Position numbers and translations under genes: made by a program | DNA from: Patescibacteria group bacterium | GTDB taxonomy: Bacteria > Patescibacteriota > Patescibacteriia > Patescibacteriales > UBA12465 | Assembly (NCBI GenBank): GCA_041651095.1 | Contig: JBAZJV010000003.1 | Span: 80,293 to 144,292, forward strand | Direction of reading: 5' to 3' | Length of the DNA stretch: 64,000 nt | In this document: positions 1 through 64,000 of the stretch, piece by piece | How positions within the stretch are numbered: position 1 is the first letter of the stretch | How the letters are laid out: each line of letters opens with the position of its first letter | The notes under the pieces: generated by a model | Databases searched by the model: none | What the model was told of the DNA's origin: nothing | What the model saw: the letters and a program-made list of their open reading frames with translations, nothing else

Positions 1-105
1 GAAATCAACAAGCGATATAACATCAACCAAGATTTTATATTGCACTATATAGATTCAGTTTTCTTGAAGGATGTATCAATCGGGTCATTAGTGGAAGTGA
101 ATTAA
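1..105 (+). CDS. 3' end of an unidentified CDS entering from the left window edge
   Basis: Frame +1 is open from base 1 to TAA at 103-105 (...FLKDVSIGSLVEVN*). A hairpin with T-run follows. 34 aa is too short to assign a family. Confidence 0.3.
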   Translation, partial: EINKRYNINQDFILHYIDSVFLKDVSIGSLVEVN

Positions 106-118
106 GAAAAGTTTTAAG

Positions 119-152
119 CCGCCGCGTTCCATGAGACCGGCGGTTTTTATTT
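119..152. terminator. intrinsic terminator-like hairpin between the left-edge CDS and the uvrC stop
   Basis: CCGCCG (119-124) pairs with CGGCGG (138-143); T-run 144-148 on the + strand. Confidence 0.45.
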
Positions 153-1316
153 TAGTCCGGACGGCCTCTTGGCCCTTTTTCGCCCATAATTGGCGAAACG
201 GTGTGCTTCTTCCCTGACTTTAAGCAGCGTCGGCTTGATATTGGCGGCCAGGTCGCGCAGCGCTTTAGTGGTGGCGGCCGGAAAGACCAGCCGGTCGCCG
301 CCGAATTTGGAGATGCCCACCAGGGGGCGCTGAATATTATGATCGGCCAGGACGCGGGACAGGAAACTTATTTGTGGCGATCCGCCGTCAATCATAATCA
401 GGTCGGGCAAAGGCCATTCCGCATGCCGGAAGCGCCGGAGCAGGACTTCGGCTAAGGCGCGTTCATCGTCGCCGGCGGGCGCGTCCTTTATTTTGAATAA
501 GCGATATTCGGATCGGGCCGCTTCTCCGTTGGCGAAAACGACCATCGAGCCGTAGCTCTCCCGGCCGGCCAGATGCGAGATGTCGTAGCCCTCTATCCGA
601 TTGATTTTCCCTTCTTCGAGATCATCTTCGCGCGTCAGCAAGGAGACATCCTGGAGGTGTTTGAGCGCCTTTATCTTATCCGGATTTTCTTTTATTAATT
701 TCTTGATCAGGCGCTTTTTTTCGCCGCCCAGCAGCAAGCTGATATTATTGATATTGTTTTGATAATCTCTCGCCGAGATGGCATCGACACAGGCGCCCGG
801 GCAAAGGCCGATCTGATAGTCGAAACAGGCTTGGCCATTGTGCGGCCGGCAGGTGCCATAGGGGAAAACGCGTCGGATCAGCCGCAGCGCCGTATTGAGG
901 AGATAAAAAGATTGATATGGCCCGAAGACCTTGGCCCGGCTGGCGGGAAATTTTTTCAGGTCGTTGCCGCGGACGATCAGCGGTTTGGTGAATTCCTGTT
1001 TCGGAATGACGACATAGATAAATGAACGGTCATCGCGGTCTACTATATTATATTTTGGCCAATATTTCTTGATATTATATGCTTCCAGGATGATCGCTTC
1101 CAACAAGGTGTCCGTGGCTTCATATTTAATATCGCCGGCTTGAGCGACCATCTCGGCAATGCGCGGATTGATATTTTTCTGAAAGTATTGGCTTAGGCGA
1201 TTTTTTAGACTGGTCGCTCGGCCAACATACAATATCTGGCCATGCTTATCTAGCCAGAAATAAATACCCGGCTGCTTGGGAATGGTTTTTAGTTTATCTT
1301 TTAATTTTGAAGCCAT
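147..1316 (-). CDS. uvrC: excinuclease ABC subunit C, minimised form (389 aa)
   Basis: N-terminal GIY-YIG (GIYFWLD...ILYVGRATSLKNRLSQYF). Cys-rich segment (QIGLCPGAC). RNase H-like 3'-half motif RIEGYDISHLAGRESYGSMVVF...IMIDGG. Ends at ...EEAHRFANYGRKRAK, before where the (HhH)2 domain would start. Confidence 0.85.
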   Translation of the reverse strand: MASKLKDKLKTIPKQPGIYFWLDKHGQILYVGRATSLKNRLSQYFQKNINPRIAEMVAQAGDIKYEATDTLLEAIILEAYNIKKYWPKYNIVDRDDRSFIYVVIPKQEFTKPLIVRGNDLKKFPASRAKVFGPYQSFYLLNTALRLIRRVFPYGTCRPHNGQACFDYQIGLCPGACVDAISARDYQNNINNISLLLGGEKKRLIKKLIKENPDKIKALKHLQDVSLLTREDDLEEGKINRIEGYDISHLAGRESYGSMVVFANGEAARSEYRLFKIKDAPAGDDERALAEVLLRRFRHAEWPLPDLIMIDGGSPQISFLSRVLADHNIQRPLVGISKFGGDRLVFPAATTKALRDLAANIKPTLLKVREEAHRFANYGRKRAKRPSGLK

Positions 1317-1611
1317 AGAGATATTCAGTCGAGCTGATTCGTCCGGTTTTTATGCTGACGCCTTCTTTTTTCAGCAGCGCTATCTTTTTGGCGGCACCGC
1401 CGGCAAAGCCGCCGATCGTTCCGTCCGAGCGGATGACGCGGTGGCACGGCACCTGCGGCGCGTAAGGATTATTATGCAAGGCGTTGCCGACGGCGCGGGA
1501 CGCTCCCGGTTGGCCGAGAGCTTTGGCCAGGGCGAGATAAGTCGCCACCCGGCCGCGCGGTATGAGCGCGGTTAAACGATATACTCGTTTTTGAAAATTA
1601 GTTACTGTCAT
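1294..1611 (-). CDS. ogt: methylated-DNA--protein-cysteine methyltransferase (short, C-terminal-domain-only MGMT/Ogt)
   Basis: Active-site PCHRVI motif and helix-turn-helix region (YLALAKALGQPGASRAVGNAL). 23-nt overlap with the uvrC start. Confidence 0.8.
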   Translation of the reverse strand: MTVTNFQKRVYRLTALIPRGRVATYLALAKALGQPGASRAVGNALHNNPYAPQVPCHRVIRSDGTIGGFAGGAAKKIALLKKEGVSIKTGRISSTEYLYGFKIKR

Positions 1612-1650
1612 GATTTGGCTGTTAATATGAACATTCGGTTAGACCAACCC

Positions 1651-2544
1651 CTATCCGCTGGTAAAGCCGATAGTCAGGCTGCAGATAATGGTAATAGCGG
1701 CGCCGAGGTATTGCCAGCCGCGGATCTTTTCCTTATTGAATTTCAACCCTAAGAGCATGGCAATAACGATATAGCCTTCGGTTACCGCGGCCACAATGGC
1801 TAACTCTCCTTTTTCCGACATGGAAAAAGCAAAGAATAGCCAGGCTATGATATCGACGACGGCTGAAGCTAATATCCAGGGCCAATGCTGTCGGCTGTGT
1901 TTGATGACCGCGCCGAATTTACCCCGTAACAGGAAGTAGGTCAGGCAAACCAGTCCGCTCAAGCTCCAGGGAAACCAGATCGCCAGGAGCGGCGTAACCC
2001 TGACCGATCCCAGGGCGGTAAAAAAATTGGTCAGAGCCAGCAGGATGGCGGTCAGCGCGGCCAGCCAAGCGCCTCTTTCCAAGAAAATCTTATTTTTTTG
2101 CCAGAAGAACCAGAATTGATGCCAGCGCATCTTATTAAAATCCAGGGAAATCAGAATGACGCCGACGAATAAGCCGAAGATTAGCAGTAATTGATCAGGC
2201 GATAAGGTGTTTTGCAGGAACATGACGCCCAGGATGATGGTAATAGGCAGTTCGAAAAACAAGATGATTTCAACAACTGACAGCTTGCCGGTTTCTAGGG
2301 CTTTGAAATGGGCCATGGCGCCGGCGAAATCGATAACCCCTAAGATCAGCAGCAAACTGACACCGGGCCAATTCAGGACCCATAGATCTCGCCAAATAAG
2401 CGGCAATAAGCCGATAAAGCTGGCCAAATAAATCCACCATAAGGTTTCTAGCCAGCCAATCCGATGTATGACCTTCTGACTGAGGAAATCCCCCAGCCCC
2501 CAACCGACCATCGCCCCGAAGGCGAGCAAGATCGCTATGTTCAT
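1651..2544 (-). CDS. EamA/DMT-family membrane transporter
   Basis: About 10 hydrophobic helices with two EamA-like halves. No specific substrate can be inferred. Confidence 0.65.
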   Translation of the reverse strand: MNIAILLAFGAMVGWGLGDFLSQKVIHRIGWLETLWWIYLASFIGLLPLIWRDLWVLNWPGVSLLLILGVIDFAGAMAHFKALETGKLSVVEIILFFELPITIILGVMFLQNTLSPDQLLLIFGLFVGVILISLDFNKMRWHQFWFFWQKNKIFLERGAWLAALTAILLALTNFFTALGSVRVTPLLAIWFPWSLSGLVCLTYFLLRGKFGAVIKHSRQHWPWILASAVVDIIAWLFFAFSMSEKGELAIVAAVTEGYIVIAMLLGLKFNKEKIRGWQYLGAAITIICSLTIGFTSG

Positions 2545-2549
2545 AAGTT

Positions 2550-5057
2550 TTATTTCAAATAGGGCTTTAAATATTTACCGGTAAAACTGGCGGGTTCCCG
2601 GGCGACGTCTTCGGGGGCGCCGGCCGCCACCAAGCGGCCGCCCGCTTCCCCGCCGTCCGGGCCGAGATCGATCAGATAATCCATCGCCTTGAGCATATGC
2701 ATATTGTGCTCGATGACCAAAACGGAATTGCCTTTTTCTACCAGTCTATTAAGCACGCCGAGCAATAGGTCGATGTCGTAATAATGCAGGCCGGTGGTCG
2801 GTTCGTCCAGCAGATAGAGCGTCCGTTTGCCCAAGGTATGGGTAAGCTCCTTGGCGATCTTGATGCGCTGGGCTTCACCGCCGGAGAGGGTCGTAGCGCT
2901 CTGGCCGATCTTGAGATAGCCGAGGCCGACCGAAGCCAGGACTTTCAATTTGTCGGTTATCAGATAATTCCCTTCGAAATGTTCGATTGCTTCGTCAATG
3001 GTCAGATCCAGGATTTCCGCGATATTTTTCCCCTTGTATTTTACTTGCAGGGTTTCCCGGTTGAACCGTTTGCCGCGGCAGACTTCGCACTCGACCAGCA
3101 CCGGCGGCAGAAAATGCATCTCAATCAGATTGGCGCCGGCGCCCTCGCAGGCTTCGCAGCGGCCGCCGGCACGATTGAAGGAAAAGCGGCCGATATTATA
3201 GCCTCTTTCCCGCGATTCAGGCAGGGCGGCAAAAAAATCGCGGATCGGCGTGAAGATGCCGGTGTAAGTCGCCGGATTGGAACGCGGCGTCCGGCCGATA
3301 GGCGACTGATCGATTACGACGATTCGGTTGATATATTCCAAGCCCTTGACCTCCTTGACTTCTTCTAATTTGTTCTTGCCCGGGTGATTCTTCAGATAGC
3401 TCACATTCTTATAGATTACATCATAGAGCAACGACGATTTGCCGCTGCCGGAGACGCCGCTGATGCCGACCAGGCGGCCTAGGGGGATATCGATATTTAG
3501 GTTTTTCAAGTTATTGGCGTGCGCGCCGCGCAGCCGCAAGGTCCCGTGGTTCTGTTCCCGGCGTTTGCTCGGCAAGGCGATGTCCTTCAGGCCGCTGAGG
3601 TATTGCAGGGTCAGGGATTTTTTCATCAGCGCCTTGTTCTTCTTGTCGCTCAGCAGATCCTTGGTTTCACCGCTGGCCACCACTTCCCCGCCGTGCACGC
3701 CGGCCAGCGGCCCGAGGTCGACCAGATAATCGGAAGATAAGATGGTCCGTTCGTCATGCTCGACGATAATGACCGTATTATTCTTGTCCCGCAATTTCTG
3801 CAAGGTCTCGATCAGGCGTTCGGTGTCCCGCTCATGCAAACCGATGGTCGGTTCGTCGAGCACGTACAGCGTGCGTGACAGATGCGAGCCGATCTGCGAG
3901 GATAAGCGTATCCGTTGGGCTTCACCGCCGGAAAGAGTTTCCGCCTCCCGGTCCAGAGAGATATAATGCAGGCCGACTTTCAGCAGGAATTCCAGACGGC
4001 TGATCACCTGGACGACCACGTTTTCCGCGATCGCCAGCTGACGTTTGGTCATCTTTTCATAATAATGATTGAAGAAGTCCAGGGACCGGTTGATCGGCAA
4101 AGCGCTGACTTCGGCGATATTCTTATTGTTTATCCGCACGGCCAAGGCTTCCGGCCGCAAGCGCCGTCCCCGACAGACCGGGCATTTTTCGTCGGAAAAG
4201 AAATCAGTCCGTCCCAGGCCGGTGCATTCCGGACAGGCGCCATGCGGTGAATTGAAGGAAAACAGCCGCGGCTCCACTTCCGGGAATGAGAAATTATCAT
4301 TCGGGCAGGTCCAATTGGCCGAGAGCAGGAATTCCCGGTCCTGATATTTGGCGATGACTAATCCCTTGCTGTAGTCCAGGGAATTCTCAATCGCTTCGAA
4401 CAGCCGGGTCTGGTCGCTCAGCAGTATCTTATCGATGACGATATCGATATCATGCTTCTGTTTCGGAGCCAGCTTGACGGTTTCGCGCAACGAGTGGACC
4501 TTGCCGTCGATGCGCGATTCGCTGTAGCCGAGGCCTAGGTAATTATAGAGCAGTTGGTAATATTCGCCTTTGCGATCGCGGACGACCGGCGACAAAATCG
4601 TGACATATTCCTCTCCCTGTTCCTGGCCGCGATTGATGACGATATCAACCATCTCTTCCACGGTCAGCTTTTCGATCTTGGTGCCGCAGACCGGGCAATA
4701 GACCTCGCCGATCCGGGCGTAAAGGACGCGCAGATAATCATAGATTTCGGTCAAGGTGCCGACCGTGGAACGCGGATTATGCGACAGGGCTTTCTGGTCA
4801 ATAGAAATGGACGGCGCCAAACCGACGATTTCATCGACATCGGCCGGTTTCTTCTGACCCAGGAATTGGCGCATATAGGGCGAGAGCGACTCCACGTATT
4901 GCCGCTGCCCTTCGGCGAAGATCGTATCGAAAGCCAACGACGATTTGCCGCTGCCGGAGACGCCGGTGATGACCGTCAATTTATTATGCGGTATTTCCAG
5001 GTCGATATTCTTTAAGTTATGCATCCGCGCGCCGCGAATGATCAGTTTTTCAGACAT
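2550..5057 (-). CDS. uvrA: excinuclease ABC subunit A (835 aa, insertion domain absent)
   Basis: GVSGSGKSSLAFDTIFAEGQRQYVESLS; two ABC modules (LSGGEAQR x2, Walker A GVSGSGKSSL x2); zinc modules CPVCG and ACPECTGLG...CPVCRG. Confidence 0.95.
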   Translation of the reverse strand: MSEKLIIRGARMHNLKNIDLEIPHNKLTVITGVSGSGKSSLAFDTIFAEGQRQYVESLSPYMRQFLGQKKPADVDEIVGLAPSISIDQKALSHNPRSTVGTLTEIYDYLRVLYARIGEVYCPVCGTKIEKLTVEEMVDIVINRGQEQGEEYVTILSPVVRDRKGEYYQLLYNYLGLGYSESRIDGKVHSLRETVKLAPKQKHDIDIVIDKILLSDQTRLFEAIENSLDYSKGLVIAKYQDREFLLSANWTCPNDNFSFPEVEPRLFSFNSPHGACPECTGLGRTDFFSDEKCPVCRGRRLRPEALAVRINNKNIAEVSALPINRSLDFFNHYYEKMTKRQLAIAENVVVQVISRLEFLLKVGLHYISLDREAETLSGGEAQRIRLSSQIGSHLSRTLYVLDEPTIGLHERDTERLIETLQKLRDKNNTVIIVEHDERTILSSDYLVDLGPLAGVHGGEVVASGETKDLLSDKKNKALMKKSLTLQYLSGLKDIALPSKRREQNHGTLRLRGAHANNLKNLNIDIPLGRLVGISGVSGSGKSSLLYDVIYKNVSYLKNHPGKNKLEEVKEVKGLEYINRIVVIDQSPIGRTPRSNPATYTGIFTPIRDFFAALPESRERGYNIGRFSFNRAGGRCEACEGAGANLIEMHFLPPVLVECEVCRGKRFNRETLQVKYKGKNIAEILDLTIDEAIEHFEGNYLITDKLKVLASVGLGYLKIGQSATTLSGGEAQRIKIAKELTHTLGKRTLYLLDEPTTGLHYYDIDLLLGVLNRLVEKGNSVLVIEHNMHMLKAMDYLIDLGPDGGEAGGRLVAAGAPEDVAREPASFTGKYLKPYLK

Positions 5058-5060
5058 AAT

Positions 5061-5642
5061 TTAAGTGTTTAAAAAAGGATTGGGGTCTTCAAAAGTCACC
5101 CGGGCAATATGGTTATTGATATAATCTTCGCCTAAACCGTATTTGTTCTGATATAAGGTCGTGATGCCGCAGAATAAAGCTTGTTGATAATCGAAACCCA
5201 GTTTAAGGCTGACCTTTTTTACTGCCGCTTCTGAACTCCCTTCTATTTCCACATATGGCTCGAGGTAGGGCCATTCATCAATCGTGATTTCTACGCCGTC
5301 TAAGCGCCATAATTCCCGTCGACTTTCTTGATAGGCTTTTTTCTGGCCGCCAATCATCTCTAAAAAATTTACCGCTTCCGTAAAATTATCAACCTGCAAG
5401 CAAACTTCCGTCTGGTTCTCTATCTTGTCGCCATTGATTATCTTCAGGCTCATGGTGATTCTGTCCTGTTCATCACGCACCCTCAACCAGCCGCCGGGAA
5501 TTTCATGTCCGCTGGGTAAATTGAACACAACCCGTTTTTGCAAAAATTCCGGCTTGGCTAAGATTGCGCCAGCCTCTTTCAATCGGGCGCGCATTTCCGC
5601 CTTATCAATATTAGTGAAGGTCGCTTCGTATTCTATGGCCAT
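5061..5642 (-). CDS. CYTH-domain (triphosphate tunnel metalloenzyme / CyaB-like) protein
   Basis: N-terminal IEYEATF (ExExK-like, K replaced), WLRVRD...ITMSLKI, and C-terminal ITIDEWPYLEPYVEIEG resemble the CYTH beta-barrel motifs. Confidence 0.55.
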   Translation of the reverse strand: MAIEYEATFTNIDKAEMRARLKEAGAILAKPEFLQKRVVFNLPSGHEIPGGWLRVRDEQDRITMSLKIINGDKIENQTEVCLQVDNFTEAVNFLEMIGGQKKAYQESRRELWRLDGVEITIDEWPYLEPYVEIEGSSEAAVKKVSLKLGFDYQQALFCGITTLYQNKYGLGEDYINNHIARVTFEDPNPFLNT

Positions 5643-5652
5643 ATTTTTATCA

Positions 5653-7503
5653 TTAATGTTCTGATTCGTCTTTTTTCTCTATATCCAAAAATTCTTCGAT
5701 TTTCTTGGTAATATTGCGCGGCGTGATACCATGCTGCTTATTATACGCCAGCTGTTTTTTCCGTCGGCGCTCCGCCTCTTTGATGGCCCGGCGCATTGAC
5801 GCCGTCACCTTGTCGGCGTAGAGGATGATTTTTCCTTTGACATTGCGCGCCGCCCGGCCCATGGTCTGCATCAGCGAGGTATCGCTGCGCAAGAAGCCCT
5901 CGCGATCCGCGTCCAATATCGCCACCAGGGTCACTTCCGGCAGATCCAGGCCTTCCCGCAATAGGTTGACGCCGATAAGCACGTCGAATTTGCCGACCCG
6001 GAAATCTTTCAATATTTCCGTGCGTTCGAAAGTCTTGATATCCGAATGGAGATAATTAGCCCGGAAACCGCGGCCGTTTAGATAAGCATTCAGGTCTTCC
6101 GCCTGTTTTTTGGTCAAGGTATTAATGATCGCCCGCTCCCCCAGGCCGGCAATGCGTTTGATTTCCAGCATGACGTCGTTGATCTGGCTGTAATTTTTAA
6201 CCGGATCGAAAACCGGCCGGACCTCGATGAGCGGATCGACTAGGCCCGTCGGCCGAATCACCTGTTCGGCCACCTGTTCGGAATGTTCGGTCTCAAATTG
6301 CCCCGGCGTAGCGGTTGTAAATATCATCTGTCCGACACGCGCCTCGAATTCGCTGAATTTCAGAGGCCGGTTATCCAACGCGGACGGCAGCCGCCAGCCG
6401 TATTGGGACAGGATCTTCTTGCGCGCCTGATCGCCGTTATACATGCCTCTAATCTGCGGCACCGCGATATGCGATTCGTCGATAATAGTCAGGAAATCCG
6501 GCCGGCCGGCCTGCCAGGGGAAATAAGCCAAAAGCGAGTCCGGCGCTTCCCCGGCCAGCTTGCCGCTCAGATGGCGGGAATAATTCTCGATGCCATGGCA
6601 ATAGCCGAGCGTCCCAAGCATCTCCAGATCATAATTAGTCCGCCGTTCCAGCCGTTCCGCTTCCAGCAATAATCCCTCTTTTTTGAAATAAGCCAAGCGC
6701 TCTTTCAGCTCCGCCCGAATATTCTTAATGGCCGTTTCGATTTGCGGCTGAGTGGAGACGAAGTGTTTGGGCGGGAAAATGACTATTTCCTCCAAACTTT
6801 CCAGGATATTTTTCGTCGTATTATCGATAATGGAAATAGCGCCGACCTTCTGGCCGCTCAACTCCAGGCGATAGACCAGATTTTCCGATTTCGGCCGGAT
6901 TTCGAAAATATCACCTCTGACTCGGAATTCACCTCGATTGACTTCCCCGTTAACCCGGGTGAACTGGATCTTGATCAATTGCCTGATCAGATCCGCCCTA
7001 ACCAACGGCTTATCTTTTTCCAGCACCAAACGCGCTTCCAGATAAGTATTCGGTACGCCCAGATTGTAAATACAGGAAACGGAAGCCACGATAATGACGT
7101 CGCGGCGAGAAACCAGAGCGGCGGTCGCGCCGTGGCGCAGGCGGTCTATCTCCTCATTAACCATCGCTTCCTTGTCGATATAAGTATCGGTGATCGGCAG
7201 ATAAGCCTCGGGCTGATAGTAGTCGTAATATGAAACGAAATAATGGACGGCATTTTCCGGGAAAAAGTTCTTATACTCGCGATAAAGCTGGGCCGCCAAG
7301 GCCTTGTTCGGAGCGATGACCAGTACCGGCCGATCCAGGCCGGCAATGATGTTGGCGATCGTAAAAGTCTTGCCGGAGCCGGTAACGCCTAGGAGAGTCT
7401 GATAACGCAATCCGGCCGCCAGGCCCTGCTGCAGCTTCTCGATGGCGGCCGGTTGGTCGCCGGCTGGCTGGAAATCCGCTTTTAATTTGAATAAACCGGG
7501 CAT
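5653..7503 (-). CDS. uvrB: excinuclease ABC subunit B (616 aa, no C-terminal UVR domain)
   Basis: QPAGDQPAAI, GVTGSGKTF Walker A, DESH box, helicase motifs, ...NKQHGITPRNI, then stop about 20 aa later. Confidence 0.95.
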   Translation of the reverse strand: MPGLFKLKADFQPAGDQPAAIEKLQQGLAAGLRYQTLLGVTGSGKTFTIANIIAGLDRPVLVIAPNKALAAQLYREYKNFFPENAVHYFVSYYDYYQPEAYLPITDTYIDKEAMVNEEIDRLRHGATAALVSRRDVIIVASVSCIYNLGVPNTYLEARLVLEKDKPLVRADLIRQLIKIQFTRVNGEVNRGEFRVRGDIFEIRPKSENLVYRLELSGQKVGAISIIDNTTKNILESLEEIVIFPPKHFVSTQPQIETAIKNIRAELKERLAYFKKEGLLLEAERLERRTNYDLEMLGTLGYCHGIENYSRHLSGKLAGEAPDSLLAYFPWQAGRPDFLTIIDESHIAVPQIRGMYNGDQARKKILSQYGWRLPSALDNRPLKFSEFEARVGQMIFTTATPGQFETEHSEQVAEQVIRPTGLVDPLIEVRPVFDPVKNYSQINDVMLEIKRIAGLGERAIINTLTKKQAEDLNAYLNGRGFRANYLHSDIKTFERTEILKDFRVGKFDVLIGVNLLREGLDLPEVTLVAILDADREGFLRSDTSLMQTMGRAARNVKGKIILYADKVTASMRRAIKEAERRRKKQLAYNKQHGITPRNITKKIEEFLDIEKKDESEH

Positions 7504-7664
7504 AATTACTAAAAGATTAGGTCAATTCCATCTAAAAATGTGATAAAATACCTTCTTATACTATCATATCACGTAGTTATTAGGAAGATAAATATTTTAG
7601 CTAAAATAAAAGATTTATAGCTTAAATGTCAAGTCCCTGCTTCTCATCTCGGATGATTAGATAA

Positions 7665-7692
7665 CAAAAAACCCGGCTAATGCCGGGTTTTT
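7665..7692. terminator. intrinsic terminator after the surface-protein gene (bidirectional shape)
   Basis: ACCCGGC-TAAT-GCCGGGT stem-loop flanked by an A-run and a T-run. Confidence 0.7.
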
Positions 7693-7704
7693 CAACTTAG
7701 TTGC

Positions 7705-10203
7705 CTACCGACTGGCGCCGCTATAAGCGATAGCCCGGACAATATTCCAAGCCAAGGGGTTTATCGGGTCGTGACGATAAACCGCGCGGAAGGATTTGAT
7801 CGCCTGTTTTTCGCTATTGGTATTCCGGCTGGTCGGCCGCAGACCGTAAGCGATGATAGTGATGGCGTTAGCGTCATGCGCGTTCTGCATATTAGCCGCC
7901 CGATTATAGACTTTTAAGAATTCGGATTTAGCCTGGGTTTCCGCTTTGGCGCTGGTCTCGCCCGGCCAGCGGCCCAGGGCGATCTTAATGGCATCCGACC
8001 ATTCGGACGCGTTACTCGGCAATTTGGCAAAGGCTTGCCAATAAGAACTTAGGACACCCGCCCTTTCCCCGGCTCCTAGTTTCAGCGTGCCCGGCGTGCC
8101 GTAGGTGATAAAATAATTGAGGCCATTGACTTGCGCCGTAGTCATAGTCAGTCCCTTGATCAAAGGGGCGACATACTTGTTAAGATTGGCGTTTTCGGAA
8201 TTTTGATTGCGCGTCAAACCCAGACTGCTTAGTACGGCGGTAATATCCCCGCCACCCAAGTTTTGCGCTTCCCGGCTGATCTGCTGCAAAGTGCTGTCCG
8301 TCGTCCCTGAGCCGGAGCTGGTGTTGCTGCCGCTACTATTGTTGCTATTAGTGGTGCTCTGATTATTGACTGTAACCGCCAGCGAGGAACAATTATTGGT
8401 CGCGGCGCAGACGACGATCACCGTGGAACCGGCGTTCTTGCCGACCAAAATCAAACTGGCATTATTGATATTGGCTTGAGCGATAGTCGGGTTGGAATTG
8501 GAGGAAATAGAATAATTGCTGGTGGAGCCGCCGGAAATATTAACGACCCGGCTTTGCCCGACGCCGAGAGTGGGATTAGCCGGATCCAGAACCGGCGGCG
8601 TTGCGGTCGTATTGGTGCCGGCCACCGTGGCGTAAATGACGCCGCACTGTCCGCTGCTCTGGCAAACCGTGGCGTTAGCGCTGCCGGCGCTGAGCGCCGT
8701 CACCGTGACTTTATTGTTATTCAGGGCGAAGGAGGCGACATTCTGGTTATTGGTGCTGGAAATATAGTAACCGCCGGTACCAAAGAGACTGACATCGGTC
8801 GTGCCGCCGATATTCAGGGAGATATTGTTATTGCTGAAAGTCAGTTGGCTGTTGGTGCTGACGCCGTTAACCAGTACCGATAATTGGGTGCAAGCGCCGG
8901 CCGCCGAGCAGACGTTGACCGTGCCATTGCCGGCCCCGACGCCGGTGAGCGTCAGGATATTATTGTTCAGATTGGCCTGGAAGATATTGCTGCCGGTATT
9001 ATCGGCCAGACTATAAGGATAGGTGCCGCCGGAAACCGTGACGCTGACCGCCTGGCCGGCTTGGAGCCAAAGGTTATTTTGGCTGAGTGAAATCGGTCCG
9101 CTGGTCGCATAACTGACCGTCACCGTTACCGAACCGCAGTTGCCGTTAGAGGCACAAACCGTAACGACCGAAGAGCCGGTGCTGTTGCCGACCAGGCTCA
9201 GGCTGTTGCTGCCGCTGATGCTGGCCAGGACGACATTGGAACTGGAATTGGACGAAATGCTGTAATTGCTGCCGCCGGAAATCGGGATATTCAAAGACTG
9301 TCCGACAGTCAAGGACGGACTGGTCTGACTGAAGACCAAAGAGGAGGAAGTGACGCTGCCGGCCGAGGCGTTGATGATGCCGCAGGCGCTCATATTGGTC
9401 GTACAGACCGTAAGCGAAGTCCGGCCGCTGCTGTTATTCGCTTTAAGGGTAATAGTCGTATTATCCAGCGAAGCCGAGATGATACTGGGATTGGAATTAT
9501 TCAAAATCGTGTAATTCCCGGCCCCGCTCAGGATGGAAACGGTCGTGCTCTGTCCATAGGCGATAGTCAGGCTGGTCTGGCTGAAAGTGAGCGACTGCGC
9601 GCCGACGTTCTGGACGGTGACATAAGCGCTTGTACAATTAGAGGTCGTGCCTAAGGCGCAGACCGTCACTACGGTCTGGCCGTAGGTGTTAGCCGTCAAC
9701 GTTACCTGGTTATTACTGATACTGACATTAGCAATTTGCGGATTGGAGTTATTCAGCATGTAGAGCAGGTTGTTGCCGACGTTATTGACGTTTAAGGTAG
9801 TCGATTGTCCCTTGGTGATAACCAGGCCGGTTTGGTTGAAGCTAATAGCGCCCGTAGAGGTGTTCGAATTGTACGGCCAGGCGACGTAGGCGGAGGCAAC
9901 GCCGCCTACCGTTACGTGAATCGAACTTTCCGGCGCGATGCCGTAATTTGCGGTGCTTACCGTAATGCCCAGAGTCCCGCTGGTATTGGTCGTGCCCAGA
10001 AATTGTGAACGAGTGATGCCGTCGCTCTTCTGGTAATACATGATGACGCTCGCGCTGGCGTTGCCGGTTACGTCTATTTTTACGTCGTCGCCATCACCGC
10101 TAGTCAGCGACAAGGTCGGCGCGGCCGCTTGAGCGGCCAGCCCGAAAGATAAGGAAGCTGTCAGCGCCAGCAAGGCGATGCCAAGGAGGAAAAACTTTTT
10201 CAT
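7705..10203 (-). CDS. secreted cell-surface protein: signal peptide, six tandem Ig-like (Big_2-like) repeats, unknown C-terminal domain
   Basis: MKKFFLLGIALLALTASLSFGLAAQAAA signal peptide. Six ~82-aa repeats, an S/N/T-rich linker, and a 198-aa C-terminal domain with no recognisable family. Confidence 0.8.
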   Translation of the reverse strand: MKKFFLLGIALLALTASLSFGLAAQAAAPTLSLTSGDGDDVKIDVTGNASASVIMYYQKSDGITRSQFLGTTNTSGTLGITVSTANYGIAPESSIHVTVGGVASAYVAWPYNSNTSTGAISFNQTGLVITKGQSTTLNVNNVGNNLLYMLNNSNPQIANVSISNNQVTLTANTYGQTVVTVCALGTTSNCTSAYVTVQNVGAQSLTFSQTSLTIAYGQSTTVSILSGAGNYTILNNSNPSIISASLDNTTITLKANNSSGRTSLTVCTTNMSACGIINASAGSVTSSSLVFSQTSPSLTVGQSLNIPISGGSNYSISSNSSSNVVLASISGSNSLSLVGNSTGSSVVTVCASNGNCGSVTVTVSYATSGPISLSQNNLWLQAGQAVSVTVSGGTYPYSLADNTGSNIFQANLNNNILTLTGVGAGNGTVNVCSAAGACTQLSVLVNGVSTNSQLTFSNNNISLNIGGTTDVSLFGTGGYYISSTNNQNVASFALNNNKVTVTALSAGSANATVCQSSGQCGVIYATVAGTNTTATPPVLDPANPTLGVGQSRVVNISGGSTSNYSISSNSNPTIAQANINNASLILVGKNAGSTVIVVCAATNNCSSLAVTVNNQSTTNSNNSSGSNTSSGSGTTDSTLQQISREAQNLGGGDITAVLSSLGLTRNQNSENANLNKYVAPLIKGLTMTTAQVNGLNYFITYGTPGTLKLGAGERAGVLSSYWQAFAKLPSNASEWSDAIKIALGRWPGETSAKAETQAKSEFLKVYNRAANMQNAHDANAITIIAYGLRPTSRNTNSEKQAIKSFRAVYRHDPINPLAWNIVRAIAYSGASR
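8371..9849 (-). repeat. six tandem ~246-bp coding repeats (~82 aa each) inside the surface-protein gene
   Basis: Repeat pattern [SLTFSQTSL.I..GQS..V.I.G...Y.I..NSN..I....I.NN.ITL......G...VTVC....NC.....V.V]. Each unit carries a C-x(4-6)-C pair. Confidence 0.75.
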
Positions 10204-10259
10204 ATGGTTGAAATTATTTTAATTTTAGAGGAGGCTAAGACAAAAGATCAACTCTTTTC

Positions 10260-10268
10260 ATTATATCA
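10260..10268 (-). promoter_or_regulatory. extended -10 promoter element (TGATATAAT) upstream of the surface-protein gene
   Basis: The minus strand reads TGATATAAT about 55 nt upstream of the ATG at 10203. Confidence 0.4.
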
Positions 10269-10324
10269 GAAAAATTTAAAAAATTACACCGATTGGCATG
10301 ACCCTCAAAATCTATTATTTCAAA

Positions 10325-11578
10325 CTATTCACGGCTCAAAGCTTCTATCGGATCAAGCTGGGCGGCGCTCCTGGCCGGCAGAACGCCGAAAGCGATACCA
10401 ATGGCGGCGGAAACGCCGAAACCCAGGACGATAGCATACCAAGGTACGGTAAATGGCCAGGCCAGGCCGCTGACCTCGGCAATAATCGCCACTAGCCAGC
10501 CCAAGACGCTGCCCAATAAGATGCCGATAGCGCCGCCCAAAATAGTCACCAGGATGGATTCAATTAAAAATTCAGTTAAGATATCGCTATTTTTAGCCCC
10601 CAAGGCCTTTTTTAAACCGATTTCGGCGGTCCGTTCGGTCACGACCACGTACATGATGTTCATAATCCCGACCCCGCCGACGATTAGCGAAATAGCCGCT
10701 ATCGCGATGAGCAGGATCGTGATGCCGTTGAAGATGACATTGAAACTTTCCATGGCCTGGGCTTGCGTCATGACCATGAAATCGTCCTTGTCCGGGTCAG
10801 TGATGTTATGGTTGCGCCGCAGCAGGAGCTTGATATCTTCGGCGGTCGAATCCGCGATGTCCGGATTCTGAACCTGGATGATGCCGATCAATAGATAATC
10901 GATGCCCAATAATTTTTTCTGAGCGGTGACGAGCGGGACGTAGAGCATTTCGTCGCCGCTGCCACTTAACGCCCCCAGCGGATTATAGACGCCGATTACC
11001 TGGAAATTAAGGTCGCCGAGACGGATCAACTTCCCGATCGGGTCCTCGTTGCCGAACAGATCGTCCGCCAATTTGCTTTCCAGAATGACCACCTGGGCGG
11101 CACCGTTGTCTTCCTGGGCGCTCCAAAAACGGCCGGCTTTCAGAGTGCTCTTATCGATTTCGAAGCGCGCCGCCGAGGCGCCGTAAAATAAGACGCTTTT
11201 GCTGACATCGCGGTAGCTGGCCACTTTTTGGCCTACGACCATGCCGTAATCATTAACGACGTTGCCTAATTTCTTGATATCATCGAGATCGCGGTTCTTT
11301 AAAGTGGTAATCGCTACAGCCGAAGCGGCCCGGCTGGTATCGGCGCTGGTCACGCCGGCATTGCGGTTCTTCGTGGTCGGCGGCACCCGGGTTTCGACAA
11401 ATAAAGTATTGGCGCCGTAAGCCTGCAGCTGGTTGTCAATAAGACCGCGAAAACCGGCGCCGGCCGACAAGACCAGGATCACCGTCGCGATGCCGATCAT
11501 GATGCCTAAAGTCGTCAGTATGGTCCGGACCGGGTTGGCGGATAAGACCTTGATTGATTGTTGGAAAGCGCGATACAT
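10325..11578 (-). CDS. ABC transporter permease, MacB/FtsX family
   Basis: N-terminal TM helix, large extracytoplasmic domain, and a C-terminal FtsX-type 3-TM bundle (ERTAEIGLKKALGA). Confidence 0.85.
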   Translation of the reverse strand: MYRAFQQSIKVLSANPVRTILTTLGIMIGIATVILVLSAGAGFRGLIDNQLQAYGANTLFVETRVPPTTKNRNAGVTSADTSRAASAVAITTLKNRDLDDIKKLGNVVNDYGMVVGQKVASYRDVSKSVLFYGASAARFEIDKSTLKAGRFWSAQEDNGAAQVVILESKLADDLFGNEDPIGKLIRLGDLNFQVIGVYNPLGALSGSGDEMLYVPLVTAQKKLLGIDYLLIGIIQVQNPDIADSTAEDIKLLLRRNHNITDPDKDDFMVMTQAQAMESFNVIFNGITILLIAIAAISLIVGGVGIMNIMYVVVTERTAEIGLKKALGAKNSDILTEFLIESILVTILGGAIGILLGSVLGWLVAIIAEVSGLAWPFTVPWYAIVLGFGVSAAIGIAFGVLPARSAAQLDPIEALSRE

Positions 11579-11581
11579 AAT

Positions 11582-12850
11582 TTATTCGTAACGCAAAGCG
11601 TCTATCGGATCGAGTCGAGCGGCTTTAAAAGCGGGATAAAGACCAAAAATTATGCCGGTCAGCACGGAAACGCCGACGGCCAGGCAGATCGAGGAAAAAG
11701 AAATCACGAAAGCCCAATCATAACCTAAATATTGCATCAAGAGAGAGGTAAGATAAGCCGCGATAATCCCCAAAATGATGCCGGCGATGCCGCCCAGGCC
11801 GGTCAGGAGACCGGCTTCGATCAAAAATTGACGCCGGATCGTGCCGTTAGTCGCTCCGACCGCCTTGCGCAAGCCGATTTCCCTGGTTCGTTCGCCGACG
11901 GTGGCCAGCATGATATTCAGGATACCGATACCGCCGACAATCAGGGAAATCGCGGCCATCGCCGTTAAAAATAGCCGCAAGGCGTCGGTAATGGTCGAGA
12001 GCATGTCCACGGCTGTCGCCACGTTACGGATCGTATAGTCAACGTCGTCTTCAGTCTTGATACGGTGACGCTGGTCCAATACATTCTTAATATCGTTGAT
12101 AGTCAAATCGATATAGGCGTCGCCGGCTACCTTGATATTGATCGCTTGCAAATGACGGATGCCTAATAGTTGCTGTTGGCCGATGGTCAAAGGCAACAAG
12201 ATCTGATCATCTTGGTCTTGAAAGAAGGAGGTGCCGAGCGGGGCGGTGACGCCGATGACGCGCAAAGGTATGCCGCCCGCCTCCGTATTGGCAGCGTTTC
12301 TGACTTTAATGACCTGGCCGAGCGGATTGACACCGGTTCCGCCGAACAGCCCATCGGCGACAGTCGAGCCCAGGACCACGACGTTAGCGTTGCCCTGGTC
12401 TTGCTGGGCGTCAAAAAAATCGCCGGCTTGCATGGTCAGGCTGACCACTTGCGGATAATAAGAATCGGTGCCCACGAAATTCGTATCAATGGTCCGATTG
12501 CCCCAGGTCACCGTCGCCGTGCCGCGGACATTGGCATTGACTGCTTTCGCGTAAGGCAAAGAGCCGTCGCGCAGGGCGGCGGCATCGCCATTAGTGAGCG
12601 TGGTGATGACGATGCCGAACATTTGGGCGGGCGGGCCCTTTTCATTGCTCTTCCCTGGCTGGATGCTGAGCAAATCGGCACCCAGCTTGGTCACTTGGCC
12701 CAGGATTAGGCTCTGGGCGCCGGCGCCTAAGGCGATAATGACGATCACGCCGGCGACGCCGATGACGATGCCGAGGATAGTCAACAAAGAGCGGCCCTTC
12801 CGGGCGCGCAGGTTTTTGATGACTAATTTGATAGTGGAACTGAAATTCAC
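11582..12850 (-). CDS. ABC transporter permease, MacB/FtsX family (second paralog)
   Basis: Same architecture as its neighbour (ERTREIGLRKAVGA). 3-nt gap to the next gene. Confidence 0.85.
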   Translation of the reverse strand: MNFSSTIKLVIKNLRARKGRSLLTILGIVIGVAGVIVIIALGAGAQSLILGQVTKLGADLLSIQPGKSNEKGPPAQMFGIVITTLTNGDAAALRDGSLPYAKAVNANVRGTATVTWGNRTIDTNFVGTDSYYPQVVSLTMQAGDFFDAQQDQGNANVVVLGSTVADGLFGGTGVNPLGQVIKVRNAANTEAGGIPLRVIGVTAPLGTSFFQDQDDQILLPLTIGQQQLLGIRHLQAINIKVAGDAYIDLTINDIKNVLDQRHRIKTEDDVDYTIRNVATAVDMLSTITDALRLFLTAMAAISLIVGGIGILNIMLATVGERTREIGLRKAVGATNGTIRRQFLIEAGLLTGLGGIAGIILGIIAAYLTSLLMQYLGYDWAFVISFSSICLAVGVSVLTGIIFGLYPAFKAARLDPIDALRYE

Positions 12851-12873
12851 AAAGATTCTAGCGCTTAGTCGGG

Positions 12874-13590
12874 TTATTTAGTCAATTCCTTATCGGTTTG
12901 GGCGATCGTCCGGTGTTTGACCTTTTCATCTTCCACCAGGCGGCCATCCTTGATCCGGATGATCCGCTGGGCATGGTTGGCCGTATCGCTTTCGTGGGTG
13001 ACCAAAATAATGGTCCGCCCTTCTTCGTTCAGGCGCTGCAGGATATGCATGACCGTATTGCCGGATTTAGAGTCCAGGTTGCCGGTCGGCTCGTCGGCGA
13101 AGATGACGGCCGGATCGCAAACTAAGGCGCGGGCAATTGCGACGCGCTGCTTTTCGCCGCCGGAAATCTGGTTGGTATAATAAGAGAGCCGGTGCGATAA
13201 GCCGACGGCTGCCAGGGCTTGTTTAGCCAGTTGGTCGTGATTTTTCTTTTTGCTGTAAATCAGCGGCAATTTGACATTATCCAGGACCGTCGTGCGCGGC
13301 AGGAGGTTGAAAGACTGGAAGACGAAGCCGATCCGTTCATTCCGTAATTGAGCCAGATAGTCATCGTCGAAATCCTCGGTATCGCGGCCGTCGAACTTAT
13401 AACTGCCGTTCGTCGGCCGGTCCAGGAAGCTTAGGATATGCATGAGCGTTGATTTGCCGCTACCGGAGGGCCCCATGATGGCTACGAATTCGCCTTGTTT
13501 GATCTTAAAGCTAAGGTCGTGCAGCACCGGCGTCACTACCCCGTCGCTGCCGTAATTCTTGCTTAAGTTAATGACGTTGATCAGTTCCAT
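12874..13590 (-). CDS. ABC transporter ATP-binding protein (MacB/LolD-type)
   Basis: [10 protein letters not shown] Walker [16 protein letters not shown] signature, [11 protein letters not shown] Walker B. Confidence 0.9.
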
Positions 13591-13593
13591 AAC

Positions 13594-15351
13594 TTAAGGC
13601 TTGATATAGGTGACGATTTCCTGTCCCGCTTCCAAGCCGGCCGTTATTTCCGTCAGGCCGCCGTCAGCCGACAAACCAGTCTCGACCGGTATTGTCCGGT
13701 AGCTCTTGGTTTGCGGATTATCTATCACTTTGACCGAACTTTGGCCATCCTGATTGATAATAGCGCTACTAGGTATGGCTAAAGCTTGTTTTTTCTCGGC
13801 CACCAAGACAGTCAGATTAGCCGTCATGCCCGGCTTGATTTCCGGCACAGGCGGGAAATCAGCTTTGACTAAGTAATCAACGACTCCGGAAATGACGGTA
13901 GAGGCCGGATTAATAGTCAGGATGGTGCCCGGGAAATGCCGATCCGGGCCAAGCGCGTCAAAAGTATAATCCACGGTCTGGCCGGATTTCAGATCGGCGA
14001 TGTTAGCTTCACTGACATAAGCTTCGACGTGCAGAGCGTTGATATCCTGCAGGACCATCACTTCTTGCAGGGCGTTAGCCTGCTCGCCGACTTTCGTATC
14101 TACTTGGGTTATCGTCCCGTCGGCCGGCGCCTTGAGAATCGTATTGTCGAAGGCCGCTTGAGCCGCGTCTACTTGGCCCTGAGCGGAGAGGATTTGGGCT
14201 TTCGCGGCACTGATATCGGCCGGCTGAGCCTTGGCTTGCATCTGAGCCAGGTTAGCCTTCGACTGCAGCCAGGCGGCGTGGGCGCTGTTGATCTGGTTCT
14301 GGGCGGAAGTAACCTGTTGCTTGGCCGAAAGATTCGCGTTGGTCAAGGCATTCTGCGCGGCGGTAAGAGCATCGGTCAAGGCTTGCTGAGCGCTCCGGAT
14401 GCTGGAGAGGCCGGCATTTTCGTTGCTTTGATAAGTATTGACGGAGGTTTTATAAGCATCAATTTGCGCCTGGGTGATCTTAGCGCTGGGAATTGAATTC
14501 AACAGGGCCGAAAAGCAGTTATTCAAGGCGCTGACATTCTTGTTTAGGACGTTTATGGCGTCACTTACCGCCTGGTTGATATTCGCATCGCTCTTATAAG
14601 CTTGCGCCGCTGCCAGACTAGTGTTCGCCTTGGCTAAGAGAGGCAGAGCCTGATCGTAATCATTACGGAAACTGATCAGGCTGCCGGCATTGGAAACGCT
14701 GAAAGTGTCCTTCAGATTATTGTCGCTTAAGATCTGATTTTCTTTATCCAAAGCGGATTGGGCCGCGGCTAATTGGTTGGCGATGGTGACGACGATAGCC
14801 GACCGCTTGTTATCGGATTGGGTGGTCGGAGATTGCAAGTCGTTCAAGGTGGATTGTGCCTGGTCTATAGCCGCAGAGGTGGATTGTTGTACCGTGGCCA
14901 ATTGACTGACGGAATTGTCATAGGCTACCTGAGCGGCGTTAACCGCTTTTTCGGCTACCTGGATTTGCTCCGGCGTGCTACCGGCCAGGACTTTCTGGTA
15001 ATTCGCCTGAGCTTGAGCCAGGGCGCCTCGGGCGCTGACAAGAGTCGCTTGGGCATTAGCCTGGTTAAGAATAGCTAAAATATCTCCGGCTTTGACTTTA
15101 TCGCCCGATTTGACATTAACTTTTTTGACCACGCCATTGGTCTGGAAACTTAAATTAAGGTTCAAGGCGCTTACCACTTGCCCGGTCGTGAGCACGGTCT
15201 GTCGGATATCTTGTCGGCTGACCTGAGCGGTTTGGATATTGCCGGTCTTATTTTTCCCTTTGCTGACCAAATACCAACCGCCGGCGCCGATCAACAGGAT
15301 GATGATAATCCAAATGATCTTCTTTCTGGTAAAAAATCCGCGGATACTCAT
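13594..15351 (-). CDS. HlyD/MacA-type periplasmic adaptor (membrane fusion protein) with a very long coiled-coil insert (585 aa)
   Basis: N-terminal TM anchor, lipoyl-like VKKVNVKSGDKVKAGDILAILN, about 300 aa of Q/A/N-rich heptad-like sequence, then beta-barrel/MP domains. Confidence 0.8.
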   Translation of the reverse strand: MSIRGFFTRKKIIWIIIILLIGAGGWYLVSKGKNKTGNIQTAQVSRQDIRQTVLTTGQVVSALNLNLSFQTNGVVKKVNVKSGDKVKAGDILAILNQANAQATLVSARGALAQAQANYQKVLAGSTPEQIQVAEKAVNAAQVAYDNSVSQLATVQQSTSAAIDQAQSTLNDLQSPTTQSDNKRSAIVVTIANQLAAAQSALDKENQILSDNNLKDTFSVSNAGSLISFRNDYDQALPLLAKANTSLAAAQAYKSDANINQAVSDAINVLNKNVSALNNCFSALLNSIPSAKITQAQIDAYKTSVNTYQSNENAGLSSIRSAQQALTDALTAAQNALTNANLSAKQQVTSAQNQINSAHAAWLQSKANLAQMQAKAQPADISAAKAQILSAQGQVDAAQAAFDNTILKAPADGTITQVDTKVGEQANALQEVMVLQDINALHVEAYVSEANIADLKSGQTVDYTFDALGPDRHFPGTILTINPASTVISGVVDYLVKADFPPVPEIKPGMTANLTVLVAEKKQALAIPSSAIINQDGQSSVKVIDNPQTKSYRTIPVETGLSADGGLTEITAGLEAGQEIVTYIKP

Positions 15352-15417
15352 AAATGATGGGGTTAAGGCTTATTATTTAAATTAAAAAATCTCAATTTAT
15401 CTTGATCTGATTAATCA

Positions 15418-15446
15418 ATTATAGCAAAATCACGATTTTTAGGCAA
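15418..15446 (-). promoter_or_regulatory. sigma70-type promoter for the efflux operon
   Basis: The minus strand reads TTGCCT-N17-TATAAT (with TGC immediately 5' of the -10), about 65 nt upstream of the ATG at 15351. Confidence 0.5.
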
Positions 15447-15455
15447 AGGTTTAAC

Positions 15456-15484
15456 AATAAAAAAGCCGCTTGTTTTAGCGGCTT
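15456..15484 (-). terminator. intrinsic terminator after guaB
   Basis: AAGCCGC / GCGGCTT stem followed by TTTTTTATT on the minus strand. Confidence 0.65.
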
Positions 15485-15519
15485 GGTTTTTGTTAAAAAA
15501 ATGAAAAAAAATGAAAAAA

Positions 15520-17055
15520 TTAGAGTTTTTCGCCCCGGTAATGATAATTAGGGGCGTCCTGGATATTAGTTAAGCCATGGGGATGGGATTCGGTTAGCCC
15601 AGAGTTCGTTATTAGATGAAAGTTTGCTTTTCTGTGCAGACTGCTTAGGTTTTTTGCTCCAACATAACCCATGCCGGCCCTTAAGCCGCCGATCATCATA
15701 CTAAGAACGATTTCGACGTTACCCTTATAGTCGACCTCTGACTCAATTCCTTCTGGCACCAATTTATCAGTAGTGGTTATTCCGCCTTGTCCGTAACGTT
15801 CTCTGGAAGCCTGATTATCTATCATGGCGCCCAAAGAACCCATACCACGGTAGATTTTGACGGTTCGGCCGCCGCGCCTGATTATTTCGCCGGGAGTTTC
15901 GGTGGTTCCAGCTAAAACGCTGCCAAGCATGACGTTGTCTGCTCCGGCGGCAATCGCAATGGCAATATCGCCGGAAAATTCAATGCCGCCATCGGCACAA
16001 ATAGGAACTCCCGATCCCCTGACCGCCTTAGAACAGTTATATATCGCCGTAACTTGGGGACAGCCGATGCCGGCGATTATCCTGGTCGTACATATTGACC
16101 CAGGTCCTTGGCCGACCTTAATGCCATCGACCCCGGCTTTTACCAGACGTTTGGCAGAATCGGGTTCGGATATGTTTCCAGCTACGACATCGATATGCGG
16201 ATAGTATTTTTTACAGAATTTTATAGTTTCTATCACCTTCTTAGAGTCACCATGGGCGGTATCGATAACTACCACATTAACCTTTTCTTGGCTTAGCAAT
16301 TCCATCCGTTCTTCTAGATCAGGTCCAACGCCGATGGCTGCGCCGACTATCAGGCTGCCAGAGCTATCGACATTATATTTTTCGGAACTCTTTAGGACTA
16401 TTCTTGTGACATCAGCCCAGGTATAAATGCCTTTCAGACTGCCGTCACGGTTAAAGATTGGTAAAATTTTCTTCTTATTTTCCAACATTTGTTTATAGGC
16501 CTGCTGAATAGTGGTTCCGGATTTACCGAAAATTATTTCTTTGGACATAATTTCCGATATTTTTTTATCCGGATTTGGGCAGAAATCAAAATCGTTATGC
16601 GTAACTAAGCCGATGATTTTGCCGGAACCGTCTCTAACCAGAAAACTATAAAATTTATAACCCTTTTCTTTACCCATTTTGATCACACCGCCCACCGTAT
16701 CATCTGGTTTTATGCAAATAGGGTCGCTAATAAAAGCAGATAAATGGTGTTTGACTTTGCCAATCATGCTAGCCTGCATTTTAGGAGACAAGGCTTTATG
16801 GATGATCCCCGAGCCGCCAGTCTTAGCCATAGCGATCGCCATTTTGTATTCGGTTACCGTATCCATTGGCGAACTGATAATCGGTATTTTAAGCATTACA
16901 TTAGTAGAAAACTTGGAACTTGTAACCATCCTCTGGTCGCTCGGGATAATGTCGGAATATCCGGTTGCCATCCGAACATCCTTATAGCTTAGAGCTAGCC
17001 CCGATTTGTCGATTTTTCTAAAAAAAGCATCGATCTTGCTAATCTGCTTGTTCAT
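15520..17055 (-). CDS. guaB: IMP dehydrogenase (with CBS pair)
   Basis: SSPMDTVTE, CBS pair region, catalytic loop GQGPGSICTTR, GGIEFSGDIAIA, MGSLGAM. Preceded by a strong SD (GGAGGA, 7 nt before the ATG). Confidence 0.9.
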   Translation of the reverse strand: MNKQISKIDAFFRKIDKSGLALSYKDVRMATGYSDIIPSDQRMVTSSKFSTNVMLKIPIISSPMDTVTEYKMAIAMAKTGGSGIIHKALSPKMQASMIGKVKHHLSAFISDPICIKPDDTVGGVIKMGKEKGYKFYSFLVRDGSGKIIGLVTHNDFDFCPNPDKKISEIMSKEIIFGKSGTTIQQAYKQMLENKKKILPIFNRDGSLKGIYTWADVTRIVLKSSEKYNVDSSGSLIVGAAIGVGPDLEERMELLSQEKVNVVVIDTAHGDSKKVIETIKFCKKYYPHIDVVAGNISEPDSAKRLVKAGVDGIKVGQGPGSICTTRIIAGIGCPQVTAIYNCSKAVRGSGVPICADGGIEFSGDIAIAIAAGADNVMLGSVLAGTTETPGEIIRRGGRTVKIYRGMGSLGAMIDNQASRERYGQGGITTTDKLVPEGIESEVDYKGNVEIVLSMMIGGLRAGMGYVGAKNLSSLHRKANFHLITNSGLTESHPHGLTNIQDAPNYHYRGEKL

Positions 17056-17267
17056 CGTTGTATCCTCCTCGGATTTATGGTTTATTGATTTTATTTCCTA
17101 ATTGTTAAAAAACTATATAGCTTAGTATGATAATTAATTTTTTAAATTTTGTAAATAGTAGTGTCAACGGCCCAAAAAAATGTTCGGAGTCAAGTTATCA
17201 ACACCCCCGGCAATCAAACCAGGGTCGTTTTTCAGTCTATGTCATAAAAATAGCTAATCCTAGCGGC

Positions 17268-17296
17268 TTGCCCCTTTATACTGTATATGGTATAAT
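17268..17296 (+). promoter_or_regulatory. candidate nrdAB promoter
   Basis: TTGCCC (17268-73), N17, TATAAT (17291-96). Confidence 0.45.
17278..17293. promoter_or_regulatory. NrdR-box-like site 1 (weaker)
   Basis: ATACTGTATATGGTAT matches about 11/16 of the acaCwAtATaTwGtgt consensus as I recall it. Overlaps the -10 and spacer. Confidence 0.3.
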
Positions 17297-17310
17297 AAAT
17301 AGTACTTTAT

Positions 17311-17326
17311 ACACTATATATAGAAA
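17311..17326. promoter_or_regulatory. NrdR-box-like site 2
   Basis: ACACTATATATAGAAA matches 13/16 of the recalled NrdR-box consensus. Centre lies about 33 bp from site 1. Confidence 0.4.
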
Positions 17327-17364
17327 TTGAGGTTATACCCTATCTTCGGTTTCTAAACATCTCT

Positions 17365-19929
17365 ATGTCACTGACCATAGTTAAGATAGACGGCAAAAAA
17401 GAACCGTTCGACGCCGACAAGATCAATCAGGCCATTGCGGTCGCTTCGGCTGGATTGCCGGATCAAGAGGCTAAGATTACTCAAATCGCCACGGAAACCA
17501 GCCTAACCCTGTATGACGGCATCACGACCACGGAACTGGATAACGCGGTCATCAACGCCACGGTCCAGAATATCAAAGATGACCCGGATTTCGACATTAT
17601 TGCCGCTCGGTTGCTCTTAAAAATCATTTATAAGGAAGTTTTGGGCGATTTCCGGAATGACGACGACTTGCGGCAGAAGCATCGCGATGGTTTTGCCGCT
17701 TATGTGAAGCGCGGTCAGGACGAAAAGATCTTGTCTCCGGATTTACAGGTCTTTGATCTGGACCGCCTGGCCGATGCCCTGGATCTCCGCCGCGACTCTT
17801 TACTAACCTATACCGGCTTATCAACCATGCGCAGCCGCTATCTGATCAAGAACGCCGCTCAGAAGCTGCAGGAAACGCCGCAATATTTCTGGATGCGCAT
17901 CGCGATGGGTATGGCCAGCCGGGAAAAAGCAGCGACCGAAACCGCCATCCGTTTCTATAATAAGATGTCCAAGCTGGAATATGTAGCTGGCGGTTCCACC
18001 AATATCAATGCCGGCACGACTTCGCCGCGCCTGAGCAATTGTTTTTTGATGGACATGGAAGACAATATCGGCCATATCGGAAAAACCGTCGCCGACGTGA
18101 TGAAGCTGTCCAAAGCGACCGGCGGCATCGGCCTGGCTGTCACCAAGTTGCGCGCCAACGGTTCGCCGATTTCTACCAACAATACCTTTTCTTCCGGGCC
18201 GATCCCTTTTTTGCATATCATCGATTCCACCATCCGGGCGATCTCTCGCGCCGGCAAGAAGATGGGCGCGCTCTGTTTCTATATGGAAAATTGGCATATT
18301 GATTTTCAGGATTTTTTGGATTTGAAGCAGAATGCCGGCGATGATTACCGCCGGGCCCGAACCGCCAACATCGCGGCCTGGATTTCCGACGAATTCATGA
18401 AACGGGTCAAGAACAAGGACAGCTGGTATTTATTCGATCCCAATGACGTGCCGGACCTGGTTGATCTCTACGGCGAGGCTTTTTCCAAGCGTTACAATGA
18501 ATATGTGGCTATGGCGGAAGCCGGCCAGATGCGAATCTTTAAGAAAATCCCGGCGACCGAGCAGTTCAATAATATGATCGTTTCCCTGCAGGGCACTTCC
18601 CATCCCTGGCTGACCTGGAAAGACGCCGCCAACGTCCGGGCGCTTAACAATAACACCGGCACTATCCATAGTTCCAATCTCTGCACGGAAATCACCTTAC
18701 CGGCCGATAAGGACAACGTCGCGGTCTGCAATTTGATGTCGATAAATTTATCGCGCCATCTGACGCCGGAGAAAGAGGTAGACTGGGAACTGCTCAAAGA
18801 AAGCGTCCGGACCGGCGTCCGGCAACTGGATAACCTGGTCGATATCAATCAGCCGCCGATTCCGGAGGCCGGCAACTCGGACCATAATAACCGGGCGGTC
18901 GGCATGGGCGTTATGGGTCTGGCCGATATGTTTGAAAGGCTTAATATCGCTTATGACAGCCAGGCTGCTTACGACCTAAGCGACCAAATCATGGAGTTTA
19001 TCAGCTACCAGGCCATCGGCGCCAGCGCCGACCTGGCGGCGGAAAAAGGCAGCTATGCCAATTTCGCCGGTTCCGGCTGGTCCAAAGGACTGGTTCCTTA
19101 TGACACGTTGGCGATTTGGGAAAATGATCGCGGCGAGAAACTGACGGTGGACCGAACGGCCCGTTTAGATTGGGAATCGCTCCGCGCCAAGGTCAAGCGC
19201 GGCATGCGCAACGCTACCCTGCTGGCCATCGCTCCGACCGCGAATATCGGACTGATCGCCGGCACTTCGACCGGCATCGACCCGCGCTTTGCTCAGATTT
19301 TCAGCCGCAACACCCTATCCGGCAAATATCTGGAATTGAATTTCAATCTGGTTGAAAAATTAAAGAAACTGGGCATCTGGGAAAGCAAGCGCGAGGAAAT
19401 CCTGATCGCGCAAGGAGACCTGACCGATATCGACGGCATTCCGGAAGAAATCAAGAAGATATATAAGGATTCTTTCTCGGTCCAGCCGGCCGCTTTCGTG
19501 GAAGTAGCCGCGCGCGCCCAGAAATGGGTCGATCAGGCGATAAGCCGCAACATGTATCTGGCCACCCGCGATACGGAGGAAATCATGCAAATCTATCTGG
19601 GTGCCTGGGAAAAGGGCCTAAAAACTACGTATTATCTGCATATGAAACCGCGCCATACGGCCGAACAGAGCACCATTAAGGTTAATAAGTCAGTCAGCGT
19701 CGGTAAAAAAGGTTTCGGCGCCATCCTGGCTGATAAAGCCGCATCAGGGCTGGTCAATATTCCGGTGCCGGAGAAAGTGCCGGCCGCTCAACCGCTGAAC
19801 AAGGCGCCGGAAATAGCGGTCTCAACGGATATGGCGGCCGATCAATTACCTTTGAACCAGGAATTTAAAATCGGGCAGTCTTGCCCCGTGGATCCGCAGG
19901 AGCGGCTCTTATGCGACAGCTGCCAGTAA
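17365..19929 (+). CDS. nrdA: class I ribonucleoside-diphosphate reductase alpha subunit (one ATP-cone)
   Basis: ATP-cone (VKIDGKKEPFDADKI), active site SNLCTEI, radical-transfer pair TTYYLH, C-terminal redox pair CDSCQ. Confidence 0.92.
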   Translation: MSLTIVKIDGKKEPFDADKINQAIAVASAGLPDQEAKITQIATETSLTLYDGITTTELDNAVINATVQNIKDDPDFDIIAARLLLKIIYKEVLGDFRNDDDLRQKHRDGFAAYVKRGQDEKILSPDLQVFDLDRLADALDLRRDSLLTYTGLSTMRSRYLIKNAAQKLQETPQYFWMRIAMGMASREKAATETAIRFYNKMSKLEYVAGGSTNINAGTTSPRLSNCFLMDMEDNIGHIGKTVADVMKLSKATGGIGLAVTKLRANGSPISTNNTFSSGPIPFLHIIDSTIRAISRAGKKMGALCFYMENWHIDFQDFLDLKQNAGDDYRRARTANIAAWISDEFMKRVKNKDSWYLFDPNDVPDLVDLYGEAFSKRYNEYVAMAEAGQMRIFKKIPATEQFNNMIVSLQGTSHPWLTWKDAANVRALNNNTGTIHSSNLCTEITLPADKDNVAVCNLMSINLSRHLTPEKEVDWELLKESVRTGVRQLDNLVDINQPPIPEAGNSDHNNRAVGMGVMGLADMFERLNIAYDSQAAYDLSDQIMEFISYQAIGASADLAAEKGSYANFAGSGWSKGLVPYDTLAIWENDRGEKLTVDRTARLDWESLRAKVKRGMRNATLLAIAPTANIGLIAGTSTGIDPRFAQIFSRNTLSGKYLELNFNLVEKLKKLGIWESKREEILIAQGDLTDIDGIPEEIKKIYKDSFSVQPAAFVEVAARAQKWVDQAISRNMYLATRDTEEIMQIYLGAWEKGLKTTYYLHMKPRHTAEQSTIKVNKSVSVGKKGFGAILADKAASGLVNIPVPEKVPAAQPLNKAPEIAVSTDMAADQLPLNQEFKIGQSCPVDPQERLLCDSCQ

Positions 19930-19957
19930 AACCCTAAACATTAATGAATATAAACAT

Positions 19958-20956
19958 ATGATATTAGGCAAACCACTGAATGAAGACATGAATCTGCGCC
20001 CCATAAGATACCAATGGGCCTACGATTTATATAATCAGGCCGTCGCCAATACCTGGTTTCCACATGAGATAGCTTTAGGCGAAGATCTGGAAGACTGGAA
20101 AAAGATGACCGAAGACGAACGCCACGCCGTCAGCTTCCTGATGAGCTTTTTCAATCCCTCGGAGCTGATCGTCAACCGGACCCTGGCTTTAGGCGTCTAT
20201 CCTTATATCAAGGCGCCGGAAGCGCACCTTTATCTGGCTAAGCAGATGTGGGAAGAGGCCAATCACTGCGTTTCTTTCGAATATGTGCTTGAGACTTTTC
20301 CGGTCGACCGCAAGAAGATCTTCCAGCAGCATCTGGAAACCCCCTCCATCAAGGCTAAGGAAGACTTTATCACCAATTATCTGACGCGGATGACGGAAAA
20401 CAGCCTGGATGTCACGACCGAGGCCGGCAAAAAAGATTTCGTCCGCAATCTGGTCGCCTATAATATCGTCATGGAGGGCATCTGGTTCTATAGCGGCTTC
20501 ATGGTGGCGCTCAGCTTCCGGCAGCGGCGGCAATTGCGCAATTTTGGCTCGCTCATCGACTGGGTCCTGCGCGACGAAAGCCTGCACCTGAAATTCGGCA
20601 TCAATCTGATCCTGACTATCTTGGAAGAAAATCCGGAGATCGTCACGCCCGAATTCAGCGCGGAAATCCAGAAAATCATCATCGACGGGGTCAATTTGGA
20701 AAATGCCTATAATCAGGACATGTTCCCGCGCGGCATCCTGGGCTTGAACGCTAATTACGTCAATCAATACGTCCAGTATGTCGCCGACCGCCGCCTGGAA
20801 GAATTAGGCTTCGAGCCGCATTTCAAGGTAACTAATCCGGCCAAATGGATGGCGGCGGCGACGGACACCCTGGAACTGGTCAATTTCTTCGAAACCCAAA
20901 ATACCAACTACGAAGTTGACGGCCGCGCGCATAAGGAGTTAAATAAGAGTGAGTAG
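19958..20956 (+). CDS. nrdB: class I ribonucleotide reductase beta subunit, class Ic-like (Phe at the radical-Tyr position)
   Basis: Ferritin-like ligand set E69, E100-x2-H103, E173, E207-x2-H210. F107 occupies the H+4 position. C-terminal ...NTNYEVD tail. Confidence 0.88.
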   Translation: MILGKPLNEDMNLRPIRYQWAYDLYNQAVANTWFPHEIALGEDLEDWKKMTEDERHAVSFLMSFFNPSELIVNRTLALGVYPYIKAPEAHLYLAKQMWEEANHCVSFEYVLETFPVDRKKIFQQHLETPSIKAKEDFITNYLTRMTENSLDVTTEAGKKDFVRNLVAYNIVMEGIWFYSGFMVALSFRQRRQLRNFGSLIDWVLRDESLHLKFGINLILTILEENPEIVTPEFSAEIQKIIIDGVNLENAYNQDMFPRGILGLNANYVNQYVQYVADRRLEELGFEPHFKVTNPAKWMAAATDTLELVNFFETQNTNYEVDGRAHKELNKSE

Positions 20957-20975
20957 TGAAACTAATAAATAAATT

Positions 20976-21890
20976 ATGTACGACACTATCGTCATCGGCG
21001 GCGGCATGGCCGGCCTGGCCGCGGCTTTGTATGCCAAAAGGCGGGAAATGAAAACCTTGCTCTTGAGCCGGGATATCGGCGGGCAGATCGGTTTGGCCGG
21101 CGACATTGAGAATTATTTGGGCTTTGATCTGATTACCGGCCTGGAATTGAATGAGCGCCTGGAAAAACAAGCGAAATATACCGGTTATGACATAAATTTG
21201 GAAACAGTCACCAAGATCGCGCACGACGGCCAAAATTTCAGCGTGACTACGGATAAAGCCGGTTATGAATCCAAGACCGTCATCTTCGCGCTGGGCCTGG
21301 TTCCTCGCTATCTGGGCGTGCCGGGCGAAAAGGAATTCGCCGGCAAAGGGGTCTCTTACTGCGCCAACTGCGACGGCCAATTCTTCAAAGGACAGCGCCT
21401 GATCGTCGTCGGCGGCGGCAATTCGGCTCTGGATGCCGCCGAAGTCCTGTCCAAGATCGGCTCGGAAGTGCATCTGGTCCACCGGAGCGCTACCTTCAAA
21501 GCCTTTGAAAGCCTGGTCAGTGAGGTTAAGCAGCGATCGAACATCAAGATCCATCTGGATTCGGAGGTAATCAAGATAAACGGCGACACCAAGGTAAAAA
21601 GCGCCACTCTCCGGCATAATCCGGACGGGGCGACCGAAGAATTGCCGATAGACGGCATTTTCGTGGAAATCGGACACAAGGCGCAAAGCGATCTGGTCGC
21701 CGGCCTGGTCAAATTAGACGCGGCTAATCAGATAATCGTCAACGAGCATTGCGAAACCAGCCAGCCGGGCTTGTTCGCGGCTGGCGATATCACGCAGGTG
21801 GAGCATAAGCAGCTCACGGTCGCGGCTGGTCAAGGCACGATTGCCGCTTTAAACGCTTATAAATACGTCCGCCAATTAGCGGGCAAATAG
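20976..21890 (+). CDS. trxB: thioredoxin-disulfide reductase
   Basis: GGGMAGLAAALYA FAD motif, redox CANC in YCANCDG, second dinucleotide motif VVGGGNSA. Confidence 0.9.
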   Translation: MYDTIVIGGGMAGLAAALYAKRREMKTLLLSRDIGGQIGLAGDIENYLGFDLITGLELNERLEKQAKYTGYDINLETVTKIAHDGQNFSVTTDKAGYESKTVIFALGLVPRYLGVPGEKEFAGKGVSYCANCDGQFFKGQRLIVVGGGNSALDAAEVLSKIGSEVHLVHRSATFKAFESLVSEVKQRSNIKIHLDSEVIKINGDTKVKSATLRHNPDGATEELPIDGIFVEIGHKAQSDLVAGLVKLDAANQIIVNEHCETSQPGLFAAGDITQVEHKQLTVAAGQGTIAALNAYKYVRQLAGK

Positions 21891-22259
21891 TTAAGCTTTA
21901 GCTTTTTTAATCGCTTTTTGGATAGTGGAGAGACCGAGCATGGCGCATTTATAGCGTCGCTCGCTGATTGGAACGCCGAGGAGGCTCTGGATAGTCTTAA
22001 AATCCATAGCCAAGACGGCGTTTTTGGTTTTGCCGACCAATGCTTCGGTCAGAATAGATATGGCGGCTTGGGAAATAGCGCAGCCATGGCCCTGGAAACT
22101 CAAGGCTTTTATTTTTTGGCCGCTGAATTGCAAGGCCACCATCAAATCATCGCCGCAGCTGGCGTTGCTGCCCCGTTCGGTAGCATCGGCCGCCGGCAAC
22201 GGCTCTTTATGCCGCGGGTGCTTATAGTGATCCAGGATGTTTTGCGCGTAGATATCCAT
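21891..22259 (-). CDS. sufU: SUF-system Fe-S scaffold/sulfur acceptor SufU (NifU/IscU-like)
   Basis: NASCGDD, GHGCAIS, YKCAML conserved Cys motifs. Confidence 0.85.
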   Translation of the reverse strand: MDIYAQNILDHYKHPRHKEPLPAADATERGSNASCGDDLMVALQFSGQKIKALSFQGHGCAISQAAISILTEALVGKTKNAVLAMDFKTIQSLLGVPISERRYKCAMLGLSTIQKAIKKAKA

Positions 22260-22264
22260 AACGC

Positions 22265-23470
22265 TTATTTGAATGCCTGATGCAGCTCTTTTAGCTTTTT
22301 AATAAAATAATCGATTTCCGTCCGAGTATTATAGAAGCTGAGGCTGGCGCGCAGCGTAGCCGGGACGCCGTAATGGTCATGTATCGGCTGGGCGCAATGC
22401 CGGCCGGGACGCAGAATAATGCCTTCGCTGCCCAGGAGATCGGCCGCATCATGCGGATGGATTCCATCTATGACCATGGCAAAGACCGGCAATTTAGGCT
22501 TTGCCGTTCCCAAGATTCGGACGAACGGCAAAACTTTTATCCGGCGCAAAAAATAATTCGTCAATTCCCGTTCCGTTTTGATAATGGTGGGCCAGCCTAT
22601 TTTATTGACATAACGCACCGCTTCGCCCAGGCCGATGGCGGCGGCAATGTCCGGAGTACCAGCTTCAAATTTATAAGGCAATTCATTAGTAGTGAAATGG
22701 TCAATATAGACAGTATCGATCATATCGCCGCCGCCCATGAAAGGCGGCATCTTGGCCAGAATTTCCCGGCGGCCATAAAGTACGCCGCTGCCGGTCGGTC
22801 CCCAGAGCTTATGCCCGGAAAAGACCAAGAAGTCGCAATCCAGGCGGCGGACATCTATAGGTCGATGCGTAGCGCTCTGAGCGGCATCGACGAGCGTCAT
22901 AATGCCTTTAGATTTAGCTAGGCGGATGAGCTTTGACAAATCATAAAATATGCCCAAGACATTAGAAGCCTGGGTGATAGACAATAATTTTACCCGGGGA
23001 CGACGAAGCAACTCTTGAGCGGCAGCTAAATCCAGCGAGCCGTCGATCTTTACTGGTATGTAGGCTAATTTGAAACCGATCTTATCCTCTAATTGCAGCC
23101 AGGGGACCAGATTGGCGTGGTGTTCGGCTAGACTTAAGACGACCGTATCGCCTTTCTTTAGATTAGTCTCCCCCCAGGTCCGGGCGACTAAATTTACCCC
23201 CTCGGTCGCTCCTCTGGTAAAGATGATCTCTTCCCGGCGGGCGCCGATGAATCTGGCAACCGCTTCCCTGGCCGCTTCATAGCGACCGGTCGCTTCTTCC
23301 GCCAGCGGGTTGAAGCCGCGATGGACGTTGGTATTGTATTTTCTGTAAAAGTCGCTGACCGCCCGGATAACGCTCATCGGTTTCTGGGCGCTCGAGGCGT
23401 TATCAAAATAGACCAGCGGGCGGCCGGCGATTTTCTTTTTTAGTATTGGGAAATCACTGCGACGGATCAT
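22265..23470 (-). CDS. sufS: cysteine desulfurase SufS
   Basis: HHANLVPW, PLP lysine in SGHKLWGPTG, active-site RPGRHCAQP. Confidence 0.92.
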   Translation of the reverse strand: MIRRSDFPILKKKIAGRPLVYFDNASSAQKPMSVIRAVSDFYRKYNTNVHRGFNPLAEEATGRYEAAREAVARFIGARREEIIFTRGATEGVNLVARTWGETNLKKGDTVVLSLAEHHANLVPWLQLEDKIGFKLAYIPVKIDGSLDLAAAQELLRRPRVKLLSITQASNVLGIFYDLSKLIRLAKSKGIMTLVDAAQSATHRPIDVRRLDCDFLVFSGHKLWGPTGSGVLYGRREILAKMPPFMGGGDMIDTVYIDHFTTNELPYKFEAGTPDIAAAIGLGEAVRYVNKIGWPTIIKTERELTNYFLRRIKVLPFVRILGTAKPKLPVFAMVIDGIHPHDAADLLGSEGIILRPGRHCAQPIHDHYGVPATLRASLSFYNTRTEIDYFIKKLKELHQAFK

Positions 23471-23475
23471 AAAGT

Positions 23476-24231
23476 TTATTTTTTTGCAGCCGCCCGTTCT
23501 TCGACTAGCTGGCTGATGCGCTCTCTGGCTGAAACATCCTTAATCCCCGCGGTAAAGCGTTGGGCCAAAGAACTGATGACCAGCCGTCTAATTTGTTTCT
23601 CGGTCAGGCCGCGGCTTTGCAGATAGAATAAGTCATCCGGCGCTAACTGGAAAGTGCTGGCGCCATGTCTGGCCTTGACTTCGTTGGCGTCTATCTTCAG
23701 GCTGGGCAAAAGATTGCCCTTAGCCTCCCGGCTCAGCAGGTATAAACGCATGTCGATACGTGAATCTGTCAGCTGGGCCTCTGGTTTAATGACCAGTTCA
23801 GAATAATACTGAGGAGCGGCTTGGTTTTCCGCCAGGCCGGTAACCAGAAAATGACCGTTAGTGCCGCGATCGGAGAATATATAGTCATCCTGGACCCGCA
23901 GTTCCTGCCGGCCGGTTTGGTAGAACAGGACGTGATTATTAAAGACGGCCCGGGCGGCCATAATTTGCTTGATTTGAATATCCAAATTACCGGTCCCGAA
24001 ATAAGCCTGATAGGCGCTGACTTGAGCGTCTTCACCGATATTTATGATTCGGGATTGTCGGAAATCGCCGGCGGGATCGCAGATGCTCACATATTGGACG
24101 CGCGCCTTTTTGGCGATGTTTATTTCTATGGCCGGTGAAGCGGTTTCGCCGATATGATCGAATAAAAAAATTTCCGAACGGGCGGGTATATTGATGATCT
24201 GATCAGTGCTGTTGACGGTTATGATTTTCAT
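23476..24231 (-). CDS. sufD: SufD-like Fe-S assembly protein, short form (251 aa)
   Basis: C-terminal SufB/D motif ANEVKARHGASTFQLAPDDLFYLQSRGL. Position between sufB and sufS. Confidence 0.7.
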   Translation of the reverse strand: MKIITVNSTDQIINIPARSEIFLFDHIGETASPAIEINIAKKARVQYVSICDPAGDFRQSRIINIGEDAQVSAYQAYFGTGNLDIQIKQIMAARAVFNNHVLFYQTGRQELRVQDDYIFSDRGTNGHFLVTGLAENQAAPQYYSELVIKPEAQLTDSRIDMRLYLLSREAKGNLLPSLKIDANEVKARHGASTFQLAPDDLFYLQSRGLTEKQIRRLVISSLAQRFTAGIKDVSARERISQLVEERAAAKK

Positions 24232-24239
24232 AGGTTTAC

Positions 24240-25658
24240 TTAGCCGACGCTGCCTTCCATTTCCAATTCCACCATCCGATTCATTTCGACGGCATATTCC
24301 AAAGGCAATTCTTTGACGATCGGTTCGATGAAGCCGTTGACGATCATAGCCCCGGCCTGGGCTTCGCTCAAGCCGCGGCTGCGGAGGTAGAAAATATCTT
24401 CATCATTGAGCTTGCCGGCCGTCGCTTCATGGGCCAGGACGGCCGTGGCATTCTTGATTTTGATCATCGGGATAGTGTCGGAGGCGGAATGTTCGTCCAA
24501 AATCAGGGCGTCGCATTTGATGTTTGACGTCGCCCCTTCGGCTTTGGGACCGATATCGACCAGGCCGCGGTAAACGGCCCGGCCGCCTGATTTGCTGATG
24601 CTTTTCATGACGATATTGGAACTGGTCTGAGGTGCGACGTGGATGACTTTGGCGCCGGTATCCTGGATCTGGCCTTCGTTAGCGAACGCGACCCCCAGAT
24701 GATCGGCAGTGGCGCCTTCGCCCATCAGGACTGAGCAAGGATAAAGCATGGTCACGTTGCTGCCAAAGTTGCCGCCGACCCATTCCATATGGGCGCCGGC
24801 CTGGACCATGGCCCGCTTGGTATTGAGATTATAGGCGTCCTTGCTCCAGCTCTCCACGCTGCTGTAGCGGAACCGGGCGCCTTTAGCCACAAATATCTCC
24901 ACGCCGCCGGCATGCAGAGAATCGATGCCGTAACGCGGCGCGCTGCAGCCTTCGATATAATGAGCCTGGGCGTCTTCTTCAACGATGATGAGGGTATGCT
25001 CAAACTGCCCCATCCCTTTAGCGTTCATGCGGAAATACGCCTGGAGCGGCAACTCGATCTTGACGCCCTTGGGAATATACAGGAAGGTGCCGCCGCTCCA
25101 GACCGCGCCGTGCAGCGCGGCGAATTTATGGAGCGTCGGCGGAATGCACTGTTGCATGAAATATGGTTTGACCAAATCGCCGTGTTCGCGCACGGCGACG
25201 TCCATATCCTCGAAAATGACGCCTTGGCGCCGGAATTTCTCTTTCAGGCTATGATAAATGACGGTAGACTCATATTGCGCTCCGACCCCGGCTAAGACTT
25301 CCTGCTCAGCCTGCGGAATACCCAGGCGATCAAAAGTCTTCTTGATATCGGCCGGGACGTCATCCCAGGTCTGGCTCTGCTTATCGGTCGCTTTGGCATA
25401 ATAAGTTATCCGCTCCAAATCCAACTTGGTCAAATCCGGCCCCCAGGCCGGCAAAGACATTTGCTGGTAGATCTTCAGGGCGGCCAGCCGGCGTTCCAGC
25501 ATCCAGGCCGGTTCCTGTTTCTCGCGTGAAATCAGGCGGACCAGATCTTCATCAAGACCGACCCGGGTGCGCGACATATACGACGCTTCGTTATAAGCAT
25601 CCCACATCGAACTGTGGGCCGTAATTTTTTTCGATTTTTTCCCTTTTAGATTGCCCAT
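24240..25658 (-). CDS. sufB: Fe-S cluster assembly protein SufB
   Basis: Typical SufB sequence throughout (...AHEATAGKLNDEDIFYLRSRGL...). Confidence 0.92.
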   Translation of the reverse strand: MGNLKGKKSKKITAHSSMWDAYNEASYMSRTRVGLDEDLVRLISREKQEPAWMLERRLAALKIYQQMSLPAWGPDLTKLDLERITYYAKATDKQSQTWDDVPADIKKTFDRLGIPQAEQEVLAGVGAQYESTVIYHSLKEKFRRQGVIFEDMDVAVREHGDLVKPYFMQQCIPPTLHKFAALHGAVWSGGTFLYIPKGVKIELPLQAYFRMNAKGMGQFEHTLIIVEEDAQAHYIEGCSAPRYGIDSLHAGGVEIFVAKGARFRYSSVESWSKDAYNLNTKRAMVQAGAHMEWVGGNFGSNVTMLYPCSVLMGEGATADHLGVAFANEGQIQDTGAKVIHVAPQTSSNIVMKSISKSGGRAVYRGLVDIGPKAEGATSNIKCDALILDEHSASDTIPMIKIKNATAVLAHEATAGKLNDEDIFYLRSRGLSEAQAGAMIVNGFIEPIVKELPLEYAVEMNRMVELEMEGSVG

Positions 25659-25660
25659 AT

Positions 25661-26422
25661 TCAGCCGGCTGCCTGGCGGCGGATTAATTTTTCAAAGCCT
25701 TCTTTTTCCAGGCGCTGAGCCAAGCTGTGGCTGCCGGTTTTGACGATTCGGCCTTGCGACATGACTACGACCTTATCCGGCTGTATCTGCTCTAAGATCC
25801 TTAGGTAGTGAGTGACGATGAGGGCGCTGGTTTTGGTTTTCTTGAATCGTTTCATGGCCCGGCCGACTACTTTCAGGGCGTCGACATCCAGGCCGGAATC
25901 GATCTCGTCGAAGATGGCGAACGACGGCTTAAACAAAGCAAGCTGCAGCATTTCCGCTTTTTTCTTCTCGCCGCCGGAAAATCCCTTGTTCAAATACCGC
26001 CGGCTCCAGTCATCTTGTATTTTTAAGGCCGCCGCTTCCTGATCCAGCATTTTTTTAAAATCAAAGACTGTCGCCGCCGGGCTTTGGCGCGCCGCCTGGA
26101 TGGATTTGTAAGCATCGAACAGATAAGGGTAAAAATCAATACCTTCGATTTCCCGCGGTTGCTGGAAGGTCATGAATAAACCCAGGGCCGCCCGTTCCTC
26201 CGGCTTCTTGTCGGTGATTTCCTGGCCGCGAAAAAAAATCCGGCCCCCGGTGACTTGATAGGCGGGGTGCCCCATGAGGACGCTCGAGAGCGTGGACTTG
26301 CCGGAACCGTTCGGTCCCATGACCACGCAGACTTCCCCTTCTTTGATGGTCAGGTTGATCTCTTTCAAGATCGGCTGGTCTCCGATACTGACCTGCAAGT
26401 CTTTGATTTCCAAGACATTCAT
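25661..26422 (-). CDS. sufC: Fe-S cluster assembly ATPase SufC
   Basis: GPNGSGKSTL, FSGGEKKKAEMLQL, FAIFDEIDSGLD. Confidence 0.92.
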   Translation of the reverse strand: MNVLEIKDLQVSIGDQPILKEINLTIKEGEVCVVMGPNGSGKSTLSSVLMGHPAYQVTGGRIFFRGQEITDKKPEERAALGLFMTFQQPREIEGIDFYPYLFDAYKSIQAARQSPAATVFDFKKMLDQEAAALKIQDDWSRRYLNKGFSGGEKKKAEMLQLALFKPSFAIFDEIDSGLDVDALKVVGRAMKRFKKTKTSALIVTHYLRILEQIQPDKVVVMSQGRIVKTGSHSLAQRLEKEGFEKLIRRQAAG

Positions 26423-26429
26423 AAAATTA

Positions 26430-26819
26430 TTATCTATTTAATCTGATTAACGAAGCGAGGTTTTCTTCCGCCAGCTTCTGTTTGACCGTCGCGGCGATCA
26501 GGTTCCAGGCACCATGGTGATGACAAGAGAATTTCTGGCCATCGCCGCCCGCTTGGCCCAGACTGTTATCCAGAGCCTCGATAATCGACAATAAAGAAAT
26601 CTGATCAGCCGGCCGGGTCAACATATAGCCGCCGTGCGCGCCTTCTTTACTATTTAGCAGACCGGCTCGCCTTAACGATTTAGCTATTTGAATCAGATAA
26701 ATAGAAGAAATTTGTGATTTCTTGGCTAAATTAGACACGGAGACATATTCCCCCGGCTGCGCCGCCAACTCCGTCATGATCATCAGGCCGTATTCGATTT
26801 TAGCTTTCCCCTGAAACAT
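26430..26819 (-). CDS. Rrf2-family transcriptional regulator heading the suf operon
   Basis: Winged-HTH region SVSNLAKKSQISSIYLIQIAKSLRRAGLLNSKEGAHGGYML. Only one Cys (in the SCHHHG context). Confidence 0.8.
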   Translation of the reverse strand: MFQGKAKIEYGLMIMTELAAQPGEYVSVSNLAKKSQISSIYLIQIAKSLRRAGLLNSKEGAHGGYMLTRPADQISLLSIIEALDNSLGQAGGDGQKFSCHHHGAWNLIAATVKQKLAEENLASLIRLNR

Positions 26820-26864
26820 TAATTGATATTAACTATAAGTAAAACAATTATAGTTAAAGCCAAT

Positions 26865-26906
26865 AAAAAAGTCAATCCCGTTGCTGATTCAGGATCGACT
26901 TTTTTA
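26865..26906. terminator. intrinsic terminator after the YceI-like gene
   Basis: GTCAATCC / GGATCGAC stem (one mismatch) flanked by an A-run and a T-run. Confidence 0.55.
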
Positions 26907-26917
26907 TGGCTCAGGCC

Positions 26918-27625
26918 TTATTTAGCGGCGGCGGTCAGGTCAATTTCCAGCTTGACGACCTGATCTACGTTGGACAAGAAAGGAAAATCAGGAATCTTTA
27001 AGCCGAAGTCGCCGTAAGTCAGGTCAGTAGTCGCGCTGCCGACCAGGCTGCCGTCCTGACGCCAGGTGATGCCACCGACGAAAGTAACCGGTCTGGTGGT
27101 GCCGGAAATAGTCAGGTTGCCTTCTATCCGGACTGGGAAGCCCTGATCGGGCGTCAAGATTTCCGGCACACCGCTAACTTGGGTCGGCTGGAAGACGATA
27201 TATTTATTCTGGGGTTCGTTGGCTTTGAAAATCAGCTCGACGACGTTCTTATCGCGCGCGGCAATATCGGTCACGAAGCTGGCAGCATCCAGCTTGATTT
27301 CGCCGATTTTTATTGCCGCCGGGCGGTCGGTCTTGACGCCGATTTCGCCGGCCAGCTGCGAAGTGCTGCCGACCACTAAAGTCGGCGTGCCGCGCAGCAA
27401 CTCATTCATACTATACTGAGCCTTGGATTGTTCAGGAATAATGCTTAACACCTTCATGCCCGATTCGGCTGCCAGAGACGAAGGAGTGATAGCGGCCATC
27501 TCGTTGGCTGCCGGCATCGTCCCGTCAGCGCCGCTGACCGCGGCATTGTTCGTGGCCGCCTGGTGGCCGCAACCGGCCAAGAACACCAGACCGACGAATA
27601 ATATAGGAAAAAATATTTTTTTCAT
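26918..27625 (-). CDS. YceI-family lipoprotein
   Basis: Lipobox FLAGC after the signal peptide. YceI-like GNLTISGTTRPVTF and a C-terminal beta pattern. Confidence 0.65.
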   Translation of the reverse strand: MKKIFFPILFVGLVFLAGCGHQAATNNAAVSGADGTMPAANEMAAITPSSLAAESGMKVLSIIPEQSKAQYSMNELLRGTPTLVVGSTSQLAGEIGVKTDRPAAIKIGEIKLDAASFVTDIAARDKNVVELIFKANEPQNKYIVFQPTQVSGVPEILTPDQGFPVRIEGNLTISGTTRPVTFVGGITWRQDGSLVGSATTDLTYGDFGLKIPDFPFLSNVDQVVKLEIDLTAAAK

Positions 27626-27723
27626 ATAGTTTTATTAAGCTTAAAGCTTAAATAAGTTAATTAAGTAAATAACAATATAGCAAATAATACAGGCGGCCGC
27701 AAGCGGGCGGCGTACCGGCTTGA

Positions 27724-30396
27724 TTAACGATCTCTATGCCGGACGTAAAATTTCCTGATTTCTTCAATGATGACAATTGAAAAAGCGATGGGAACGATCA
27801 TCAGCCAATCCGAGAGACTGAGGGCGCTCGTCCGCAAGATCTGTTGCAGCCAAGGATGATAGACCGCCAAGAGCTGCAAGCCGATAACTACGGCCGTTGC
27901 CGCTACCAGGAACTTATTGGCGAAAGGATTCATTCGGAAAATAGATTGTTTTTCCGACCGGCAATTCCAGGCGTTGAACCATTGGAACACGGCCAAAAGA
28001 GTCAAGGAGAGGGTCCGAGCCCGATTAAGGTCGCCAGGGTAATTATGCTTGAACAGCCAGACAGTAGCAATGGCCATCGGCAGGGCCATTAGCAGCATCC
28101 GATGAGCCATGATTTTATCAATTAACGATCTTTGGGATTTGCCGAATTTGCCGTGCAAGAGGTCGGGATCCTTCGGCTCCATGCCGAGAGAAACATCCAG
28201 GAAACTGTCGGTCACGACATTAAGCCAAATAATCTGAGCCGCCGTGATAGGCAAGGGATAGCCGAGCAGCAAAGCGGCGCTTATAGCCATAACTTCCCCC
28301 AAATTGGTGGAAAAAAGATAAAGGATAACCTTCTTGATCGTCTGATAGATATTACGGCCTTCTTCGACCGCGGCGACAATACTGCCGAAATCATCATCCA
28401 TCAGGATGATATCAGCAGCTTCTTTGGCTACTTCAGTGCCAATACGACCCATAGCCACCCCCAAATCGGCAGCGACGAGCGACGGAGCATCATTTACTCC
28501 GTCGCCGGTCATCGCCACGATTTCGCCCCGCGCCCGGAAAGCTTTGATAATGATTAATTTATGATTCGGATTGACGCGGGCGAAGACGGAGGTGCGGCTC
28601 AATTTCTTTGATAACTCCTTTTCCGACAGGCGGTCGATATCTTCGCCGGTCAGGATATTGTCGCCGTCATGGTAAATGCCGGCCTCTTTTGCTATGGCCC
28701 GGGCAGTTACCCGGTGGTCGCCGGTAATCATAACCACTCGGATGCCGGCTTCCGCCGCCTTGACCATGGCGCTTTTTACTTCGCCGCGCAGCGCGTCCTG
28801 CATGGCATAAAACCCGAGAAAATCCAAAGCTCCGACCTTTTCCGGCGATAATCCTGTCGGCACCTCGGCTTGAACGGCAAAAGCGATTACCCGCAAGCCC
28901 GCTCGCGAGAAACGCAGGAAAATCTCTTCCAGTTCATGTCGTTCCGTATCGCCTAATGGGAAGCTTTGTCCGTCCCGCCGAACTCGCGTCGCCAGGCCCA
29001 AGATGACTTCCGGCGCACCGACTACGGCCATCACCCGTTCTTTTTCCTGTTGGTAAATGACGGCATGATATTTCAGGCGATAGTCAAAAGGCATTTCAGA
29101 TAAAATCGGATCGCTTTGTTCTAATTTATCCTTATGAAAACCTAGTTTTTTGGAAAAAACCAGGAGCGCCGCTTCGGTCGGGTCGCCGGCTACCCGCCAG
29201 AGCTGGTCGGCTTCGGAAAATACTACCCGGGCACTCGCGCAATAAGAAGCGATCCGGCCGGCCAGGAGCAGCTCGGGACGGCTGACCGGGTCTATCGACT
29301 GACCATTCAGGCTTATTTGTCCGCGCGGTTCATAGCCGATGCCGCTGACTTCATATAAATGCCCGTCGACAAAAACCTTTTTAACCACTAATTCATTTTT
29401 AGTTATCGTGCCGGTCTTGTCTACGGCAATCACCCTGGCCTGGCCTAAAGCATCGACCGCTTGCAATTTTTTGACTAAGGCCTGGCGCTTGCTCATCCGC
29501 CAGACGCCCGTCGCCAAGATAAGGGTGACGACTATCGGCAAGCCTTCCGGTACCATTGAAACCGCCAAGGAAACTACGGTCGCGAACATTTCAACGGCCG
29601 GTTTTCCGGTTGATATGCCCCAGACGGAAAGGATCGTACAGATCAGGCAGACGGCCATAACTATCCAGCGGGACAAATAAGCGATATTCGCCTGTAGCGG
29701 CGTATCCGTATCTATGGCCGCGATCTGCTTGGCGATCCGGCCGATAACCGTTTCCGAACCAGTAGCAACGACGACAGCCAAGCCGTGACCAGCGACCAGA
29801 TTGGTTCCCTTAAAGACCATATTCTTCTGGTCGGCCGGCGAATTAGCCCGATGCTTTAACACAAATTCATTTTTCGGAACCGGTAATGATTCGCCGGTCA
29901 TGGCGGCCTCATCAGCCTTCAGGCCGTTAGAAACCAAAACGCGCGCGTCAGCTGGTACCTTTTCTCCTTCCGAGAGGATAATAATATCACCAGGTACGAT
30001 TTCCGTGCTCAGCATGATTAATTCCCGGCCCTCGCGCCGGACCGTCGTTCGGGTTTCCACAAATTTCCGCAAGGCCTGCAAGGTATTCTGAGCCTTCCCT
30101 TCTTGGATGGTCCCCAATACGGCGTTGAATAATAAAATGGCGAGAATGATGTATCCATCAATATTCTCGCCTAAAATAAACAGAATAATGCCGGAAATCA
30201 ATAGGATGTAGATCAGCGGGCTCCGGAATTGGCGCAGGAAAATAATGGGCAGACTGTCTACTTTAGCTGCCGGCAGACGGTTTAGCCCGTGTTCCTGGCG
30301 GCGCTTATTCGCTTCAGCCGTACTTAAGCCTTGTTCGCTGGTGCGTAAATCCCGCAAAACGCTGTCAATTGATTGGTTAGCCCAAGATTTATCCAT
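27724..30396 (-). CDS. cation-translocating P-type ATPase (P2, Ca2+-type)
   Basis: TGES, PEGLP, DKTGTITKN, MITGDH, TGDGVNDAPSL. Confidence 0.9.
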   Translation of the reverse strand: MDKSWANQSIDSVLRDLRTSEQGLSTAEANKRRQEHGLNRLPAAKVDSLPIIFLRQFRSPLIYILLISGIILFILGENIDGYIILAILLFNAVLGTIQEGKAQNTLQALRKFVETRTTVRREGRELIMLSTEIVPGDIIILSEGEKVPADARVLVSNGLKADEAAMTGESLPVPKNEFVLKHRANSPADQKNMVFKGTNLVAGHGLAVVVATGSETVIGRIAKQIAAIDTDTPLQANIAYLSRWIVMAVCLICTILSVWGISTGKPAVEMFATVVSLAVSMVPEGLPIVVTLILATGVWRMSKRQALVKKLQAVDALGQARVIAVDKTGTITKNELVVKKVFVDGHLYEVSGIGYEPRGQISLNGQSIDPVSRPELLLAGRIASYCASARVVFSEADQLWRVAGDPTEAALLVFSKKLGFHKDKLEQSDPILSEMPFDYRLKYHAVIYQQEKERVMAVVGAPEVILGLATRVRRDGQSFPLGDTERHELEEIFLRFSRAGLRVIAFAVQAEVPTGLSPEKVGALDFLGFYAMQDALRGEVKSAMVKAAEAGIRVVMITGDHRVTARAIAKEAGIYHDGDNILTGEDIDRLSEKELSKKLSRTSVFARVNPNHKLIIIKAFRARGEIVAMTGDGVNDAPSLVAADLGVAMGRIGTEVAKEAADIILMDDDFGSIVAAVEEGRNIYQTIKKVILYLFSTNLGEVMAISAALLLGYPLPITAAQIIWLNVVTDSFLDVSLGMEPKDPDLLHGKFGKSQRSLIDKIMAHRMLLMALPMAIATVWLFKHNYPGDLNRARTLSLTLLAVFQWFNAWNCRSEKQSIFRMNPFANKFLVAATAVVIGLQLLAVYHPWLQQILRTSALSLSDWLMIVPIAFSIVIIEEIRKFYVRHRDR

Positions 30397-30400
30397 ATGT

Positions 30401-31357
30401 TTAGCCGCGACTGATTAAATAAGCGATATAAGAAACATAAGCCAGAACAAAAATTGCGCCCTGCCAACGGTCAATCATATGCCGACGGCCGATAAAGAGC
30501 GCCAGGAACAGGGCCATAGAAGCCGCGACGCCAACCAAAACGTCGACGTTAACCAGCGGATTGAAGGGCAGCGGCAGAATCAGGCTAGTCGCGCCAAGGA
30601 TCCAGAAGACATTAAAAATATTGGAACCGACGACGTTACCGATGGCGATATCGTTGTGGCCGTGATAGGTTGCCACTACCGAGGTAACAAGTTCCGGCAA
30701 AGAGGTGCCGACAGCCACAATGGTCAGACCGATAAGCGCTTCCGACATACCGGCCAGTTTGGCCAGGACGACCGCGCTATCTACCACCAATTTGCCGCCG
30801 CCGACCAAGGACAGCAGGCCGCCAATGGTCAAAGCTATGGAAACCAAAATCGAATATTCCCGGACTTTTTCTGATCCGGCGCCGGCCGCCTTGGCGATCC
30901 CGAAGGTATAGAAAATGAAGATAGCAAACATCGCGAGCAAGGCGAGGCCGTCCGTCCGCGTGATGGCATTAAAGGCCATGCCGTCAATCCAGCTATCGTT
31001 TCCCATGATAAATACCAGAATTATAGCCAATAAAGCGAAAGGGATTTCTTTATGAGCGGTGCCGGAGCTGACCTTCAAAGGCTTGACCAAAGCGGCGACG
31101 CCCAAAATCAATAAAATATTGGCGATATTGCTGCCAATAATATTGCCGATCGCGATATCGGCGCTACCGTGGTAGGCTGAATAAATATTAACGAATAATT
31201 CCGGCGCGGAAGTACCAAAGGCAACCACGGTCAAACCGATAACCAATGCTGATATGCCTAATTTCTTGGCCAGCGAGGCTGAACCGCGAACCAATATTTC
31301 CGCTCCGAAAATTAAGATCCCCAAACCGATCGCTAATAGCAAAATAGCGCTAGTCAT
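30401..31357 (-). CDS. Ca2+/Na+ (CaCA/YrbG-type) antiporter
   Basis: Two alpha-repeats, GNIIGSNIANILLILG and GNVVGSNIFNVFWILG. Confidence 0.85.
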   Translation of the reverse strand: MTSAILLLAIGLGILIFGAEILVRGSASLAKKLGISALVIGLTVVAFGTSAPELFVNIYSAYHGSADIAIGNIIGSNIANILLILGVAALVKPLKVSSGTAHKEIPFALLAIILVFIMGNDSWIDGMAFNAITRTDGLALLAMFAIFIFYTFGIAKAAGAGSEKVREYSILVSIALTIGGLLSLVGGGKLVVDSAVVLAKLAGMSEALIGLTIVAVGTSLPELVTSVVATYHGHNDIAIGNVVGSNIFNVFWILGATSLILPLPFNPLVNVDVLVGVAASMALFLALFIGRRHMIDRWQGAIFVLAYVSYIAYLISRG

Positions 31358-31361
31358 AGGA

Positions 31362-32735
31362 TTATTTTTGTTTATTTAATAGCCAAGTCAAGATCGGCGG
31401 CGTTAACAAGGTACTGAGAATGACCATGATGACGATGACCGAGAACATGCTCTCGCTGATCACGCCCAAGGATTTGCCGATCATGGCGAAAATCAAGCCG
31501 ACTTCACCCCGCGGAATCATACCGATGCCGACAATCCACTTATTAACTTTGCCGGCGGCTACGCCAGCTAATATTTTACCGACAAAAGCCGCCACGGTAA
31601 GCCCTAAGGCGATGATGAGTATGGGCAGATTAGCCAACAAATCCAAGCGGACATCGAAACCGGTCATCACGAAGAAGATTGGCACCAAAAAATAGCCGAG
31701 CGGTTCGATCAGCTCTTCAATATGTTTTTCCGCATGTTTTTCCGTCGCGGCCTGGATTTTTTCTTTGGTTCCCGCAGTCTCTGTTTCCGCCAGTTGTTTT
31801 AATTCGCTGATCAAGCCATGATCTTTAAAATAACGGAAATGAGTTGCGTCTAAGACCAGTCCGGCGGCAAAAGCTCCGACAATCGGAGCCAGGCCGATTT
31901 TTTCGGCAAAAAAAGCAAGAATCAGACCGATGGACAAAGCTAAGGTGAACTTCATGCCCGCGCCAGTATGGATCTTTGAAAACAGCCAGCCTAAACGCGG
32001 AGCGGCCAAGCTACCGACAATGATGGCGGCGGCCAAAAAAATGAAAGCTTTGGCCGTAATCAATAATATACTTATCAAGCTAACCGATCCCGCGGTGACA
32101 ACCGCGCTGACTACCGCCAGAATTATCAAACCAAGGACATCATCGATTACGGCTGCGCCTAAAACAATCTGCGCTTCATTAGTCTGTAATTTGCCCAAAT
32201 CTTTAAAAACCCTGGCTGTAATTCCGACTGAGGTGGCGGTCAGAGCTGCGCCCAGGAATAGATAGGCATTAAACGGTTGGTTGGGCATCAGCCAAGGGCC
32301 GATCCAAAACGCGCCGATGACAAAAGGCAGCACCACGCCGATACAGGCGACAAAAAAAGCGCGCAGGCCTACCTTCTTCATGCTGGCGATGTTAGATTCC
32401 AAACCGATTTGGAACAATAAAATGACAACGCCTAATTCCGCCAAAAACTTAATCAATTCGTTGCCCCGCAAAGGCTCCAGCCAGTCGATGCCTAATAAAT
32501 ACAAATTACCCAGCAATACGCCGATCAATATTTCACCCAGAACCGCCGGTTGGCCGAACCGCTCTAATAAAGAGGCGGCTTTAGCGGCCAAGAGAATGAC
32601 TGCAATCCAAAATAGAACAGTTCCGAAGCTCAGAATGTGCGAGCCTTCAGCGGATCCGAGGTTTGAGGCGTAAGCCATTACCGGCAAAAGAATGCCTCCC
32701 AAAATAAGATACGGCTTGATTTTTTTCCACAACAT
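31362..32735 (-). CDS. monovalent cation:proton antiporter (CPA2 family)
   Basis: 12-13 TM Na+/H+-exchanger-like profile (GEILIGVLLG..., IPRGEVGLIFA). Confidence 0.75.
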   Translation of the reverse strand: MLWKKIKPYLILGGILLPVMAYASNLGSAEGSHILSFGTVLFWIAVILLAAKAASLLERFGQPAVLGEILIGVLLGNLYLLGIDWLEPLRGNELIKFLAELGVVILLFQIGLESNIASMKKVGLRAFFVACIGVVLPFVIGAFWIGPWLMPNQPFNAYLFLGAALTATSVGITARVFKDLGKLQTNEAQIVLGAAVIDDVLGLIILAVVSAVVTAGSVSLISILLITAKAFIFLAAAIIVGSLAAPRLGWLFSKIHTGAGMKFTLALSIGLILAFFAEKIGLAPIVGAFAAGLVLDATHFRYFKDHGLISELKQLAETETAGTKEKIQAATEKHAEKHIEELIEPLGYFLVPIFFVMTGFDVRLDLLANLPILIIALGLTVAAFVGKILAGVAAGKVNKWIVGIGMIPRGEVGLIFAMIGKSLGVISESMFSVIVIMVILSTLLTPPILTWLLNKQK

Positions 32736-32763
32736 AATAATTTTTAATTTTTATTATGACTAT

Positions 32764-32792
32764 ATTATAGCGAATAATCACGGAAATTCCAA
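32764..32792 (-). promoter_or_regulatory. sigma70-type promoter for the cation-transporter operon
   Basis: The minus strand reads TTGGAA-N17-TATAAT, about 30 nt upstream of the ATG at 32735. Confidence 0.45.
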
Positions 32793-32826
32793 AAATCCGA
32801 CACGGCCGCCCTATCCGGCTTTTGTC

Positions 32827-33387
32827 TCAGTGCCCTCTTGGGCTGATGGGGCGGAGACGCCCCAGGGCGAAATAGGCTACAATACCGGCCGCAATCATGA
32901 CATTCAATGACTTATTGATGCCATACATCGGTATTTCTACCACCGCGTCCGAAGCCTTTTGCGCGATTTTGCTCAAGCCGTAGGTTTCGTTGCCGAAAAC
33001 GAAAGCCAGCGGCAAATCATAATTGAAACGACGATAGTCGATTGAGGCGCGACACTGCTCCACGGCCACGACCCGCAAGCCGGGCAGCTGACGCAAATCA
33101 GCGATGGCGGCGAGTGCCGTTTCCTTATATTCCCAGGGCAGGAACTTGTCCGTCCCGACCGCCGCCTTCCGGATCTTGCTGTTCGGCGGCGTGGCCGTCG
33201 CGCCGCAGAGATAGATCTTCTTGGCGCCGATAGCGTCAGCCAGCCGAAAAAAGCCGCCGATATTATAAGTATCCAATACGTCTTCCAAGACCAGATAAAT
33301 ATCCGAACGTTTGATCTGGCGGCTGAGCCGTTCGGCCGCCTCCGGATCAATAGTCCGTAATTTTTTGGAATTTAAACGCCTGGTCAT
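32827..33387 (-). CDS. TrmH/SpoU-family RNA 2'-O-methyltransferase
   Basis: YLVLEDVLDTYNIGGFFRLADAIGA and the C-terminal knot motif IPMYGINKSLNV. Confidence 0.8.
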   Translation of the reverse strand: MTRRLNSKKLRTIDPEAAERLSRQIKRSDIYLVLEDVLDTYNIGGFFRLADAIGAKKIYLCGATATPPNSKIRKAAVGTDKFLPWEYKETALAAIADLRQLPGLRVVAVEQCRASIDYRRFNYDLPLAFVFGNETYGLSKIAQKASDAVVEIPMYGINKSLNVMIAAGIVAYFALGRLRPISPRGH

Positions 33388-33393
33388 CGTTTT

Positions 33394-34218
33394 TTATAAT
33401 TTAGGCCCGCCAGCCGGCCGGCTCTTGATGGTATAAGTCAAAAGAAAGATCGCCAACATAATAATGACAATCATGCCGCCGGCCGACAAATCGAAATAGA
33501 AAGCCGAAACGATGCCGGTAACGACGGAAAACAAGGAAAACAGTTCGGCATAAAGTATGGTCGCGCCGAAGCTTTGTCTCAGCTGCAGAGCGGCGACGAC
33601 CGGTATCACGATCATGGCCGCAATCAGCAATACGCCGATAATCGGGATGGACAAGGCGATAGTAACGGCGGCCAAGATGATCAGGATCAGATTGATACGC
33701 TTGGTCGGCAGGCCGCTAACCTGGGCGGACTCCTCGTCAAAAGTGATATAGACTAATTCCTTATATAAAAAGCCGAGAACCGCGACGACGATGACCGCTA
33801 GAATTGACATCAGGGCGACATCGGCCGCGGTAACGGTCACGATGCTGCCGAAAAGATAATTCAGCAAATTGGTGTTGAACCCGCGCCCCACGCTTAAGAT
33901 TATGACGGCGAGCGCCAGGCTGCCGGACAAGAACAGGGCGAGAGCCGATTCGCCGTAAATCCGCCGTGAAGTCCTTAGCTTCTCAATTCCCAGCGAGGCC
34001 AAGACAGCGGCGGCCAAGGCGCCCAGTAATGGATTGACGCCTAAAAGCAGCCCGCCGGCGATACCCAGCAAGGAAACGTGTGATAAAGTATCGGCGATCA
34101 AAGAATAACGGCGTAAAACCAAAAAGGCGCCGATTAGCGGCGCGATCGCCCCGATGATCAGCCCGGCGGCCAGACCCCGCACCATGAAGCCATATTGGAA
34201 GATATCGAGGATGGACAT
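33394..34218 (-). CDS. znuB: metal (Zn/Mn) ABC transporter permease (ABC-3)
   Basis: ABC-3 family TM profile. Lies in the operon with the ATPase, SBP and Zur. Confidence 0.8.
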   Translation of the reverse strand: MSILDIFQYGFMVRGLAAGLIIGAIAPLIGAFLVLRRYSLIADTLSHVSLLGIAGGLLLGVNPLLGALAAAVLASLGIEKLRTSRRIYGESALALFLSGSLALAVIILSVGRGFNTNLLNYLFGSIVTVTAADVALMSILAVIVVAVLGFLYKELVYITFDEESAQVSGLPTKRINLILIILAAVTIALSIPIIGVLLIAAMIVIPVVAALQLRQSFGATILYAELFSLFSVVTGIVSAFYFDLSAGGMIVIIMLAIFLLTYTIKSRPAGGPKL

Positions 34219-34219
34219 A

Positions 34220-34990
34220 TTAATGATGATGATAATGGGAAAGGAATCTCAAATTCTGACCCAGGATGTCGCCGGATTCGCTTTCCTTGATGAATTCGGC
34301 CGGCGAAGCATGGCAAACCAGGGTCTGGTTTAAACAGGCGATATGCATGGCCTCGGCCAGGATCCGCTCGATGTCGTGCGAAACCAAAATCAAAGTCAGG
34401 CCTTCCTGCCGGTTCAGTTCCCGCAATAAAGCATAAATTTCCTCCTGGCTGGCCTGATCGATGCCGGTTACCGGTTCATCCAAAAAAAGCAGGCGCGGCT
34501 CGCCGGCTAGGGCCCGGGCGAGAAATACGCGCTGCTGCTGGCCGCCCGACAAATCGCCGATCAGGCGGTCCTTAAACGACCATAGCCCGACCCGCTCCAA
34601 GGCTAAGCGTGCCTGCTTCTTATCTTCCAGAGAATATGGACGGCCCAGACCGCGCTGCGCCGCGCGCCCCATTAAGACGACTTCTTCCACCTTGATCGGA
34701 AAATTAACATCGAAACCGGTGGCTTTCTGGGGCACATAGCTGATTTTTGACCAATCCTTACATTTTGATAATTCCCGGCCGAAAAACCGAATTTCCCCGC
34801 TATCCGGTACCAATAAACCGAGAATCAGCTTTAATAAAGTGGTCTTGCCCGCGCCGTTAGGTCCGACCAAGCCTAAATAATCCCCCTGATGAATATTCAA
34901 AGAAACATCCCGCAAGACCTGATTATGACCATAGGAAAAAGAGACATTCTTTATTTCAATGATGTTTTGGCTATGGTTGACTATTGGCAT
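34220..34990 (-). CDS. znuC: metal ABC transporter ATP-binding protein
   Basis: GPNGAGKTTL, LSGGQQQRVFLARAL, LLFLDEP; His-rich C-terminus SHYHHH. Confidence 0.85.
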   Translation of the reverse strand: MPIVNHSQNIIEIKNVSFSYGHNQVLRDVSLNIHQGDYLGLVGPNGAGKTTLLKLILGLLVPDSGEIRFFGRELSKCKDWSKISYVPQKATGFDVNFPIKVEEVVLMGRAAQRGLGRPYSLEDKKQARLALERVGLWSFKDRLIGDLSGGQQQRVFLARALAGEPRLLFLDEPVTGIDQASQEEIYALLRELNRQEGLTLILVSHDIERILAEAMHIACLNQTLVCHASPAEFIKESESGDILGQNLRFLSHYHHH

Positions 34991-35904
34991 TGCAAAGCGA
35001 TTCTTAAATTATCCAAATTATCTTGCATGACCGTGAAATAATCCCGGCCGCGCGCGATATCGGCGTCGACCAATCCCTCCAAGGGATCAAGGACCAGGGT
35101 TGCGGCGCCCGCTTCCTGAGCGATCATGGCTGACAGCGCCGGGCTCGCCAGGCGCTCAAAAAAAATATGCTTGATCTGCTTGTCCTTAATGGAATTGACG
35201 AGTTCCGCCAGCTGGGCGGGCGACGGTTCGACGTCAGGAGATAAGCCAGTTATCGCCAGCGGCTGCAGATTATAAGCTTGGGCCAGATAATGGAAGGCGG
35301 CATGCGAGGTAACGATATTACTCAGCCGGCAATGGGCTAGACCTTGCCGGTATCGGACGTCAAGGTCGGCTAACCTGGTCTTTAATGCCGCGGCCCGCTT
35401 TTCATAGTAGTCCTGATTGGCCTTATCGGCCCTAATGAAGCCGTCTCTGATATTATCCACCATTTTGACGGCTAAAACCGGGCTTAGCCAGACATGCGGG
35501 TCAGCCCTTTCTTGCCCCTCTTCCCCGATTTGCCAATCAGCCAGTCCGGCGCTGGCGACTACCATGCTCTGCCGCGAGTCGAGATTTGCCGCCAGATTAT
35601 CGCCCCAGCTTTCTAAGCCGGCGCCGTTTAGCACTACCAGGTCGCTATTTTCTATTCTGATCAAATCCTGGGCCGTGGGTTCATAATCGTGCGCCTCAAC
35701 GCCTGCCGGAGTGATGTTTTTGACTTGCGCCCGGTCGCCTCCGATTTCCCGGGAAAAAAAATAAACCGGATAGACGCTGGCTGTTACTGTTAAACGGCCA
35801 TGGGAATCGCCGGCCGGCCGCTTATCCGGCCGCTGCATGAGCCAGTAAACGGCGATGATTAGAAACAGGGTCGCCATCGCCCCTAGCCATATTCTTTTAC
35901 TCAT
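34981..35904 (-). CDS. znuA: metal ABC transporter substrate-binding protein (ZnuA/TroA cluster 9)
   Basis: N-terminal anchor, HDYEPT and DPHVWLSP metal-ligand motifs. Confidence 0.8.
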   Translation of the reverse strand: MSKRIWLGAMATLFLIIAVYWLMQRPDKRPAGDSHGRLTVTASVYPVYFFSREIGGDRAQVKNITPAGVEAHDYEPTAQDLIRIENSDLVVLNGAGLESWGDNLAANLDSRQSMVVASAGLADWQIGEEGQERADPHVWLSPVLAVKMVDNIRDGFIRADKANQDYYEKRAAALKTRLADLDVRYRQGLAHCRLSNIVTSHAAFHYLAQAYNLQPLAITGLSPDVEPSPAQLAELVNSIKDKQIKHIFFERLASPALSAMIAQEAGAATLVLDPLEGLVDADIARGRDYFTVMQDNLDNLRIALQCQ

Positions 35905-35908
35905 ATAT

Positions 35909-36283
35909 TTAACGGCATTTAGGGCACAGCCCGGTCAAAGTCAATTGGTGGCTGACCTGGCTGAAATGTGGAAAGCGACCCAGATCGTGGGTGCATTCGA
36001 CTTTTTCCAAATAGCCGCAGTTCCGGCAAATGATGTGGTGATGGGCCGGAGCGGCCAGACAATAGTGTTTTTCCTGACCGATTACTTCCACGTTCACCAA
36101 GTCCAGCTCCTCCAGGAGATGCAAGGCACGATAGACGGACGCCCGATTAACGCCTTTGATTTGCTGGTACAGGGCTTGGGCGGAAAACGGCTGTTTGGCC
36201 GCTATTAATTTCTGCCAGACGGCCCATCGCGGTCCGGTCAATTTATGGCCGGCCCGGGCCAGCCGCTCTTTAAGTTTCTCCAT
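35909..36283 (-). CDS. zur: Fur-family regulator, probable Zur
   Basis: Winged helix (SVYRALHLLEELDLV), HHHIIC, CRNCG...CPKC structural Zn site. Heads the znu operon. Confidence 0.75.
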   Translation of the reverse strand: MEKLKERLARAGHKLTGPRWAVWQKLIAAKQPFSAQALYQQIKGVNRASVYRALHLLEELDLVNVEVIGQEKHYCLAAPAHHHIICRNCGYLEKVECTHDLGRFPHFSQVSHQLTLTGLCPKCR

Positions 36284-36292
36284 ATGGATGGC

Positions 36293-36321
36293 AGTCTAGC
36301 ATAATTGCGAACCATTCGCAA
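36293..36321 (-). promoter_or_regulatory. candidate zur-znu promoter
   Basis: The minus strand reads TTGCGA-N17-TAGACT. The -10 ends about 9 nt before the ATG. Confidence 0.4.
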
Positions 36322-36322
36322 T
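36304..36322. promoter_or_regulatory. perfect 8-3-8 palindrome, candidate Zur operator
   Basis: ATTGCGAA-cca-TTCGCAAT. Overlaps the proposed -35 and spacer, 21-39 bp upstream of the zur ATG. Confidence 0.55.
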
Positions 36323-36352
36323 AGTCGGCAATCACCATCCGGACTAGCCGGG

Positions 36353-36386
36353 TTTTAAAAGCCGGTTCGGAGGGTGAACCGGCCTT
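36353..36386 (-). terminator. intrinsic terminator after the zinc-ribbon gene
   Basis: GCCGGTTC / GAACCGGC stem followed by TTTT on the minus strand. Confidence 0.55.
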
Positions 36387-36419
36387 AAGCGAGCTGATGA
36401 TATTAACCCAGGATTACTT

Positions 36420-36725
36420 TTATAACTTTCCCATCGCCGCCTGGAATTCTTCGTCGGTAGCCAGGTCGCCGTTCAATGATTCGCAGGCATGGGCTTGCCA
36501 GTATGGCAAACGGCTCATGTTTTTCCTGGTCACCCTTTCCGCCAGAGCGCGATCCGCGGCCAAACTATTCATAAAAAATTCCACTCCGCCGGCAAAAATT
36601 TCTTCCCCTGATTTAAGGCGGCCGGCGGCGTCGGTGCAATAAGCGCAAAATTCGGAATTTTCATCTCCTAAGGCAAAATCTTCTCGTTTTTCCAGCGGCA
36701 TGCCGCAAGTAGCGCAATGTTTCAT
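36420..36725 (-). CDS. putative zinc-ribbon domain protein
   Basis: N-terminal CATCG...CAYC four-Cys ribbon followed by a helical domain. Confidence 0.55.
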   Translation of the reverse strand: MKHCATCGMPLEKREDFALGDENSEFCAYCTDAAGRLKSGEEIFAGGVEFFMNSLAADRALAERVTRKNMSRLPYWQAHACESLNGDLATDEEFQAAMGKL

Positions 36726-36749
36726 ACTTTTATTAATTTAATTAGCTAA

Positions 36750-37313
36750 TTATTTCATCGTCAATAATTTCATAAGAATAGCGTGCCTGACCCTGATTTC
36801 TTTTTTGGCGAACGGAAAAAATATCTTTTTGTTATAATCTCGATCCAATTTTTCCAAAGCCCAAGCTTTGAACTTGGCCAGGCTGTCCCAGCCGGTAACG
36901 GCGATTTGCAAATAAAAATCATTCACGTAGTGGGTCATGGCGTCGGCGGTCGCTAAAATCTTCCCTTCCAATGTTCGGGGCATCAAGCGGTCGCAACTGT
37001 GAGACAGGATAATATCCTGCACTTTCTTGATCTTATCGGGCGGGTAGCCGTATTCTTTCATTATTTTTTTCGCCTCGCTCGCTCCTATTTTTTGATGATC
37101 GCCCTTTATTCCTCTGACCCTTTGGATATCATGCAACCAAACGCCCAATAAGACCAGTTCCCGATCAGCTTTAGGTAGTCTGCTCAGCAGGAAATTGGCG
37201 TATTTTTCCACCGCCAAGAGATGGCGGTCATAAAACCAGGGGTTGATACGGCCCAGATTATAACATTCGTTTTTAACCTTGTTCTTGATTTGCTTGATGG
37301 TTTTAAGAGTCAT
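36750..37313 (-). CDS. HD-domain phosphohydrolase
   Basis: LGVWLHDIQR (the H...HD...D pattern). Confidence 0.65.
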   Translation of the reverse strand: MTLKTIKQIKNKVKNECYNLGRINPWFYDRHLLAVEKYANFLLSRLPKADRELVLLGVWLHDIQRVRGIKGDHQKIGASEAKKIMKEYGYPPDKIKKVQDIILSHSCDRLMPRTLEGKILATADAMTHYVNDFYLQIAVTGWDSLAKFKAWALEKLDRDYNKKIFFPFAKKEIRVRHAILMKLLTMK

Positions 37314-38088
37314 AGATTTTTGCTTGAGGATTTATGATCTGCAATAATTTCCGGTGCAGCGGCTTATTGGCCGCCAGCATCTCCCGATCCTTTAAAGACC
37401 AGGTCTTACCTTGGAAATTAGTAACTTTGCAGCCCGCTTCGGAAAGAATCAATGAGGGAGCGGCATAATCCCATAGTCCCCCGCCACGAGAGACTCGCCA
37501 GTCTCTCCGGCCATCGGCCTGATACATGGCGCTGACACCGGCCGACCCCAAAGCGCTTATCCAAAATTTTTCTCTTTTCGCGTGTTTTAATAATTGATAC
37601 AAATTTGCCACGTTTTTCTGAGTCAGATTGGAGCCGACTATCCCCCAACTGTTTTCCCAGATTTTTTGTCGCGAGCAGGCAATTTTTTTGCCGTTCAAGA
37701 AAGCCCCTTGGCCTTTCTTGGCAAAAAACAACTCATCGGTGCAAGGATTATATATCGCGGCCAGTTCCATCTTCTCCCGGCAGGCTAAGCCGACCATTAC
37801 CGCGAACAGCGGCGTTCTATGCAGGAAATTGCGAGTGCCGTCCAGCGGATCTATGATCCAGCAATATTCCGCACCAACCTGATACAAGCCCGTTTCTTCG
37901 GATATTATCGCGTGAGACGGGTATTTCCGTTTAATCGCTTTTATAATAATATTATTGGCCGCTAAATCCGCCTCAGTAACGATATCAGCCGCGTCTTTTT
38001 TTGTATACTTAAGCCCGACTTTTCCGAATTTCTTCAGAACGGCGGCTCCCGCCGCCCGGGTTATCTGTTTAATAAACCTCTCTGTCAT
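37303..38088 (-). CDS. inositol monophosphatase/SuhB/CysQ-family phosphatase
   Basis: ISEETG, WIIDPLDGTRNF, GSAGVS...WDYAA. I prefer the start at MTERF (38088), because the 13 upstream ORF codons lie in an intergenic repeat. Confidence 0.8.
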   Translation of the reverse strand: MTERFIKQITRAAGAAVLKKFGKVGLKYTKKDAADIVTEADLAANNIIIKAIKRKYPSHAIISEETGLYQVGAEYCWIIDPLDGTRNFLHRTPLFAVMVGLACREKMELAAIYNPCTDELFFAKKGQGAFLNGKKIACSRQKIWENSWGIVGSNLTQKNVANLYQLLKHAKREKFWISALGSAGVSAMYQADGRRDWRVSRGGGLWDYAAPSLILSEAGCKVTNFQGKTWSLKDREMLAANKPLHRKLLQIINPQAKIYDS

Positions 38089-38096
38089 ATATGAAT

Positions 38097-38140
38097 AAAA
38101 TACCACGAAAATCCGGGCACTGTCCATTAACCCGCGACCG
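38097..38140 (-). repeat. weak copy of the island repeat (TTAATGGACAG module plus hairpin)
   Basis: The minus strand reads GCGGGTTAATGGACAGTGCCCGGATTTTCGTGGTATTTT and shares G(A/G)GTTAATGGACAG with the copy at 39671-39716. Confidence 0.35.
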
Positions 38141-38190
38141 CGAAGGCGCGCCAGCGGCGCCTGCTTTAAGCATATTTTTATTTTTATTAA

Positions 38191-38529
38191 TTAACACGCT
38201 TGCTCAAATTTAACGATTTTCTTGATAACCGCCCCTTGAAACAATCTGAAGGCCGGGCGCTTCTCTTTTTCATAAATCATCGGGACGCCCAAGAGCCGCC
38301 CGCATTTCCGGCAAACCAACGGCGGCAACGATTTAAAAGATTTGCCGGCCAAATCGCTGTAATCTTTTGATTTATATATCCTGTCCAGATACATTCTTTT
38401 CAATATTCCGGGACCGTCCTTTTGATAAAATCCCACAATCTGGCCGCAACCTTCGCAGCTGATTTCCAATAACCGCGAATATCCGCCCCGGTTTTTCTTG
38501 TATTTATCATTTTTCAATTTATTTTTCAT
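38191..38529 (-). CDS. hypothetical protein with two CxxC pairs (zinc ribbon-like)
   Basis: CEGCG...CRKCG; basic N-terminus; no recognisable family. Confidence 0.5.
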   Translation of the reverse strand: MKNKLKNDKYKKNRGGYSRLLEISCEGCGQIVGFYQKDGPGILKRMYLDRIYKSKDYSDLAGKSFKSLPPLVCRKCGRLLGVPMIYEKEKRPAFRLFQGAVIKKIVKFEQAC

Positions 38530-38574
38530 AATCTAATAGTAGCATATCGCTTAGAAGCTTTAAACCCGCCGCTA

Positions 38575-38638
38575 AAAATAGCCCGGAAATAGGGCTATTT
38601 AAACAGCGCAAAGCTTGGAATACAATTGGAACGAACGG
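38575..38638 (-). repeat. island repeat copy (decayed tRNA-Gln T-loop/acceptor-like motif plus hairpin) after the HNH gene
   Basis: The minus strand reads CCGTTCGTTCCAATTGTATTCCAAGCTTTG...AAATAGCCCTATTTCCGGGCTATTTTT. Confidence 0.45.
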
Positions 38639-38676
38639 TTTATTATATCAAATCGACCGAAGCCACCCCCTTGACT

Positions 38677-39087
38677 TTAGAAGATAATTTTATGCTTTTT
38701 AAAAGAGTTGCACCTTTTACATGCTATTCTTAGATTTGAAATATCGTTAGAGCCGAAACTTTGGCTAGCAACTTTTTTCCCAAATTCAGGCTTTAATTTT
38801 CTTAAAAGCTTATTAAGTTTATTAGTTGAAAGCGGTATAAAATGATCAACGTCAAATTTCTTTATTTCGCCGCAATCTGGACATAAATTTAATTGGCATT
38901 TTTCCCCATGTTTTGAAATTAATTCTTTATAAATTTTATTCCTGATTAAATTAAATTCTTTTCTTTTGGTCTGCGGATTTCTAAAATCAAACATTCTTGA
39001 AAATTTTTTTTCAAATAAAATCTTATCGCCGTTCGCTAATTTTTTGAGAAAATAATTGTAATCCGTTTTATATCGGAAATTGTCCAT
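38677..39087 (-). CDS. HNH endonuclease
   Basis: CPDCG...DVDHFIPLS...N...CKRCNSFKKHK (HNH with a Zn-binding Cys pair). Confidence 0.7.
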   Translation of the reverse strand: MDNFRYKTDYNYFLKKLANGDKILFEKKFSRMFDFRNPQTKRKEFNLIRNKIYKELISKHGEKCQLNLCPDCGEIKKFDVDHFIPLSTNKLNKLLRKLKPEFGKKVASQSFGSNDISNLRIACKRCNSFKKHKIIF

Positions 39088-39150
39088 GACACTAATATTT
39101 TATAACTTTACCAAAAAAGATGACAACCAATAGCCAGAATTATACGAGTT

Positions 39151-39179
39151 TATCGGAGTCCGAGACATAGTTGGAACTG
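39151..39179 (-). repeat. island repeat copy after the NUDIX gene at 39199-39645
   Basis: The minus strand reads CAGTTCCAACTATGTCTCGGACTCCGATA (20/26 identical to the copy at 43434-43461). Confidence 0.45.
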
Positions 39180-39198
39180 TTATAAACATAGCGAACCG

Positions 39199-39645
39199 CT
39201 AATCATTCCAACCAAGTTCACTAAAAAATATATTATCATTAATTTTATTCAAGGCCTGTTTTACTTCAGGAGCAATATTATCAGGGAGAGCATCTAATTT
39301 AAACCATTTCAATTCACTGCATTTATCAGGCTCCATATTTGTGATTTCCCCGGTCCACTTCTTTACTTTTAAGTAAACATCGAAATATTCACGGTCTGGT
39401 CTAAATCTGTGAAGCACATGAACCACCTCTGAATCCTTAGGGGAAATTACTATATTTGCTTCTTCCAATGCTTCCCTTGATATGCATTGTCCAGCCGTTT
39501 CACCGCCATCAAAATGTCCTGATACTAAGCTATAGTTCCCATCCTGATATCCAGTATTATAACGTTTTGAAAGTAAAACTTTATCGTCTTCCATTAAAAC
39601 TAAATAAGCAGCTGCGTAGGGCCTGAATCTGTCTTCTTTAGACAT
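39199..39645 (-). CDS. NUDIX hydrolase
   Basis: Nudix box GHFDGGETAGQCISREALEEANI. Confidence 0.8.
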   Translation of the reverse strand: MSKEDRFRPYAAAYLVLMEDDKVLLSKRYNTGYQDGNYSLVSGHFDGGETAGQCISREALEEANIVISPKDSEVVHVLHRFRPDREYFDVYLKVKKWTGEITNMEPDKCSELKWFKLDALPDNIAPEVKQALNKINDNIFFSELGWND

Positions 39646-39670
39646 ATTATTAATAATTATTTATATAACA

Positions 39671-39716
39671 AAAATACCACGACAAGTGGTATTCTGTCCA
39701 TTAACTCGGGATTTGT
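39671..39716 (-). repeat. island repeat copy (acceptor-like CCCGAG + TTAATGGACAGAATACCAC hairpin) after the nitroreductase gene
   Basis: The minus strand reads AAATCCCGAGTTAATGGACAGAATACCACTTGTCGTGGTATTTTT. The hairpin plus T-run also serves as a terminator. Confidence 0.5.
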
Positions 39717-39724
39717 TAAAAAAT

Positions 39725-40249
39725 TTAAATAATAATTTCCTCCAATTTCTTCCTTTCTCTCGGTCTTGATTCGCCACCCGGAAAACCAAAAGGGATCATA
39801 ATTAATGGCCGCAAATTATTATGTAGCGCCAGGGCTTTTTTAACTTCATCCTCATTAAAAGATCCGATCCAAACCGAAGCCAATCCCTTGGAAGCTATGA
39901 CAAGCTGCAAATAAGCCGCCAATATAGTTGCATCTTGAAGTGCATAAAGAAGTTTCCCTCTCTCTTTAAATACTGTTTCCGATTCCGCCGGGTCGGCGCA
40001 AATAACAAAAATTACCGGCGCGCTCATGATTGATTCTTGTTTGGTAAAATTTCTAGTAAAAGTCGCTTCTTTCAGCAACTCTCTTTTATCTTTAGTCCTG
40101 ACAATTTTAACCTTATAGGCTTGAAGATTGCCGGCCGAAGGAGCCAGTTGAGCCAAACTTAAAATCTCCCGCACTATTTCTTCAGAAATTTCAGTTGGCT
40201 GGAACTTTCTGATTGATTTTCTGCTTTCTAAAACATTATTGAAGTCCAT
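39725..40249 (-). CDS. nitroreductase-family protein
   Basis: RKSIRKF, PSAGNLQ, and a C-terminal FGFP pattern. Confidence 0.8.
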   Translation of the reverse strand: MDFNNVLESRKSIRKFQPTEISEEIVREILSLAQLAPSAGNLQAYKVKIVRTKDKRELLKEATFTRNFTKQESIMSAPVIFVICADPAESETVFKERGKLLYALQDATILAAYLQLVIASKGLASVWIGSFNEDEVKKALALHNNLRPLIMIPFGFPGGESRPRERKKLEEIII

Positions 40250-40269
40250 AAAGTGAAACCTTTTACTAT

Positions 40270-40662
40270 CTAAAAACCAAAATGCTTAAGAGTCGGCTTG
40301 ATATTAGGAGCTATAGCTTCTTTATCTAGATCATTTATATCTATCCAGCGCCATTCTCTAATGTCTTCCCCTGGTGTTATTTCGCCGATTCTTCTGGCTA
40401 AAAAATGAACCAATACGACGCTGACTTTCATCCCATCTTTTTCTTTTTCAGTATAAAATAAATATGGCTCATTATCCGTTATTTCTACATCTAACCCCAT
40501 TTCTTCCTTGACTTCCCTTTTGGCTGTTTCTTTTAAATCAATATCGCTTTCCTCAATCCGACCGCCACAGAACTTCCAAAAATTGTCTTTCCCATCTTTG
40601 TTTAATAAAACTTTATTATTTTCCACTATAACCGGCCCCGAAGCAATTATTATTTTAAGCAT
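40270..40662 (-). CDS. NUDIX hydrolase
   Basis: Nudix box GGRIEESDIDLKETAKREVKEEMGL. Confidence 0.8.
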   Translation of the reverse strand: MLKIIIASGPVIVENNKVLLNKDGKDNFWKFCGGRIEESDIDLKETAKREVKEEMGLDVEITDNEPYLFYTEKEKDGMKVSVVLVHFLARRIGEITPGEDIREWRWIDINDLDKEAIAPNIKPTLKHFGF

Positions 40663-40773
40663 AATATTGATCTATTTTAATATTAACACCGTCCATTCCA
40701 AACTTCAATATAAAAAGACCCGAGCCGGATATACCCGGATCAGGTCTTTCTTTGAATCTAAATTCGGATCAGA

Positions 40774-41250
40774 CTATTTGACTGGCACGCATAAGTCAGT
40801 CAGGAATACGCCGCCATCCTTTTTCGGGTCATTGCGGTAAATTTCCAAACAAGGCTTATTATCCGGTTCATAACCGCTTTGCGGCAGCCATTCCCGATAC
40901 AATTCATCCCAGGCCTGTTCAAAACCGGCCGTGTCTTTGACTTTTACCCTGGCGACAGCATACTTGCCGGCCGGCAGGGTTTCCAGGTTCAAACCACTGC
41001 CCGAAATCTCGGTCCCAGCCGGCACGCTCAGGCAGATATCAACGCGGAGTTTGTCCTCGTCAGTAATCTTCGGGTCATCATAATAAGCGCTGAGAAACAT
41101 GGCCTCGGGCGTCAATAAGCCTCTTGGCCCGGCCCAGCCGCATAAGCGTCCGAAAGCTTGGTCGAAAAGAGCGCTGTTATTCTTAAAATTACCGATATGA
41201 CGGACATAGGCCACTGTCAAGGCGGGCATTTCTTGGATCTTAACTTCCAT
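40774..41250 (-). CDS. GyrI-like small-molecule-binding domain protein
   Basis: MPALTVAYVRHIGNF...E.cLSVP..., a typical GyrI-like/AraC effector-binding fold pattern. Confidence 0.7.
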   Translation of the reverse strand: MEVKIQEMPALTVAYVRHIGNFKNNSALFDQAFGRLCGWAGPRGLLTPEAMFLSAYYDDPKITDEDKLRVDICLSVPAGTEISGSGLNLETLPAGKYAVARVKVKDTAGFEQAWDELYREWLPQSGYEPDNKPCLEIYRNDPKKDGGVFLTDLCVPVK

Positions 41251-41430
41251 ATTGCTTGGCTTAAAATTATTAATAATGATTCGACCTTTATTTTTATTTA
41301 TTAAATACTATTTTCGGTTTTGTTTCGGTTATGATATTAATATAACAAACTTTTAAAAATATGGCTAGCTCCGGCGTCTCGGCCATTTATGAACACATCA
41401 CTGACCTAAGGGAAATAACATCCTGGCAAC

Positions 41431-41491
41431 AAAAATACTGGCATAATGCCAGTATTTTTATTTAGCTCGAGGTTTGGGATATAATCGAAAC
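41431..41491 (-). repeat. best-preserved island repeat: copy of the tRNA-Gln 3' end plus its terminator hairpin
   Basis: The minus strand reads GTTTCGATTATATCCCAAACCTCGAGCTAAATAAAAATACTGGCATTATGCCAGTATTTTT. Compare the tRNA-Gln flank GGTTCGAATCCCTGTCCCCGAGCTAAATAAAAAATACTGCTATATAGCAGTATTTTTT. Confidence 0.7.
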
Positions 41492-41508
41492 TTTTATAAT
41501 TCCTTGTA

Positions 41509-41904
41509 CTAGGCTGATTGTTTTTTATATTGGGACAGACCAAGGATATTGCCCTCGGAATCCTTAAACCAGGCCAAGAAACCCATGGCGCCATTTTCTC
41601 CCAGAGGGGTTTTCCCTCTCACAATCGCTCCTCCCTGAGCGACAATTTTTTCAAGCGTGGCGTCGATATCCTCCACGTCAACGTAGAACATCGGATAAGG
41701 CATCTGCGGATCGCGTTTGCTGGATCCGCCATTTATAAATCCCGGCGCGGTTGGCTGCATCTTTTCGTCAACCGGACCGGTTTGCCAACTAGTATAACCA
41801 AATTTTTCCCATTCAAACGGTTGCCAGCCAAAAACATTTTGATAAAAAGATTTGGCCCTGTCTTTATTATCCCACGGAAACTCAAAATGTGTAACTTTAT
41901 TCAT
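41509..41904 (-). CDS. VOC-family (glyoxalase/bleomycin-resistance fold) protein
   Basis: VTHFEFPWDNKDRAKSFYQNVFGW... and the C-terminal WFKDSEGNILGL. Confidence 0.75.
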   Translation of the reverse strand: MNKVTHFEFPWDNKDRAKSFYQNVFGWQPFEWEKFGYTSWQTGPVDEKMQPTAPGFINGGSSKRDPQMPYPMFYVDVEDIDATLEKIVAQGGAIVRGKTPLGENGAMGFLAWFKDSEGNILGLSQYKKQSA

Positions 41905-41971
41905 AAATTTAAATTTATGTTTTAAATATGTGACCAGAATAGCACAAGAAGTAATATTTTGTAAACCTAGA

Positions 41972-41996
41972 TCGCCTGGAGGGAATATTTTCGGAC
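41972..41996 (-). repeat. degenerate island repeat copy after the ArsM-like gene
   Basis: The minus strand reads GTCCGAAAATATTCCCTCCAGGCGAT (GGGA-TAT..TCG.AC core on the + strand). Confidence 0.35.
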
Positions 41997-42027
41997 TTTT
42001 TATGAAAGCCTCTTAATAAATTAGCGT

Positions 42028-42759
42028 CTATTTTGTCAATTCAACCATTATACTTTCTAAGGGCATGCCACCATATTGCTGCTTGCTAATATCGGGGTTC
42101 TCATAAAGAATCCTGACTTGGAAACCGGCATTCTTGATTTTATTTAAATATTCATCTCTTAACAGAGCGCCGGCGACGCAACCGGAAATCAACTCATCAT
42201 TGTTTCTCTGCTCTGCTGAGAGTTTTCCCAACAAGACGATATCTGAAAGATAGATTTTGCCACCCACTTTTAACACTCTATATGCTTCGCTGAATGTCTT
42301 AGCTTTATCTGGGGTGAGATTAACCACACAGTTTGTGATTATCATATCTACCGAACTATCTGGCAAAGGAATATTTTCTATTTCTCCCAATAAAAACTCA
42401 ACATTTTGGACACCTTGTTTCTTAGCGTTTTCTTTAGCTTTTTCGACCATTTCTTCCGTCATATCGACACCGATTACCTTTCCTGTGTCGCCCACTCTTT
42501 TCGCCGCTAAAATGGCATCTATACCGGCACCGGAGCCTAGATCAAGAACAATATCACCTGCTTTTATTTTGCTAAAAGCCAAAGGATTGCCACACCCTAG
42601 GCCCATATTCGCTGCGCCAACGGTTTTTAAATCTTCAGCTGTATAACCTATGCTTTTTGATATACTATTTGCGCTATTACAACCACAGCCACACCCCGAA
42701 TTGCTCGCCGCTATTTTTCCATAAGCATTTTTAACTATCTTTTTAATATCCTTTTCCAT
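42028..42759 (-). CDS. arsM: arsenite methyltransferase-like SAM-dependent methyltransferase
   Basis: N-terminal GCGCGC cysteine cluster, SAM motif VLDLGSGAGID, and downstream ISGCVAGA, as in the ArsM/UbiE-type enzymes I recall. Confidence 0.7.
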   Translation of the reverse strand: MEKDIKKIVKNAYGKIAASNSGCGCGCNSANSISKSIGYTAEDLKTVGAANMGLGCGNPLAFSKIKAGDIVLDLGSGAGIDAILAAKRVGDTGKVIGVDMTEEMVEKAKENAKKQGVQNVEFLLGEIENIPLPDSSVDMIITNCVVNLTPDKAKTFSEAYRVLKVGGKIYLSDIVLLGKLSAEQRNNDELISGCVAGALLRDEYLNKIKNAGFQVRILYENPDISKQQYGGMPLESIMVELTK

Positions 42760-42815
42760 ATAATCTTAAGAATTTAATTAATAACAGATTAAATTTAATT
42801 ATTCCCTTTTATTAA

Positions 42816-42854
42816 TGGTATTTTGTCCATTAGCTCGATGTTTAGGATATCATC
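42816..42854 (-). repeat. island repeat copy after the toxin gene
   Basis: The minus strand reads GATGATATCCTAAACATCGAGCTAATGGACAAAATACCA (22/26 identical to the copy at 41464-41491). Confidence 0.55.
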
Positions 42855-42865
42855 AAAACGGTTAC

Positions 42866-43111
42866 TTAGTAACTATTGTAGGTTTTATCAGATCTTCTCT
42901 CAATAGTTAAAATGAAATATCGGCCAGCGCCTTGTTTTTTAAAAATTATTCTCAATTTCCCTTTTCTGATACGAAAAATGTCATCGCAATTTTTCAACTT
43001 TTTCAAATCAAATCCCAACAAAGAACCACTTTTTATTTTTAGTAAGACGCTCTTAATCATTCCCCTTTCCTGCGGTGATAAACTTTGCAATGCTTTAGCG
43101 ATCTTGTCCAT
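42866..43111 (-). CDS. type II toxin, RelE/ParE-like
   Basis: 81 aa with KKLKNCDDIFRIRKGKLRIIFKK...ILTIERRSDKTY, the pattern typical of RelE/ParE toxins. 4 nt downstream of the antitoxin gene. Confidence 0.6.
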   Translation of the reverse strand: MDKIAKALQSLSPQERGMIKSVLLKIKSGSLLGFDLKKLKNCDDIFRIRKGKLRIIFKKQGAGRYFILTIERRSDKTYNSY

Positions 43112-43115
43112 AAGA

Positions 43116-43331
43116 TTACAAGACGGCTAAAAGTTCATCGATATTAACACCACCTTTTTTGATTTTAGCAAAATTGATAACTTCCTCCCATCTATCATCT
43201 TCATTTATCGGAGTCAATTTAAAAAGAGGTTTGCTTTGTTTTAAAACGATGAAAGATTTGCCGGCTTTTACTTCAGTGGCATATTTATCCATATTAAGCC
43301 GCAAATCTTTTAACGCTATTAGATTTTCCAT
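43116..43331 (-). CDS. type II antitoxin, Phd/YefM-like
   Basis: 71 aa; N-terminal LKDLRLNMDKYATEVKAGKSFIVLKQSKPLFKLTP resembles the Phd/YefM fold. Confidence 0.6.
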   Translation of the reverse strand: MENLIALKDLRLNMDKYATEVKAGKSFIVLKQSKPLFKLTPINEDDRWEEVINFAKIKKGGVNIDELLAVL

Positions 43332-43363
43332 ATATTTTGAATTAAATAAATAAGGTTAACTAT

Positions 43364-43392
43364 AGTTTAACAAAAGATTACCCTTGTGTCAA
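43364..43392 (-). promoter_or_regulatory. near-consensus promoter for the TA pair
   Basis: The minus strand reads TTGACA-N17-TAAACT, about 30 nt upstream of the antitoxin ATG. Confidence 0.55.
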
Positions 43393-43398
43393 GAAAAT

Positions 43399-43461
43399 AA
43401 AAATAGGCTTTTAAAACCTATTTTCGCGCTTTACTCGGAGTTTGGGATATACTTGGAACAA
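43399..43461 (-). repeat. island repeat copy (T-loop/acceptor-like motif plus hairpin) after ORF 43522-43785
   Basis: The minus strand reads TTGTTCCAAGTATATCCCAAACTCCGAGTAAAGCGCGAAAATAGGTTTTAAAAGCCTATTTT. Confidence 0.6.
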
Positions 43462-43521
43462 TTTTACACAAAAATAAAAGAGGCGCATACTAAGCAACCT
43501 CTTTTGATAAAATCAAACATT

Positions 43522-43785
43522 TTACAGATCCTTCTCATGGGCAATTCTTCGCCTGTTTACTAAATCTGCTGAGTATTTTCTGAACTTTTTTTCATCCATG
43601 CCAATAATAGCTTGACTGTCCATATCAAGCGAACCGTGGAATTCATCCTTCCTTATCCAGAGGCGATACCATTGGAGTTTAATGCCCCGATGCCAGACAG
43701 ATCTTATAGTTTTTTCTATTCTTAATTTAGTCTCGGATGAAAAATTAAGGCAGAAAAAATATAATTTAATAAATAGCTTATTCAT
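43522..43785 (-). CDS. hypothetical small basic protein (87 aa)
   Basis: Strong SD (AAGGAG, 5 nt before the ATG). W/R/K-rich with no recognisable family. Followed by hairpin 43477-43506. Confidence 0.45.
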   Translation of the reverse strand: MNKLFIKLYFFCLNFSSETKLRIEKTIRSVWHRGIKLQWYRLWIRKDEFHGSLDMDSQAIIGMDEKKFRKYSADLVNRRRIAHEKDL

Positions 43786-43938
43786 TATTACTCCTTTTGT
43801 AAAAAAATATTTTTGAAATATTTATTTAAAAGAACCGTGGTTCCGACAACATATACTTAATATACTTAGGATACTATAAATTCCTTAAAAATACAATTTA
43901 CAATACTCAAACACTTATCGGCTCATTTTTCTTCAATG

Positions 43939-44094
43939 CTCGGGGACAGGGATTTCCGCCTCAGGCGCTCACCAGTTCGCGCCTTCGTTGTCGCGGGTTG
44001 CGTTAAGCATCCCCCGGATGCTTAACGATCGCTCACTGCGTCGTCGGCCTGCTGGCCGCCGACTAGTTCGCTGCAACCCTGTTCGAATCCCCAA
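43939..44094 (-). other. 156-nt GC-rich multi-hairpin element with tRNA-Gln-like termini (candidate ncRNA or folded recombination site)
   Basis: The ends pair as UUGGGGA...UCCCCGA, like the tRNA-Gln acceptor. The 3'-terminal 17 nt are identical to the tRNA-Gln 3' end. Internal hairpins: 44001-44027 (12 bp), 44040-44063 (10 bp, one mismatch), 43964-43983 (5 bp). The strand is assigned only by analogy to the tRNA. Confidence 0.35.
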
Positions 44095-44110
44095 CTCACA
44101 AGATGAAATA

Positions 44111-44140
44111 AAAAATACTGCTATATAGCAGTATTTTTTA
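44111..44140. terminator. bidirectional intrinsic terminator between tRNA-Gln and the structured element
   Basis: AATACTGCTA-TA-TAGCAGTATT perfect stem flanked by an A-run and a T-run. Confidence 0.7.
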
Positions 44141-44145
44141 TTTAG

Positions 44146-44216
44146 CTCGGGGACAGGGATTCGAACCCCGATAAACAGGACCAGAACCTGTTGTCCTACC
44201 GTTAGACGATCCCCGA
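44146..44216 (-). tRNA. tRNA-Gln (anticodon CUG)
   Basis: Hand-folded cloverleaf: acceptor UCGGGGA/UCCCCGA (U1-A72); D arm GUCU-AACGGUA-GGAC; anticodon arm ACAGG-UUCUGGU-CCUGU; T arm CGGGG-UUCGAAU-CCCUG; discriminator G. CCA is not encoded. Confidence 0.9.
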
Positions 44217-44273
44217 AATCTCTGGCGTAATCACTTTAATATTTTTTAATATTTTTTTCAAGACCAGGCGAAC

Positions 44274-45758
44274 CTAATCCCTTCTTGGCCTCATCAGCGG
44301 GAAAATTTGGCACTCTCGCGCGGTCTTATCCATCAAGAAACTGAACAGCCGTTCGCTGAAGCCAAAGCCGCAGGTTGGCGGCATGCCGTGTTCCAGAGCT
44401 TCTACGAAATCGCGATCGTGCGGCTGAGCCTCTTCGTCGCCGGCCTCTTTCAGGCGCTGCTGCTCCTGGAAACGCTCTTCCTGATCCACGGGGTTATTCA
44501 ATTCACTGTACCCATTGCCATTTTCCGAACCGGCCAAGATGACCTGAAAGCGCTGGGCCAAATCCGGATTCTGCTCATCCCGCTTGGCTAAAGGCGAAAT
44601 AGTAATCGGCGTGCCGACCAGGAAGCCTGGACCGGCGATCTGCTTGCGGCAATACTTCCAAAGATTATCCATCGCCCGAGTAATATTGAAGCCTTTTTGG
44701 TCGTAATCAATTTTCAACTCCTTGAGCTTTTTGACCATCTCGGCTTCACTGGCCGTCAAGACATCCAAGCCGGTCAGCTTTTTTACCGTTTCCCGATAAT
44801 CATACTTTTCCCATTTCTGGCCGAGGTCGATATCAAAACCTTTGATCTTGAATTTCAAGGTGCCGAAAGTTTCCTGAGCGATATGTTTATACATTTCTTC
44901 CACCAGTGCCATACCCATTTCATAGTCGGCATAACCCCAATAAAATTCCATCTGGGTGTAGTCCTGCAGGTGCTCGGCGTCCATGCCCTCATTCCTAAAC
45001 TGGCGGCCGATCTCGAAAGTCTTGTCCAAGCCGGCGACCATCAGTTTCTTCTGCCACAGCTCGCCCATGGAAATGCGCAAGAAAACTTCGATATCCAAAG
45101 CGTTGTGATGAGTCTTGAACGGCTTGGCGTCGGCGCCGCCGGCCATGGTTTCCAGTACCGGCGTTTCTACTTCGATGAAGCCGCGCTGCAACAGGAAATC
45201 GCGCGTCGCCTGCCAGAACTTGGCCCGTTTCATCACCATTTCCTTGGTCTCCGCATTCAAGAGAATATCCAGATAACGTTTCCGGAACAGTTCGTCTTCA
45301 TCTTTCAGGCCGTACCAGGCGTCGGGAATCGGCCGGATCGCCTTGGATAGTAATTTCCACTCTTTGACCATCACGCTCTTTTCGCCTTTATGGGTCAGGA
45401 AGCAAACGCCCTTGGCTTGAAGAAAATCGGCCGTATCGATAAATTTTAGGAAATCCTTGTAGGCGTCTCCTCCCAGATCTTTTTTGGAAAAAGCCAGCTG
45501 GATGCGGCCCGAGGCGTCCTCCAGATCGGCGAAGGCCAGATTGCCGTGTTCCCGCTTGGAGCGCAGTCGGCCGGCCAAAACGACCGTTTCCTGCCGTTCA
45601 ACTAAACGGTCAAAATCTTTCAAAACAACGCTTACCGATCGGTCGCGTTCGGTCTTGGCCGGATACGGATTGACGCCAGCCTTAAACAAAGCCGTCAGCT
45701 TGTTCAGGCGGTCCTGCCGTTCGCTGGCCGAGGATTTTTCCAGATTAGTCTCGGACAT
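44274..45758 (-). CDS. lysS: lysine--tRNA ligase (class II)
   Basis: OB anticodon-binding N-domain. Class II motifs FRNEG, ...ELNNP..Q..RF, GFGFSERL. Confidence 0.93.
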   Translation of the reverse strand: MSETNLEKSSASERQDRLNKLTALFKAGVNPYPAKTERDRSVSVVLKDFDRLVERQETVVLAGRLRSKREHGNLAFADLEDASGRIQLAFSKKDLGGDAYKDFLKFIDTADFLQAKGVCFLTHKGEKSVMVKEWKLLSKAIRPIPDAWYGLKDEDELFRKRYLDILLNAETKEMVMKRAKFWQATRDFLLQRGFIEVETPVLETMAGGADAKPFKTHHNALDIEVFLRISMGELWQKKLMVAGLDKTFEIGRQFRNEGMDAEHLQDYTQMEFYWGYADYEMGMALVEEMYKHIAQETFGTLKFKIKGFDIDLGQKWEKYDYRETVKKLTGLDVLTASEAEMVKKLKELKIDYDQKGFNITRAMDNLWKYCRKQIAGPGFLVGTPITISPLAKRDEQNPDLAQRFQVILAGSENGNGYSELNNPVDQEERFQEQQRLKEAGDEEAQPHDRDFVEALEHGMPPTCGFGFSERLFSFLMDKTARECQIFPLMRPRRD

Positions 45759-45768
45759 ATGTTTGCTG

Positions 45769-46227
45769 TTATTCTATCTTGATGATCTTATATTTGACAG
45801 GACCCCTCGGCGTCTCCACCTCCACCTGGTCGCCTTTATGCTTTTCCAGGAAAGCGACGCCGAGTGGCGATTCATTGGAAATCTTGCCATCCGCCGGATC
45901 AGCCTCATTGAAACTGACTATAGTGTATTGGTGTTCGCCGGTAGCCGATTTAACGGTCACCCGCGAACCCATGGTCACCTTATCATTAGAATGGCTGGCT
46001 TCGACCACGGTCACGTTCTTCAGGGTATTGGTCAATTCTAAAATACGCCCCTCGTTTAAGGCCTGGGCGTCTTTGGCTTCGCTATATTCGGCGTTCTCGC
46101 TTAGATCGCCTAATTCTTTAGCGCGCTCTATGCGGTCGGCGATTTCCCGCCGCCGGGTGGTCATCAGTAAATTTAATTCATCTTTCAGTTTATCATACCC
46201 CTCTTGGGAAATGATCTGCTCATTCAT
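45769..46227 (-). CDS. greA: transcription elongation factor GreA
   Basis: Coiled-coil region with DLSENAEYSEAKD and a C-terminal FKBP-like domain. Confidence 0.9.
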   Translation of the reverse strand: MNEQIISQEGYDKLKDELNLLMTTRRREIADRIERAKELGDLSENAEYSEAKDAQALNEGRILELTNTLKNVTVVEASHSNDKVTMGSRVTVKSATGEHQYTIVSFNEADPADGKISNESPLGVAFLEKHKGDQVEVETPRGPVKYKIIKIE

Positions 46228-46255
46228 ATTTTTCTAGACTAAGAATAATGTAGGT

Positions 46256-47812
46256 TTAATATACTCTATTTGACCAGATTAGACAAGAGCTTAGCAGGAT
46301 GAAACCGATACCCAAGGGATGATTGAGATAGGGGGTGAAAACATGGGTAAGCGCCAGAAAAAACAGACCGGCGGCCAGAGCCGGATAAAGCGCGGTCTCT
46401 TCCGGCTGTCGCAGCGCCGCTAAGACCAATCGGCCCAATAGCCAAAGATAGGCCAGCAAGCCGAGCAGACCTAATTTCAGCCAGAGGTCCAGGTAGCCCC
46501 ATTCGAAGGCATAAGTCGTATATTCGCCGCTCGGATTCTTCTCTAAGAGGCGCGGATCGCGAGAAAGGTAAGTGACGGTGGCGCCATAACCCTGCCCCAG
46601 GAAAGGCTCGCGATTTATTTCTTGCCACAACACGGGTAACAGCGACCAGCGGGAAGCCACGGCCGCTTCCCCGCTGCCGGCGCTCACCCGAGCCAGAAAA
46701 TTGCTGCTAAAATCCGAAGACGGCCGTTGGATATAGGGGAAAGCGACTACGAGATAGATCAGGGCGAAGCTAAGCGCGGCAGACACGACCAGCCAGATGG
46801 CGGCCGAGAGCATCTTGCCAAATGATTGCCGTCGCCAGAGCGCCAACAAACTAAGCGAAACCGCCGCGACTAAAGCCACCCAGAAACTCCGGGAAAAACT
46901 GATCAGAATAGCGGACAGGAAGCAGGCTGATAATAACCAGGCCGATAAGTTGCGCTGCCGATAAAAATCCCGGAATCTGAGCTTGAGGTTCTGCTGCCAA
47001 AAGACGGCCAGGAAAGCAATGGCGGAATAAATCTGTCCCTGGATGAAAACCCGCGGCCAGCCGGTCTTGGTCGGCGTCATTTCGCCGGACAAGGTGCGGC
47101 GGAGCCAGGAATAGATTTCCGGCGACCAAGCTGAATTATGAGTAAAGACGAAGAGCAATAATAAAGTCTTGGCGCTCAGCCAAATCGCGGCCGCCAAAAA
47201 CAGGCTCTGCAGGCGGCTGATTTTAGCTGGCGCCCCGTCGCCATAAACAACCACGAGCGGCCACAGGAAAAAGAAATAGAGCCAAGCGTTGAAATCGGCA
47301 AAGATCGCGACCGGGCTATGGCCGCGCCACCAGCCGTTCAGCAGACCGAACAGAACGAATATCAGGAGGAGGCTAAAATATTTCCGACCGGAGAAATTTG
47401 ACCAAGCGAGCCAATAGGGCGACCGCTTCCCGGTTTTGATCAATTGGCCCGCCAGTCGGACCAGAAAAACCGCCATAACCGCGGCCCAGAGCAAAATCCG
47501 AACCGGCAGCTGAAAACCGCAGATTTCAAGATAGAACAAGTGCCCCATCGAGCCGATGAATAATTCGCCCAGCACCAGGACTACGCCGTATTCCAAGGCA
47601 TAGATCGTCAAGAATACCGCGGCGACCGCCAAAACCGCGGCTAGAACCTGGTTCAGCGCCGGAACCATAAAACCGGTGAAGGATAAGGCTTCAACCAGGG
47701 CGAAGATTGCCAAGGCGGCATAAATCTGGAGCTTATTTAATTTGATCATAATTATCTCCAATGCTAACCCGGTCTCCGACCTGAAAACCGTGTTGTTCGG
47801 CGTAACCGGCAT
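46256..47812 (-). CDS. O-antigen ligase/Wzy_C-like polytopic membrane protein
   Basis: More than 10 TM helices and a large loop with an RS.W-type motif (SFSRSFWVALV). The true start may be MIKLNK at 47749. Confidence 0.65.
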   Translation of the reverse strand: MPVTPNNTVFRSETGLALEIIMIKLNKLQIYAALAIFALVEALSFTGFMVPALNQVLAAVLAVAAVFLTIYALEYGVVLVLGELFIGSMGHLFYLEICGFQLPVRILLWAAVMAVFLVRLAGQLIKTGKRSPYWLAWSNFSGRKYFSLLLIFVLFGLLNGWWRGHSPVAIFADFNAWLYFFFLWPLVVVYGDGAPAKISRLQSLFLAAAIWLSAKTLLLLFVFTHNSAWSPEIYSWLRRTLSGEMTPTKTGWPRVFIQGQIYSAIAFLAVFWQQNLKLRFRDFYRQRNLSAWLLSACFLSAILISFSRSFWVALVAAVSLSLLALWRRQSFGKMLSAAIWLVVSAALSFALIYLVVAFPYIQRPSSDFSSNFLARVSAGSGEAAVASRWSLLPVLWQEINREPFLGQGYGATVTYLSRDPRLLEKNPSGEYTTYAFEWGYLDLWLKLGLLGLLAYLWLLGRLVLAALRQPEETALYPALAAGLFFLALTHVFTPYLNHPLGIGFILLSSCLIWSNRVY

Positions 47813-48224
47813 TTAGTTCCAAAACTTGGTCGGCCGGACCGGCGCTGGTATAAAGCCGCCTGGGCCGGTCTCCTTCCGGCGGCAGATTAGCGGCAATCTT
47901 GCTGATCCGGCCCTGATTGATAAAAACAATATCCAGGGGAAAAGACATTTGCCGCATGACAAAAACTCGCTCGGCGGAATCGGCGAAAACGAAAAGCAGG
48001 CCGCTATCCGCCGCCAGGCTGCTCCGGCCGCTGAGCCCGTGATAAAGTTCCGCCGGCGAAGCAGCGATCTCAACCTCTATTCTCTGCCCATTTATAAGCA
48101 CCGCGGCGCGCGGCAAGGCGGGCTTTTCCCAGGTGAGCGCCAACAGGGCTAAAACAACTCCCGCCAGGACCAAGGCCGGAATCAAAACGATGAATCGGAA
48201 ACTGGATTTTTTAACTGAGCCCAT
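47733..48224 (-). CDS. DUF192-family protein (membrane-anchored)
   Basis: GLSGR..L....G.LFVF......FVMRQMSFPLDIVFI, the pattern typical of DUF192. Confidence 0.65.
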   Translation of the reverse strand: MGSVKKSSFRFIVLIPALVLAGVVLALLALTWEKPALPRAAVLINGQRIEVEIAASPAELYHGLSGRSSLAADSGLLFVFADSAERVFVMRQMSFPLDIVFINQGRISKIAANLPPEGDRPRRLYTSAGPADQVLELNAGYAEQHGFQVGDRVSIGDNYDQIK

Positions 48225-48912
48225 GTTTTTTCTTGATTATCTTGACCGCGGCGTTATATTTCTTTACCGCCGGCAAGAAAGGCAATAATTTATAGGCGAA
48301 GGCGGGCAGCCAGGAGCTGTAAACACCGCCCGGCGCGACAGTAAATAAGACCTGGCCGGCCCAATAACCGACTTTGCCTTGCGCCAGCATGGTCAGCCAC
48401 AGGTCCCAGTCTTGCAGTTTCTTGATTTCCGGATCCCAACCGGCGGGCGGAAAATCCGCACGGCGGATCAAGGCCATCGTATGGATGTAGGGCATCTTCT
48501 TCAGTTTTTCCGGATCAAAGTCGCCAACCTTGAATAGTTTGCGCCCCCAATAAAAAGAGGGGTAGATATAACTCGCTTGCGGATTCTGGCCCAATAAGCC
48601 GGCCATGACCGCCAAGGCTTCCGGCTTGAGCACGGCGTCGGCGTCACAGAAAAACAGGTATTCGCCGCGAGCCTGCGCGTAGCCGCGGTTACGCGCCGCC
48701 GGCGCTCCCTGCTGTTCCTGGTTGATGAACAAATAATGATGGCTGGTCGATAATTTCTGGTAATAGGCCGCAAAGGCTTTTTCCACGTCGTCCGTGGACC
48801 CGTCATTGACGATGATTAATTCGTAATCCGCATAAGTCTGGGCCTCGATGCTGGCTAAGGTCTTGAGCAGCTTATCGGCCTGGTTATAAACTGGAATGAT
48901 GATAGAAATCAT
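48211..48912 (-). CDS. glycosyltransferase family 2
   Basis: ISIIIPVYNQ...IIVNDGSTD...FCDADA (DxD). Confidence 0.85.
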   Translation of the reverse strand: MISIIIPVYNQADKLLKTLASIEAQTYADYELIIVNDGSTDDVEKAFAAYYQKLSTSHHYLFINQEQQGAPAARNRGYAQARGEYLFFCDADAVLKPEALAVMAGLLGQNPQASYIYPSFYWGRKLFKVGDFDPEKLKKMPYIHTMALIRRADFPPAGWDPEIKKLQDWDLWLTMLAQGKVGYWAGQVLFTVAPGGVYSSWLPAFAYKLLPFLPAVKKYNAAVKIIKKKHGLS

Positions 48913-48921
48913 AAATTGAAC

Positions 48922-50007
48922 TTAAGTGCTAATGATTTTAAACAGCTTGGCCGCCTGGTTTTCCCAATTGAAATCCTGAATAGCGCGCCGGCGTCCTTGT
49001 TCGCCCAATCTTTCCCGCCATTCCGGATTGCCGGCCAATTGCTCGATGGCGGAGCGGATCTGGGCGTTATCTTCGGGATCGACCAGGAGGCCGGTATAAG
49101 AATCAACGACCGCGTCAGCGACGCCGCCGGCGCGGCCGGCAATGACCGGTTTCCCGCTCAGATTCGCTTCCAGATAGACGATGCCGAAGCCTTCAAAATC
49201 GCCGGCGATTTCCCGGGCCGGCATGATGAAAATATCGCAGAGCTTGAGCCAGTCCCATTTTTCTTTTTCCGTCAGGGCGCCGAGAAAAATTACTCGGTTG
49301 GCCAAATGGTGCGGCACCAGGCGCTGCAGGTATTCTTTTTGCGGACCGCTGCCGCCGATAAAATAAACCAGATTGTCGATCAAGGGGGGCGGAATCTGCG
49401 TCAGGGTCTTGATTACCTGGTCCACGCCTTTCCGGAGCACTAGCCGGCCGAGGCTGAATAGCACGGTCTTGCCGGCCAACTGGTAGGTGTTCTGCAGTTC
49501 CAGCAGATCGGCCGGATTAGCCAGGGGGGCGCCAGCCGGTACGCCTGGGTTGACTACCGCCGTCTTGCCTGCCAGAGCCGGATAGAATTCCGCGGCTTTC
49601 TGCGCCACGTAAGAGTTGGCGCAAATCACTTTATCCGCCCGGCCCAGGATCCGGCCGGCCAGCCATCTTTTCCAGGCCGACCGGCGAGCCAGGCTGAGAT
49701 CCAATCCATGCAAGAAAATCCCATATTTAAAAGACTGGAACCAGGACAAGAGCCAGGCCGCGGTGCCTAAGGGCAGAATCTGCCCGACAAGCACGTAATC
49801 TATCTGGCTCTTGATGATTTTCCGCCTCAATTGTCCGATGGCCGGCTGCCAGGTAAAAAAGCCGCGGCCGCTCATCAGGGCGCCGCTATTATTATCCAAG
49901 ATTGCCAATTGCTCGCCTAAGGGCCAATAATTAGCCAGGTGGCCGTAATAGTTGGCAATGCCGCCTTTAAAGGGCGGAAATTCTAATGTGAAAAGCAGGG
50001 TTTTCAT
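48922..50007 (-). CDS. glycosyltransferase family 4 (GT-B, GT1-like)
   Basis: C-terminal E(x7)E region FEGFGIVYLEANLSGKPVIA. Confidence 0.85.
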   Translation of the reverse strand: MKTLLFTLEFPPFKGGIANYYGHLANYWPLGEQLAILDNNSGALMSGRGFFTWQPAIGQLRRKIIKSQIDYVLVGQILPLGTAAWLLSWFQSFKYGIFLHGLDLSLARRSAWKRWLAGRILGRADKVICANSYVAQKAAEFYPALAGKTAVVNPGVPAGAPLANPADLLELQNTYQLAGKTVLFSLGRLVLRKGVDQVIKTLTQIPPPLIDNLVYFIGGSGPQKEYLQRLVPHHLANRVIFLGALTEKEKWDWLKLCDIFIMPAREIAGDFEGFGIVYLEANLSGKPVIAGRAGGVADAVVDSYTGLLVDPEDNAQIRSAIEQLAGNPEWRERLGEQGRRRAIQDFNWENQAAKLFKIIST

Positions 50008-51461
50008 ATTTCATCAAGCGCCTTTTCCGCCCGCCTGAACGAATGATAAATACTGATGACGTCTTCCCGGCGGAAGCCGCCCAGCCAGAACAAGAAAAGA
50101 AAGTACAGCAATCCGCCCAGGCCGGTCAACAGGAAGATATTCAGATAAGCCTTGCCGCTAAAAATTATTATACCCATAATCAGCGAGGATAAGAAGACCC
50201 GACCGAACATCAGGAGATTCTGCTTGGCCCGGTAAACGATGATCCGCCTGACCGCCGATAAACCGAGGACAAACATCAGCCCGCTGGTGATAAGAACGGT
50301 TACGCTGGCGCCGACTGCCTGCCAGCGCGGGATAAGCAGCAAGTTCAGTATGACGCTAAGCGTCGCTACGATCGCGATATTGCGGGTATTCTTACGCTGG
50401 GCGTCGCAGGCGTTCAAGAGCGAGCCGATCGGAAAATTAACGAAGACGAACAACAGGGCGATGATGGAAATGCGCAGCGGCCAGATCGCACCGAGATAGC
50501 CGCTCTTGAACAAGAGAACGATCTTATCGGACAAGACAATCGCGCCGACGATGATCGGCAGCGAAATGATAATCAGATAATTCAAGGCCCGTTCGAAAGA
50601 AACAGCCAGTTGTTCGCGATTGCTGTGCCAATAAGCGCTCATCGCCGGATACAGCGAGGCCGTAAAAGCCATGGGCAGGAATTGCAGGGCGAAGATTATC
50701 TTAAAAGCGATCTGATAAAGGCCGACCTGGGCATCGCCGGCCAGAACCGACAAGAGCACTGAATCCAGATAAGTATAAAGGTTCTGGCAAATGGCATAAG
50801 CACCGAAAGGCCAGCTGATCATTAAGATCTCCTTTAAAAAAGATTTTTCCCAGAGCGCGCGGATCTTTATTTTCAACCGGTATCTGACGATGCTCCCGGA
50901 GAAAAGGAAATTATAAACGCTGGCTAAGGCTAAAGCGCTCATCGCCAGAAGCAGGCTGCCGTGCAGCAATAAAGCGCCGTAACCGAACAAGAGGACGATC
51001 AGCTGATAAATCACCGAGGAAATGCTTTCGTATTTCAGAGTATGGAAACCGCGGGCGACCGCGAAAAAAGTGCTGGTAAAGGAGTCTAAAACCATGGAAA
51101 CGGCCGAAACATAAACCAAGGAGCGGGTGAGCGAATCATAGCCCAGAGTATTTATTAGGATGAGGACGACTGCCAGGGCCAGCGCGGCCAGCGGAATCTT
51201 CAGGGCTAGGACGCTGCCCAGCCAGCGCGGGGCGGCCGATTGGTCCTTGGCTACTTCCCTGGTCAGCACGTTGGTCAGGCCGATATCGATGAAGATGGCG
51301 AACATGGAAGTGAAAGAAATGGCCAGATAGTACTTGCCCAGATTGGCCGGCCCGACATAGCGCGCGAGCAAGGTAAAATAGGTGAAAGAAATCACCTTCT
51401 GCATGATCAGGGCTAAGGTCAGATAGGAGGTATTCCTGGCGATATTGCCTATTTTATTCAT
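50004..51461 (-). CDS. oligosaccharide flippase (MOP/Wzx-type polysaccharide biosynthesis protein)
   Basis: About 14 TM helices with the N-terminal motif NTSYLTLALIMQKVISFTYFTLLARYVGPANLG. Confidence 0.8.
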   Translation of the reverse strand: MNKIGNIARNTSYLTLALIMQKVISFTYFTLLARYVGPANLGKYYLAISFTSMFAIFIDIGLTNVLTREVAKDQSAAPRWLGSVLALKIPLAALALAVVLILINTLGYDSLTRSLVYVSAVSMVLDSFTSTFFAVARGFHTLKYESISSVIYQLIVLLFGYGALLLHGSLLLAMSALALASVYNFLFSGSIVRYRLKIKIRALWEKSFLKEILMISWPFGAYAICQNLYTYLDSVLLSVLAGDAQVGLYQIAFKIIFALQFLPMAFTASLYPAMSAYWHSNREQLAVSFERALNYLIIISLPIIVGAIVLSDKIVLLFKSGYLGAIWPLRISIIALLFVFVNFPIGSLLNACDAQRKNTRNIAIVATLSVILNLLLIPRWQAVGASVTVLITSGLMFVLGLSAVRRIIVYRAKQNLLMFGRVFLSSLIMGIIIFSGKAYLNIFLLTGLGGLLYFLFLFWLGGFRREDVISIYHSFRRAEKALDEI

Positions 51462-51473
51462 AGCACCGGGCTC

Positions 51474-51502
51474 TTGATTAAATTTAAAACTTATGATAAT
51501 AT
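51474..51502 (+). promoter_or_regulatory. candidate rpmE promoter
   Basis: TTGATT-N17-TAATAT, about 85 nt upstream of the ATG. Confidence 0.35.
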
Positions 51503-51526
51503 CATATTACCATACCATATTATCAT
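51493..51526. promoter_or_regulatory. 10-bp perfect inverted repeat overlapping the candidate rpmE -10
   Basis: ATGATAATAT (51493-51502), 14-nt spacer, ATATTATCAT (51517-51526). Confidence 0.3.
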
Positions 51527-51587
51527 AAAATTATTATAAATAATAATCTAAATTTTATTTATAAGGGATAAAATTTTTTTTATAAGT

Positions 51588-51923
51588 ATGAAAACCGAGA
51601 CCCACCCTAAATATTACTCCAATTGCAAGGTAACCTGCGTCTGCGGGAACACTTTTTTAACCGGCTCCACCGAACCGGAACTTAAGGTTGAATTGTGCTC
51701 GGCCTGCCACCCCTTCTATACCGGCAAGCAGAAACTGGTCGACACGGCCCGCCGCGTTGAGAAATTTACCGCTAAGGTTAGCGCAAAAGAAAAGGTAGCT
51801 GGCGTCAAGAAGGGCAAAAAGGTGAAACGTGCCGCTCGAGCCGCTGTAAGAGCCAAAAAAGAAGTAGTCGTAAAGACCAAGGATTTGAAAAAAATCGCTC
51901 AGGTGAAATTGAATAAAAAATAG
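51588..51923 (+). CDS. rpmE: 50S ribosomal protein L31 (Zn-ribbon type) with a long Lys-rich C-terminal extension
   Basis: HPKYY...CVCGN...[13 protein letters not shown] core, then about 45 aa of K/A/V-rich tail. Confidence 0.85.
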
Positions 51924-51931
51924 CAATTGAC

Positions 51932-52004
51932 AAAGCAATCGGTTTTAGTTATTTTAACGCGCTTATGCTAGAATAACTAAAGAAAGACCGATTGCTTTTT
52001 GTTT
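51932..52004 (+). terminator. long bipartite hairpin plus T-run between rpmE and prfA
   Basis: AAGCAATCGGT + TTTAGTTATT pair with AATAACTAAA + (GAAAG bulge) + ACCGATTGCTT, followed by TTTTGTTT. Confidence 0.55.
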
Positions 52005-52040
52005 AGGGAATTTCCTGCCCCTACCTTATTTATAAGCTAT

Positions 52041-53105
52041 ATGTATCAAGAAATAAAAGACCGCTTCGCCGCTTTGGAAAACCGCCTTATGGATCCCAAG
52101 CTGGCCGGCGACCAGAAAGAATTAATCAAAATATCCCAGGAACACGCCGGTCTGAGAAAGACCATGGCTTTGATTTTAGAATTGGAAAAAATCGCCGAGC
52201 ATATCCGGCAGAACCAGGAAATCGTCGCCAGTGAAAAAGGCGAACTCCGAGAACTGGCCGAAGCGGAACTAACCGGACTATTGGCACAGGAAGAGAAATT
52301 AAAAGAAGCGCTGGAAGAAGAAATCCACCCGGCCAGCCCGAATGACAAAAAGAATGCCATCTTGGAAATCCGGGCCGGCACCGGCGGCGATGAAGCCGCG
52401 CTCTTTGCCGGCGACCTGTTCCGCATGTATTCCCGCTTCTGCGAACGCCGCGGCTGGAAGCTGGCGCTCATCGATTCCAACGTCATCGGTATCGGCGGCT
52501 ACAAGGAGATCATCTTTGAAGTGAAAGGCGAGGGCGCTTACGGCCTGCTGAAATTTGAAGCCGGTACGCATCGCGTCCAGCGAGTGCCGGAAACCGAGAA
52601 ACAAGGCCGGGTCCACACTTCCACGGCCACCGTGGTTGTCCTGCCGGAAGCGGAAGAAATCGATATCGAAATCAAGCCGAACGATGTCCGCATAGATACT
52701 TTCTGCTCCAGCGGACCGGGCGGCCAGAGCGTCAATACGACCTACTCGGCCGTGCGCCTGGTCCATGTCCCGACCGGCATCATGGTCAGCTCGCAAACCG
52801 AGCGCTCCCAGCATCAGAATAAGGAACGGGCTTTCCAGGTCCTGCGTTCCCGCTTATTAGCCCGGCAGGAAGAAGAACGGCGCCTGGCCAGCTCTAATGC
52901 CCACCAGACCCAGGTCGGCGCCGGCGACCGGGCCGACAAAGTCCGCACCTATAATTTCCCCCAGGACCGGGTCACCGATCACCGCATCAATACTTCCTGG
53001 CATAGCATCCTGCGTCTTATGGACGGCGAAATCGACGAGATTATCGGCGCTTTGAAGAAAGCGGCGAAAGAGGCGGAAGGGGTGGATAATCAAACAAGAA
53101 AATAA
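52041..53105 (+). CDS. prfA: peptide chain release factor 1
   Basis: GGQ loop SGPGGQSVNTT and the codon-recognition region RVQRVPETEKQGRVHTS. I use the start at MYQEIKDRF (52041), because the longer ORF start lies inside the upstream hairpin. Confidence 0.92.
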   Translation: MYQEIKDRFAALENRLMDPKLAGDQKELIKISQEHAGLRKTMALILELEKIAEHIRQNQEIVASEKGELRELAEAELTGLLAQEEKLKEALEEEIHPASPNDKKNAILEIRAGTGGDEAALFAGDLFRMYSRFCERRGWKLALIDSNVIGIGGYKEIIFEVKGEGAYGLLKFEAGTHRVQRVPETEKQGRVHTSTATVVVLPEAEEIDIEIKPNDVRIDTFCSSGPGGQSVNTTYSAVRLVHVPTGIMVSSQTERSQHQNKERAFQVLRSRLLARQEEERRLASSNAHQTQVGAGDRADKVRTYNFPQDRVTDHRINTSWHSILRLMDGEIDEIIGALKKAAKEAEGVDNQTRK

Positions 53106-53132
53106 AAAAGCCGCATTTATTTTTAGCGGCTT
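53101..53132 (-). terminator. hairpin terminator shared by prfA and the convergent small membrane-protein gene
   Basis: AAGCCGC / GCGGCTT stem; T-run on the minus strand. Confidence 0.5.
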
Positions 53133-53155
53133 CTAGAATCTCTCCTCTATCACCT

Positions 53156-53443
53156 TCATAGGGCAGCAAGTAATAATGATACCACTAGGAAGGAACAAAC
53201 GAGAACCAGTCGTTTGCCATTTTTCAATACATAATCTTTAATGATTAGGATTGAGATAGCTGTTGCGACTCCTATGAATGGCAGTACTGCTATTGCCGTA
53301 CTGTCGCTTAACCAACTAAATTGGCTTATCAGCTGGTATCTTACGCCCAACAAATATAGGCAGATAACAGTCCATAGAGCCGTAAAGAACAAATAGCATA
53401 CCCGGAAAATGACTTGAGGAATCGTGTTCATTTGTTTCTCCAT
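53156..53443 (-). CDS. small hypothetical membrane protein (3 TM, 95 aa)
   Basis: Hydrophobic profile only; low-GC gene. Confidence 0.45.
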   Translation of the reverse strand: MEKQMNTIPQVIFRVCYLFFTALWTVICLYLLGVRYQLISQFSWLSDSTAIAVLPFIGVATAISILIIKDYVLKNGKRLVLVCSFLVVSLLLAAL

Positions 53444-53488
53444 TTGTTGTTATTTCAATTGTTTTAATATTAACATATTAATTAATAA

Positions 53489-54388
53489 ATGTCAATATTA
53501 GATAATAAAAAATTCAATATTAACTTAATTTTTAAAGAATCTTCCCTGCCTAGATTAGAAACGGAAATCCTGGTCTCTTTTTTAACCAAGAAAAGCCGCG
53601 AGCACCTGCTAACGCATCCTAATCTAAAAATCAGCGGCGCCATATTTAATAAATATAAGAAATTAGAACTTAAACGTCGGCAGAACTGGCCCATAGCCTA
53701 TCTGGTCGGCCATAAGGAATTTTATAGCCTTGATTTAAAGGTCAGCCCGGCCGTACTGACGCCGCGGCCGGAAACGGAATTGATCGTAGATGAGGTTATT
53801 AGCTTGATGCGATCCGAGAGATCAGCCGGAGGGCCATTGATCATTGATGTCGGGACAGGTTCCGGCGCGATCATTATTGCAATCGCCGCGGAATTAAAGA
53901 GGCTCTTCCCCGCTCGATTCAAAAAAACTAGTTTTGCCGCGATTGATATATCTGCCGCGGCTTTGCGCCTCGCCAGGCAGAACGCCAAAAAACATCAGCT
54001 GACTCGAAAAATTAAATTTTACCGTGGCAACCTGTTGACCCCCTTGCTTCCGGACATAAAAAAAATACCAAATCGTCAATTAGTCATCACGGCTAATCTT
54101 CCCTATTTGACGCCGGCGCAAATTCGGACATCGCCGTCAATTAGGCGGGAGCCTAAATTAGCGCTTAATGGCGGCAAAGACGGATTAAAATATTACCGCG
54201 AATTATTTAGGCAACTGGCAAAACTAACCGGGCTTCATGACGGCTGGCGCTTATTCTGCGAAATAGACCCATCGCAAGCCAACCCGATTAACAATCTGGC
54301 CAAGCATTATTTCCCTGCTGCCAAATCAGCGATCAAACGCGACCTGGCAGGGCGAAACAGGCTGCTGGTTAGCCGATCAGGGAAATAA
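53489..54388 (+). CDS. prmC: release-factor glutamine N5-methyltransferase PrmC/HemK
   Basis: VLTPRPETE, SAM motif IIDVGTGSGAI, and catalytic tetrapeptide present as NLPY. Confidence 0.85.
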   Translation: MSILDNKKFNINLIFKESSLPRLETEILVSFLTKKSREHLLTHPNLKISGAIFNKYKKLELKRRQNWPIAYLVGHKEFYSLDLKVSPAVLTPRPETELIVDEVISLMRSERSAGGPLIIDVGTGSGAIIIAIAAELKRLFPARFKKTSFAAIDISAAALRLARQNAKKHQLTRKIKFYRGNLLTPLLPDIKKIPNRQLVITANLPYLTPAQIRTSPSIRREPKLALNGGKDGLKYYRELFRQLAKLTGLHDGWRLFCEIDPSQANPINNLAKHYFPAAKSAIKRDLAGRNRLLVSRSGK

Positions 54389-54413
54389 AAAAGATCCTTT
54401 ATGCAAGGATCTT
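54385..54413 (-). terminator. intrinsic terminator after the lipoprotein gene (also closes prmC)
   Basis: AAGATCCTT-TATGC-AAGGATCTT stem; TTTTTTATTT on the minus strand. Confidence 0.6.
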
Positions 54414-54435
54414 CTCCGAGGGATTGCTGAAAAAT

Positions 54436-54810
54436 TTATAGCGGCTGGAATGTCCATTTTGCCGCCGCGGCAAATTTTTGCAAATCAGATCGACCAAGGG
54501 GCAACTTATAAGAAGTTTTGGTTAGGTCATGATATTTGATGACCATGTCCGGACCGTAAGCCGAACCTCCTATGCCCACCTTGCCCTGCGACCGCATATA
54601 TACCACATCTACGGTGTCAGAAACGGCAACTCCGTCCAGGGTGGCGGTGACGATTGCTCGTTTACAGTTAACACTTTGATCCGGCGCGAAGACACTTATG
54701 AACCCCATTTCTTCTATCCCGGCATATTCAGCCTGCATGTTTACTAGTGAACCTGAGCAGGCGGATAAAAATAATACAGAAATTGTAGCTAATAACATGA
54801 TTTTTTTCAT
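54436..54810 (-). CDS. hypothetical lipoprotein
   Basis: Signal peptide with lipobox FLSAC. No family recognised. Confidence 0.5.
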   Translation of the reverse strand: MKKIMLLATISVLFLSACSGSLVNMQAEYAGIEEMGFISVFAPDQSVNCKRAIVTATLDGVAVSDTVDVVYMRSQGKVGIGGSAYGPDMVIKYHDLTKTSYKLPLGRSDLQKFAAAAKWTFQPL

Positions 54811-55005
54811 GGCACGACCTTTATTTTATGAATGATGGGTTTTTAAACGAACGAATAGTTGATTTATCATACTACAATATAACACAAAATCTGTCAATAC
54901 AAAACCAGCCTAAGCTGGTTAGTTGTTCCGGATCATGGATTTGCACCACGATGCACGGCTCCAAAGGCCGCTGTCTTGCTAGCTTAAACGAATCCGGAAT
55001 ATACC

Positions 55006-55031
55006 AAAAGTCAGCCGAGCGGCTGACTTTT
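55006..55031. terminator. intrinsic terminator after rplY
   Basis: AAAAGTCAGCCG-AG-CGGCTGACTTTT perfect stem. Confidence 0.7.
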
Positions 55032-55044
55032 GTTAAACTGACAA

Positions 55045-55689
55045 TTATTGCTTCTTTTCCGGTTCTTTCTTCTCTCCTTCGGCCGGTGCCGCTTCTCCAG
55101 TCGCCGCCGTTTCCGCGGCCGCTCCTTCAGCCACTGGTTCCGGTTCGGCTTCTACCTTCGGCTCCTTGACCGCCGCGACGACGTCATTGGTGTGGCGCAG
55201 CAAGGTCAATCCGGCCGGCAATTTCAGATCGTTGATATGGATAGCATCCTCGAAAGTATTAAGCACGGAAATATCGACGTCGATGTGATCGACCAGGTCG
55301 CTCGGCAAACATTCCACTTCAATAGCATCGATATCCTTGATCAGGGCGCCGCCCAATTCGCGCACGGCCTTAGCCTCGCCGATGAAATGCAGCGGGATTT
55401 CGGTCTTGATCTTTTCTTTCATGTTGACCTGATAAAAATCCACGTGGGTATAATAATTCTTCAGGACATTGCGCTGGACTTCCTTGACCAGGACTTTGAC
55501 CGTATCCTCTCCGACCGAGAGATCGATCAAGTTTGATTCGCCGGCCTCGCCGAAGGCCTTATCGAAATCGACCCGTTTGAGCTGCAGGTTCTTGTTATCT
55601 ATCCCTTTGCCGTATAATACGCCAGGCAGAGAGTCCGGACCCAATTTCTCCTGGCTCTTCCGGAGCTGGGCGCTGAGTTTGATCGTCAT
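55045..55689 (-). CDS. rplY: 50S ribosomal protein L25/Ctc with an acidic A/E/P-rich tail
   Basis: N-terminal LPGVLYGKG, two-domain Ctc architecture, C-terminal EAEPEPVAEGAAAE... tail. Confidence 0.85.
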   Translation of the reverse strand: MTIKLSAQLRKSQEKLGPDSLPGVLYGKGIDNKNLQLKRVDFDKAFGEAGESNLIDLSVGEDTVKVLVKEVQRNVLKNYYTHVDFYQVNMKEKIKTEIPLHFIGEAKAVRELGGALIKDIDAIEVECLPSDLVDHIDVDISVLNTFEDAIHINDLKLPAGLTLLRHTNDVVAAVKEPKVEAEPEPVAEGAAAETAATGEAAPAEGEKKEPEKKQ

Positions 55690-55693
55690 AAAC

Positions 55694-56800
55694 TTAATAA
55701 CTAATTTTTGACTTAATAATGATATTTTCCATGATGCCCACCAGGATCAGTAGTGAAACCAGCGAGCTGCCTCCGTAACTGACGAAAGGCAGGGGCAGGC
55801 CGACGACCGGCATGATCCCCAAGTTCATACCAATATTAATAAACATTTGGATAAAAATCAAGCCTTCGGCTCCCAGCAGGAAATAGATGCCGAAATCGTT
55901 ATTGATTTTGCGTAAAACCGCACCGCAACGGAAAAAAAAGATCAGATAGAAAGCCAGAATCAAGCCGACGCCCAGCAAGCCCAATTCTTCGGCGATGACC
56001 GCGAAAATGAAGTCGGTTTGCGCCTCGGGCAGGAATTTGAGCTGCGACTGCGAACCGAAACCGACGCCTTTGCCGGTCAGGCCGCCGGAACCGACGGCGA
56101 TTATTGCCTGGGAAATGTTGTAGCCGGACTCCAAGGAATTGGCGCCCGGATTAAAGAAATTTAAAACTCTTTCTTTCTGATAGTCCTTAAACAGGAAGAA
56201 CCAGGAAACGGCCAGGACTAAAACCGCCGCCAGGCCGACGATCAGATAGTACCGCTTGGAAAAACCGGCGGCCAAAATCATGACCAGCCAGATCGCGCCT
56301 AAAATAAGCGCCGAGCCGAAATCCGGCTGCATAATCACCAAAAAGATCAAGAAGCCCGCGCCGAGCGCCGAATTCAAGAAATGACGGGCCGTCTTGACCT
56401 TGGTCGCCAGATTGGAAAAATATTTAGCCAAAAACAAGATCAGGGTAATTTTGACGAATTCCACCGGCTGCAAGCCTAAGCCGAAAAAAGAAAACCAGCC
56501 CTTGGTGCCGCGGATGGTCTGGCCGACGAATAAAACGGCCAAGAGCACGACTCCGGCCAAAATATAAAAATGGCGGCTCAAGCTCCGCAAGAAGCGGTAA
56601 TCGATGAAAGCGAAGATGAACAGCAGGATAAAACCGATGCCGGCAAACAGCAATTGCTTTCGAAAATTAAGCAGATTGCCGCTGCCCTGGCCCAAGGCCA
56701 CGCTGTATATTTCCACCAGGCCGAAAGTGACCAGAAGCAGGACGGAAGCGAAAACGATCCAGTCGAAATTTTTCAGATAAAGCTTAAAGCGGCTGAACAT
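55694..56800 (-). CDS. FtsW/RodA/SpoVE-family peptidoglycan polymerase
   Basis: SEDS motifs QPDFGSA, DFIFAVIAEELG, PLPFVSYGGSS. Confidence 0.9.
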   Translation of the reverse strand: MFSRFKLYLKNFDWIVFASVLLLVTFGLVEIYSVALGQGSGNLLNFRKQLLFAGIGFILLFIFAFIDYRFLRSLSRHFYILAGVVLLAVLFVGQTIRGTKGWFSFFGLGLQPVEFVKITLILFLAKYFSNLATKVKTARHFLNSALGAGFLIFLVIMQPDFGSALILGAIWLVMILAAGFSKRYYLIVGLAAVLVLAVSWFFLFKDYQKERVLNFFNPGANSLESGYNISQAIIAVGSGGLTGKGVGFGSQSQLKFLPEAQTDFIFAVIAEELGLLGVGLILAFYLIFFFRCGAVLRKINNDFGIYFLLGAEGLIFIQMFINIGMNLGIMPVVGLPLPFVSYGGSSLVSLLILVGIMENIIIKSKISY

Positions 56801-56803
56801 AAG

Positions 56804-57703
56804 CTAATTAGTCGCTCCTCCCTGATATTTCCAATAGACCTGATTATCCATAATATTAAGATCCGGCACGATTTCCGTCATATTCACGCCCGCCAAGTCG
56901 CCGGCCCAGCTCATTCTGACCTCGCGCCGGGCGCCAGCCGAAAAATTTTCCAAAACATAACGGTTGACGCCGACCAATTCCGAACCGCTAAAGAGCAGGA
57001 TGTTCAAAGGCACCTCGTAATAGCTATAAGCCGTCTGATTCTGGATGGCAAAAGACAAATGGTTCAGGCTGATCTTATCGGACAGCTGATTCTTAGTGCC
57101 GGCGGAAAAAGCTGTTTCGCCGATCGAGAAATTGAGACGTTCGGTAAAAAACGCGTTCCAATCCGGAATCTGGTGCGCGTTGATGCGCTGCCAAAAAATA
57201 TCGCTGACGCTGAAGTTGGCTCCGTTCTGGCTGCTTATTGCCGATTGGCCCAGGGCCAGGATATATTTTTCCGCCGCCGGCAGGATGAACTCCTGGCCGC
57301 AGGCCAGGTCATTCCCCGCGGCCGTGAAACAATATTTGAAAGTAGCCATGAACTTGTCGTTAGGATTGGCGATCTTGACTGCCAGATCAGCCTTATCACC
57401 GTTAACGAATACCTGGAGCGGCGCGATCCGCAGATCGTCCGTCAGCTGGCGGGGAGAAGTCGGCACGGCAGCAGAGATTTGGGCATTGGGGTCGTCAGAC
57501 ATGAAATAAATGAACAGATTATAGGATGAGAGGACGAAAAAGAAAACGCAGAGCAGAATAAGCAGCACCGTAAAAATCTTCAAAAATTTTTGGCGGTTTT
57601 CCGACAACCAGAGACCGAAATTCATTTCTCGCAGGCTCACGCCGCTAAGATCTTCGTAGTTTTTCAGATCGATGTCCTTATTGAGATTTTCCCCTTTTGA
57701 CAT
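56804..57703 (-). CDS. hypothetical membrane-anchored protein (one TM, extracytoplasmic beta-rich domain)
   Basis: One TM helix (FLKIFTVLLILLCVFFFVL). 3-nt gap to the SEDS gene downstream. No family recognised. Confidence 0.5.
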   Translation of the reverse strand: MSKGENLNKDIDLKNYEDLSGVSLREMNFGLWLSENRQKFLKIFTVLLILLCVFFFVLSSYNLFIYFMSDDPNAQISAAVPTSPRQLTDDLRIAPLQVFVNGDKADLAVKIANPNDKFMATFKYCFTAAGNDLACGQEFILPAAEKYILALGQSAISSQNGANFSVSDIFWQRINAHQIPDWNAFFTERLNFSIGETAFSAGTKNQLSDKISLNHLSFAIQNQTAYSYYEVPLNILLFSGSELVGVNRYVLENFSAGARREVRMSWAGDLAGVNMTEIVPDLNIMDNQVYWKYQGGATN

Positions 57704-57766
57704 ATTTATGATATAATATTGCTGACTTCATGATACCATATTCTTACAAATTTATAAATAATTACT

Positions 57767-58717
57767 ATGCTGGAAATTGAATATCCGCTCAGCGTTCCGC
57801 GACGCGCTAAAGACGAATACCGGCGGAATTATCGCGCCTTGACCAAGGGTCGGGGCCGCCTCCTCTTAATCGCCGGCGACCAGAAGGTGGAGCACCTTAA
57901 TGACGATTTTTTCGGGTCGGGCATCGCGCCGGAAGATAATGATCCGGAACATCTGTTTAAAATCGCTGCGGCTTCCCAGGGCGGCGTCCTGGCCGTTCAT
58001 TTAGGCCTGCTCTCCCGTTATGGCGGGCGCTACCGCCAGCTCCCTTATATCGTCAAGATTAACGGCAAGACCAATCTCGGACCGAATGAAGAGAAAAATT
58101 CCAGCCGTCCTTGGTGGACAGTCGCCGATATTGTCAGATTCAAGCGCGACAGCGGTTTACAGATAGTCGGCATCGGCTATACCTTATATCTGGGCGGACG
58201 TTATGAGGCGGAAATGCTCGCCGCGGCCGCGGCAGCCGTATATCAGGCGCATCAGGCCGGCTTGACCGCGATCATCTGGGTTTATCCGCGCGGCAAAAAC
58301 ATTCAAGAAGAGGACGTCCATACGATCGCCGGCGCGGCTGGCGTCGTAGCGGCCTTGGATGCGGATTTCGTCAAACTGAAGTATCCATATAAGCTCAAGG
58401 ATCAAGCTCTGGCGGCCAGGAAGTTCCAGGAAGCCACAACGGCGGCCGGCCGGACCAAAGTAATCTGCGTCGGCGGCTCGAAACGCCCGGTCAAAGATTT
58501 ATTATCGTCTTTAGAGGCTCAGATCAAGATTGCCGGGACGCAGGGCTTGGCCATGGGGCGGAACCTGCACCAACGGCCGCTCGCCGAAGCGACGCGCTTG
58601 AGCGCGGCTCTAGGAGCGATCATCTTCCACAATAAGAACGCTAAGGAAGCGGCGGCGATTTATGCGGCCAAACCGAAACCGTCGGCCAAGAATAGCCGTT
58701 TCCTGGGAATATTCTAA
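57767..58717 (+). CDS. class I aldolase, DhnA/FbaB-type (fructose-bisphosphate aldolase family)
   Basis: TIM-barrel pattern with the Schiff-base-type DFVKLKYP and GGSK...GLAMGRN. The precise substrate is not inferable. Confidence 0.6.
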   Translation: MLEIEYPLSVPRRAKDEYRRNYRALTKGRGRLLLIAGDQKVEHLNDDFFGSGIAPEDNDPEHLFKIAAASQGGVLAVHLGLLSRYGGRYRQLPYIVKINGKTNLGPNEEKNSSRPWWTVADIVRFKRDSGLQIVGIGYTLYLGGRYEAEMLAAAAAAVYQAHQAGLTAIIWVYPRGKNIQEEDVHTIAGAAGVVAALDADFVKLKYPYKLKDQALAARKFQEATTAAGRTKVICVGGSKRPVKDLLSSLEAQIKIAGTQGLAMGRNLHQRPLAEATRLSAALGAIIFHNKNAKEAAAIYAAKPKPSAKNSRFLGIF

Positions 58718-58744
58718 TCAGCTAATATTGTTTATCTCCGTACC

Positions 58745-58775
58745 AAAAAACGCTAATTAATAAATTAGCGTTTTT
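58745..58775. terminator. bidirectional terminator between convergent genes
   Basis: CGCTAATT-AATA-AATTAGCG stem flanked by an A-run and a T-run. Confidence 0.7.
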
Positions 58776-58800
58776 AAATTTACTCGCTTAACTTGAAAAA

Positions 58801-60279
58801 TCAATCTTTTTTGATCACAATCTTAATCCGATCGACCAAGCTGGGCGCTTTCTTGATGAAAGCCGGCGAGAAAGACAGGGAGAAATCCTTGACTTCCGGC
58901 TGAGCCTTCAAATAAGTGGCGATCTGATCGGCGCTCAGGTTGACCAGTTGCTGCGGATTGATCACTTGCGCATCACGTTTCAGGACCATAATGCCGCTAA
59001 AAGAAGCCTTGACCGTAGCCGTCCTGGTAGGCGCATCGTAATTCTCCAGGCTGTAAACGATATTTTCCGGCTTGAATTCGGTCAATTCCTTGTCGTCCGG
59101 AATAATCAGGTTCAGCTTGGCTGCCGCCAGCTTGGCCGCTTGCTCCTTGGGAAAATATATGGCGATTATTTTTCCGCTCGCCTGAGCCGTGAACTGATCC
59201 TGTTGGCTGCCCTTTTTCGCGCTGAAGCTGATGGCAGGCGAATCGCCGCCGGCATACAGCCAATTGCTGTCCGCCGGCGAACCGGCACTGGCTTGCTCCT
59301 TGGCGGTCCTTAATAGGGCATCGGTGATATCAGTTGTCGCCCATTCCAAATCGCTGACGTTCACGTATTTTTTAACCTTCTGGCTATAAGCAAATTTAGC
59401 GTCGCTTTTGGCGTAGATCTTGTCCTGCAGGCCGACCCAGAGGCCGGGGATGGTAAAAGTGGTCGGATCAAGAGCCAGAACGGCGCTGGGCTTGTCGGCG
59501 TATATGCCGACCGCCACTTCCCCGCCGGCCGGGACATTGACCGCCTCCTTTATTCGGAACAGTTTATTATCCGGGCTAAGCAGGCGCGTAGTGGCCACTA
59601 ATGGTTGATTCTTATTATAATTATTGATGATCCTGACCTGGCCGGAGATTTCTTCGCCTAGATAGGTTTCGCCGGTCGCCGGATAAGTGCGCTGCACGCT
59701 GGCGCTGACTTCCTTGATGGAACCGCTTACGGCCTCGCGTGGATCGTTCTCGCCGACCGTAGCGGCCGTCGTGCTCGCCGTGTTAGCGGCGGCATCCGCA
59801 ACTTTCAATAACAGGCTGTCATTGATGTTTTCGCCCTTCAGGCTAATAGTGACGGTCAGCTGGGAAAAGGAAAAATAGGCGACGACCGCGGCTAAGGCCA
59901 GCACCAGGATGACGAATTTGATGACCAGGCGACGGTATAATCCGACACTGCGTCCCTTCTTGGCCGTTTTCGCTTCTTTAGCCGGGCCGCCGGCCCGGTG
60001 ATCATGACCCTTCATTTCCGAAGCCAGACCGGAAAAGAATTCTTTCTGGCGATCCAGATTCTCTAATTCCGCTTCGCTGACCGGAGTTTCTTCAATCCGG
60101 TCGCGATCGGCGATCCCGGACATGGTCGGATCAAAGGAAAGTCCTTCTGCCGGCTCGTCCTCAATGACATCAACCAGAATGGATTTGGTTTTCCGTTTAG
60201 GCCGGATAGTCCGCAGCGCCGGTTTCTTGGTCTTCGGTTTTGGAGCTCCGGCCGGCGCGGCCGCTTTGGTTCTAGGCAT
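58801..60279 (-). CDS. hypothetical membrane-anchored protein with a K/P-rich N-terminus and a large extracytoplasmic domain
   Basis: MPRTKAAAPAGAPKPKTKKP..., one TM helix (FVILVLALAAVVAYF). No family recognised. I prefer the start at 60279. Confidence 0.5.
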   Translation of the reverse strand: MPRTKAAAPAGAPKPKTKKPALRTIRPKRKTKSILVDVIEDEPAEGLSFDPTMSGIADRDRIEETPVSEAELENLDRQKEFFSGLASEMKGHDHRAGGPAKEAKTAKKGRSVGLYRRLVIKFVILVLALAAVVAYFSFSQLTVTISLKGENINDSLLLKVADAAANTASTTAATVGENDPREAVSGSIKEVSASVQRTYPATGETYLGEEISGQVRIINNYNKNQPLVATTRLLSPDNKLFRIKEAVNVPAGGEVAVGIYADKPSAVLALDPTTFTIPGLWVGLQDKIYAKSDAKFAYSQKVKKYVNVSDLEWATTDITDALLRTAKEQASAGSPADSNWLYAGGDSPAISFSAKKGSQQDQFTAQASGKIIAIYFPKEQAAKLAAAKLNLIIPDDKELTEFKPENIVYSLENYDAPTRTATVKASFSGIMVLKRDAQVINPQQLVNLSADQIATYLKAQPEVKDFSLSFSPAFIKKAPSLVDRIKIVIKKD

Positions 60280-60358
60280 AATAAATAAAAAAGTGAAGCA
60301 AATTACCAACTAGCTCCATTATAACAGAATTTAAAAAGGCCGACAATTTTTTCGGCAT

Positions 60359-63300
60359 TCAGGCGGCAATTTTTATGTCCGAAGAAAATTTATCCCGGAT
60401 CTGCCGCTGCAAAGCATCGCCGTTGTCCACCCGGAAAGCCGTTTTGATGACGCGCGCTTGTCCGGCTTCGTTAAAGCGGAAATAAACTTCATCTTGGCCC
60501 GGATGCGCGGCGAAAATCCGGAGCAATTCCGTCTGTATGGCAGCGGTCGGTTCGGCCAGGAAAGTCAGGCGTAAAGGATTGATCGATTGACGGACGGCGC
60601 TGACGGGCGGCGTGGCGGCGGCCGATTGCGGCGTTACCGGCTTAAGCGACGCCGGAACAGATTTATGGCCGTTACCATGACCGTTATGATAACCATTGCC
60701 GTTATGATAACCGTTATTATTGCGGAAGCCGTTCTTAGGCGGCCCGCTTTCTAAAATTAATTTCTTGAAGGCGTCAATGGAGCGCTGCGGTTCCGCCTGA
60801 TCCAGGGCGCTGGCCCGATTGACCAGCACCTTGATTTCTAAATCTTTTTCCGACACCTTGCCGTCGATAATCACGGATTGCCCGACGCGCCATAAGGCGG
60901 CGGTCTCTTTGAGCAGGCGCGGGAAAACCAATAATTCGACCGTGGTCGTCGCATCTTCTATTTTCACGAACAACATTGATTCGCCGCTCCGGGTAATTAT
61001 TTTCTTGATCACGGAAACTACGCCGGCCGCGATGACGCGATCATCACCCTTATGCTGCGGCAATTCGGCCAGCGGCACGGCATAATTCGCCAGATAGGGC
61101 CGGAAAACGTTCTGCGGATGCTCGCTGACATAAAGGCCGAGCAACTCTTTTTCCCAATTCAGCTTGTCGCTTTGTTCGGCCGGCGCCGCGGGCGAGAGCT
61201 GGGGGCGGCCGATGCCGGCCGTCGGCAGGTCGGCAAAGAGGCTGCTTTGCTTGCTATCTTTATTCTTGGCAATCTCCTTATTGAGGCTGAGCAGCCGTTC
61301 CAGGTTGGCCAAGAGCTGGCCGCGCTCGCCGAAACTGTCCAGGGCGCCGCTCCTGATCAGGCTTTCCATGGATTTCTTGTTCAGGTCCTTATCCGTTATC
61401 CGTTCCAAAAGATCAAAGATGTCCTGGTACGGGCCATGCTCTTTGCGTTCGCGGATTATTTCCTCCACGATATGCTCGCCGACGTTCTTGATCGCCTTAA
61501 GCCCGAAGCGGATGGTTTCCGACTTGGCCGCGGCGGCGACAGACTGGTTGGTCTTGGTGCCGGCCGTGACGACGGTAAAGGTCCCGAACGATTCATTGAC
61601 ATCCGGCGCCATTATTTTCAACCCCATATTGCGGCATTCCTCGATTTCGATGGCCACCCGATCCGTGTCTCCCTGGTCCGAAGTCAATAAGGCCGCCATG
61701 AATTCCGCCGGCCAGTGCGCTTTCAAATAAGCGGTCTGATAGCCGATCATGGCATAGCAGGCGGCATGGCTGCGATTGAAACCGTAGCCGGCAAAAGGCT
61801 CGATGAAAGAAAAAACCTTCTCGCCGAGCTCCTTATAGACGCCGTTCTTGACGCAACCTTCAATGAATTTCTCTTTCTGCTCCGCCAAGAGCGAGGCAAT
61901 TTTCTTGCCCACGGCCTTGCGCAAGACGTCAGCCTGCCCCATGGTAAATCCCGCCAAATCGCGGGCGATTTGCATAACCTGTTCCTGATAAATGGCGACA
62001 CCGTAGGTCTTTTCCAGGATTGGCGCCAGTTTCGGATGCAAGTAAGCGACTTTCTTCTTCTGGTGTTTGCCGGCGATATAGTCCGGAATCCATTCCATCG
62101 GCCCCGGCCGATATAAGGCGACCATGGCGATGATGTCTTCAAAAACCGTCGGCTTCAGCTCGCGCAAGTAGCGTTTCATGCCCGAAGATTCAAACTGGAA
62201 GACGCCGGTAGTTTCGCCCTCCTGGAATAATTTATAAGTCGCCGCGTCATCTAAAGGAATCTGCTCAATATCCAACTCCAAACCGCGGGTATTCTTGATA
62301 ATTTTCAAAGCCGATTCAATGATCGTCAGGTTCTTCAAGCCCAAAAAATCCATTTTCAAGAGGCCCAAGTCCTCGATCGGATGCAGCGAATACTGCGAGA
62401 TAACGCTGCGGTCGGCAGAAGAGGCGTATTGGATGGGGACATATTCGGTGAGCGGATCCTTGGTGATCAGGACGCCGCAGGCATGGGTGGAAGCGTGGCG
62501 AGCCACGCCTTCCAGGCGTTTGGCGTAATCCAGGATGCGCTTAGCCGGCGCTTCCTTCTGGTACATTTCCCGGAGTTCCGGCACGGTCTTCAGGGCTTCT
62601 TCCAGCTTCATGAACATCGGGATGCTCTTGGAAATCTTATCGCAGTAGTCATACGGCTCGTCCAGGACCCGGCCGACGTCGCGCACGGCCGCCCGGGCGG
62701 CCATGGTCCCGAAAGTGATGATCTGGGCGACGTGGTCGGAACCGTATTTTTTTTCCACGTACTGCAAGACCTCGCCGCGGCGGACGTCGGCAAAATCCAT
62801 ATCGATATCCGGCATGGAAATACGATCCGGGTTCAGGAAGCGCTCAAAAACCAGGTCGTATTTAAGGGGGTCAAGGTTGGTGATGCCGGTCAGATAGCAG
62901 ACCAAGGAACCGGCGGCCGAACCGCGGCCCGGACCGACCACGATCTTATTATCCTTGGCCCAATTAATGAAATCAGCGACGATTAAGAAATAAGACGGCC
63001 AACCCATCTTGGCGATAACCGATAATTCATAATCCAATCGTTCATTGATCGTTTTAAGTTCGTCTGGTCCGGCGCCGGGGAAACGCTTGCCGATTCCCTG
63101 CTCGCACCACTCCCGCAGATAGGAATTGCCGTCATAGCCTTGCGGCACTTCGAAATGCGGCAGCTGGATATTGCCGAGGTCGATTTCCACGTCGCACATC
63201 TCGGCGATCTTCAAGGTATTAGCTACGGCTTCCGGCGTTTCCCGGAAAGCGGCGGCCATTTCGGCGTTGGAACGCATGGAATAATCGCCGTAACCGAGCA

Positions 63301-64000
63301 TTTTCATCCGGTCGGTGTCGGTAATTTTCTTTTTATTCTGCAGGCATAACAGGATGTCCTGGGCTTCGGCGTCTTCTTTCTTGAAATAATGGATATCATT
63401 GGTCGCGACCAGCGGGATATGCAGCTCCCGGGAGAACTTGATCAATTGCTGGTTGACCTTAGCTTGGCCGTCCAGTTCAGGGTGATCCTGGATTTCCAAA
63501 TAGTAATTACCCGGACCGAAAAGTTCGTTATATTCTAAAATCCGCTTTTTCGCCTCGGCCAGCTTATCGGCCACGATCAAACGAGCGATTTCGCCGGCTA
63601 GACAGGCCGAAGTGGCAATCAGGCCGTCGTGATGCTTTTGTAAAATTTCCCAGTCAATGCGCGGCTTATAATAAAAGCCCTCAATGTGGGCGACAGATAC
63701 CAATTTAATGAGATTCTGGTAGCCGGTATTGTTTTTAGCCAATAGGAGCAGATGATATCCCCGGTCTTCGCGGGTATTTTTGTCAAGACGGGAATTGGGC
63801 GCCAGGTAGGTTTCCACACCCAAAATCGGCTTAATGCCGGCTTTCTTGGCTTTCTGATAGAATTCGATGATGCCGTACATGGTGCCGTGATCAGTGAGAG
63901 CCACGGCTGGCGAACCCTGTTCTTTGGCATAATTAACCATTTCGTCCAGCTTAGTCAGGCCGTCGAGCAAAGAATAGTGGCTATGGTTATGGAGATGGAC
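60359..64000 (-). CDS. dnaE: DNA polymerase III alpha subunit (5' end beyond the window)
   Basis: PHP domain (window-edge codons read VHLHNHSHYSLLDG), polymerase core, OB fold, C-terminal domain. The reading frame continues past 64000. Confidence 0.93.
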   Translation of the reverse strand, partial: VHLHNHSHYSLLDGLTKLDEMVNYAKEQGSPAVALTDHGTMYGIIEFYQKAKKAGIKPILGVETYLAPNSRLDKNTREDRGYHLLLLAKNNTGYQNLIKLVSVAHIEGFYYKPRIDWEILQKHHDGLIATSACLAGEIARLIVADKLAEAKKRILEYNELFGPGNYYLEIQDHPELDGQAKVNQQLIKFSRELHIPLVATNDIHYFKKEDAEAQDILLCLQNKKKITDTDRMKMLGYGDYSMRSNAEMAAAFRETPEAVANTLKIAEMCDVEIDLGNIQLPHFEVPQGYDGNSYLREWCEQGIGKRFPGAGPDELKTINERLDYELSVIAKMGWPSYFLIVADFINWAKDNKIVVGPGRGSAAGSLVCYLTGITNLDPLKYDLVFERFLNPDRISMPDIDMDFADVRRGEVLQYVEKKYGSDHVAQIITFGTMAARAAVRDVGRVLDEPYDYCDKISKSIPMFMKLEEALKTVPELREMYQKEAPAKRILDYAKRLEGVARHASTHACGVLITKDPLTEYVPIQYASSADRSVISQYSLHPIEDLGLLKMDFLGLKNLTIIESALKIIKNTRGLELDIEQIPLDDAATYKLFQEGETTGVFQFESSGMKRYLRELKPTVFEDIIAMVALYRPGPMEWIPDYIAGKHQKKKVAYLHPKLAPILEKTYGVAIYQEQVMQIARDLAGFTMGQADVLRKAVGKKIASLLAEQKEKFIEGCVKNGVYKELGEKVFSFIEPFAGYGFNRSHAACYAMIGYQTAYLKAHWPAEFMAALLTSDQGDTDRVAIEIEECRNMGLKIMAPDVNESFGTFTVVTAGTKTNQSVAAAAKSETIRFGLKAIKNVGEHIVEEIIRERKEHGPYQDIFDLLERITDKDLNKKSMESLIRSGALDSFGERGQLLANLERLLSLNKEIAKNKDSKQSSLFADLPTAGIGRPQLSPAAPAEQSDKLNWEKELLGLYVSEHPQNVFRPYLANYAVPLAELPQHKGDDRVIAAGVVSVIKKIITRSGESMLFVKIEDATTTVELLVFPRLLKETAALWRVGQSVIIDGKVSEKDLEIKVLVNRASALDQAEPQRSIDAFKKLILESGPPKNGFRNNNGYHNGNGYHNGHGNGHKSVPASLKPVTPQSAAATPPVSAVRQSINPLRLTFLAEPTAAIQTELLRIFAAHPGQDEVYFRFNEAGQARVIKTAFRVDNGDALQRQIRDKFSSDIKIAA

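Follow-up and report, generated by a model that had tools for sequence, protein, structure and literature searches.

Gene gain and loss in the tiny genomes of Patescibacteria are little understood. In the window analyzed here, a stretch of 64 kb (64,000 nucleotides) from one such genome, a GC-rich block (63% GC) lies between the terminator of a tRNA-Gln(CUG) gene and AT-rich DNA, raising the question of what such a block is and why it stands at the head of an array of small gene cassettes. The initial annotation had placed it at 43939-44094 and had matched its last 17 nt to the 3' end of the tRNA. The block is real and the match is exact: the 17-mer GCTCGGGGACAGGGATT occurs at 43938-43954 and again at 44145-44161, and no other site in the window resembles it with three or fewer mismatches. 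The element, termed E, therefore starts at 43938. The terminator palindrome forms the first part of an ORF-less unit of about 210 bp (terminator plus E), and an imperfect palindrome of 88 nt (44081-44166) is centered on it; the latter includes the pairing of the 5' GGGG with the 3' CCCC, which is also found in the centroid structure of the window copy. The second tRNA-Gln gene of the window (UUG) has neither an array nor E alongside. Coordinates are collected in Table 1.

Table 1. Features of the tRNA-Gln locus in the 64-kb window (window coordinates)
Feature	Position	Strand	Remark
tRNA-Gln(CUG) gene	44145..44216	-	ARAGORN; Rfam tRNA 57.4 bits
tRNA attachment-site arm (final 17 nt of tRNA-Gln)	44145-44161	-	17-mer repeat
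tRNA intrinsic terminator (perfect 19+19-nt AT-rich palindrome, then T run)	44106..44143	.	100% complementary
Structured element E	43938..44098	-	delimited by covariance model; match 158.2 bits, E 3e-47
P1 5' strand, GGGAUUCG	44084..44091 (read 44091 down to 44084)	-	pairs with 43949-43958
P2 5' strand, GGGUUGC	44073..44079	-	pairs with 43995-44001
P3, long irregular hairpin	44031..44071	-	includes hairpin 44040-44063
P4 hairpin, 11-12 bp, GGG loop	44002..44026	-	9/11 pairs with double changes
P5 hairpin	43963..43984	-	5/6 pairs with double changes
E 3' tail, AAUCCCUGUCCCCGAGC	43938..43954	-	exact copy of tRNA-Gln 3' end
ATTGAAGAAAAAT, bases directly after E tail	43925..43937	-	same start as SR401-type elements/units elsewhere
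Low-GC (34-42%) array of small cassettes	38130..43937	-	degenerate arms at cassette ends
Inverted partial E copy (P2 3' strand, joiner, P5) at distal edge of array	38129..38166	+	91% over 22 nt

Judged by comparison of its copies, E is a previously undescribed family of structured noncoding elements of Patescibacteria, about 150-170 nt long, GC-rich, and strand specific. A covariance model recovered at least 39 full-length copies in patescibacterial contigs, together with truncated ones, and the pairwise identity among copies ranges from 0.40 to 0.98 (median, 0.59). A pattern scan of metagenomes gave 29 DNA stretches and, with the window and the earlier loci included, 36 distinct matching sequences, one of which (L099) is probably spurious; this sample is biased, since the loci were found via searches for E. 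Only five strong matches were obtained among the window and 83 lysS loci, of which 80 came from species-representative genomes, indicating that the family is narrow, and two pattern scans of IMG/VR detected no E on phage or plasmid contigs. Homologues lie 3' of tRNA-Gln in four further loci (L001, L003, L076, and L081), different subtypes stand in tandem in L096 and L089, and the shortened mini-E copies of L111 and L103 retain both ends. A terminator-type hairpin precedes 38 of the 39 copies, and a terminator follows 29 of them. REP-like palindromes have invaded related units in L103 and L076.

E fits no known RNA class, as the initial annotation had proposed. For the window copy, Rfam returned nothing at the gathering threshold and, at E values up to 10, only a chance-level match to PrrB_RsmZ (10.3 bits, with the gathering score at 44; E value, 8.3); four further copies had no Rfam match at E values up to 1, and ARAGORN found no tRNA or tmRNA within E. 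No description of E was found in the databases searched or in the literature searched on Patescibacteria cassettes, serine recombinases, and structured RNA.

The window copy folds with RNA z-scores of -4.05 (minus strand) and -4.22 (plus strand), none of 200 shuffles folding equally well, and with DNA z-scores of -4.4 and -3.6. The homologues establish a predicted fold on the tRNA-sense strand that consists of five helices (P1 to P5) joined by conserved purine-rich linkers, in which P2 to P5 are backed by many compensatory changes and the closing helix P1 is largely invariant. In a plain MAFFT alignment, 77.8% of cells are paired (34-40% in slid controls), the covariation score of the five-helix fold is 0.415 (0.07-0.12 in slid controls), and 267 cells carry double changes (40-99 in slid controls), a count that overstates independent events because hairpin types are shuffled among copies; compensatory changes are also present within single hairpin types. 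A model-based alignment gave similar pairing and covariation figures. G·U outnumbers A·C in the pairs (110 versus 35) and is preferred at several positions, which identifies the tRNA-sense strand as the folding strand.

The three hairpins first picked out by eye all belong to this architecture (44001-44027, a perfect 12 bp; 44040-44063, 10 bp with one mismatch; 43964-43983, 5 bp). Changes on both sides occur in six of the seven pairs of P2, and 82% of its cells are paired; this is the pairing of GGGTTG (43995-44000) with CAACCC (44074-44079) that had been described as an alternative helix, which is present but is in fact a conserved part of the fold. The basal pairs of P3 covary (GC in 38 copies and AU in 1; CG in 33 and UA in 6), and its inner part is register variable between subtypes. 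In P4, 86% of cells are paired and several distinct stem sequences recur across copies, the stem being replaced in homologues by unrelated sequences such as GCTAAAGCTCC and GGACGATATGCC. The 5' strand of P1 repeats the T-loop region of the tRNA in inverted orientation; the helix contains two bulged A residues at 43953-43954, and G44092 can add a G·U pair. Its pairs are mostly invariant, partly because the search pattern fixed the P1 sequence, with U·G/U-A variation at one pair and eight to nine compensatory cells at the outer pair.

Such conservation bears on the view that E is functionless, a scar left by recombination or the decayed remnant of a tandem tRNA-Gln copy, with GC-rich palindromes as filling. 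Decayed copies do exist, among them the inverted fragment at 38129-38166 and the mini-E copies, and the REP-like palindromes mentioned above have entered related units; however, five helices and conserved linkers that persist at only 40-60% identity, with hundreds of compensatory cells, some inside single hairpin types, make this view hardly credible. A tRNA-Gln paralogue with a replaced core is a possible origin of E.

The resemblance to tRNA has a different bearing. The initial annotation had joined the termini of E into a minihelix (a 7-bp acceptor stacked on a 5-bp CAGGG/CCCUG helix), from which a tRNA-mimicking noncoding RNA could be imagined, its acceptor/T-stem stack open to the enzymes that act on tRNA, for example RNase P, RNase Z, the CCA-adding enzyme, or a synthetase. 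UUGGGGA/UCCCCGA and CAGGG/CCCUG are indeed pairable in the window copy, some GGGGA run able to pair with the tail exists in nearly all copies, and tRNA-Gln genes match the E model end to end, although weakly (about 21 bits). Among 35 homologues, however, none of the 12 proposed pairs shows a compensatory change, the covariation score of the minihelix (0.043) lies below the shuffle mean, and the four outer pairs of the acceptor are formed in just 26-57% of copies. The partner proposed for CAGG differs among copies (CCCTG, CCCTA, CCTTG, CCTGG, CCATG, and CCAGG), whereas CAGG itself is invariant, and G20-G21 of CAGGG belong to the covarying P2 instead. The 5' flank is variable, its similarity to tRNA-Gln not being kept across the family, and E is undetected by ARAGORN and the Rfam tRNA model. 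A tRNA-identical 3' end and a T-loop-like UUCGAA motif are shared with tRNA-like RNAs (the tRNA-like domain of tmRNA, YrlA, viral TLS, and mascRNA), but E differs from these in having no conserved acceptor or T arm. The attachment arm described below explains the identity of the 17-mer with the tRNA, and the minihelix reading is accordingly very improbable; a structured element whose end matches a tRNA 3' end can signal an att site and not RNA mimicry. A free single-stranded 3' tail was likewise rejected, with a mean unpaired probability of only about 0.53 in partition-function folding; the C run of the tail can pair with various G runs, none of which is a conserved partner.

Comparison of the loci establishes the final 17 nt of E as a predicted tRNA-type (B-type) attachment arm rather than an RNA acceptor mimic, and its role as an att site, or landing pad, is well supported by exchanges of neighbors. 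In L008, the tRNA is directly followed by ATTGAAGAAAAAT, the sequence that is found after the E tail in the window and with which the first inserted cassette begins there. SR401 recombinases (85-88% identical) lie after the tRNA in L008 and after the E tail in L086, with the ORF crossing the junction; in both loci, ATTGAAGAAAAAT is antisense to the last codons of the recombinase gene (C terminus, ...SDFSS). The terminator-E unit itself follows the tRNA in L101 and a degenerate arm in L106, and the flanks diverge at the terminal GAGC. The E tail differs from the neighboring tRNA arm at times (L101, L102, and L087). GAGC ends and the arms that follow are common to E units and serine recombinase elements.

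Related loci contain Pfam Resolvase/Recombinase/Zn_ribbon and REP_ORF2-G2P domains. In L006, L102, and L113, a large serine recombinase (LSR) gene overlaps with the 3' end of the tRNA, REP_ORF2-G2P proteins adjoin a serine recombinase in L088, L091, and L008, and the recombinase/Rep module is also found at tRNA-Gln and tRNA-Ser in other Patescibacteria. The array of the window has neither a recombinase nor a Rep gene, and tblastn found no recombinase in the window; recombination at the E tail is therefore inferred from other loci. From these, serine recombinases of integrative elements, some with a rolling-circle Rep, would perform the crossover at the terminal GAGC or close to it, making the junction after the E tail a second, perfect attB-like site. 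An insertion at the tRNA would push E inward, and one after E would leave the tRNA and its terminator untouched; the window would represent the latter case, with the cassette array located after E.

The link to the adjacent cassettes and to recombination at tRNA-Gln, part of the initial annotation, is thereby borne out. The array encodes a toxin-antitoxin (TA) pair, a methyltransferase, a glyoxalase, a GyrI-like/Cass2 protein, two NUDIX proteins, a nitroreductase, an HNH protein, and others; the TA and NUDIX130 cassettes recur in L003, where their order differs. Throughout the array of the window, each cassette ends at its junction in a degenerate tRNA-3'-like arm with a terminal GAGC, followed by a terminator, and E is present only at the first junction. 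The wider comparison demonstrates that gene cassettes and autonomous elements alike carry such putative degenerate arms, and that the terminator-E unit heads or interrupts arrays of small gene cassettes. The unit has the hallmarks of a MITE-like element: it is ORF-less, is flanked by a target repeat, is found in multiple contexts, and shares its ends with apparently autonomous elements. These patterns are also compatible with an attB module duplicated on the host side, which insertions would displace without movement of E itself. Taken as a whole, the observations are best explained, with moderate confidence, by an undescribed family of structured elements whose tail would be an att landing pad.

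Arrays of comparable design are known. Tycheposons are integrative elements that insert at tRNA 3' ends, where older insertions are pushed inward and partial tRNA repeats are left; some have large serine recombinases, cargo-only satellites occur, and, in the available text, tyrosine integrases are given for 910 of 937 elements (10.1101/2020.12.28.424599). Judged by the same text, E arrays share with them the insertion at tRNA 3' ends, the stacking of insertions with partial tRNA repeats, and the cargo-only units. A conserved structured noncoding module with a perfect tRNA-type arm, the feature of E arrays, goes unmentioned in the portion of the report available (10.1101/2020.12.28.424599). As far as that portion allows a comparison, E arrays also differ in their patescibacterial hosts, in their mostly single-gene cassettes, and in that only serine recombinases were seen. 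In SCC-type arrays of staphylococci and enterococci, Ccr large serine recombinases integrate elements at a conserved gene, rlmH, on its 3' side, direct repeats of the integration site stand between the tandem cassettes, and recombinase-less cassettes are presumably moved in trans. E arrays are distinguished from these by a tRNA gene as the target and a terminator at each junction, and SCC arrays are not known to have a GC-rich, structured unit without an ORF in which the attB arm is duplicated.

What the structured body does is a separate matter. Compensatory changes make no sense for duplex DNA, suggesting that the body acts as a folded single strand, the least certain of our conclusions. With the same criteria, a sigma-70-like promoter was found within 100 nt upstream of none of the 39 E copies and of 13 of 21 tRNA-Gln genes. 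This lack of promoters, on the basis of which an independent sRNA gene was discarded, counts against RNA, as does the position of E just behind an intrinsic terminator. A riboswitch-like leader (aptamer plus terminator) was also discarded: besides the missing promoter, the genes downstream have nothing in common, and E is sometimes followed by another E. We favor RNA made by read-through from tRNA or cassette promoters, to which we give about an even chance, over folded single-stranded DNA, which is possible but clearly less probable.

The most developed form of the DNA reading takes E as a folded single-stranded recombination site, like integron attC or CTX-phage attP(+), whose folded strand would be the substrate for cassette capture. 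P1 would then rebuild a target-like duplex (CGAATCC/GGATTCG) from inverted and direct partial T-loop copies with two extrahelical A residues, and this duplex equals that of the tRNA-gene T loop except for the two bulged bases and a G·U replacing one A-T. Strand-specific folding, the lack of promoters (0 of 39 copies), and an ORF-less unit that needs cis functions only, whose mini-E copies keep both ends, are consistent with such a site, and the Rep (HUH) proteins of companion elements imply single-stranded intermediates. The small hairpins 5' of E, found in some copies only and hence rejected as a universal component, point the same way, since they are often capped by C-GNA-G triloops, which form very stable DNA mini-hairpins. 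However, the recombinases found are of the serine type, which act on duplex sites, and no tyrosine recombinase or IntI was seen beside the arrays. The crossover, as placed by unit boundaries at the terminal GAGC, lies outside P1, E is absent from most cassettes in arrays and from the Rep-LSR elements examined (L113-L122), and the preference for G·U at several positions is more typical of RNA. We therefore consider a folded recombination site unlikely.

The likeness to attC includes the position at cassette boundaries in one-orientation arrays, a structure conserved beyond sequence, a strand-specific fold, and a pair of inverted and direct repeats that leaves extrahelical bases. The initial annotation's attC-like site does not hold as stated: GTTAAGC/GCTTAAC, present in the 12-bp hairpin (P4) of the window copy, is not conserved, the family has no conserved R''/R' boxes (RYYYAAC/GTTRRRY), and the recombinases of related arrays belong to the Resolvase family and are not integron integrases. 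Unlike attC, E is also a branched five-helix element with conserved linkers and a crossover that maps outside the closing helix. In the CTX phage, two inverted partial target copies of attP(+) fold into a target-like duplex, and insertion restores the target, so that tandem arrays of a unit without an integrase build up. E resembles it in that inverted partial target copies about 130 nt apart can form a target-like duplex, in the target site that insertion would restore, letting tandem arrays build up, and in having no integrase within the unit, the role of folded DNA being putative for E. In contrast to attP(+) and other Xer-exploiting elements, no dif-like site or Xer link was seen, and the associated enzymes are serine recombinases.

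The Rep proteins suggest another function, a replication origin (single-strand origin or Rep nick site) of the integrative elements with a rolling-circle Rep. In rolling-circle plasmids, single-strand origins are orientation-specific, multihairpin, noncoding elements of such size, a description that also suits E (about 160 nt), and REP_ORF2-G2P proteins stand beside the serine recombinase in the three loci named above. However, ten Rep-LSR loci (L113-L122) are without E, and in L091 a degenerate arm and a terminator separate E from the Rep element. In L008, L088, and L091, the folding strand of E is antisense to rep, which is wrong if the displaced strand is rep sense, as is usual. An origin is thus very unlikely.

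A more far-reaching version of the landing-pad reading is an integron-like gene capture in bacteria of the candidate phyla radiation that would run on serine recombinases and would use E, together with its perfect tRNA-type arm, as a fixed, "attI-like" platform, with the body as an active cofactor; we regard this as rather doubtful. The body could be an RNA scaffold with an att-core tail complementary to recombinase mRNA 3' ends; recombinase ORFs always cross the att site in the antisense direction, so expression of the recombinase could be under the control of such an RNA. Alternatively, the folded strand could mark a preferred insertion site.

With the landing-pad reading, the locus presents a tRNA-Gln-anchored cassette array that, to judge from related loci, is driven by serine recombinase/rolling-circle elements and that holds a conserved five-helix noncoding element duplicating the attachment site. 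As an RNA, E would represent a new class tied to site-specific recombination; should it act as folded DNA, serine recombinase elements would have an unusual partner in it. The arrangement of E and the array may also explain the frequent assembly breaks directly after tRNA-Gln in such organisms.

On the minus strand, lysS is followed by tRNA-Gln(CUG), a terminator palindrome, a GC-rich block (E), and a low-GC stretch of small minus-strand ORFs that extends to ~38130 and has 34 to 42% GC, compared with ~52% elsewhere. The genome belongs to the Patescibacteria (candidate phyla radiation); its LysRS is 100% identical to a protein listed by NCBI under "Patescibacteria group bacterium", and its relatives are Falkowbacteria-like. 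The initial annotation had placed the block between the tRNA-Gln terminator and the first cassette, which is confirmed, except that it starts at 43938 rather than 43939. The three hairpins and the GGGTTG/CAACCC pair reported for it are in place, and the proposed identity of its last 17 nt with the tRNA-Gln 3' end is exact: the 17-mer GCTCGGGGACAGGGATT occurs exactly twice in the window (43938-43954 and 44145-44161). With either RNA or DNA parameters, the block folds much better than shuffled sequences, and it does so on both strands (z from -3.6 to -4.4). ARAGORN gave no match in the block, the sole Rfam match at E<=10 was a chance-level one to PrrB_RsmZ, and four further copies of E gave no Rfam match at E<=1; these searches rule out a tRNA, tmRNA, or Rfam family member, in agreement with the earlier view that E is neither a tRNA nor a tmRNA. 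The second tRNA-Gln gene of the window (anticodon UUG) is atypical and scores 42.9 bits in Rfam versus 57.4 for the CUG gene; it has neither E nor a downstream repeat of its own 3' end.

Features of the lysS-tRNA-Gln(CUG) region, helices of E, and cassette array in the window
Feature	Position	Strand	Remark
lysS	44274-45758	minus	precedes tRNA-Gln(CUG)
tRNA-Gln(CUG)	44145-44216	minus	after lysS; ARAGORN, Rfam
Terminator palindrome	44106-44143		after tRNA-Gln(CUG); perfect, 19+19 nt, AT-rich
P1	44084-44091 with 43949-43958	minus	GGAUUCG / CGG[AA]AUCC, two A bulged
P2	44073-44079 with 43995-44001	minus	"alternative" helix of the initial annotation
P3	44031-44071	minus	irregular long hairpin
P4	44002-44026	minus	12-bp hairpin, GGG loop
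P5	43963-43984	minus	short hairpin
Degenerate tRNA-3'-like arms	~43433-43459, 42831-42861, 41465-41491, 39702-39717, 39148-39177, 38605-38638	minus
Promoter of TA cassette	43392-43364	minus	TTGACA-17-TAAACT
TA and NUDIX130 cassettes	42866-43331 and 40270-40662		in locus L003, 11920-12929
Copy of tRNA end + terminator	41431-41480
HNH136 cassette	38677-39087	minus
Inverted partial E	38129-38166	plus
Inositol-monophosphatase-like gene	37303-38127	minus
tRNA-Gln(UUG)	54925-54998	minus	atypical

For comparison, lysS loci were taken from species-representative genomes (related Patescibacteria loci and contigs bear handles of the form L001). L001, L003, and L076 share the order of tRNA-Gln, terminator, GC-rich block of ~160 nt with a tRNA-Gln-type 3' 17-mer as its end, and then usually another terminator. 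A metagenome scan, with a pattern consisting only of the conserved 5' motif GGATTCGAACA and the tail AATCCNNNTCCCCGAGC, yielded 29 DNA stretches; with the window and the earlier loci included, the number of distinct matching sequences is 36, among them a probably spurious one (L099). The covariance model built on 35 of the 36 retrieved 39 full-length copies, some absent from the pattern matches, as well as truncated "mini" versions. Identity among copies is 40 to 98% (median, 59%), and the nearest relative of the window copy is 85% identical. Because E is present in only five members of the set formed by the 83 searched lysS loci and the window, the family is real but narrow; two pattern scans of IMG/VR viral contigs detected no E, and no paper describing it was found in the literature. 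E is richer in GC than its surroundings, with a mean GC content of 60% versus 33% across the next 500 nt.

Five helices (P1 to P5) are backed by RNAalifold and explicit pair counting, with the sequence of P1 being largely fixed by the search pattern. They are separated by conserved purine-rich linkers (GAAGCGAG, GACAACGAAG, and CUGAGGCGGAAAUCC), in place of which a second subfamily has GGACAAGUGAG and GCGAGCGCGAUAAUCC. In a plain MAFFT alignment, 77.8% of helix cells are paired, compared with 34 to 40% when the 3' partners are slid, and the covariation score is 0.415 versus 0.07 to 0.12 in slid controls; double-change cells number 267 versus 40 to 99, these cells not being independent events because hairpin sequence types recur, shuffled among copies. 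The model-based alignment gives similar pairing and covariation figures, and compensatory changes are also found inside single hairpin types (e.g., GACGATATG...CATATCG versus GACAATATG...CATATTG). The homologues bear out a conserved fold with compensatory changes in P2 to P5, and GGGTTG/CAACCC, formerly regarded as an alternative helix, is the covarying and conserved P2. G·U pairs exceed A·C pairs (110 versus 35) and are preferred at several positions, indicating that the folding strand is the tRNA-sense strand, which is the window minus strand. The initial annotation had read the termini as a tRNA acceptor/T-stem minihelix, with a 7-bp acceptor-like helix and a 5-bp CAGGG/CCCUG helix. Counted on the same 35 sequences, this arrangement fails: no proposed pair has a compensatory change, the covariation score of 0.043 is under the shuffle mean, and the four outer acceptor pairs are present in only 26 to 57% of copies. 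CAGG is invariant while its partner varies (CCCTG, CCCTA, CCTTG, CCTGG, CCATG, and CCAGG), and the two G of CAGG are members of P2. The 5' flank of E is variable across the family, and the acceptor-like pairing of the window copy is due to an imperfect palindrome of 88 nt that surrounds the terminator.

Judged from sequence comparison, the 17-mer appears to be an attachment-site arm. In L008, which is without E, ATTGAAGAAAAATCGC... directly follows tRNA-Gln; ATTGAAGAAAAAT stands after tRNA-Gln in this locus and after the tail of E in the window, L086, L096, L106, and L109. In L008 and L086 it lies antisense to the final codons that the element itself encodes for SR401, a serine recombinase of 401 aa (Resolvase and Zn-ribbon domains) that is 85 to 88% identical between the two loci and whose ORF crosses the junction into the tRNA antisense (L008) or E antisense (L086). 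The shared ORF and sequence point to the same SR401 element having entered one genome at the tRNA and another behind an E tail. Serine recombinases of 512 to 563 aa overlap the tRNA-Gln 3' end in L006 and L113, a degenerate arm in L102, and the tRNA-Ser 3' end in L119. Recombinase ORFs run in antisense into a tRNA 3' end, degenerate arm, or E in L006, L008, L086, L102, L113, and L119; where traceable (L008 and L086), the last ~20 to 25 codons come from across the att crossover. Near-identical terminator-E units lie behind the tRNA in L101 and behind a degenerate arm in L106, and their flanks diverge left of GAGC|ATAAAA and right of CCCCGAGC|, which would place the crossover at or near the terminal GAGC. 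AAUCCnnnUCCCC would then be part of E itself, which would account for the tail differing from the neighbouring tRNA arm in L101, L102, and L087. Gene cassettes and autonomous elements terminate in degenerate arms (e.g., ...GTTCCAAnTATATCCCAAACTCCGAGC), and exact tRNA-type arms outside tRNAs are nearly all E tails, with one exception, a GC-rich unit other than E with the same tail in L076; thus, the junction after E is probably a second, perfect attB-like site.

Some serine-recombinase elements carry, in addition, a gene for a rolling-circle Rep; it belongs to the REP_ORF2-G2P family, which is widespread in Patescibacteria (about 200 relatives in the protein collection). In other Patescibacteria, a conserved module that pairs an unknown protein of 310 aa with Rep (PF23343) and, on contigs that reach far enough, includes a large serine recombinase (LSR) adjoins the 3' end of tRNA-Gln UUG in L113 and of tRNA-Ser GCU in L116, L117, and L119. 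In the window, all cassette junctions have a degenerate arm, ending in GAGC or a variant, with a terminator hairpin behind most of them; the copy at 41431-41480 is 74 to 80% identical (ungapped and gapped alignments) to the true tRNA end plus terminator. The cassettes comprise a Phd-type antitoxin with its partner (TA, with its own promoter), a methyltransferase, a glyoxalase, a GyrI-like/Cass2 protein, two NUDIX proteins, a nitroreductase, and an HNH protein. L003 also has the TA pair (protein identities of 92% and 80%) and NUDIX130 (74%) downstream of E, ordered differently. By eye, the N-terminal sequence of HNH136 is homologous to that of a 136-aa gene of L091 that adjoins an SR401 recombinase and a rolling-circle Rep; by this likeness, part of the window array may come from an autonomous element such as that of L091. 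Arrays in other loci have one to three copies of E, in tandem and of different subtypes in L089 and L096; all copies share the tRNA orientation, and a terminator-like hairpin precedes 38 and follows 29 of the 39. Five of 10 species-representative lysS-tRNA-Gln contigs (L002, L005, L007, L013, and L025) stop within ~50 nt past the tRNA, which suggests assembly breaks at a repeated or heterogeneous region.

The comparisons bear out the family, fold, strand, att-arm tail, and link to serine-recombinase/Rep elements and cassette arrays. Terminator, E, and tail would together form a ~210-bp ORF-less module that provides a terminator for tRNA-Gln and recreates a perfect target downstream. Insertion at the tRNA would displace E inward, which would explain interior copies after a degenerate arm and terminator; insertion after E would spare the tRNA, giving the window configuration. 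The module may move by itself or may only be displaced and exchanged between loci; exchange is favoured by unlike subtypes standing in tandem and by the UUG-type tail found at the CUG locus L101. The E body most likely acts as a folded single strand, and there is about an even chance that it does so as RNA, a reading backed by the preferred G·U pairs, the branched architecture with conserved linkers, and the downstream terminator. No sigma-70-like promoter was found within 100 nt upstream of any of the 39 copies (by those criteria, 13 of 21 tRNA-Gln genes have one), and each copy sits behind a terminator, which speaks against an independent RNA gene; any E RNA would therefore come from read-through. 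Action as folded single-stranded DNA is possible but doubtful: the P1 duplex differs from the tRNA-gene T-loop duplex only by a pair of bulged bases and a single G·U wobble, some copies have C-GNA-G-capped hairpins on their 5' side, and truncated copies keep both ends; however, the substrate of serine recombinases is duplex DNA, the crossover falls outside P1, and no E was found in the Rep-LSR elements examined. Other explanations of the body are unlikely. As for E as RNA, one attractive role for the tail, that of an exposed antisense seed for the mRNAs of recombinases (their ORFs cross the att site in antisense), is unsupported; the predicted unpaired probability of the tail has a mean of only 0.53.

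E belongs to a type of system already known, that of islands anchored at tRNAs and driven by recombinases. Like E islands, tycheposons and other tRNA-targeted elements have partial tRNA repeats, successive insertions, and in some cases large serine recombinases. The SCC-type cassette arrays that Ccr serine recombinases build at the rlmH end follow an island logic like that of E arrays. Integron attC and CTX-phage attP(+) resemble E in general logic only; the suggestion of an attC-like recombination site was not supported as it stood, as E lacks the attC features tested. What is new is that a conserved, structured module carries a second copy of the attachment site, a well-supported structured element central to gene capture in a bacterial radiation that has received little study.

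Several variant forms were also observed. Mini-E copies of ~55 to 85 nt in L111 (~3290-3376) and L103 (3906-3990), each flanked by terminators, retain the GATTCGAA motif at the 5' end and the tail, with a short interior between them. One E copy (L103, 2465-2660) has its att core interrupted by a REP-like GC-rich palindrome, CCTGCCTGCCGGCAGGCAGG, which also fills the non-E unit of L076 (4378-4507), which has the same tRNA-Gln tail. At its distal edge, the low-GC array has the inverted partial E of the window (3' strand of P2, linker GCGACnnCGAAG, and hairpin P5), immediately next to where the inositol-monophosphatase-like gene has its start codon; a rearrangement between two E copies may have left it there.
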